A stretch of 64,000 nt of DNA from Octopus bimaculoides. Lineage: Eukaryota. Positions 1-64,000 of the stretch are shown piece by piece. The stretch's first letter is position 1. Each line of letters starts with the position of its first letter. The notes under the pieces are model-generated. The model did no database searches. It was given only the letters and a program-made list of their open reading frames with translations, and was not told the DNA's origin. The DNA lies in the NCBI RefSeq assembly GCF_001194135.2, contig NC_068983.1, positions 147,271,896 to 147,335,895 on the forward strand. The letters run 5' to 3'. The position numbers were made by a program, and so were the translations under genes.

Positions 1-45
1 TGTATCCTATTTTCCACATAATAACTCTTTCCATATTATTTACAG

Positions 46-152
46 GTAAAGTGGACACATGGAAAAAATGGTTAACGGTGGAACAAAGTGAAAGAATCGA
101 TGCAAGGATCCAATCAGAATTCACGGATCAAGGAATCATTTTTAATTTTTGA
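46..152 (+). CDS. Terminal coding exon of an upstream sulfotransferase-like paralog (copy 0; rest of gene lies before the window)
   Basis: tttacag acceptor at 44-45, phase 1. Reads (G)KVDTWKKWLTVEQSERIDARIQSEFTDQGIIFNF*. It is 107 nt, like exon 5 of copies A and B, and carries the KxxxTVxxxE SULT dimerisation motif. Confidence 0.85.
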
Positions 153-1151
153 CTCATGCATTGATGTTAGACATTTTCAAGTCAAGTAAAATCATGCAAA
201 AACATATGTTGCCAGTTCAAACTTCTTTATTGGTTCGACGGTAATTTCTTAAGCTCTACGTTCTTATAGTGTAGTTATGAATCATTGAATTTCAATAAAA
301 AAAATGCATATTTATTGTATTCCGATTTTTATGTGGAACCCTAAGAAAGTTTCCTCAAATTATTGTATGTAAAATGTAATATCCGATTTTGCAAATGAAC
401 TCCCTCCAAACCCAAACACCCGTATTCAAACAATTATGCCTTTTGTTTTGTTTTTACATAAATCTAACATTATTTTTTTATACACCCCTCTAAAAAGAAA
501 AGAAAATTTACATATGGATATCCATTAAGAGATGGCTCAAAGTGTTTTCATACCTCTTATCGAAATGATGTTTCCGTAGTAATCTCCTTAGTCTGTTGAA
601 CTGTATCGCTATTAGACGTGGTTTCAACAAGCATTATTTATCGAATTTTGTGTTTTTGTAAAATGTAGTAATCTTCATGAAAGCACCCGAAACAATCTAA
701 TAACAGAAAGGAAACGTAGGTGTAACTGAGCACTACTTGTTTCCAATTAATACATATGTTTCAGTATTCAGCAATACATAACGTTACATTATAGTTGCAA
801 CCAATAGATACAACTTACAGGGCCAACATAGAGCAGTTACATCGTCAGACAATTGAAAAAGAAATATAAGCTAACCACTAGTAGTATCCAAATTTAAATA
901 CAATGAAGGGATACGCCAGATGGGAGTGGGTAGTTAAACCGATCGGCATAACCACACAGTGGACCGGTGTTCGTAATGGTAGGGATTAGGGATTAGGTCG
1001 CCTGCACTTGACGATTCACGGAGGAGGGGAAAGGTGACGGTGGAGGGTAAAGAGGGAAATTTAACATCTGGTAAGTTAAATGAGTATAATAGAAATCGTC
1101 TACGCCGTCACAGTCTGGTTAGCCCCCATATATCCGTGCAAGCACACGCAA

Positions 1152-1154
<3 letters not shown>

Positions 1155-1235
<81 letters not shown>

Positions 1236-1250
1236 CATATATATATATAC
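1155..1250. repeat. (CA)n(TA)n compound microsatellite
   Basis: Direct reading. Confidence 0.95.
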
Positions 1251-1255
1251 ACAAA

Positions 1256-1570
1256 AGTAAATGAGTATATGCATATATACGTACAGGTATGTGCATACCG
1301 ACATCCACCTGTATGTATAGGTGCATATCTGGGTACAGGACATTGCAAACAAACGTAGACGAGAACACACGAGCCACATAGAGAACATTCTACTTCTTCA
1401 GCTACCCACGTTTTAACACCGGCGTTTCGACGAGCTTCGGGCAGGACGCAACGTTAAAACGGCTCGTCCCATGGATCGCAGATTAAATCTGTATACGCAA
1501 ATTTAATCTAGCCATGGAGGAATGTAGTGGCGGACAAAAAACAAGACAGGAAAACAAACAGAAGGCTTTA
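1256..1570 (-). mobile_element. Unclassified interspersed repeat with two hairpins (copy 1)
   Basis: 1256-1521 is the reverse complement of 43832-44101 at high identity. Confidence 0.6.
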
Positions 1571-1658
1571 CGGCCAGACGAGAATATATACACACGTGTG
1601 AATATGTGTACATACTCATACATACATATGTGTACATTCACACAGACACATACATATT

Positions 1659-2473
1659 CGAGGTGATTTCAACCAGTTCCCAGACTAGTTCTGTAGCGCG
1701 CCAACAGATGGCAGCACACGACTGCGTGCGCTGTGAGAGCTAGCAGTGATCTCTATAAGGCAATGTGCCGAGTATCATCGCTGTGTTTAGTTTGCGAGTT
1801 GTGGAATTTGTGTTTTTGTGATCACGTGTGTGCTGTAGTTTGCGATTTTTGTTACTTGGAACAAAGAACCAACTTGGGAAGTCTGCTGCAGAAACATTGA
1901 ATATGCTTCAGCAAGCTTACAGCGATGGGCCGTACGCAATGCTCCAAGTGCATGCCCATCGTTTTTCTTTTACATCTGCGGTATTGTGCATGGAGAATTC
2001 GTTTCCCAGGTCTAGACCGTCAATTCAAGAGTTCTACTGCGATGTTTTGAAGCGTTTGAATAAGGATATTCGGTGAAAGTGACCGGATCTGTGGAGCGCG
2101 AAGAATTGGATTCTTCATGATGGTAATGTACCCTGTCACTCGTGAGTTTCTTGCCAAAGACAATATAGAATCTCTTCCGCACCTGCCCTATTCACCAGAT
2201 TTAGCACCTGCGAACTTCTATGTCTTCCCCAAGATGAAAATGCAGCTCAAAGGTCGCCGTTTTAACATTATTGTGGAGATGAGGAGCGATTCACAAAAGT
2301 TCCAAGACTCGCTTACGGAAAATGACTTCCAGACCAGATTCCAGAAATGATAGGGATACTGGGGGCCGGTGTATTGCTGCGCACGGTGACTATATCGAAG
2401 GTGATGATGTTAAAACTTAGGTAAATAAGTTATTTTTTTTTTATTAAACATAACTTTCCCGGAAACTCCTTGA
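1659..2473 (+). mobile_element. Internally deleted, degenerate mariner transposon
   Basis: N-terminal LGKSAAETLNMLQQAY and C-terminal LPHLPYSPDLAPANFYVFPKMKMQLKGRRF (mariner YSPDLAP motif). Degraded TIR-like ends near TA dinucleotides. Confidence 0.8.
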
Positions 2474-3339
2474 TACTACTTTGTATGCGCACAGACATAC
2501 GGGTGCAATCACAAATACAAACATGTGTAGAAACACCCGAATACCACTCCCCTTGCCGATTTCTGTGATTTGGCCAAAACAACCCTTTTGAATACTACCG
2601 GTCAAATGACCGTACTTAAGTTCCTTATTCAATCTTGCTTTCTTCACGTACACTTTTTTCTCCCCCTTGATCAAAAATATTTCCCCACCCTCTTCCCACC
2701 ACATTATCTTATTTTCAAATACCATTTCCCTTCCTAATTTCTGTAATTCAGTCAGAATAGCCCTATTGAATACTTCCGGTCAACTGACCTTGTTTAAATT
2801 CCTCATTCCTCTCACTCCCTTATATTTTATTTTTTTCTCCTTTTAATACTTATTTCTCTCTATATTTATATTCTCCTCCCCTACTGGGCTTTTTACATTC
2901 TGATTGAATCTTCCATGCGTTAACGTGTACCTCCTTACGACAATGTGAACTTTCATCTAATTAAGATATCCTTGGCCTGAATATATCCTTGGCCTGCGGT
3001 ATACATCTCGCTTAGATATTTACCACTTCCAAGATTACGCTCGCTATGAAACATATGTAACCCGGATCTAATCTACTCCATTCCGTAACTCTTGTAGTCT
3101 TATTCGCACACCCGGCAACCCTGGTCGCTTACCGGGAAATATAAAATTAACTTTTTTCAGTTTATCGTACGTCGATACGAAAAAAGTCCACATCAATAAA
3201 CTAATATTGTCCCTGAAAGTTGTTGTATATTTACTACGGATTGCTTAAAGCTAACTTTCTTCCTATACCTCGATCCCTGGATCTTACATTTATATATCAC
3301 TTGTTCCTAATCTAGTGAACGCTAACTGTGTTGAAGACA

Positions 3340-4550
3340 CGGAAATGGAGAAAATTAAATTAAACTTGTCGCTTAAGGATATCCATCTTACTAACAAAAC
3401 CGAGTACATGAAACTCATAATTCATGCTACGAAAGAATTGATTCGACAGATGCGATGGAAAGCTTTCTTCTCCCTCTGCAACTCTACTACCAACTCTGTT
3501 AACCTAAGCCATCAAGCCCTACTCCGCAAATTTAGATTCCACAAAAACCCACCTCCTAACCGACACCTCGACAATTTCGAGCAAAACGTTACCAATATGG
3601 TCAAAACATAAAATTTAAACCCAAAATGAAAGCGACCAAACTCCACCTAACCAAAATCGATAAGATTATCAAGAAACTTCAGATATACCCAGGAATCCCC
3701 GTCCACGCTGTTAAGACAGGTAATTTATACAATGTTCTCCTGGACAAATACCCAGATTTAATACCCAAACAACTACAGAAGTGTACTTCATTTCGCTATA
3801 AAAGAAATCTATCGCAAAAATAGAGATCCCGTTTTTAAACTTGGACTTCGGAATAGAACCGAATCTTCCACACCTCGCCCACCCCGTATAAGCTTAAAAG
3901 ATCACAAAGAAAAATTCCCAGCCAACCCCTCCGTTCGCCTCATTTATCCTTCTACCTCCGATATAGGTAAGCTCAGTAAAATTATACTCGATCGAATAAT
4001 ACCCCCAACTTTCCATCACATCTATATTAAGAACTCTGAACGCAAGCCACTGAAACTATCCAGTGGTTCAATTTTCTATGCCCTAAGCACACCTTTAAAT
4101 TTATACAAGTCGACATTAATCAATACTATTCCAGCATATCTGCTATCCTTCTAAATAACGCCCTAATTTTCGCCAAAATACATTCCAACCTATCTCGCGA
4201 CGATATTGATATTATATTAGCATGGGAAATGCTGGGCCCGCAAGGATACACCCAACTCTTTCGATATCCCCATGGGGCCCAGCGACTCCGCTCAAGTTAT
4301 GGACCTTGTAGTTCATTACCTACTTAATAGTCTCCACGAATATTTCCGTAACATTTCCGGTGGTCTATATAGAGACGACGCTCTGTTCGCAATCCAAAAT
4401 TCTAGCAACCAATCGAACAGACTAGAAAAAGCTGAAGAATTTTCTTTTAAAAACGTCGGCCTTGGCGTCTTCTGTAACAACGTTAAAACTGCCATGCTCC
4501 CTTTCTCAGCCGTAAGTAAAACATTTTTCTTTCATCGATGATTAAGCTGG
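3340..4550 (+). mobile_element. Degenerate Penelope-like retroelement (PLE) reverse transcriptase
   Basis: Across frameshifts and stops: LIRQMRWKAFF, AVKTGNLYNV, RISLKDHKEKFPANPSVRLIYPSTSDIGKLSKIILDRI, FIQVDINQYYSSI, MGPSDSAQVMDLVVHYLL, GGLYRDDAL (YxDD). The motif order matches PLE RTs. Confidence 0.75.
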
Positions 4551-6899
4551 GCTATGTGAATGAGTTTTCACCGCTTCTTGTACGTATCAACAACTAGGAA
4601 AACAGACAAACTGTATTTATTTCATACAATCATCTCATTAGTATACTATCCGCCAGGCAATAAATCAAAGTGGTATGCCTCTTAGGGCTCGAAACTCGTT
4701 CTTCTCAATTAGATATTCTATATGATACGTAACCACCAACACTTTTCCTTCCCTCGTTTTTCACCCCTCTCTCTCATTCTCTCTCATTCTCTCTCTCTAT
4801 GTTTTTATCCTCCTTTGCTCTTTCGTTGCTCACACGTGACCATCAGCCATCTTTCTTTTCCTAACTTGAATTTCTTTCTTTCCTTGTGATCAGCTGCAGG
4901 GATCAAACGCATTCTTGTCTGTCTTTTATCAAAGCTTGTTCCACCAGCGTTCACCACCTCACCTCATTTAGGCTTAGCAGCCCTTCCTGTTTGTTTTCAC
5001 TGTCCTATTTTTGTTACCAACTTTGACCCTCCGCAAAAATCCCAAATTTTATTTAATTTGCTTTGCGGGAGCAACTGTTTTGTTGAAGGCGTATCTATAT
5101 TGTTTTCGTATTTCATGTTGTTTACATTCTGTGACGTCCTGTTCCCATATATGCATATGTATATACATATATGTGTAAGTATGTAAATATATGTATGTAT
5201 ATATGCATATATATATATATTTATATTATATATATATATATGTGTATGTATGTATGTATGTATATATGTACGCATATATTTTCATTCACATACATCCATA
5301 CACTCATACACATGTATATGCCATGCATAAATAAGTAAATAGTACATATATAAAAGACACGCAGGCACACACAAACACACACACACGTTATAATCCTGAT
5401 TTCAACACAATGAATTTTGGCTTGGCCAGTACGGTGCAAAGATTTACAAGAGGAAAAATAATGATTGCTATTAGAACATGTGTAAAGGTCAAAGCTGTAG
5501 AGTGGAAACTTAATTAAAACTAATATCAAATTAGATAAAGAAACAAAGATAAAGGAATCCTACCAAATACTGGCTTAGAAATACATAGGAATCAATGAAC
5601 CTAAGAGAGCACAACAACCAAATGAAACAGAAATAAAGGATGGAATATATAGTGAGACAGTAACGTTATACAAGCAGAGCAGATTTATAAAATATGCCTC
5701 TAGAACAAAAAATATATCCTGTTAAGAATAATGAAAACAATGTAAATAGTTTCAAGACGTGAACGAAACAAAAGCAGAATCTCTGTTCTTAAGGAATACA
5801 ATAAATACGAAACCAAGACTGAAATGATAGATGGTTATAAAGAGAAAGGTTAAACAATATAAATTGCGTAAATACTATACGTCCAATACCAGGAAAAGAA
5901 AAGTCAAAGCCGAAAAGGATCAAAGCCTTTCCACCAAAAACCATCGAATTCTTAAGTAAAGAATTCTATAGAACTATAGAATACTATAAACTCTCTCCTA
6001 TCTGGCAATTTATTCGGCAGTAATTTATCGAACTGTTTCACAAATGATCGCAAAGCATGTAGCTGTGTGTGAGTGAACTGAAAATGCGTAAAAAAAAAAA
6101 AAACTTCTCGAATTATGTATATAGACACTTGGAAAACTTATCACCATCTCATTATCCATTATCACATCATCTAAATATATCCAGAGTCTAAAGAATGATA
6201 ACATTAACAAATCTGAACTCCTCAAATTTATTATAAGACATGCTTTCCCCAGCAGAAGGTGCAAGTTTTGCCTCTCGGTGTAGAATAACAGCCGTTTACA
6301 GTATCAGAACAAAAAAAATCAGAATTAATGAATAAAAATCAGAATTAATGAATCTATAGAGACATTTCCAATGATATTTATTGGAGAATTTCGAAATAGT
6401 AAATGCTTAAAATAGTTTTACACATATGTCACTTCACATAGACTGAAAGACTTTTTCCTATTGGAAAAAATCAAACAAACATTCAGTTACTTATCAACAC
6501 TAACACTGCATTAATTATAATAATCTATGCTTTTGTGAGAGTTGCACATATGACGCTGAAGACATGAAAATATCACATGTTTTTGCATGTGGCTATATAA
6601 ATACGACACGTATTCTGCATATGACTATTAAATAGACTTTAGTCTGTTTTTTAAAATCTTGATCACGAGTTATATTTCAAGGTGTTTGCGAATACTTGAG
6701 CCTATTTATTATCATCGTTTGAATTATCTGTAATACGAAAGGCAGAGTAACTATTCAAGAGGCTCTAGATATTTATATTATCATTACGAATATTGTTAAA
6801 AAGTCAAAACAATATTGAAAATCCCAATGCGCTCTTTTGCCTCCTCATTCATGTCTGCGCTTATACACCTTTTGTGTTAGTTTACTGCACTTGCTCAAA

Positions 6900-7595
6900 A
6901 GGTGATTGATACTTTCGTCCCCTTTCCTGTAGATTTTACATTTGCTATCTGACTGAGTTCTGTCGATCTTTGCTTTATCAGATTTATCCTAAAGGTTTGT
7001 TCCTAAGCGGTTATAATTAGAGTTTCTTCCTCTCGTTTCAAATTCCTGTCTGTCAGCCAGAGCCAGCAATCTTTACTTCTAATATTCTCGGTCTGTCGCA
7101 AGAATTAGCCATGTAGGTCCATTTCTTTCAATGTGTTTGTTCTGTTTTGCTTCCTTTTTTCTTTGAATTCTCCTATTCTTTCAATCACTTTTTGAGTATT
7201 TCTCGCTGCCAAGAGTTTCCTTTCTCTACTTAGCACAACATAAATTTTTATACCAATTATCATAGTATTAATTCTGCCTTCTGCGTTAATTAATCTGCTG
7301 TCACCTTCTTTTCTTGGTAGAGTCGGTCGTTGTAACTGTAAGCAGCTTTCTAGTTCTTCTGTCCCCATTCTGTAGCTCGACCTTTGTCCATTTCAGAAAA
7401 GAAGCAGATTATCTCATTGCGGGAATAGTCCCTGTATTTATGGCGTTAATGATTTTCTCGCTTTTTAATTTTGTTTCGAGCACCTTCCTAATTCTCCTCT
7501 TGTACTCTATAGTAACTTACTCTCTCATTTCTCCATACATTATCCTAACTTCTTGCAGCACTTCTACATGTTTATGCCCTTCCTTAACCAAAAGT
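6900..7595 (-). mobile_element. Degenerate R4/Dong-like non-LTR retrotransposon, post-RT fragment
   Basis: IEYKRRIRKVLETKLKSEKIINAINTGTIPAMR*SA and PTLPRKEGDSRLI resemble the EYxxR..KLN..N.I.AINT and LYLPRKEGGRGL blocks of REL-type LINEs. Confidence 0.6.
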
Positions 7596-7596
7596 T

Positions 7597-8645
7597 TCAT
7601 ATTCGCTTTGTAATGCTTTTCTTTTTTTTTTAACAAAAAGAAGAAAATGCTGCAACAACTTGCGAAAACATTTGTGAAGTTTATGGTGACGCTGCTGTAG
7701 GTGAATCAACTGTTCGAAGGTGGTTTGCTAAAGCTAGATAGTTTCGTTTGGAAGATGACAGTTGCAGTAGAAGACCTTCAAAATTGAATGAAGACATTCT
7801 GAAGGCAAAAATCGAAGAAAACTCAAATATCACGACCAGAGAACTTGCAGATGAGTTGGAAGTTTCTAAAAGTATGGCTCCTGAAGACCGGGTGAAGCTA
7901 GGATACATTTCTTGCTATTTATGTATGGGTCCCTCACAAACTCTCAGAAAAGAATTGCTTAGACCAGTATTCTGTTTGTGATACACTTTTGAAACAGAAT
8001 GAAAGTATACCTTTTTTGAAACAACTTGTGACTGGAGATGAAAAATGGATTGTGTACGAAAACAAAGTGCGAAAAGATCCTGGAGTTTGAGTAAAGATCT
8101 CCCAAAACAGAAAACAAAGACGAATATCCATGCCAAAAAAGCTATGCTTTGTGTTTGGTGGGATCATAAAGGTATTATTTATTATGAGCTTCTCCCAGAA
8201 AATCAAACCATTAATTCTGATGTGTACTGTCATCAGCTAGTTAATTTGAACCAAAAAATAAATGAACTGAGGCCGAAGATTGCCAACAGAAAGTGGGTAG
8301 TATTCCAACAAGACAATTCCCGACCACATGTGTCTTTGGCTACCCGAACAAAGTTATATGAACTTGGCTCAGATCTCTTACCCTATCCACCATATTCTGA
8401 TCTCGCGCCATCTGACTACCACTTGTTTGTGTCCCTACAGAACTCATTGCAAGGAAAAACATTTAACAGTTTAGATGGAGTCAAAATGCATCTAGGTAAC
8501 CATTTTCTTCAAAACCAATCAAATTTTATATTGATGGAATATTCAAACTGATAGATGGGTAAAGGACATTAATAATAATGGAAATTATTTCAGCGAATAA
8601 AATTTATTAAAAGGTCCGTTATTTATATCCCTTTTTGCATATTAA
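7597..8645 (+). mobile_element. Mariner transposon, frameshifted D,D34D transposase
   Basis: HTH region (CEVYGDAAVGESTVRRWFAK), LVTGDEKWIVYEN, KAMLCVWWDHKGIIYYELL, QQDNSRPH, PPYSDLAPSDYHLF. Confidence 0.9.
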
Positions 8646-9575
8646 AAACTGCTCAGAACTTCCCAAACAACCTAATACATGGGAGATTCTTGAGCCAGAC
8701 ACCCTGGACATCATCTTGTGTATAATAATATAAAAAAGAAGATCAAGAAGGAATATTATAGGAGAGTTTGAGCTGTTATGAAATCTGAGCGAAATGCACA
8801 TAACGAGGTGTTAACCATAAATTCCTTTGCAGTTCTAGTTGTTACAACTTCAATGTCAGCTAGTCATGCTACTTCAGGCTGATAACGAGCAAAAACTCAG
8901 AAACATGTCCCTGAATGCAGGCTGGGCTGGGTGAAGGAGTTTGTCTCCCCCTCGCAAACATAAGGTCACAGGAAATGTGTCAAGGCCGACAGGAAGTGGT
9001 CCAGCTTCCTAGGGCTAAATAATAGTAGTATATTCCCTTATTGGGACTGTCACGTTAAGTTGGCAGTATACAACTACTTTATCGCATCACTACTGCTTGA
9101 GTCTCTCTGAGAGATTTAGAAATGTATTATTTCTAACATATATNNNNNNNNNNNNNNNNNNNNNNNNNNNNNNNNNNNNNNNNNNNNNNNNNNNNNNNNN
9201 NNNNNNNNNNNNNNNNNNNNNNNNNNNNNNNNNNNNNNNNNNNNNNNNNNNNNNNNNNNNNNNNNNNNNNNNNNNNNNNNNNNNNNNNNNNNNNNNNNNN
9301 NNNNNNNNNNNNNNNNNNNNNNNNNNNNNNNNNNNNNNNNNNNNNNNNNNNNNNNNNNNNNNNNNNNNNNNNNNNNNNNNNNNNNNNNNNNNNNNNNNNN
9401 NNNNNNNNNNNNNNNNNNNNNNNNNNNNNNNNNNNNNNNNNNNNNNNNNNNNNNNNNNNNNNNNNNNNNNNNNNNNNNNNNNNNNNNNNNNNNNNNNNNN
9501 NNNNNNNNNNNNNNNNNNNNNNNNNNNNNNNNNNNNNNNNNNNNNNNNNNNNNNNNNNNNNNNNNNNNNNNNNNN

Positions 9576-11870
9576 CATCATCGTTTAATGTCTGCCTTCC
9601 ATACTAGCATAGGTTGGACGATTTGACTGAGGACTGGCAAACCAGATGGCTGCACCAGGCTCCAACCTGATCTGGCAGAGTTTCTACAGCTGGATGCCCT
9701 TCCTAACGCCAACCACTCCGAGAGTGTAGTGGGAGCTTTTACGTGCCACTGGCACGAGGATCAGTCAGGCGGTACTGGCAACGGCCACGCTCAAAGTGGT
9801 GTTTTTTATGTGCCACCTGCAACAGGAGTTAGTCCAGCGGCAGTGGCAATGACCTCGCTCGAATGTTTTATCACATGCCACCGGCACAAGTGCCAGTAAG
9901 GCGACGCTGGTAACGATCACGCTTAAATGGTGCTATTTACATGTCACTGGCACGGAAGCTAGACAGCTGCTCTGGCAATGAACACGCTCGGACGGTGCTC
10001 TTAACGCTCCACTGGCACAGGTGCCAGTCATCGAATTTGGTTCAATCACTTTTTCGATTTCACTTGCCCCAACAGGTCTTCGCAAGCCGAGTTTAGTGTC
10101 CAATGAAGGAGAGGTTGGCATGGGTGCCATTCGTCGAATTTGGTTCGATTTCGATTTCACTTGCCTCAACAGGTCTTCGCAAGCAGAGTTTAGTGTCCAA
10201 TGAAGGAAAGGTACGCATAAGTAGGCTGGCTACACCCCTGGCAGAGGCCTCGGATTATGGTCTCACTTGGCTTGCCGGGTCTTCTCACGCACTGCATATT
10301 TCCAAAGGTCTCGGTGACAAGTTATTGCCTCAGTGAGGCCTCATGTTCGAAAGTCGTGCTTCACCACCTCATCCCAGGTCTTCCTGGGTCTACCTCTTCC
10401 ACAGGATCCCTCAACTGCTAGGGTGTGACACTTTTTTACACAGATATCCTCATCCATTCCCGCCACATGACCATACCAGCGCAATAGTCTCTCTTCCACA
10501 CCACAACTGATGCTTCTTAGGTTCCACTTTTGTCTGAAGGTACTTGCACTCTATCGAGTATGCACACTAACATTACACATCCATCGGAGCATACTGCCTT
10601 TATTCCTTGCGAGCTAACGCATGTCTTCAGCAGTCACGGTCCATGTTTCACTGCCATGTAGCATGGCTGTTCGTTNNNNNNNNNNAACTACGTCTAGTTT
10701 TTCTCCCTGGAATGTGGTAGAAGTTGTTTTCTGCACATTTTCAGTGTTTATTGCTCCTGAGCATCTGCCACATACAAAAACTAACTTCCTAGTTAACCTT
10801 CCTTTGATATTGCTGCACCTCTTATGTGTCCATAGCTTGCACTGAGTGCATCTTATAGAGTTTCTACCTACGCCTTTTCTACAGATCGAGTAGGGCCATC
10901 TACCTGAAGGAGTTTGTGTTTTTTCTACCTTCCTACTTATTAGGACTTTGGTTTCAGCTAGGTTGACTCTAAGGCCCTTCGATTCTAGTCCTTGCTTCCA
11001 GACCTGAAACTTCTCCTCTAGTTCTGATAGTGACTCGGCAATTAGCGCATGGTCATCAGCATAGAGGAGCTTCCAGGGGCATCCTGTCTTAAATTTCTGT
11101 GTTATTGCCTGGAGGACTATGATAAATAGGAGGGGGCTGAGGACTGAACCTTAGTGGACCCCTACCTCTACCCGAAATTCTTCAGTGTACTCGTTGCCAA
11201 CCCTCACCTTACTGAGAGCGTCCTTGTACATGGCTCGCACAGCTCTCACTAACCATTCATCTATCTCTAGTTTCCTCATTGACCACCAGATAATGGATCG
11301 GGGGACCCTGTCAAAGGCTTTCGCCATGTCAACGAAAGCCAGGTAAAGAGGTTTATCTTTGGTTAGGTATTTCTCCTGCAGCTGTCTAACCAGAAATATA
11401 GCATCAGTGGTGCTTTTCCCTGGCGCGAACCCAAGATGCATCTCATCTAGATTGACTCTCTCCATAATAAGTTGGGCTATGACCCCCTCCGTGACATTCA
11501 TTACCTGGTCCAACAACATGATACCTCTAATTATTTTTATCTAAAGCGTCACCTTAACCTTTGTAGCAGTTGACTATGGTGGTGCTACACCAGTTATTTG
11601 GTATGACTCCTTCATGTACGGGTGACTAGGCTATAGCTGACACTGCCAGATATTTTGAGCATCTCTGCCGTGATTTCTGATGGGCCGGGGGCTTTCCCTG
11701 TCTTCATACTCTTAATTGCTTTATCTACCATGGTACTGTCAACTCGGATAGCTGGTCCCTCTGTTGGGTCGACATTCGGCAGACTCTCTTTCTCCCATTC
11801 ATTCTCTTTATTGAGCAATCTTTCGTAGTGGCGGCTCCAAACCTCTCTCTCTCTTTGCAGCGACGTTTAG
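9576..11870 (-). mobile_element. 5'-truncated RTE-clade LINE (RT, 3' UTR with tandem ~55-60 bp units, (GAT)n tail)
   Basis: KTGKAPGPSEITAEML, GFAPGKSTTDAIF, LAFVDMAKAFDRVPR, PWKLLYADDH. The 3' UTR includes ggatgcccttcctaacgccaacc and a catcat tail at 9576. Confidence 0.9.
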
Positions 11871-11924
11871 TGCAAGTGAACCATCATACATGCGGACATA
11901 TGTATGCATATATATATATATATA

Positions 11925-12086
11925 TAGTTTAAAAAAAACAATAACAAAAAAGCAACAAAGTGAGGACGTGATACGGATAGTGTTATTGGACGCTCGGGAA
12001 AGGAAAGAGAGAGTGCATGACGTTTCGGGCGTAGCCCTTCGTCGGAAAGATGGAAAGTTCGGAGAATGGAAAAACGGAGAAAGAGG
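11925..12086 (-). mobile_element. Short repeat with hammerhead-like motif, probable PLE terminal repeat (copy 1)
   Basis: Reverse complement is homologous to 53997-54200. Contains CCGACGAAGGGCTACGCCCGAAACGTC. Confidence 0.45.
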
Positions 12087-12463
12087 NNNNNNNNNNNNNN
12101 NNNNNNNNNNNNNNNNNNNNNNNNNNNNNNNNNNNNNNNNNNNNNNNNNNNNNNNNNNNNNNNNNNNNNNNNNNNNNNNNNNNNNNNNNNNNNNNNNNNN
12201 NNNNNNNNNNNNNNNNNNNNNNNNNNNNNNNNNNNNNNNNNNNNNNNNNNNNNNNNNNNNNNNNNNNNNNNNNNNNNNNNNNNNNNNNNNNNNNNNNNNN
12301 NNNNNNNNNNNNNNNNNNNNNNNNNNNNNNNNNNNNNNNNNNNNNNNNNNNNNNNNNNNNNNNNNNNNNNNNNNNNNNNNNNNNNNNNNNNNNNNNNNNN
12401 NNNNNNNNNNNNNNNNNNNNNNNNNNNNNNNNNNNNNNNNNNNNNNNNNNNNNNNNNNNNNNN

Positions 12464-12955
12464 GTATGTGTATGTTTTTGTGCGTGCGTGTGTGTTTGTG
12501 TGTATGTGTATGTTGTGTATATGTGCGTTGCTGTGTACGTGTGTGTGCGTGCGTTTGCTATTGTATGTGCGTGTGTTGTTTATGCCCATGTGTGTGTGAT
12601 TGTATGCGTGTCTGTGTGAGTGTGTAGTGTTGGTGAGAAGTGTGTGTGCGTGTGTGTGTGTATGTGGGTGTGTGCGTGTGTGTGTATGTGTGTGGATGGG
12701 CGTGTGTGTGTGGGATTGTGAGTGTTAGGTACGGGTGTGTGTGTGTGCGCGTGTGTGTATATTTTTTGTGCGTGCATGTATGTGTATGTTTTCGTGCGTG
12801 CGTGTGTGAGTATTGTGTATGTGAGAGGTGTGTGTGCATGTGTGTATATGTGTATGTGTGTATATGTGTATGTGTGTTGTGTATGTGTGTGTGTGTGTGG
12901 TTTTGTGTATGTGAGAGGTGTGTATGTGTGGAGAGAGAGAGAGAGAGAGAGTGGA
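12464..12955. repeat. Degenerate (TG)n low-complexity tract ending in (GA)n
   Basis: Direct reading. Confidence 0.9.
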
Positions 12956-13321
12956 TGACCATAACTTTATTTCATTATATGCTACATACTAATTGTTACA
13001 CTTGATATTTGTGTGAATGCTCTTTGAAATATGTGCTACTTATAAATAAATATCTTGTAATCTATAGAAAATTTGATATGCTAAAACCAAGTTTTACTGA
13101 TAAAATTTAGCTACATGGATCAACATATTTGCTATATTAGGACAGCGAGAGTATTAAATTTCATATGCATAATCGACAGGCCTAAAATCTATGCATTATA
13201 AGTACTTAACAGAGCAGCAAATTTGCCACATGCTCAAGGAAAGCTAAAGAAACCGATTAGGATTTTGTTTTCACGAGTTAACTAAGTGGTTACAATAACT
13301 AGAACGATATTAACAGCTACA

Positions 13322-13532
13322 ATGAGTAAAGAAATGAACCCTGAAGAAATAAAAAAGGAAATTGAAAGTAATTTTAAACAATACTTCGGCAAAGATGGAG
13401 AACCTTTATCAGTTTATCAATATAAAGGACACAATATTATGAAATTCGACATTGCAGTTTCAGCTTTATCCAAACTACATATGGTGAAAATCAGACCAGA
13501 TGATATTTTGATGTTTTCCTATCCTGCAGCCG
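13322..13532 (+). CDS. Sulfotransferase-like gene A, exon 1
   Basis: MSKEMNPEEIKKEIE...IRPDDILMFSYPAA(G). Matches the SULT N-terminal (R)xDD...YP PSB region. Donor G|gtcaga, phase 1. Confidence 0.85.
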
Positions 13533-14530
13533 GTCAGATTTTATTATATCGCTTATTGTTAGGCAAAATATTTTTACATTGTAGCCAGGGTATGATTGCA
13601 TGTCTCTGTATGACGTTCATACGTGTACTATTTGTTTGTGTTTGTGTAATTTATTTACATATTTCTATTCAACATACTCTATGTACCCTTCATGCACTTT
13701 GTTATCCTATATTTACTTAGTTTTGTAAAGATGAATATATTTCTCTATTTTTATTTATTCCCTTTTTATCTATTTCTTCCCTTGCGTGTGTGAGGATTTT
13801 TACGTGTCTGCGTGTACTTGCGTATGTATGTATATGGGTATAAATGATGTTTGTACATATGTTGAAACTTTTGACTTACAACTGTCTTGTGTAGCTGCTG
13901 GGATGCCCCTGAGTGTATGCGTGTGTATTCGAGTTCATGTGACTTATCGTTTTCGGCTTTATACCCTTCTCGGCTAGTTCTACTTTTTCAGATTAACCAT
14001 AATAATTATTGACTTCAATACCAACACCTTCGTTGCCAATACCAACACATACACCACCTCTGGCACTCACTTCTACTCATTTGTTTGTTATTACCATCAC
14101 GAACAACACACATACAGCCATCATCACGCTTCAACGTCAACACAGTCGACATCTGACTCGACCAACCCCCGACTCGAACGGCGGTAACTGTATCATTAGC
14201 CCCAACAGCTTTTTTCTCCCCATCTTCTTCACCATGTTCCACAAATTCCAAACGTATACAAGTTCAATTCTGTTACAAAATTGTACACAAAATTCAAATC
14301 TTTAGAATCCTTTTACAGTTTCTGCTTAGACGTAATCCCTACCTTAACTCAAAATTGTAATCCTAAGTGCTAACACGAAACCCAAACTTCAGATGCTGAC
14401 CTTCGGCAGAACAAGAAAGAGCGTAATATGAAAAAAGCGGGGTGGGTGGGAGAGAGGGGGAGGGGAGAGAGGAGAAGGGGAGAGATGTGCGTATCTATGT
14501 GTGTAACAATTTTAGAGTTCGGATTCTCGA

Positions 14531-14589
14531 GTTAGGGTTAGTTTTAGGGTTAGGGTTAGGGTTACGGTTACGGTTAACAGTCTAGTTAG
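14531..14589 (+). repeat. Short interstitial telomeric-type (TTAGGG)n tract with variants, abutting a gap
   Basis: gttagggttagttttagggttagggttagggttacggttacggtt. Confidence 0.85.
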
Positions 14590-15516
14590 NNNNNNNNNNN
14601 NNNNNNNNNNNNNNNNNNNNNNNNNNNNNNNNNNNNNNNNNNNNNNNNNNNNNNNNNNNNNNNNNNNNNNNNNNNNNNNNNNNNNNNNNNNNNNNNNNNN
14701 NNNNNNNNNNNNNNNNNNNNNNNNNNNNNNNNNNNNNNNNNNNNNNNNNNNNNNNNNNNNNNNNNNNNNNNNNNNNNNNNNNNNNNNNNNNNNNNNNNNN
14801 NNNNNNNNNNNNNNNNNNNNNNNNNNNNNNNNNNNNNNNNNNNNNNNNNNNNNNNNNNNNNNNNNNNNNNNNNNNNNNNNNNNNNNNNNNNNNNNNNNNN
14901 NNNNNNNNNNNNNNNNNNNNNNNNNNNNNNNNNNNNNNNNNNNNNNNNNNNNNNNNNNNNNNNNNNNNNNNNNNNNNNNNNNNNNNNNNNNNNNNNNNNN
15001 NNNNNNNNNNNNNNNNNNNNNNNNNNNNNNNNNNNNNNNNNNNNNNNNNNNNNNNNNNNNNNNNNNNNNNNNNNNNNNNNNNNNNNNNNNNNNNNNNNNN
15101 NNNNNNNNNNNNNNNNNNNNNNNNNNNNNNNNNNNNNNNNNNNNNNNNNNNNNNNNNNNNNNNNNNNNNNNNNNNNNNNNNNNNNNNNNNNNNNNNNNNN
15201 NNNNNNNNNNNNNNNNNNNNNNNNNNNNNNNNNNNNNNNNNNNNNNNNNNNNNNNNNNNNNNNNNNNNNNNNNNNNNNNNNNNNNNNNNNNNNNNNNNNN
15301 NNNNNNNNNNNNNNNNNNNNNNNNNNNNNNNNNNNNNNNNNNNNNNNNNNNNNNNNNNNNNNNNNNNNNNNNNNNNNNNNNNNNNNNNNNNNNNNNNNNN
15401 NNNNNNNNNNNNNNNNNNNNNNNNNNNNNNNNNNNNNNNNNNNNNNNNNNNNNNNNNNNNNNNNNNNNNNNNNNNNNNNNNNNNNNNNNNNNNNNNNNNN
15501 NNNNNNNNNNNNNNNN

Positions 15517-15581
<65 letters not shown>

Positions 15582-15828
15582 GCACGCGCACACTGTTTTC
15601 ATTAGTTATCGTCTGTCTGTTACGACTTGGCTTTGTAAACTGATTGAAAGCGCATATGTTCCAGAATGACAGTTTTATAAACGTTATCATCACACTGCCA
15701 TTCCATATTTGTCGCTCACACTACTCAGTTCTCTCCCTCCCTGATATCAGTCACTCTCCCTATATCACCTCATTTCTCTCACACTAATACTATTGCACCC
15801 TTCTCATTTTACCCAAAACTAACCCACC

Positions 15829-16176
15829 ATTGTTGTTGTTGTTGTTGTTGTTGGCACTCCGTCGCTTACGACATCAAGGGTTCCAGTTGATCCGATGAAC
15901 GAAACAACCTGCTCGTGAAATTAACGTGCAAGTGGCTGAGCACTCCACAGACACGTGTACCCTTAACGTAGTTCTCGGGGATATTCAGCGTGACACGATG
16001 TGAAAAGGATGACCCTTTGAATTACAGGCACAACAAAAACAGGAAGTAGGAGTGAGAGAAAGTTGTGGTAAAAGAGTACTGCAGGGTTCGCCACCATCCC
16101 CTGCCGGAGCCTCGCGGAGCTTTAGGTGTTTTCGCTCAATAAACACTCACAACGCCCGGTCTGAGAATCGAAACCA
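15829..16176 (-). mobile_element. tRNA-derived SINE family 1, head truncated
   Basis: Reverse complement of 37947-38330. (ACA)n tail. Confidence 0.85.
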
Positions 16177-16195
16177 TTTTAAAGATGAAGACTTT

Positions 16196-16462
16196 TATCT
16201 AGAGGCCACACCTTTCAATTGAGCAAACTCAAAGTTGCCATGTAAACTCCTCACCACATTTAACATCGTTGTGCAAATTTTCAGGTCAATCTAACCACAT
16301 TTACTAACTTTTGCCTGCACAACTGCGTGTGAGACAAAGTCCGCCCTTTTCAGACTNNNNNNNNNNTTTAACATCGTTGTGCAAATTTTCAGGTCAATCT
16401 AACCACATTTACTAACTTTTGCCTGCACAACTGCGTGTGAGACAAAGTCCGCCCTTTTCAGA
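16196..16462 (-). mobile_element. Helitron 5'-subterminal fragment, duplicated across a 10-N gap
   Basis: Same sequence as 18935-19125 and 33405-33555. Confidence 0.6.
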
Positions 16463-19139
16463 CTAACAGAGAAACCCATCCTTGCTCGGGATTAAAATGG
16501 CATAGTTTTTTTTATTGTTTTACTTGTTTCAGTATTATAACCCGATTTCTTTTGTATCTACTCGGGCCACATTTTAAAGATGAGGAATTCCAAACAAAAA
16601 AAAAAAAAACAACGAAAATTTTATTAAAAATTAGTAATGAAAAAAAGCATGCCAAATGTTTAAACAGTCTTTGAGACGTGATTGGAGAAACCTCACGGAT
16701 GCAGATGTGAAGAGCAAAGAATGACGGGAAAATGCTGGAAAAAAAAAACACAAAACACAAATCAGGTCTCTGCACAAAACTGAAACAGTATAATACGACT
16801 GCACTTACAATGCCTTGGAAAAAATATGGAGGTAGTTGGCTGTTGAAGAATTCAATAGGGTAGATGACGGAATCGTCTGTGCTTTTGTTGGTGTCAATTG
16901 ACTTGAATGAGACATCATCTCCTAGAATCTGATCAAGCAGGTGTTGATTCATTGCGTCAACGGTGACATTATGTGGTGCTAAAATAGCTCTCTCTTGCAG
17001 CCAGTTGTGATCAAGGAATCATGCTTCGAAGTCTGGGAAAACAGATGACACAAAGTTCTCAAATGGCAGACGGATGTGCTCTTCATCAATTCCAGGTGTA
17101 GCTCCATTACTAACTTCCTGTAAGAGTTTTGAGAAATCCACAGAGTCTGTATCACCATTCACATGCACTCTCATGTTAGTAGTCAGGTTTAGTTTCTGGA
17201 CATATTGCCATAGGTAGGATGACTTGATGCATTTATTAACATCGTCAGCTCTAGTGCCTCTAGTGATTACAGGAAGTGTCTGACGAAAATTGCCAGCCAT
17301 CACTACCGTTGCTCTACCCATTATGTGTTAATTTCGATGCAAGTCTTCGAGAGTTCGGTCTAAAGCCTCAAAGGTCACTTTGTAACTCATTGTAGCCTTA
17401 TCCCAAATGATTAGACAGCAATCACAAAGAAGTTTTCCTTTTGAGTTGCCATGATTTATTTTGCATGTAGGATTCTCCTTCTTTGCAAGGTCCATAGGCA
17501 ATTAGAATGCGGAGTGTGCCGTACGACCGCCATGTAACAGTGTTGCCGCAATACCACTTGAGGTAACCACTAAAGCAATCCGCCTGTCTTTCTGCAGCTT
17601 CGCGATGGTTTATTTACTGCAAAAATATTTTAAAATGCAGAGCATGAGGGTTTGTATGAAAGTTGAACTCAAATATGGAGAAATTTTAAAAAATTGAATT
17701 GATAAACTCGGCTTTCAACATTTGTCAGACGGAAAATAACAGTGGATGTCGGTAGAAAACGTGCCTGCAAATCACTACATGCGCTTTGGCTTTGATTGCT
17801 CTGGTTAGTAAGAGAGGTCGCCTGATTGGCAGAAAAAACAATAGACGACATAGATGGGATCTATAAGACGTGTCTGGGCATTTTATTCAGCATGCTAATG
17901 GAAAAACTATCTTTAACGTAGATATGAAGGCAAATTTGCCATCCAAGTTGATTTATAATGATAATAATAGAAGCTGTAAATGTAGAAGGTGACAGTGTAT
18001 TTACAGCAAAGTAAAGTTCTCATTGATGTGCAAGTTAAAAATTGCGTAGTATTAAAGTTTGTATATAATTTTAAATCACTAATGAAGAAATTAAAAAGAA
18101 ACTGAATTGATTAACTTGGCAACAAAATTTTTCAAGCAGAATTTAAGTTTTCAGCATTTAATAGAATGAAAATAAAGAAAGAAATCGGTAAAAAAACGAA
18201 CGTGTGCATGCGTCTCCCTTCTTTGCCATTTAAGGGCTCTATTTCTTTTGAGAGAATACACTGGGCATTTTCAGTTGGAAATATTGTATAACGATACTAT
18301 ATAAGCATTATAAAATTAGTTTATGTTAAATACTAAACAACTGTATGTAAAAGTATTTTTGGTTGAAAACCGAATAACTGAGAGGAAGAAGTCTTTTAAA
18401 TAAGGAGGCTCAATATAAAATTTATGCATTCATTGAGTGTTAAATGGTAATGTTAGAAAGAAAATGTTCTGAGATTATTAAGGTTTCTTGATTTTGAAAT
18501 GCTTTATAAAATAAAATTATTTTTAAAAAGGCACAATAAAAGGGCAGACATGTAAAATATAGCGCTAATATTGAAGAGAAAATAGTCTGTGATTTTTTAC
18601 GTATCATGAATTTGCAATTCTTTACAAAAACAAAATGCATCATTAAGCATTAAATCATCCAAGAGAAATCAACAGCAAAAATTGCAGTCACCAAGAGAAG
18701 ATTCAACTCAAATGAAAAGTGGCTAAATCTCAACGTCAGCTAAACTTACAGAGAGAGAGGCGGGGAGAGGAAGAGTGACAGGGAGATAGGGAAGACGGAG
18801 AGAGTAGAAGCTGTTAGATTCCGTTCTAGAGACAAAGTGAAGGAAAGGGAGGAAAGAAAGAGATTGAGGAAGAAAGGCTGTTGTGTATAGAAAGAGAGGA
18901 CGCAAACACCTGTCAAAATCCACAAACACTTGTCAAAGCCAAACCTTTCAATTGAGCAAACTCAAATTTGCCATGCATGGTCCTCAGTCTGTTCCTCATA
19001 GGTGTGCAAATTTTCAGCTTGTAATGTCTCTATTGCAACTATCAACCTTTTACAAGCTCAATCCGACCGCATTTACTAACACTTTTGCCTGCATAACTGT
19101 ATGAGACAACGTCCACTCTTTTTACAAATATATATTAGA
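16463..19139 (-). mobile_element. Internally deleted Helitron in intron 1 of SULT-A
   Basis: 5' end A|TCTAATATATA at 19139. The 3' end at about 16463-16492 resembles the clean Helitron end at 40002-40035 (CTAG degraded). Contains a helicase remnant. Confidence 0.6.
16840..17600 (-). pseudogene. Helitron PIF1-family helicase remnant
   Basis: IALVVTSSGIAATLLHGGRTAHSAF, LIIWDKATM, FEALDRTL, VVMAGNFRQTLPVI, LTTNMRV, YPIEFFNS. Contains stops and frameshifts. Confidence 0.85.
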
Positions 19140-19994
19140 TAAAATAAATTTCATCGGGTGGACCTGCAAAATGTTGTATGTGCTGTACAAGTACAGATAC
19201 TACGGTGATATATTTCCTCCTGTATATTTTGTATACCATTATAAGTTCACCACTCATCAAATACAATTTGTATTCCTGGTGGAATGTTATTTAGAATGAT
19301 CGTATTTTTGTCCTACCTTTATTGTACTTCCTCTCAAGAAAATGGATTTCGGTTTATTCTTAGTACCATAAAAAGTGCCTTCTGTAAGTCCATACCAAAA
19401 ATACTGTACTGGATGTTGTGTGATAAGATATATGCAGTTGTCTCTGCAGAACTGGTGCCCAATCAGTGACAGTTTTTCTGACAGTAAATTTAGTTCCAGC
19501 GACTGCATCCTTTCATAACGTTTCGTAAATGAAAATCATTATTTTGTAGAACTAATTTGATCTTACGTTTTACTATTGTACACACTGCAAGCGAGGTGTG
19601 GCTGAAGTTTGCTTCCCAACTGCATGGTTCCATACTGGGCATATTTGCTTATAATATACCAAAAGGTATTCACAACCCATGGGACATCCTAGAGTATACC
19701 AAACACACCTAGGGTGTTAAATACTCATAAGGGTTAAATTGTCTGTGTGCACAACCTGAATATTTTGCTGAATGTACTTCAGTACCCAGTAAATCTATTC
19801 AACTAAAGATGGTGCTTACAGGTTAATTCAGCCCAACCTGGTGTATATCATTTGAGCACCCGATTTTCTCCAGAATCCTTAATATTATATATATATCTGT
19901 TTATCAATTCGTTTTGCAAGATTCCTGATGTGAACTCGTGTGTTGAAACAGATATTGTTGTATTTCGGGATGATCATTTTATCTATTTTAAAGA

Positions 19995-20056
<62 letters not shown>

Positions 20057-20074
20057 TCATGTGTTGCGTATGGA

Positions 20075-20890
20075 TGAGGACAGCTGTGTGAAAGAGTGTC
20101 ACACCCTAGCAGTAGAGGGAGCCTGTGAAAGAAGTAGATCTAAGAAGACCTGAGATGAGATGGTAAAGCACAACCTTCGAACATTGGGCCTCACCGAAAC
20201 GATGACAAGTAACGGAGACCTTCGGAGATATGCTGTGCTTAAGAAGACCCGACAAGCCAGGTGAGACGGTAACCGTGGCCTATGCCAGCGCAGCAGCATA
20301 ACCAGCCCATTTAATAGTACCCTTCAATCATTGAGCAATAAACTGCGTTTGCGAAGACCTGTTGAAGCAAGTGAAGTCATTGTCATGGCCGTTGACAGTA
20401 CCGCCCAATTGGCACCCATGCTGTTGGCACATAAAAAGCACCATTCGAGCGTGACCGATGCCAGTGCCACCTGACTGGCTCCCATGCTGGTGACATGTAA
20501 AAAGCAGCATTCAATAGTAGCTGATGCCAGTGCTGCCTGACTGATTCCCGTGCCTGTGGCACGTAAAAATCACCATTCGAGCGTGGTCGTTGCCAGTGCC
20601 GCCTGACTGGCGCCCGTGCCGGTGGCATGTTACAAGCACCATTGAAGCGTGGCCGATGCCAGTACCACCTGACTGGCCCTCGTGCTGGTGGCATGTAAAA
20701 AGCACCCACTACACTCTCGGAGTGGTTGGCATTAGGAAGGGCATCCAGCTGTAGAGACTCTGCCAAATCAGATTGGAGCCTGGTGCAGCCTCCTGGCTCA
20801 CCAGCCCTCAGTTCAAACCGTCCAACCAATGCCATAATGGAAAGCAGACATTAAACAACAACGACAACGACGATGACGATGCTGATGAAA
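20075..20890 (+). mobile_element. RTE LINE 3' fragment (RT end, tandem-unit 3' UTR, GAT/GAC tail)
   Basis: Homologous to 9576-10430 in the opposite orientation. Confidence 0.8.
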
Positions 20891-20949
20891 TACTCCAACA
20901 CACATGCCTCTGCCTCTATTCGTTTTGATCGTTTCTCTTGGCATGTTTG

Positions 20950-21140
20950 AGTTAACACTAGTTTTTACACTATCGACTTTTGATACAGCCTTATTTAAAG
21001 GACAAGAGCCTGCATTTTTGCATGAGTAATTTAGATTTACTCGCTGGATGGGTTTACTGAAGATCATCACTTTTATATTAGGTCTGAAACTGTATCTTAT
21101 TTTCACAGAACGTCTCTTCAAAATTGTCCTATACATATGG
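20950..21140 (-). mobile_element. Penelope-like element C-terminal linker fragment
   Basis: VKIRYSFRPNIKVMI...NYSCKNAGSCPLN resembles the VKxSYSCxPNI...CNC...CPL block of PLE ORFs. Confidence 0.5.
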
Positions 21141-22095
21141 TATGGAGATATGTTTAAGTGGGATAAGCACTTTCACCTGATATTAGTATTAATAATTAGA
21201 GAGACTGAGGGACAAACACAATAATTTTTTGCTTCTAATAATTGTGGACAATGATCATGTGTTGCAAGACTGCATGAAATGTATTGTCTTTGAAAACAAT
21301 GTGTTGTAGTACTTCCATGTTTCTACTCCAAATTACCTTTTCAAGTCACTGCCAGCTCAACAAACAAATCTAGTGAAATCATGAGTTTAGGTGCTGTGTT
21401 GTTATTGTAATATGGCTTTTGTCAAATACACCGGAGTCTTCCAGCTATAAACATTATATAGAAGTCTGGATGACAGCTTCTCCTAATTGATATGCCTGCA
21501 CTATGTTTCTTAGCCTGCTTTTGAAAGGTAAAAAGTAAAGACAGTTTGTGCTGACATTGAGGCACTTGTGTTGCTGGTGTAATGCATCAGAATTCATATA
21601 CATTTATGTTTGAGTGGTCGGGTATGTGTACGTGCTTGCATGTGTGCATGTGCGTGTGTTCTGTGTGTGTGTGTGTGTGTGAGTGTGTGTGCTCCAGGAC
21701 TCTTTTATGTGCTCATGTTGCGCACGGAAGTATATAGACAAATAAATCAATTCCATGATTTCATTTCTGACAAGTGTAATTTAGACACTGAACATTAAAT
21801 CACGTTTCGCAATAACATAGGATTTCTTTTTCAGCATTCACAGCCTTATTACTCACTTAATTTTGCAAACCTTTTAATTTTACAAATTCATTTAATTCTA
21901 TAATTGGAGAAATCTCGAACGCACAACAATTATTCTTTAACTATTGAAATATTAGATTTAATTTCCGTAAACCAATATCTCTGATCACCAAATAGAAGCA
22001 ACTATTCCTTACTACTGTCTTAGGTCGTCAGAGAGATTCATATTTATCCATTTATACATTTGTTTTAATAACTAGGATTGTATATCACATTTCAG

Positions 22096-22413
22096 GATCG
22101 CATTGGATGTTTGAAATCGTTAATATGATATTGAAAGGAAGCACTGAAAGGGTTTCCTTGCTAAAAGAAGACTTACTGTTAGATTGGTCACCATTTGAAA
22201 AGCTAGATTCCATTGAATCCCCTCGACTCTTGAACACGCACCTTCCTCCTGAACTTCTGCCTCAAGAATTGCTAAAGGATCATAAAATGATATTCCTCAA
22301 CCGCAACCCGAAAGCTATGCTGGTGTCGTTCTACAGACATATATTAGACGTTAATTTGTTGAACTACAAAGGAGATTTTCTAAGCTATTTTGACCTTTGG
22401 ATGCAAGGAGAAG
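22096..22413 (+). CDS. Sulfotransferase-like gene A, exon 2
   Basis: ttcag|GA TCG CAT TGG. Reads (G)SHWMFEIV...SPRLLNTHLP...RNPKAMLVSFY...WMQGE. Donor G|gtaagc; 318 nt. Confidence 0.93.
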
Positions 22414-23538
22414 GTAAGCCTATAAAGTTATTGTTACTACCACTACTGCTAGTACTACTAAAGCGGTTCGATAACTTAATTAGCTTCACTGGCCTTCAGA
22501 AGAAAAGATATCTGAAAGTTTGTTTCATACTCTTGTTCAGGTGTAAAAGGGAAATGAAATTAGTTATCCCACTATATTATTTTTGCCTGTATCTCACAAA
22601 GCCATGCATCTACAAATATATCATTATATCTTAACATAGATCTAGTCACAATCAAAGTCATGTACCAATAATGACATTCAACCTAGATGTATAAGCGCAA
22701 CCTTAGACGTTTATCTTACATATTCCTAGTCATCCTTCTTAGAACATAGATGTTCTTCTCAGATAGTGATTAAAAGATTTTTGGACTGCATCTAACCTTC
22801 ATAGATGTAGTAGTGAAGCGTCTGCAGATGAAACACAAAATGAGCATCCAGCTTTGATATTTATGTATTCGATTTCAGTTTAAACTAGAAATTCACATTC
22901 AAAAGCAACAATCTTTTTCTTTTCAGTTTAGCACCACACCCAAGAATCTTTTCTTTGTGGATTCTAATGCTTGTCTCATATTCTCTCAACACTTTTTATT
23001 TTATATTCTCTTATTGATATTTTCTATCTGGTCATAAAATACACATCAAGTCGAGTCTTTTCCTTCAATTAATATATTTTAGATTATATCAGTGGAAGTA
23101 TGTGACTAGAGCACATTTTATCGATTTTGAGGGTGAAAACCAAAGTATATTCTGATCTCATCTTAACTTAGGACAAATTAAATACAACGTTCTGAGATTT
23201 TCAATGCATTATATCTGAAAGTTCATATTTTTATAAAATTTTTTTACCTATTATCAATCACCTCTGTTGTATGCACAGAGATGCCATCAATAAGACTTTG
23301 CAAATATCTATCTTATATACACTAATGAAAATATAAATTTAATAAATTCCCTCTATAATCGTCTGTAAAATATAAAATTTTGTGCCCCCTTCTTCAACAA
23401 AAAAAAAAAAAAGATGCTAAATATATTTTCGTTTTAAACATTGCATTGTATTTATAGTTTAATTTAACAAAGAGGTTGGCTATTCTTTTGAAAGTTATTA
23501 CACAGACATGTTTTCAATTTATTCTTTTAATTTTCCAG

Positions 23539-23636
23539 TACCTTGGGATGATTACTTTAAATATGTTCAGGAAATGTATGCTCTATGTAAAGATAACCCA
23601 AATGCACTTATCATAACTTATGAAGAAATCAAAGCG
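23539..23636 (+). CDS. Sulfotransferase-like gene A, exon 3
   Basis: ttttccag|. Reads (V)PWDDYFKYVQEMYALCKDNPNALIITYEEIKA. Donor |gtaatt; 98 nt. Not in the ORF track. Confidence 0.9.
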
Positions 23637-23939
23637 GTAATTACACATTAATATTTGCTTTAATTGTGTTAATTTTATTATAATTTATTTCATATGTTAG
23701 TTTCTCAAGTATACACACACACACAAAAGAAATGAACAATGACATCATACTTATGAAGTTTTGCTTTTAAATAATTCCGATTAATAAAGTATAATTACCA
23801 CAAAGAATATCCTCCTTCACCTGCCTACCCCATTTTTTTAACGTATTAGTCAGAGAGATTGTTGTACTTGTATAAGAAAATATTTTTATGTTAAATACTG
23901 AAAATTTCGCAATTTCACTTTATTATTTCTCCTCAACAG

Positions 23940-24117
23940 GATATACCCAAAGCAGTGTCACGTGTTGCTAAATTCTTGGAGAAAACAATTCCTGACCAAC
24001 TTACAAAGGATATTGCTGATATGTGTTCATTTGATAAAATGAAATCCGAGAAAAAACTTGTTAGTTCGTATTTACCCAAAGATTCACTCAAAGATGGCGG
24101 TACTGTCTTCCATTCTG
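23940..24117 (+). CDS. Sulfotransferase-like gene A, exon 4
   Basis: caacag|. Reads DIPKAVSRVAKFLEK...DMCSFDKMK...GTVFHS. Donor G|gtaatt; 178 nt. Confidence 0.92.
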
Positions 24118-24754
24118 GTAATTATATTCATATTTTATTTGATCAAACTTTCTAGTAGTTTAATTTCTATAAAGTCTAAGACACATATCTAGTCCTGGTA
24201 GAAGCTAATTTTTGCTATTACTCTATGCTATAGTGATCCAAGCACTACTCATATGAAGGAAACAGGACCGCATGGCACACCAATTAAACAAGAGTAGCAC
24301 TCAGCTAGAACCCTCACTGTCGCTCCAAATGCTAGGACTCACAATTACGAAGGAGTGAGTCCCACAATAGAAAATGTTCCTACATTTGGGATTGTGCTGT
24401 TGCTATGCACATATGTGTCCTAGAAGACATTAACGAAAAGTCACTCGACTAAATGGAATTCAAGCCACAACAAAACGCTCCAACCATTAGTCAGCAGGTG
24501 TACTGTCTTCATTCTCTGTCTTTTCTTTCACTTTTATAATGGCTTCCGATCTTTGATGCTGATTGCTTTGCACCTGTACCATTCAGACATCGGAGACGCA
24601 CGTACATTTTCACCTCGAGTAACCTTCCGCTTTGTCCTCGCCATTATGCTCTGGCCATTTTCTCCAGAATATCCCCATTCTGGAATTTCACAGCCTGTGT
24701 TTCTCCTGGATGTATTGAACTGCAAAAGAGATAAAAATATTTCTTTCTATTATA

Positions 24755-24955
24755 GGTACAAGGCCTGCAATTTGAGGGGAGGGGGATAGTCGATTACATC
24801 AAGCCCAATACTTGACTGGTACTTAATTTATTGACCCCGACAGGATGAAAGGCAAAGTCGACCTCGCCGGAATTTGAACTCAGAACGTAGTAGCAGACGA
24901 AATGACACCAAGTATTTTGCCCAGTGCGCTAACGATTCTTCCAGTTTGCCACCTG
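24755..24955 (-). mobile_element. tRNA-derived SINE family 3
   Basis: gaaaggcaaagtcgacctcg...gaatttgaactcagaac core. Degenerate relatives at about 34190-34290, 61040-61225 and 62300-62640. Confidence 0.65.
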
Positions 24956-49770: not shown

Positions 49771-49877
49771 GAAAAGTTTCCACTTGGAAGGAATGGTTAA
49801 CTGTGGACCAAAGTGAACGACTGGATGCACGGATACAGTCTGAACTCATTGATCAAGAAATCATTTTGAATATTTAA
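49771..49877 (+). CDS. Sulfotransferase-like gene B, exon 5 (terminal)
   Basis: tttacag|. Reads (G)KVSTWKEWLTVDQSERLDARIQSELIDQEIILNI*. The spliced CDS is 900 nt (299 aa plus stop). AATAAA at 49942-49947. Confidence 0.92.
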
Positions 49878-49954
49878 GAATCTTCCTCTCACAAAGACAC
49901 TACTTACTACTACTACTACTACTACCACTACCAACAACAGTAATAAAGCATCAA

Positions 49955-50670
49955 AGCAAATAAACCAGATATTGTTGTGAAAGGCCAAAAGAATTATGTT
50001 TATTGGTTGACATGATCATACCTTGTGACCATATCTCGGGTAGTGGAGGCGCAATGGCCCAGTGGTTAGGGCAGTGGACTCACGGTCGTAGGATTGCGGT
50101 TTCAATTCCTAGACCAGGTGTTGTGAGTGTTTATTGAGTGGAAACACCTAAAGCTCCACAAGGCTCCAGCAGGGGGTGGTAGCGAACCCTGCTGTACTCT
50201 TTCACCGCAACTTTCTGTCACTCTTTCTTCCTGTTTCTGATGTACCTGTATTTCAAAGAGCCAGCCTTGTTGCACCCTGTGTCATGCTGAATCTCCCTGA
50301 GAACTACGTTAAGGGTACACGTGTCTGTGGAGTGCTCAGCCACTTGCACGTTAATTTCACGAGCAGTCTGTTCCATTGATTGGATCAACTGGAAGTCTCG
50401 TTGTCATAACTGACAGAGTGCCACAAATATCTCGGCAAAAGAATTTGATAAGCTTGGAAAATATAAAGATTTGCTAATCAAATATGAAGAGATGTGGCAT
50501 TTCAAGACGGTTACAATAACAGTGATTGTAGGAACAATTAGAATGGTGAAAAAAGGAACTGAAAATTATTTAAGAATGGTCCCTGGTTTACCATCCATAC
50601 AGGAAGTGCGAAAGATTGTCTTAACTGGTACATCACACGTACTGAGAAGAGTATTGTTGCTGTGAATTTT
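49955..50670 (+). mobile_element. R4/Dong-like LINE 3' fragment (restriction-like endonuclease), split by a SINE
   Basis: KPDIVV...LVDMIIPCD[SINE]ISAKEFDKLGKYKDL...EMWHFKTVTITVIVGTI...VLTGTSHVLRRVL (PD-(D/E)xK REL layout). Confidence 0.7.
50040..50426 (+). mobile_element. Full-length SINE family 1 with 9-bp TSD
   Basis: TSD atatctcgg at 50031-50039 and 50427-50435. A and B boxes present. Confidence 0.9.
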
Positions 50671-51415
50671 CTTTACTTCTTCCCCCTTTATTTTATTTGT
50701 TTACATTTTTTTTTTTCTTCTCCTTTCTCTCTATCACATGACTTTGTGACAATCTGGTTTGTTTATTTTAATGGAATACCAATGTATACAGTACGTTTCT
50801 CTACCCTAGGTATCAGTAAGACACTCAGCAAGGAATGGGATGCTAACGAAAATAGTGATAATAATAATAATAATAATAATGATAATAATTTCTTCATAGT
50901 TATCCGTCCAAAATTATGATTTATTCATGGTTATCTGTCTAGAAAAAATGAGCGATGGACAGATAACCATGAATAAATGAAATGGTTGATTCATGATTCG
51001 CACACACTACAATGCAACACTCCTCCAAAAACACACAGGAATAAACTCATACAGTAAATACCCAATAAAATGAACAAAACCCACAATATGTGCCATAGAA
51101 GACTAACAACGCTGTCGAGCATGTTCATTGCAAGAGCAGCTGTCTGGCTTCCATGCAGGTGGTATGTAAAAAACACCTTTTTGAGCGTGGCCGTTGCCAG
51201 TACTGTGTGACTGGTCCTCGTGCTGGTGGCATGTAAAAGCACCCACTACACTCTCGGGGTGATTGGCGTTAGGAAGGGCATTTAGCTGTAGAAACTCTGC
51301 CAGATCAGATTAGAGCCTGGTGTAGCCATCTGGTTTGCCAGTCCTCAGTCAAATCGTCCAACCCATGCTAGCATGGAAAGTGGACGTTAAACGATGATAA
51401 TGATGATGATTATGA

Positions 51416-51449
<34 letters not shown>

Positions 51450-51474
51450 CATACATACGTATATATATCTCAAT

Positions 51475-51852
51475 AGGTGCAGGAGTGGTTGTGTGGTATG
51501 TAGCTTGCTTACCGACCACATGGTTCTGTGTTCAGTCCCACTCCATGGCACTTTGAGCAAGTGTCTTCTACTATAGCCTTGTGAATGGATTTGGTAGACG
51601 GAAACTGAAAGAAGCCTGTCGTATATATGTATATATATATGTATGTGTGTGTATATATGTTTGTGTTTGTCCCCCCAACATCGCTTGACAACCGATGGTG
51701 GTGTGTTTATGTCCCCGTAACTTAGCGGTTCGGCAGAAGAGACCGATAGAATAAGTATTAGGCTTCCAAAGAATAAGTCCTGGGGTTGATTTGTTGAATA
51801 AAGGCGGTGCTCCAGCATGGCTAGTCAAAATGACTGAAACAAGTAAAAGAGT
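51475..51852 (+). mobile_element. SINE family 2 copy
   Basis: Colinear with 27845-28305. Confidence 0.8.
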
Positions 51853-51854
51853 AT

Positions 51855-51904
<50 letters not shown>

Positions 51905-52015
51905 ACAAAATCCAAAATTACAGGTAAAAACTCAATTAAAATCAATTTATAAAAAATTAAAATTAAATTNNNNNNNNNNNNNNNNNNNNNNNNNNNATTG
52001 AGCTTTATAGATAAA

Positions 52016-52296
52016 ATATATAAAATATATAGTTTTTATGAAAATAACCAAGTTTCAAGAACTCATCGATGAAAATCCACTATCACATATAGAAAAATTA
52101 ATAATTAAAAGCACAATAAATGAGTATAACATAATATAATCTTTTTATTATATTTATCTTATGATATTTACTTTACTTTATATTATACTCATTTATTGTG
52201 CTTTTAATTATTAATTTTTCTATATGTGATAGTGGATTTTCATCGATGAGTTCTTGAAACTTGGTTATTTTCCCTAAAACTATATATTTTATATAT
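52016..52296. repeat. AT-rich palindrome with ~114 bp arms (MITE-like)
   Basis: 52016-52129 and 52183-52296 are reverse complements with about 3 mismatches. Confidence 0.9.
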
Positions 52297-52504
52297 ATAT
52301 ATTTATAAAAAAGAAGTTTGAAAACGCCACTGTAGAAGATAAATTTTAATTTTCTGAGAGATTTTACATGTTTCGGTTCTACTTGAAAAAACGAACCCTA
52401 TCAAAAATATATATTTTAAAAAGTTAAGTGTAATAAAAGAAAAGTTCATAAAGTCCATGTGGTAGCGTTTTATGTGTGGGAAAATAATGGCTGTCTTGTG
52501 CGTT

Positions 52505-52800
52505 GACTAGAATCGTTGGCTGTAGTAGTGAAAGTGATTGTTAGCTGTAATAGCAGTAGTAGTAGAGACCGTTTGTCGTTGTAGTAGTAGTAGTAGTAGT
52601 GACTGTGGTGGTAGTGGTTGTAGCAGCAGTTCATTGGCTGTAATAGCAGTAGTAGAAGTGACCTTTGGCTGTAATAGCAGCAGTAGCAGAGACTGTTGGT
52701 AGTAGTAGTAGTAGTAGTAGTGGTGGAAGTGACTGTTGGCTGTAATAGCAGCAGTAGTAGTAGTAGTAGTGATTGTGGTGGTAGTGGTGGTTGGAGTTGT
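52505..52800. repeat. (GTA)n/(GCA)n-rich minisatellite with recurring gtgactgttggctgtaatagcag unit
   Basis: Direct reading. Confidence 0.85.
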
Positions 52801-52849
52801 AGAATTCTGTTTTTCTTTTTGGATAGCCAATATATGGTTTTAATGTTTC

Positions 52850-53137
52850 CTGGCCCAGAGTATTTAAACTTGGTCCTAATTTTCTAATGAAATGAAGTTC
52901 TTTGTTATGTCATTGAGTGAAGGTTGCGTTGTTATTGAATTGGGAAAGTGGGGAAGTTGTAAATTTTGGATCTTTATTATTATGCACATCTGTCTATGTG
53001 GCCGCTGACAGGTATTTTCCCGTATTGAGGATTCCTAATTTGGGATTTATGTACTGCCATCCTTTTCCATAGGCTGTTTTTTGTATGGCTGATATATTGC
53101 CTATTGCACCCTGCGCATGTTATCACGTAAATTAAGT
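52850..53137 (-). mobile_element. Penelope-like GIY-YIG endonuclease remnant
   Basis: NLIYVITCAGCNRQYISHTKNSLWKRMAVHKSQIR ... KELHFIRKLGPSLN. Confidence 0.75.
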
Positions 53138-53139
53138 TA

Positions 53140-53994
53140 CGAGGGGTGTATGAAAAGTTTTGAGTCTCAAAAAAACAAAACATGGTACAAAACTTCTGAA
53201 GATTTATTTTTCAACATAGTCCTCCTTGATGGCTGAAGACTTTCTCCAGCGGTGCTGAAGCGCCATTATCCCGGCATAGAACTCATTTGTTTGAGACTCC
53301 GAGAAACTTCCTAGAGCATCTATGACGTCATTGTCACTGGCAAAATGGCAACCAGCCAGGGCTTTTATCATTTTGGGGAATAGATGAAAGTCAGAGGGGG
53401 CTAAGTCTGGCGAATAAGGCGGATGGGAAACAAGTTTGTATCCACAATCACGAATTGTTGCCATGGCGAGGGACCCACCTTGCAGAAACCTTTGAGAACC
53501 CAAGCTCTTTTGTCACAATCTTGTCTGCTCTTTCAACTGAGATGCCTACTGTCTTGGCTATCTGACGACATGATATTTGGCGCTTGCATTATCATGCCAA
53601 GAGCAAGGTCAAGGTTGTCCTTGGTGGTTGCAGTTAGAGGTCTCCCTGGTCTGTGATCATCTTCCACACTCTCCCTGCCACGCTTGAATTCATTTACCCA
53701 GCGTTTGACTGTTGCATATGAAGGAGCATTGTCTGTTAAGGTTCTCACCATATCTTCATGGATTTCTGATGGAGTCATGTCTTTCAAATGAAGGTACTTT
53801 ATGACAGCACGATACTCAGTTTTCTCCATTTTCCCTGTACCCTCGACAAATCTGCAACAAACAAAATAAAAATATCATAATCATGAAAATGAGCAAGAAT
53901 ACTATGAAAAGACTACTTACCAGAAAAAATTGTTTCAGCTATCTAACAGCCCCGTTTATAGGTTTGGCTCAAAACGTTTCATACATCACTCATG
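53140..53994 (-). mobile_element. Internally deleted mariner with both TIRs, TA target
   Basis: TA|CGAGGGGTGTATGAAAAGTTTTGAG ... CTCAAAACGTTTCATACATCACTCATG|TA. Protein pieces YRAVIKYL...TVKRWVNEFKRGRESVEDDHRPGRP and HPPYSPDLAPSDFHLFP; the central catalytic region is missing. Confidence 0.9.
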
Positions 53995-53996
53995 TA

Positions 53997-54195
53997 ACCT
54001 CGTGGATATCGTTAGCAATTTTTTTCTTCCTCCGTCTTCCCATCTTTGGACTTTCCTGTTTCCGACGAAGAGCTCCGCTCGAAACGTCAAATTCTCTTTC
54101 TTTCCTTTCCCTAGCGTCCAGTAACACAATCTGTATCACGTCCTCGCGTTGTTGTTTTTTGTTGTTGTTCCTTTGTCGTTTTTCTGTTTTGAACT

Positions 54196-54200
<5 letters not shown>
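53997..54200 (+). mobile_element. Short repeat with hammerhead-like motif, probable PLE terminal repeat (copy 2)
   Basis: Homologous to 11925-12086. Contains CCGACGAAGAGCTCCGCTCGAAACGTC at 54062-54088. Confidence 0.45.
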
Positions 54201-54231
<31 letters not shown>

Positions 54232-54711
54232 CTTTCAAAATAGCATAAAAATCTTTTACAAGATTTTACATTACCAGAACTAAGACATATATCAATCCAG
54301 GGATGCATACATGTAAACACACACACACACACACTCATGCAGAGACCAACACCCAAACACTCTGACATATATGAACAGATGATTTGTTCCTCATCATTCA
54401 GCGATGAGGATTCTGTTGTTCAGTCACTCAAATTATCTGTTTCTGGACTAACGTAGCAAAGGCTGAGCATTCTACAGATACTCAAGCAGTGTGACACAGT
54501 GTATAACAAGATCGCATCTGTTTGAATTTCAAGTAAGATCCATCCAATCTACAAGCTTCTGTAGAGTTTCCATGCACCTAATTTCATCCACAGGGAATGG
54601 ATTACCTTGTGTGTGTGGAAAAATGACGTTTGATGAAGAATTTATGCAGTGTGATCAAAATGGGGTCTTGTAGTTGTGAAGTGACTCTTAACTATTTCGC
54701 CATAATGTAAT

Positions 54712-54745
<34 letters not shown>

Positions 54746-57530
54746 TGGTGTTTGAAAAGGATTAATGACAGTGCTCACACACTAGAATAAAACTTCTTCC
54801 CCCAAAAAAGGTTAGTAACATCCTCATTTTCATAACATTTGTTTTTTAAAATAATTTGAATCCTAATCGCTAAGGTGAGGACTTGAACCCTAATTGCTAG
54901 ATACTCAGTTAGGTACCATGAGTGAGCCACCAGTTTCATGGGACTCATTCATCAATCGGCCAGTCACCGTAGTGTGCTACAGCATCCTCAAATTTCTAAC
55001 ATTTGCCATCTGTTACCTTACAAAAACTGTTTGGCACTTAACTCAGAGTCCAGACAGTCAACAGACAGCTGACATCACAGACCGCCTCGGACTTTTGCAC
55101 AGACAACTCCAGGCACTTGGACACACTACATGATGTCCCATGGATAACATTCTACATTCACAGAGCAGTTTTTCTGGTGTGTTTACCTTCCCATAATTTA
55201 GTAGTTCAGCAAAAGAGGCTAATAGAGTAAGCACCAGGCTTTAATAAAATAAGTACTGAGGATGATACATTTGACTAAAATTTCAAGGCGGTGCCCCAGT
55301 ATGGCTGCAGTCAAATGACAGAAACAAGTAAAAGAATAAAAGCATGTATATATATCATCATCATTTGATGTCCATGTTCCATGCTGGTATGGGTTGGATA
55401 ATTTGACTGCGTTGTGCTTTAATGTCTGCTTTGGCATGGTTTGTATTGCTGGATGCCCTTACTAATGCCAACCACTTTAATGAGTGTATTGTACTTTTCT
55501 TTTCCTGACATCAGTACTAGTGAGATTGACATGTAGCTCATAAGACTAAGATCTCCTTCAACTTAGTGAGATTGCAATAGAGAGGAAGGTAGTTTTACGT
55601 ATGAGAAGGGGCCAAATCAGAATAGGTTTCTTTCTGTAGAAGAGCTACATGTCCACTTACAATATAGAAGAGAGGGTAGGAAAAACCAGGGTGGATTTGG
55701 AGAGAGACATAAATAGTTGTGTGAGGTGTTGGGGATCATCAAGGTATGAAGTAAGGATCATCAAAGTATGAAGTAAGTGGAAATTGTAGCCAGGTAGATG
55801 TTGCAAGAGTGTATGGGCAGAGTCAGAGATGGTTAAGGATGGAGAATGGGTAAGATGAGGCACCTCATCACTACCATCTTTATCGTCTTCCTGGTACTCC
55901 TACTGACCATTATACAAAGTGATGTAACCATGTAAGTCGTTTATAGCAAGACACATGTGCTTGTTCCCCTGTCATACTTTGACCTTCCAATGCCTGGCAT
56001 AAAGCCTCACTTAGTTCATAGATTTTTCCCTGCTTTTTTTTCAAGAGAAATCCCCTTTCATTTATGTGACAGCAAGCATCTTTGAAATTGTCAAGTCTGC
56101 ATAATTCACCTCATCCACTGCTGAAGGACTTTGAAAAACCAATACAGAAAAAACAGGTCGTTTGATTCTTTTCCTTAAATACTACATTGTTAAAGAGTAT
56201 TAGTTATGAGGCATAATGTACTTGGGCATCATTATAATCTCTACGGTGTACAGGTACATTATGTATCTGTACACCAGAGATTACAATAACAAACACTTAT
56301 ATATCACAAATATCACTCAGTATCAGTTATCTCGGTGACAAAAAAAAAAAAAAAAAAAATCTGACTGGTGCAGGTATTTCTGTATGACTAGAAACTTAGC
56401 GATCATGTTGTTCCATATTTGATACTCTTGGATGGCACATTAAATATTTTACACTATAACTTTTAGTTACCCCAAATCTTGTGTGGATCTATGGAAAACA
56501 GTTAGATACACTGTACCTGTTCTTGGTTTGTAGACTTTACATGTCACCTAGTTTAACATCATTATGTGGGTCTTGGGTGCTTTTGTCAGAGGTCATTTGG
56601 TTGCAAACATTTAAACAGTCAGACCAATTGTGATGATAACAGGATTTGAGTTGTGTAATTTTCTGCAGCTGCTACCATTGAATTGTACATTATTCCTCTC
56701 TTAACCTCACCAGTACCAGTTGTCTAACAGAATGTTATGGACACTGTACTTCTTCCTCTGCAGTGCCTACTTACTGTTAAGAAAACTGGTTATTGAGAGC
56801 AAAATGTTTTGGTTATGGACACAGCTTATAAAAGTTCCTTTACTTATTTGAATATCCAAAAGGTACAACTGAAGACTTCATGTAGAGTATCTCAAATAAA
56901 TCAGTTTGGCAGAGAACATTCCTCTCTAAGCTATATCAACAGGAGGGATTAAATGTTTATGATATTGGCACAATATAATACCCATGTTTGATATGATCCA
57001 TAGAGTGACTCACAGGTTGTTCAGTATCCCATCATCTTGCCTATCTGGACTTCCCACTTGCAATGTAAGTGAAATTAGGTGGTTACAGTTACAATCTGAA
57101 ATTACAATAGCTATTTCCAATACTTTTAAATTTTAAATATAAGAATTAATACTAAGTTGAATAGTAAACCACAGGTAACCCAATTCACAATTCTATTTTG
57201 ACCTGTTTTGATTTCTGGCTGACATCAACAGACTACAGTTATATGATGTAATATGAGTTTAACTATAAACAACAGCTTGGAAGCAAACAGCCACATTTTA
57301 AAACAGTAAGCTACAAAGTTACAGAGCATTGTCAGTTTCAATTATTCGAAAACTTAGCAAAATTTACTGTTAGGAAGATGTTTCCCAATAGGAACCACCA
57401 TACTATGAATATTGAGAAAATATTGAATAACTCATTCATGTTTGCGGCTTTTGTCAAAGTAAGAAAGTAATTATTTAAGAATAGTAACGGTAAAAACAAA
57501 AATAAAACACCAAGTAAAGATGTAACAAAT

Positions 57531-58793
57531 TTATTTATTTTTTACAGATTTCTTTTTACTGAATACATACTTGTTGATAAGAATATAAAGAATAAAGATT
57601 TGAATAAAGAAAAAGATGACACTAGCAAGACAAATATATATAAAAGTGTTGCTACCTTCAAATTCCAAGAAATAAGCAGGTAGAAGCCATATGCCTTGTC
57701 CAAGAAACCAAACTAGAATTAAAATCAATCCATGAACTACAGTCAGTTGCAGAGAAGGCAGAAGTAAGGGAAGGAGACAGAGGTACCAGAGAAAATATTG
57801 GGATGTGCATACTTTGTTAAACATCACAAAAATTACAGTTAAAAGGAACCAGCAGAAGGGCAAGTCAGCAAAGTATACAAGTGTTATGGCTGAAATTAGA
57901 ATGATCTGTGGTAGAAAAGTAATGAGGCCAATCAGTGTTGATTGACTCAAATCTGCTGTAAGATAGAGAAGGTAGAAAAACAGAGAAAAGTTATGCCGAG
58001 TATCTTTACGGCTTATGTGATAGAGATATGCTTCCTGTATAAATGGCCACTCATATGCAAAGTAAAAGATACTAGTCAGTGAAGCTAAAGTTAAGATAGA
58101 AACTAAAGCAAATACAATCTGATCAGAGTTGGGTAAAATAAGTCTTTTTATCTTTTGTAGCTTCTTGTTAGGTTTTGTAAATGATTCAGATGCAAGGTTT
58201 AAGTAAATAGAAGGAGCATAAATGATTGGATATATTTTGGTGTGTATAGCAATTCCATACAACACAGCTGCAAAAAATAAATGTCTTTTAAGGCATGTTA
58301 GTAAGCTAAAAAGAACTAGGAAAGTTATGATAGATTCAGCATTACCCCGGGTACATATAGTTATAGAGAGTGGATTATACAACCAAAACATTGAACACAA
58401 TGTAGACAGTCTTCTTGATTGATGTTTTAGTTGAACTATCTTGAAAATTGTAAAAGCAGTAAGTAAGTCAAATACTACAAAAACAAATTTCCCAAAATGA
58501 AATGAAATTAAAATATTTGGTGTCAAAAAATATGCCAACAAAGGTGTATAGCGGTATGTGTGTCTCTTATAAGGACTCAATCCCTCCACAACATGCTTTG
58601 CGGCATCAGTAAACACACTGTAATCAATATCTGTATATTTGACATCGAAATTTAAGTCTTGCCATATACCATAACCAATTAACACAAACCGAATCAAGCA
58701 TCCAATGGTTAGATGCCATTTAATGTGTAATAAACTGGTTTTTGCTGCTGACACTTTGATGAGATTAAATAGGTATTGCATAACGGTCTTCAT
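57531..58793 (-). CDS. PIGM: GPI mannosyltransferase I (PIG-M), single coding exon, 420 aa
   Basis: VKYTDIDY (DxD), SPYKRHTYRYTPLLAY, WLYNPL...TRGNAES, HTKIYP, RKDTRHNFS, FNKVCTSQYFLWY. Multi-pass hydrophobic profile. C-terminal basic tail (KKKSVKNK) compatible with ER retention. Confidence 0.97.
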   Translation of the reverse strand: MKTVMQYLFNLIKVSAAKTSLLHIKWHLTIGCLIRFVLIGYGIWQDLNFDVKYTDIDYSVFTDAAKHVVEGLSPYKRHTYRYTPLLAYFLTPNILISFHFGKFVFVVFDLLTAFTIFKIVQLKHQSRRLSTLCSMFWLYNPLSITICTRGNAESIITFLVLFSLLTCLKRHLFFAAVLYGIAIHTKIYPIIYAPSIYLNLASESFTKPNKKLQKIKRLILPNSDQIVFALVSILTLASLTSIFYFAYEWPFIQEAYLYHISRKDTRHNFSLFFYLLYLTADLSQSTLIGLITFLPQIILISAITLVYFADLPFCWFLLTVIFVMFNKVCTSQYFLWYLCLLPLLLPSLQLTVVHGLILILVWFLGQGIWLLPAYFLEFEGSNTFIYICLASVIFFFIQIFILYILINKYVFSKKKSVKNK

Positions 58794-61339
58794 TTCATTT
58801 CTTGCTATATATTTAAATACAAAACTGGATCTTCTTCTGCAGTTACATTTAGAGCTGAGTTCAAAATGAGGACTTTCTATATTTTCTCTCTCCCTTTCAA
58901 AAGAAACTTGTAGCGTACCATTGCATCTCTAGGTATTGAAACCACAACAAATGTTTAAATATTTTCCTAAAATAAGATAAAAGAAGAATTACAATAACTC
59001 AAATTGAAAATGTGTCACAATAACCATTAATATTTACTTATTATAACATCCAGGAATTCCCTCACGAGATTTGATAGCTAATTCTTTAATAGTTGGAAGC
59101 TATCAACAATTTATATATCTTACTATTGTTAATGAGGCAAAATAATAATGTGGATACATTAATTACAGAAAAAATATGTAAATCTTTTCAAGTTTGAGAA
59201 TATACAGGTTTCATATTTTGCATAAAAAAATAAATTTAAAAAAATGTTAAAATCCAAACATGAATAAGTATCACATGACAACGTTTTGGAAATGATCTGT
59301 TGCAGTAACAATTATTTATGATCTCGTCTTTCATAATCTATACTCTGTTTTAACTGGTTTAGTCTTCAGCTAATTTATTCCTATACATATGAACATTTCC
59401 CTATACTGGGTCTGAATTCAGAAAGATTAAGATTTCAACATCCCATGAAATTATAGCATACTCATTAAGATCAAGAAAACACTTGATAAATGTTGAGTTG
59501 AAAGCCAGTCAAGGAATATATACCTATATATTAGAATAAAGTACTTGAAGGTAATTGGAGAAGACTGGGAGGATCAAAATGTAGTGTAATACATAAATAA
59601 AAATGAAAATGTGATTAATTTTGAAGAAAATTCAAGTCATCACAAAACTGACTGCTTTGTTATAATCTTTACTGAGATGTTTGACAATCATCGCCACCAC
59701 TACCATAACCATCATTATAATTTTCCTCTGCCTTATGAGCTGGTATGGGTTGAGTGAGCCATTGAAACTGGAGCCAGTGTTCTAGATGGCTTGAAGGACT
59801 ACATCTCACACTTATGATTTTCAGTATAAATTCTATGGCTGGATACCCTTCATCACGACCATTTTACAGTGTACTGGGAACATTTTATCATGGCACCAGC
59901 ACCAGAGAGGTTGTCATATCGTTAAGACTAAAGGGTCCTTATGACCCTATACTGTCTCCACTTGTTTGCCATCATTTTAGATATCGTACAGGTATGATTT
60001 ATTAGAATGTTTAGCTGAAGACTTTAGGAACACCTCTTATGTATATCAACATGACTGTTTCATGCTGGTATAGGTTGAATGGAATGTTATAGTCCAAACC
60101 AGATCTTATTTGGAGTTATAGTCTTGGATAATTTGGGAGAACACATTTCATTCATATGTTTATATTTTGGTATAGCTTCTATAGCCGCATACCCATCTAA
60201 CACCAACCACTTTATAGGAGGCCTCAAATGTGCTTTATCACAGTATCAGACACATTGTCATCTCTTCTGCAAGACAGGACTAAAGATTCCTCTGAATCCT
60301 ACATTGTTTCTATTCATTCACCAACTACTTTACAGAGTGTACAGTGTACATTATATCAGGGCATCAGTACTAGTGAGGTTGTCTTGAATCTTGTAATCTT
60401 CATTGCTCTATATTGTTTCCATTTGTCTGGAGCAATGTAGTTAATAGTGTGTAAAAGAGATTGCAGGACATGAAAGGAAGCAGAATGATTAGGGTATGCA
60501 TGGAAAAAGGAAATAGGGGAGACAGTATAGAAGCAATGAAAGAGACATTAAGAGCTGAAGATAACAGAGAGAGAGAGAGAGAAAGCAAGGGACAGATAGT
60601 CGTAAAAGGGACAGGTGTAGAGTGTTAGAGGTCAATAATGAATGACCTGGAGAAAAGTAATTTGTTGTCAGTTGTATAGAAGAGTATAATGTTAGTTATT
60701 AAGATAGAAAGCCAATGGTTAGTGTTACGGCTATGAGGGAGTTAAAGATGGAGGAGGAAAAGTATTGAAATGATGTAATCTTACATTAATCAAATATCAT
60801 AATCGGGAAATGACACTAATGGAAGCTACTTATTTGCTAGAAGAAAGAATGGGGCGCCTGTAATAGATATGAATAGATAAATGTGTGTGTGTGTAAGGGA
60901 TATATGTACAGGGAGACAGTTAGTCATGCAAGCAGCTATAACTAAGAATTTCAAAGGTGTGAAATTGTATTGAATCAATCAGATGTCATTTGTTTGCCAC
61001 CCAAAGCCTACCAGTCTACGGTGATGATAATTGTTTGTTTCTAATTAAGGCACAAGGCCAGAATTTTAAGATTTCATTAATTTCAGTACTTGATTGGTAC
61101 TATATTTTATTGACTCTGAAAGCATGAAAGGCAACATTGACCTCAGCAGGATCTGAACCCAGAACCAGAACTGAAAGAAATACTGCAAGACATTTTGTAA
61201 TGATTTTGCCAGTTCACAGAATTAATGATGATGATGATGATTATTATCATCATCAATTATTGTTAGGGCCTTGGGGACAATATCAAAAACTACCCCATGA
61301 CCAATAGCCTGCAAGGTTTGATAGAGAAGGAAGCCAAAG

Positions 61340-61960
61340 TGAAATTCAATAATGGCTCAAAAGCTCCGACCGAAAAACAGAAACAGAGCGACTGATACTA
61401 GCTGCACAAAATCAATGCCTGGCCAAAAACAACTATAAAAATAAAACCATAAGAACAGATCTTAACACCAAATGCAGAATATGCAACCAGCACAATGAGA
61501 CAGTCATCTTTGACTGGCCAGTCTTTACCAACTCTGAATACACTCAGTAATATGCTAACACTGCAATGTGAAATAAGAAGTGATATAAGCATGTACCAAA
61601 CATGGTATATAACAATGACCTGGCCAAAATAATCTGGAATATGCCATTCAAAACTGACAAAGAGATCAATGCAAACTGTCCAGATATGATAATAAAAGAG
61701 TGGAAAATAAACATATGTACACAGATAGACATTGTAATCCCTTCTGATGAAAATATTACCTGAAAAACAAAATACAAGGACCTTGAAATTGAGATATTCA
61801 AGAAGTGGAGCATGAGGATGAAAATAATGCCAATAGTAACTGGTGCATTAGGCATAATTAAAAAAGATATGAAAAGAAACATAGAAACCATACTAGGTAG
61901 GCTCACAGCACTACACAACAAATAGTTCTGCTAGAAAGAGCCCATATCCTGTGCAAATCA
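61340..61960 (+). mobile_element. R4/Dong-like LINE 3' fragment (zinc knuckle plus REL endonuclease), degenerate
   Basis: ETERLILAAQNQCL...KCRICNQHNETV, PDMIIKE, IDIVIPSD, KYKDLEIEI...IMPIVTGALGII. Confidence 0.75.
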
Positions 61961-63039
61961 CTATCAATTCCATAGATTAGCTAATTAGTCGAATAACCCA
62001 AACAGAACAATCTTCACATACTTATACAACAAGTAACTAATAATCATAAACAACACAGCTTGTGCAACATATACAAGATTAAGGTTTAACAGAATAATGC
62101 AACCCACATTATACATCCCATCTACGAAAGAATTAACAATATAAAAAGAAACTAAACCACATAATAAAACAAACTGATGTAGTATACCAACAGGAGGAGT
62201 TTACCCGCTAACCAATCCTCACAAAAATAAGAACATAATGTTGCATACACTTCAGGAACTGAGAGATGCAATTGAAACTACCAAAAAAAAAATAAACTTT
62301 CTAATTTTGGCACAAGGTCAGTAATTTGTGAAGTGTGTGTAAGCCAATTACAGCAATTGCAGTGCTCAATGGATGTAAAGCAAAGTTGGCTTTGGTGGAA
62401 TTTGAACCCAGAACATAATGGGTTAGAGGAAATGCTGCTAAGCATTTTGCCCAACATTCTAATGATTCTGCCAGCTTGACACCTCAATAATAATTCTAAT
62501 TAGGCACAAGGCCTGAAATTTGGAGGGATGTTGCTTAGTTGATTATATTAACTGATTCTTTATTCTATTGACTCTGAATGTAAAAAAAGGCTTAGCTGGC
62601 CTTGGAAGGATTTGAACTCAAGAGTCAGAACAAATATATTATATACTAGCTGAGTATCCAAGTTGTTGAAAAGAAAAATGATGTATTTTCCAATTTAAAA
62701 AAAGTTTTTCTATTTGTTTACCTTTTTGTTTTCTTTTTACTGAAAAGACATCAGTACACCAGTATGAAAAAAAATCAACCATTTTTTTTCTTTTAAATTT
62801 TTTCAGCGGATTCATATGCTTACATTGACAGAGATTCTGAATATACCAAAAACCATGTTTTCAAAATTTTCAATTCCCCCTCTCTAAGCCGGTTTTGCTT
62901 TTTCGCTTTAAAGGTAAACGGTCCTGATAGAAACAAACATGATATTCCATAATATGTTTGTGTTCTTCATTCAGAAAGAATAAAAACTTCTTGGGACTTC
63001 GTTCATGTGTATCCTCCCTCCCCACAAAAGTTTGTATAT

Positions 63040-63960
63040 TCGGAATCTACATGATATAACACATACTCGTAGAAAATTTCATTACAAAATATCCATTTTT
63101 CTGAAAGTTATGATCATCCAAAGTCGGTGGGACAGAATTCTGTAGTTATGCCTGGATTTTAAATGCATAGTGCCCACAAAATTGACTACAATTGCTCCAG
63201 AAAAGAGACGATAAGTTTTTTTGTAAAACAGATACTCCAGATAATTTGCAAGGGCACCATGAAAAGAAATCTGAAACATCTCCATCAAAATGGAGAAATT
63301 CCAACTTGTTGGTACTTCCTAACTCCAAATTTAGCCTTTATCTGTATGCATGTATCTGTGTGTGTCTGTGTTTGACAGCCCATCACCGCTTATAACCCCT
63401 GTTGCTGTACATTATTCACAATGGAGAAAGGTGTCCTCATCGTGTTTGTTGTTATCACAACATTTCGGCTGATGTACCCTCCAGCCTTCATCATGTGTTC
63501 TGGTGGAATTTCGAACCCAACCCTTTATTTCCTACGAATATGTGTTATATTATGTAGTTTCCGAATTATTATATTATGTAGTTTCCGAATATACAAAATT
63601 TTGGGGGAAAAGTATTTTAGGAGACAGTCGGGTAGGGAATTTCAAAACATTCACTGGAGTCCACTTCAATTTGTTTTACTTTCAAGAAAATGGATATTTT
63701 TTAATGAAATTCTCTACAAATATACTTCGGACTATGTAGATTCCAAGGCTATAGGAATTTTTGGGGAAAACAATTGGGGGTTATTTTTGAGAACCGTTCT
63801 CCACTCGCAGATGTTTCTGAACAAGTCCAAATTTGTACAGAATTTCATTAAAAAAATATCTATTTTCTTGAAAATTAAGACAAATTGAAGTGGACTCTGG
63901 TGAATTTTCTGAAATTCCACACCCCAAAATTAGGCTGTATCCTAATATGTCACATATTTT
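63040..63960. repeat. Modular foldback-like repeat (same unit in alternating orientations)
   Basis: 63636-63720 pairs with 63832-63918. 63041-63100 is an inverted copy of the module at about 63520-63565 and about 63685-63745. Confidence 0.7.
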
Positions 63961-64000
63961 ATGCACTTTAGAAATAATTCCTGATGGACAAGGGGCATTC

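What the first reader, a model, noticed from the sequence alone, without database searches (positions are those of the whole stretch)
13517..22106. 5'-PSB catalytic lysine absent in both paralogs, with different replacements (YPAAGSHW in A, YPTAGTHW in B)
Seen: the motif is split by the phase-1 intron 1 and is only visible after splicing (A: 13532/22096; B: 35246/39245). Known: in TYPKSGTxW the Lys (K48 in mouse SULT1E1) contacts the 5'-phosphosulfate and assists sulfuryl transfer, and it is usually Lys or Arg. Inferred: Ala in one copy and Thr in the other suggests relaxed constraint at this site rather than a single sequencing error.
Basis: partly seen in the sequence, partly recalled or inferred. 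Interest (0 to 1): 0.7.

Follow-up and report, generated by a model that had tools for sequence, protein, structure and literature searches.

The report
Octopus sulfotransferase-like genes lacking catalytic lysine
Two neighbouring octopus genes belong to a cephalopod-only branch of the sulfotransferase family that lost a normally near-universal catalytic lysine once, long ago, yet has been kept and multiplied, so these proteins are natural test cases for whether that lysine is really indispensable.

Summary
The window is Octopus bimaculoides. Genes A and B are intact five-exon cytosolic-sulfotransferase (SULT) homologues, and my spliced models equal RefSeq proteins residue for residue. After splicing they read YPAAGSHW and YPTAGTHW, which aligns without gaps to TYPKSGTTW of human SULT1E1. 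The assembly gaps lie inside intron 1, and the Octopus sinensis orthologous loci are gap-free with the same junction codons.

The interpretation needs revising. This is not a local relaxation in two copies. All 26 full-length cephalopod relatives I recovered lack Lys/Arg at this position. A tree built without the motif columns puts the 24 included on one branch (98/91), so one ancient loss suffices. The site itself drifts among small residues. The rest of the cofactor pocket and the catalytic His stay invariant, and dN/dS is 0.09-0.49. Further changes followed in steps: RKG became RSG or HSG, GDW became xTW, and Arg151 and Lys270 were gained. At least 14 such loci exist in the genome, alongside six Lys/Arg-bearing SULTs.

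The likeliest reading is selectively maintained nucleotide-binding proteins whose sulfuryl transfer is weakened or re-tuned. A non-catalytic role is the main rival. I found no paper describing this. I rate it a new variant of a known kind, of moderate interest.

The parts
13322..13532 (+). Gene A exon 1 (Met1 to first base of Gly71); ends YPAA+G
   Evidence: the spliced product equals P0001/XP_014790788
13526..13528 (+). Gene A codon GCA = Ala69, the position of the 5'-PSB Lys (human SULT1E1 K47 / mouse K48)
14590..15516 (.). Assembly gap (927 N) inside intron 1 of A; non-coding. A second 10-N gap at 16357-16366 is also in this intron
   Evidence: the O. sinensis orthologous intron is gap-free
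22096..22413 (+). Gene A exon 2. Carries (G)SHW 22096-22106, catalytic His119 22239-22241, Arg140 22302-22304, Ser148 22326-22328 and clade-specific Arg151 22335-22337
23539..23636 (+). Gene A exon 3; includes Asp181 (S170 of the YGSW motif in human SULT1E1)
23940..24117 (+). Gene A exon 4; ends ...FHS+G, so RKG is replaced by HSG
29989..30095 (+). Gene A exon 5 with stop: GKVDTWKKWLTVEQSE. GDW has become DTW; the KTVE dimer motif is kept
35048..35246 (+). Gene B exon 1; ends YPTA+G. Codon ACT 35240-35242 = Thr65 at the Lys position
   Evidence: the product equals P0021/XP_014790789
39245..39562 (+). Gene B exon 2: (G)THW 39245-39255, catalytic His115 39388-39390
42410..42507 (+). Gene B exon 3
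47600..47777 (+). Gene B exon 4; ends ...YRS+G, so RKG is replaced by RSG
49771..49877 (+). Gene B exon 5 with stop: GKVSTWKEWLTVDQSE
46..152 (+). Last exon of the upstream paralogue (P0004/XP_014790787, FPAAGSHW), part of the same tandem array

Best explanation
Genes A and B are intact, selectively maintained members of a cephalopod-specific clade of cytosolic sulfotransferase (SULT) homologues.

Shown:
- The 5'-phosphosulfate-binding-loop lysine was lost once, in the ancestor of the clade. After that the site drifted among small residues.
- The cofactor site was then remodelled in steps. In the ancestor of the P0035, B and A groups, RKG became R[STD]G, GDW became xTW, and Arg151 and Lys270 were gained. 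In the A group Arg256 then became His, and RNPKD became RNPKA in A and B.
- The family multiplied by tandem duplication on one octopus chromosome.
- The catalytic His, the 3'-phosphate Arg and Ser, the loop Gly and Trp, the adenine-stacking Tyr and Phe and the dimer motif stay invariant.

Inferred: the proteins most likely still bind the PAPS/PAP nucleotide. They probably act as sulfotransferases whose chemistry is weakened or re-tuned. The invariant loop His73 occupies the position that is catalytic in mouse SULT2A8. It, and/or the newly fixed Arg151 and Lys270, may supply part of the charge that Lys normally gives. No activity was measured.
For: Homology and fold: Pfam Sulfotransfer_1 E 5.6e-50 and 9.8e-53 over the whole domain; PDB SULT1E1 E 7.5e-36; AlphaFold model pLDDT 90.8, TM about 0.8 to SULT1A1/1B1/1E1.

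Single loss: the quick and careful trees, built without motif columns, put all non-K/R rows on one branch. Support is SH-aLRT 91 in the quick tree and 98/91 in the careful one. Topology is (P0036-type,(P0035,(B,A))).

Pocket conservation: G49, W52, H107, R129, F228, M231, G258 and W263 equivalents are invariant in 26/26 rows. S137 is S/T and Y192 is Y/F.

Selection: omega 0.32 (p = 2e-4), 0.49 (p = 2e-3), 0.48, and 0.087 (p = 2e-36) for the basal Lys-less gene, which keeps every other canonical residue.

Gains: Arg151 in 20/20 rows against N/H/Y outside the clade; Lys270 in 18/20.

Precedent: in mSULT2A8, which has the same PK.GTHW loop type, the loop His is catalytic and K44A keeps 10-30% activity at pH 5.5 (PMC8134075). 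A Lys-bearing scallop EST is active (PMC13603450).

Expression: the models equal RefSeq proteins, and intronless transcript contigs of family members carry the Lys-less loop.
Against: - The Lys is K or R in 249 of 286 informative domains.
- In mSULT2A8, K44A abolishes activity at pH 7.5 and removes PAP stabilisation.
- A and B have lost further phosphate-contacting residues: K257 in both, R256 in A, and the K196 equivalent in B.
- Their omega of 0.3-0.5 is high for a housekeeping enzyme.
- I could obtain no coordinates, so the reach of Arg151 or His73 to the sulfate is untested.
- There are no expression data for A or B themselves beyond the RefSeq models.
Confidence: 0.5

Rival explanations
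1. Non-catalytic SULT-fold proteins (pseudoenzymes). After losing the Lys, and later RKG/GDW, the clade stopped transferring sulfate. It is kept as small-molecule or nucleotide binders, buffers or regulators. This would resemble other enzyme-derived, largely inactive cephalopod proteins such as S- and Omega-crystallins (own knowledge).
For: - Loss of the near-universal Lys.
- Further erosion of K257, R256 or K196, and of D262 and D133 equivalents, in A and B.
- Raised omega of 0.32-0.49 and rapid tandem expansion.
- The K44A mutant of mSULT2A8 no longer responds to PAP.
Against: - The catalytic His is invariant in 26/26 rows, and the R129, S137, G49 and W52 equivalents are kept. By contrast, the three-domain Lys-less protein P0057 has also lost the His.
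- The basal P0036-type gene differs from active-type SULTs essentially only at the Lys, yet has omega 0.087.
- Basic residues are relocated (Arg151, Lys270), not simply lost.
Confidence: 0.3
2. Changed chemistry or donor. The fold is kept but the reaction differs. Possibilities are another sulfuryl donor, PAPS hydrolysis, or a sulfation-elimination reaction like the SULT-fold retinol dehydratase.
For: - Coordinated, clade-wide fixed changes around the phosphate-binding region: Asp181 in 24/26 rows, Arg151, Lys270, and GDW to xTW.
- Retinol dehydratase is among the structural neighbours.
Against: Retinol dehydratase matches only as a distant neighbour, and by my own knowledge it keeps the Lys. 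Nothing here points positively to a particular alternative donor. The adenine and 3'-phosphate residues are unchanged.
Confidence: 0.1
3. Artefact or decay: misassembly across the N gaps, a wrong splice model, sequencing error, or young pseudogenes drifting neutrally.
For: There are gaps in intron 1 of both genes. One family copy elsewhere (L017) has an in-frame stop.
Against: - Complete ORFs with canonical splice sites that equal RefSeq models.
- Gap-free orthologous loci in O. sinensis with the same codons.
- dN significantly below dS.
- The same loop in four named species and in transcript contigs.
- A-to-I editing cannot create Lys or Arg from GCA or ACT (genetic code; codons).
Confidence: 0.02
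4. One reading: recent relaxed constraint limited to this site in these two paralogues.
For: A and B carry different residues (Ala, Thr), and the site varies among relatives.
Against: The loss is shared by the whole clade and predates the Octopus-Argonauta split. It also predates the split from the more distant lineage that yielded P0187 and P0188. It is accompanied by fixed, not random, changes elsewhere.
Confidence: 0.03

Closest known systems
Vertebrate cytosolic sulfotransferases of the SULT1 family (human SULT1E1, SULT1B1, SULT1A1; mouse estrogen sulfotransferase)
   Same: Full-length Sulfotransfer_1 domain and the same fold (TM about 0.8). Catalytic His, 3'-PB Arg and Ser, loop Gly and Trp, adenine-stacking Tyr and Phe, and the KTVE dimer motif are present.
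   Different: K47/K48 is replaced by Ala or Thr. RKGxxGDWK becomes HSGKVDTWK in A and RSGKVSTWK in B. K105/K106 is Asn and T51 is His; these last two are normal for lophotrochozoans.
Lophotrochozoan SULTs with a PK[AS]GTHW loop (Babylonia, Argopecten, Ostrea, Patella, Lingula; Chlamys farreri EST shown active in PMC13603450)
   Same: Nearest relatives outside cephalopods, at 30-40% identity. They share GTHW, LN[ST]H and YRKG context and the same exon-derived architecture.
   Different: They keep the Lys (211 K and 11 R in the 222 outgroup rows that carry K or R), and RKG and GDW. They have N/H/Y where the octopus clade has Arg151.
Mouse SULT2A8 (PDB 7EOV)
   Same: A SULT with a rewired catalytic set. 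The His in the PSB loop (PKSGTHW) sits next to the sulfonate and is catalytic. It is the same loop position as His73 of A and His69 of B.
   Different: SULT2A8 keeps the Lys and has lost the conventional His. The octopus proteins do the reverse.
Orphan or inactive SULT-fold proteins (SULT4A1; the three-domain protein P0057 found here)
   Same: SULT fold without demonstrated activity (SULT4A1: own knowledge). P0057 lacks the Lys in all three domains.
   Different: P0057 has also lost the catalytic His. SULT4A1 keeps the Lys (own knowledge). The octopus clade keeps His and most of the pocket.

Membership tests
Cytosolic sulfotransferase superfamily (Pfam PF00685 Sulfotransfer_1), membership by homology | Full-length domain match above the curated cut-off | tested here: met
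   170.6 and 179.6 bits against a cut-off of 22, covering profile positions 1-251 of 255
Cytosolic sulfotransferase superfamily (Pfam PF00685 Sulfotransfer_1), membership by homology | SULT alpha/beta fold with a strand-loop-helix PSB element | tested here: met
   AlphaFold2 pLDDT 90.8, pTM 0.90, with strand 62-66, loop, then helix 72-84. Foldseek TM 0.78-0.82 to SULT1E1/1B1/1A1
Catalytically canonical PAPS-dependent SULT | 5'-PSB loop PK[SAT]GT[TH]W with Lys (or Arg) contacting the 5'-phosphosulfate | tested here: not met
   The loop is present but the Lys position is Ala (A) or Thr (B). It is non-K/R in all 26 clade members
Catalytically canonical PAPS-dependent SULT | Catalytic His (human SULT1E1 H107) | tested here: met
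   His119 in A and His115 in B; 26/26 in the clade
Catalytically canonical PAPS-dependent SULT | 3'-PB motif Arg and Ser (R129, S137) | tested here: met
   Arg140 and Ser148 in A. Arg in 26/26 and Ser/Thr in 26/26
Catalytically canonical PAPS-dependent SULT | RKGxxGDWK 3'-phosphate loop | tested here: not met
   A has HSGKVDTWK and B has RSGKVSTWK. Gly, Trp and the final Lys are kept. The basal P0036-type gene keeps the full YRKGQVGDWK
Catalytically canonical PAPS-dependent SULT | KxxxTVxxxE dimerisation motif | tested here: met
   K275, T279, V280 and E284 are invariant in the clade
Catalytically canonical PAPS-dependent SULT | PAPS binding and sulfuryl transfer to an acceptor | not testable with these tools
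   Needs recombinant protein assays

The most novel reading that the evidence does not exclude
The clade uses a lysine-independent route for sulfuryl transfer. Alternatively, it has a changed donor or reaction in which the loop His73, the relocated Arg151 and Lys270, and Asp181 replace the canonical Lys. This would be a SULT counterpart of the 'with-no-lysine' kinases. The expansion in octopods would then serve a lineage-specific small-molecule pathway, for example steroid- or bile-alcohol-like signals.
Probability: 0.2. Interest if true: 0.75.

Novelty: new variant of a known kind. Interest (0 to 1): 0.55.

Why it matters
The PSB-loop lysine is treated as one of three essential catalytic residues of PAPS-dependent sulfotransferases. 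Here nature supplies a graded series of proteins to test that.

- One conserved single-copy gene differs from active-type enzymes essentially only by lacking the Lys (omega 0.087).
- Two expanded groups (A-type and B-type) have then remodelled the 3'-phosphate loop in different ways.

Assaying three or four recombinant proteins and their Lys revertants would show directly whether the Lys is dispensable in a THW-type loop. It would also show whether cephalopods keep a family of dead-enzyme binders. In addition, it matters for annotation. These genes are currently named 'sulfotransferase 1E1/1A1/1C4', and one such name is used in octopus optic-gland work as a steroid-sulfating enzyme. That inference is unsafe until activity is shown.

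Tried and rejected
1. Hidden alternative exon 1. tblastn with A, B and Lys-bearing relatives found no extra SULT exon-1-like sequence in either intron 1. The N runs themselves cannot be read, but the gap-free O. sinensis introns argue against a hidden exon.
2. Alternative RefSeq isoforms of B (X1, X3 and an older X3). They use repeat-derived first exons at 33300-33530, 36561-36650 and 33926-33976, joined to the same acceptor. They give ...R/S/C-THW and delete YPxxG. None restores Lys.
3. RNA editing. A-to-I recoding of GCA or ACT can give only Ala, never Lys or Arg (codons; genetic code).
4. Loss of all canonical SULTs in octopus: rejected. The genome keeps PKAG|TTW (C19), PRSG|TTW (C24) and four [FM]K[AS]G|CHW genes (C8, C28).
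5. Literature. Eight searches found no description of Lys-less cephalopod SULTs or of SULT pseudoenzymes.
6. Identifying the organisms behind transcript contigs P0187, P0188 and P0009 by run accession failed. Their placement as more distant coleoids rests only on 67-71% identity and their tree position.
7. Exon 1 of the O. bimaculoides P0036-type gene was not found within 20 kb upstream of its exon 2. The motif for that gene comes from O. sinensis, O. vulgaris, Argonauta and transcripts.
8. The AlphaFold model confirms the fold, but the tool returns no coordinates. The distance from Arg151, His73 or Asp181 to the sulfate could therefore not be measured.
9. My first exon-mapping script missed exon 1 because of an identity filter and missed the 98-nt exon 3. 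It was fixed.


Full report
**What is in the sequence.** The window is 64 kb of Octopus bimaculoides chromosome-scale contig C3 (147,271,896-147,335,895). It has 37% G+C and eleven N runs.

Reading the claimed junctions directly confirms the finding:
- Gene A reads ...TAT CCT GCA GCC G|gt...ag|GA TCG CAT TGG, which is YPAAGSHW (13520-13532 joined to 22096-22106).
- Gene B reads ...TAT CCT ACT GCT G|gt...ag|GT ACA CAT TGG, which is YPTAGTHW (35234-35246 joined to 39245-39255).

Both genes assemble into complete five-exon reading frames with GT..AG at every intron:
- A: 13322-13532, 22096-22413, 23539-23636, 23940-24117, 29989-30095.
- B: 35048-35246, 39245-39562, 42410-42507, 47600-47777, 49771-49877.

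Exons 2-5 have identical lengths in the two genes. The products (303 and 299 aa) are letter-for-letter the RefSeq proteins XP_014790788 and XP_014790789.

**The gaps.** The N runs flagged by the scan's program (14590-15516, 16357-16366) lie entirely inside intron 1 of A. The run at 38772-38982 lies inside intron 1 of B. No reading frame crosses a gap.

As an independent check I fetched the orthologous O. sinensis loci (L042 and L041; adjacent, same order and strand). Their first introns are 2,379 and 2,551 nt with no N, and the junction codons are the same. tblastn with A, B and Lys-bearing relatives finds no other SULT exon-1-like sequence in the readable parts of the introns.

**Identity of the position.** Both proteins match Pfam Sulfotransfer_1 over the whole domain (E 5.6e-50 and 9.8e-53). 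They also match solved cytosolic SULTs (human SULT1E1 E 7.5e-36). The HMMER alignment puts SYPAAGSHW against TYPKSGTTW without a gap, so Ala69 of A and Thr65 of B sit at human K47 / mouse K48. An AlphaFold2 model of A is confident (pLDDT 90.8, pTM 0.90). It keeps the strand-loop-helix of the PSB element and superposes on SULT1A1/1B1/1E1 with TM about 0.8.

**How unusual it is.** I searched A exhaustively against 1.84 billion representative proteins and ran three word-indexed searches. I then aligned every hit to A with phmmer.
- Of 286 informative SULT domains, the position is K in 234 and R in 15.
- Of the 37 exceptions, 31 are cephalopod.
- The rest are a three-domain protein of unknown origin that has also lost the catalytic His (P0057), one domain of P0126, and two truncated models (P0133, P0298).

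The sample is dominated by lophotrochozoan SULTs. In those, 'PK[AS]GTHW ... LN[ST]H ... YRKGxxGDWK' is the norm. His at the T51 position occurs in 169 of 222 rows and Asn at K105 in 143 of 222. Only the missing Lys is the anomaly. The S/T-H-W part of the loop is not.

**A clade-wide, single, old loss.** Every octopod relative lacks the Lys. Four groups can be distinguished:
- A-type: 14 full-length sequences, with G or A at the site, followed by [AT]G[SA]HW.
- B-type: 5 sequences, P[TS][ASC]GTHW.
- An Argonauta gene, P0035: PYSGTHW.
- A conserved 'SULT1B1-like' gene, P0036-type: P[AS]SGTHW in Argonauta, O. sinensis and O. vulgaris. It also occurs in two transcript-derived sequences only 67-71% identical to the octopod ones (P0187, P0188). 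By identity and tree position these presumably come from more distant coleoids.

A careful IQ-TREE analysis, with the PSB, RKG, 151 and 181 columns removed, puts all 24 Lys-less rows on one branch. Support is UFBoot 98 / SH-aLRT 91, and 99% of bootstrap trees need a single change. The internal order is (P0036-type,(P0035,(B-type, A-type))) (the quick tree is).

The O. bimaculoides genome still has Lys/Arg-bearing cytosolic SULT genes:
- PKAG|TTW on C19.
- PRSG|TTW on C24.
- Four [FM]K[AS]G|CHW genes on C8 and C28.

At least 14 loci have a Lys-less-type exon 2. Twelve are A/B-type, in three clusters on C3 at 123, 147.2 and 157.1 Mb plus two unplaced contigs. The window's array holds at least five same-strand genes.

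**What else changed and what did not.** All positions below use human SULT1E1 numbering, mapped through.

Invariant in all 26 Lys-less sequences:
- G49, W52, the catalytic H107, R129, F228, M231, G258 and W263.
- The KTVE motif.

S137 is S/T, T50 is S/T/A and Y192 is Y/F. Thus 8 of 11 remaining pocket or catalytic positions are invariant, against 35 of 240 columns overall (Fisher p = 1.2e-5).

Changes follow the tree:
- K47 is lost in all groups.
- K257 becomes S/T/N/D and G261-D262 becomes x-T in P0035, B and A.
- D133 becomes A/S in B and A.
- The K196 equivalent becomes S in P0035 and B.
- R256 becomes H in A.

Gains also follow the tree:
- Arg151 lies one helical turn after Ser148 (S137). 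It is present in 20/20 sequences of A, B and P0035, and is N/H/Y elsewhere.
- Lys270 ('SGK') is present in 18/20.
- Asp181 (S170 of the YGSW motif) is present in 24/26 Lys-less rows and is rare outside the clade.

Positive charge around the phosphates therefore appears to be relocated, not merely lost. This is an inference, because no coordinates were available.

**Selection.** Nei-Gojobori estimates on CDS that I extracted from genomic loci or transcript contigs:

| Comparison | dN/dS | dS | one-sided p |
|---|---|---|---|
| B, O. bimaculoides vs O. sinensis | 0.32 | 0.12 | 2e-4 |
| A, O. bimaculoides vs O. sinensis | 0.49 | 0.19 | 2e-3 |
| A vs neighbouring paralogue P0004 | 0.48 | 0.23 | 9e-4 |
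| P0036-type, P0187 vs P0188 | 0.087 | 0.86 | 2e-36 |

These are therefore not decaying pseudogenes. One copy elsewhere (L017) does carry a stop. Within the A group, variability peaks at positions 151-160 and 251-260, which by my own knowledge are the classical SULT substrate loops, and at 41-50 and 101-110.

**Transcripts.**
- Three family members are represented by intronless contigs from RNA-type assemblies. L045 is a 903-nt ORF in a 1,213-nt contig with SYPGAGSHW. L035 and L036-39 are the others. These show that the spliced Lys-less loop exists in mature mRNA.
- RefSeq lists alternative isoforms for B. Their first exons lie at 33300-33530, 36561-36650 and 33926-33976. At least the first is repeat-derived, with diverged copies at 18916-19098 and 16207-16308.
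- These exons join the same exon-2 acceptor and read ...R/S/C-THW. That removes strand beta-1 and YPxxG and does not restore Lys.
- Coleoid A-to-I editing cannot make Lys or Arg from GCA or ACT (codons).

**How it most likely works.**

Shown: the fold, the nucleotide-contact residues other than the lysines, the general base His and the dimer motif are all under strict constraint. The Lys site is free to vary.

From the literature: the accepted mechanism uses His, Lys and Ser. In mouse SULT2A8, which has the same PK.GTHW loop type, the loop His lies 4.7 Å from the sulfonate and is catalytic. Its K44A mutant keeps 10-30% activity at pH 5.5 but none at pH 7.5, and no longer responds to PAP (PMC8134075). 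A Lys-bearing scallop EST is active (PMC13603450).

Inferred: the clade still binds PAPS/PAP and performs weakened or re-tuned sulfuryl transfer. His73 and/or Arg151 and Lys270 would partly replace the Lys. I put this at about 0.5.

The main rival, at about 0.3, is that the proteins have become non-catalytic binders. This is favoured by the extra erosion of RKG/GDW and the raised omega in A and B. It is disfavoured by the invariant His and by the very strongly conserved P0036-type gene, whose only deviation is the Lys. A changed donor or reaction gets about 0.1. Artefact or neutral decay gets about 0.02.

**Comparison and novelty.** By homology these are cytosolic SULTs. As canonical PAPS-dependent enzymes they fail two sequence criteria (the PSB Lys and the RKGxxGDW loop) and pass the rest. 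I therefore file them as a Lys-less SULT variant and not as 'estrogen sulfotransferase'. The literature searches found nothing on this. The octopus optic-gland study lists a 'sulfotransferase 1C2' among steroid enzymes purely by name. I could not tell whether that gene belongs to this clade.

**Verdict.** This is a new variant of a known kind, of moderate interest (0.55), with a clear and inexpensive experimental test.

Noticed in passing
window 46-152 (+); G000:C3:147.228-147.322 Mb: The last exon of the upstream paralogue (XP_014790787, FPAAGSHW) lies at the very start of the window. At least five same-strand Lys-less SULT-like genes form a tandem array here. Further clusters lie at C3:123 Mb and C3:157 Mb.
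   Followed up: partly
window 57531-58928 (-): A single uninterrupted 465-aa frame matches PIG-M GPI mannosyltransferase (PF05007, E 8.8e-83). It is an apparently intronless housekeeping gene downstream of the SULT array.
   Followed up: partly
window 33300-33530, 33926-33976, 36561-36650 (+): These are alternative first exons used by RefSeq isoforms X1 and X3 of gene B. The first has diverged copies at 18916-19098 and 16207-16308, so it is repeat-derived. The resulting proteins lack strand beta-1 and the whole YPxxG half of the PSB loop.
   Followed up: yes
window 17019-17327 (-), 53533-53874 (-), 46445-47206 (+): Transposon remnants sit inside or beside the genes. There is a PIF1-like helicase fragment (E 1e-18) in intron 1 of A and a Mos1-type HTH_48 fragment (E 9e-10). 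A weak reverse-transcriptase match (E 0.002) lies in intron 3 of B.
   Followed up: partly
L017 = G000:C3:157162100-157162640: An A-type exon-2 copy carries an in-frame stop (…AMAWR*RS). At least one member of the family is decaying.
   Followed up: no
P0057 (889 aa, transcript contig of unknown organism): This protein has three tandem SULT domains with PSB loops PMSGHDW, PNSGHEC and PMSGHEW. The catalytic His is replaced by Q or E in all three. It is an independent, probably dead, Lys-less SULT repeat protein.
   Followed up: no
outgroup alignment (222 lophotrochozoan and other SULT domains): The 'second' active-site lysine (K105/K106) is Asn in 143 of 222 rows, and PSB Thr51 is His in 169 of 222. 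The invertebrate consensus already differs from the vertebrate textbook motif at two catalytic-site positions.
   Followed up: partly
window N runs (e.g. 12087-12463, 14590-15516, 38772-38982, 44120-44958): Several of the gaps I inspected are flanked by dinucleotide microsatellites, (CA)n or (TA)n, judging from the six-frame translations. This probably explains why the assembly broke there.
   Followed up: no
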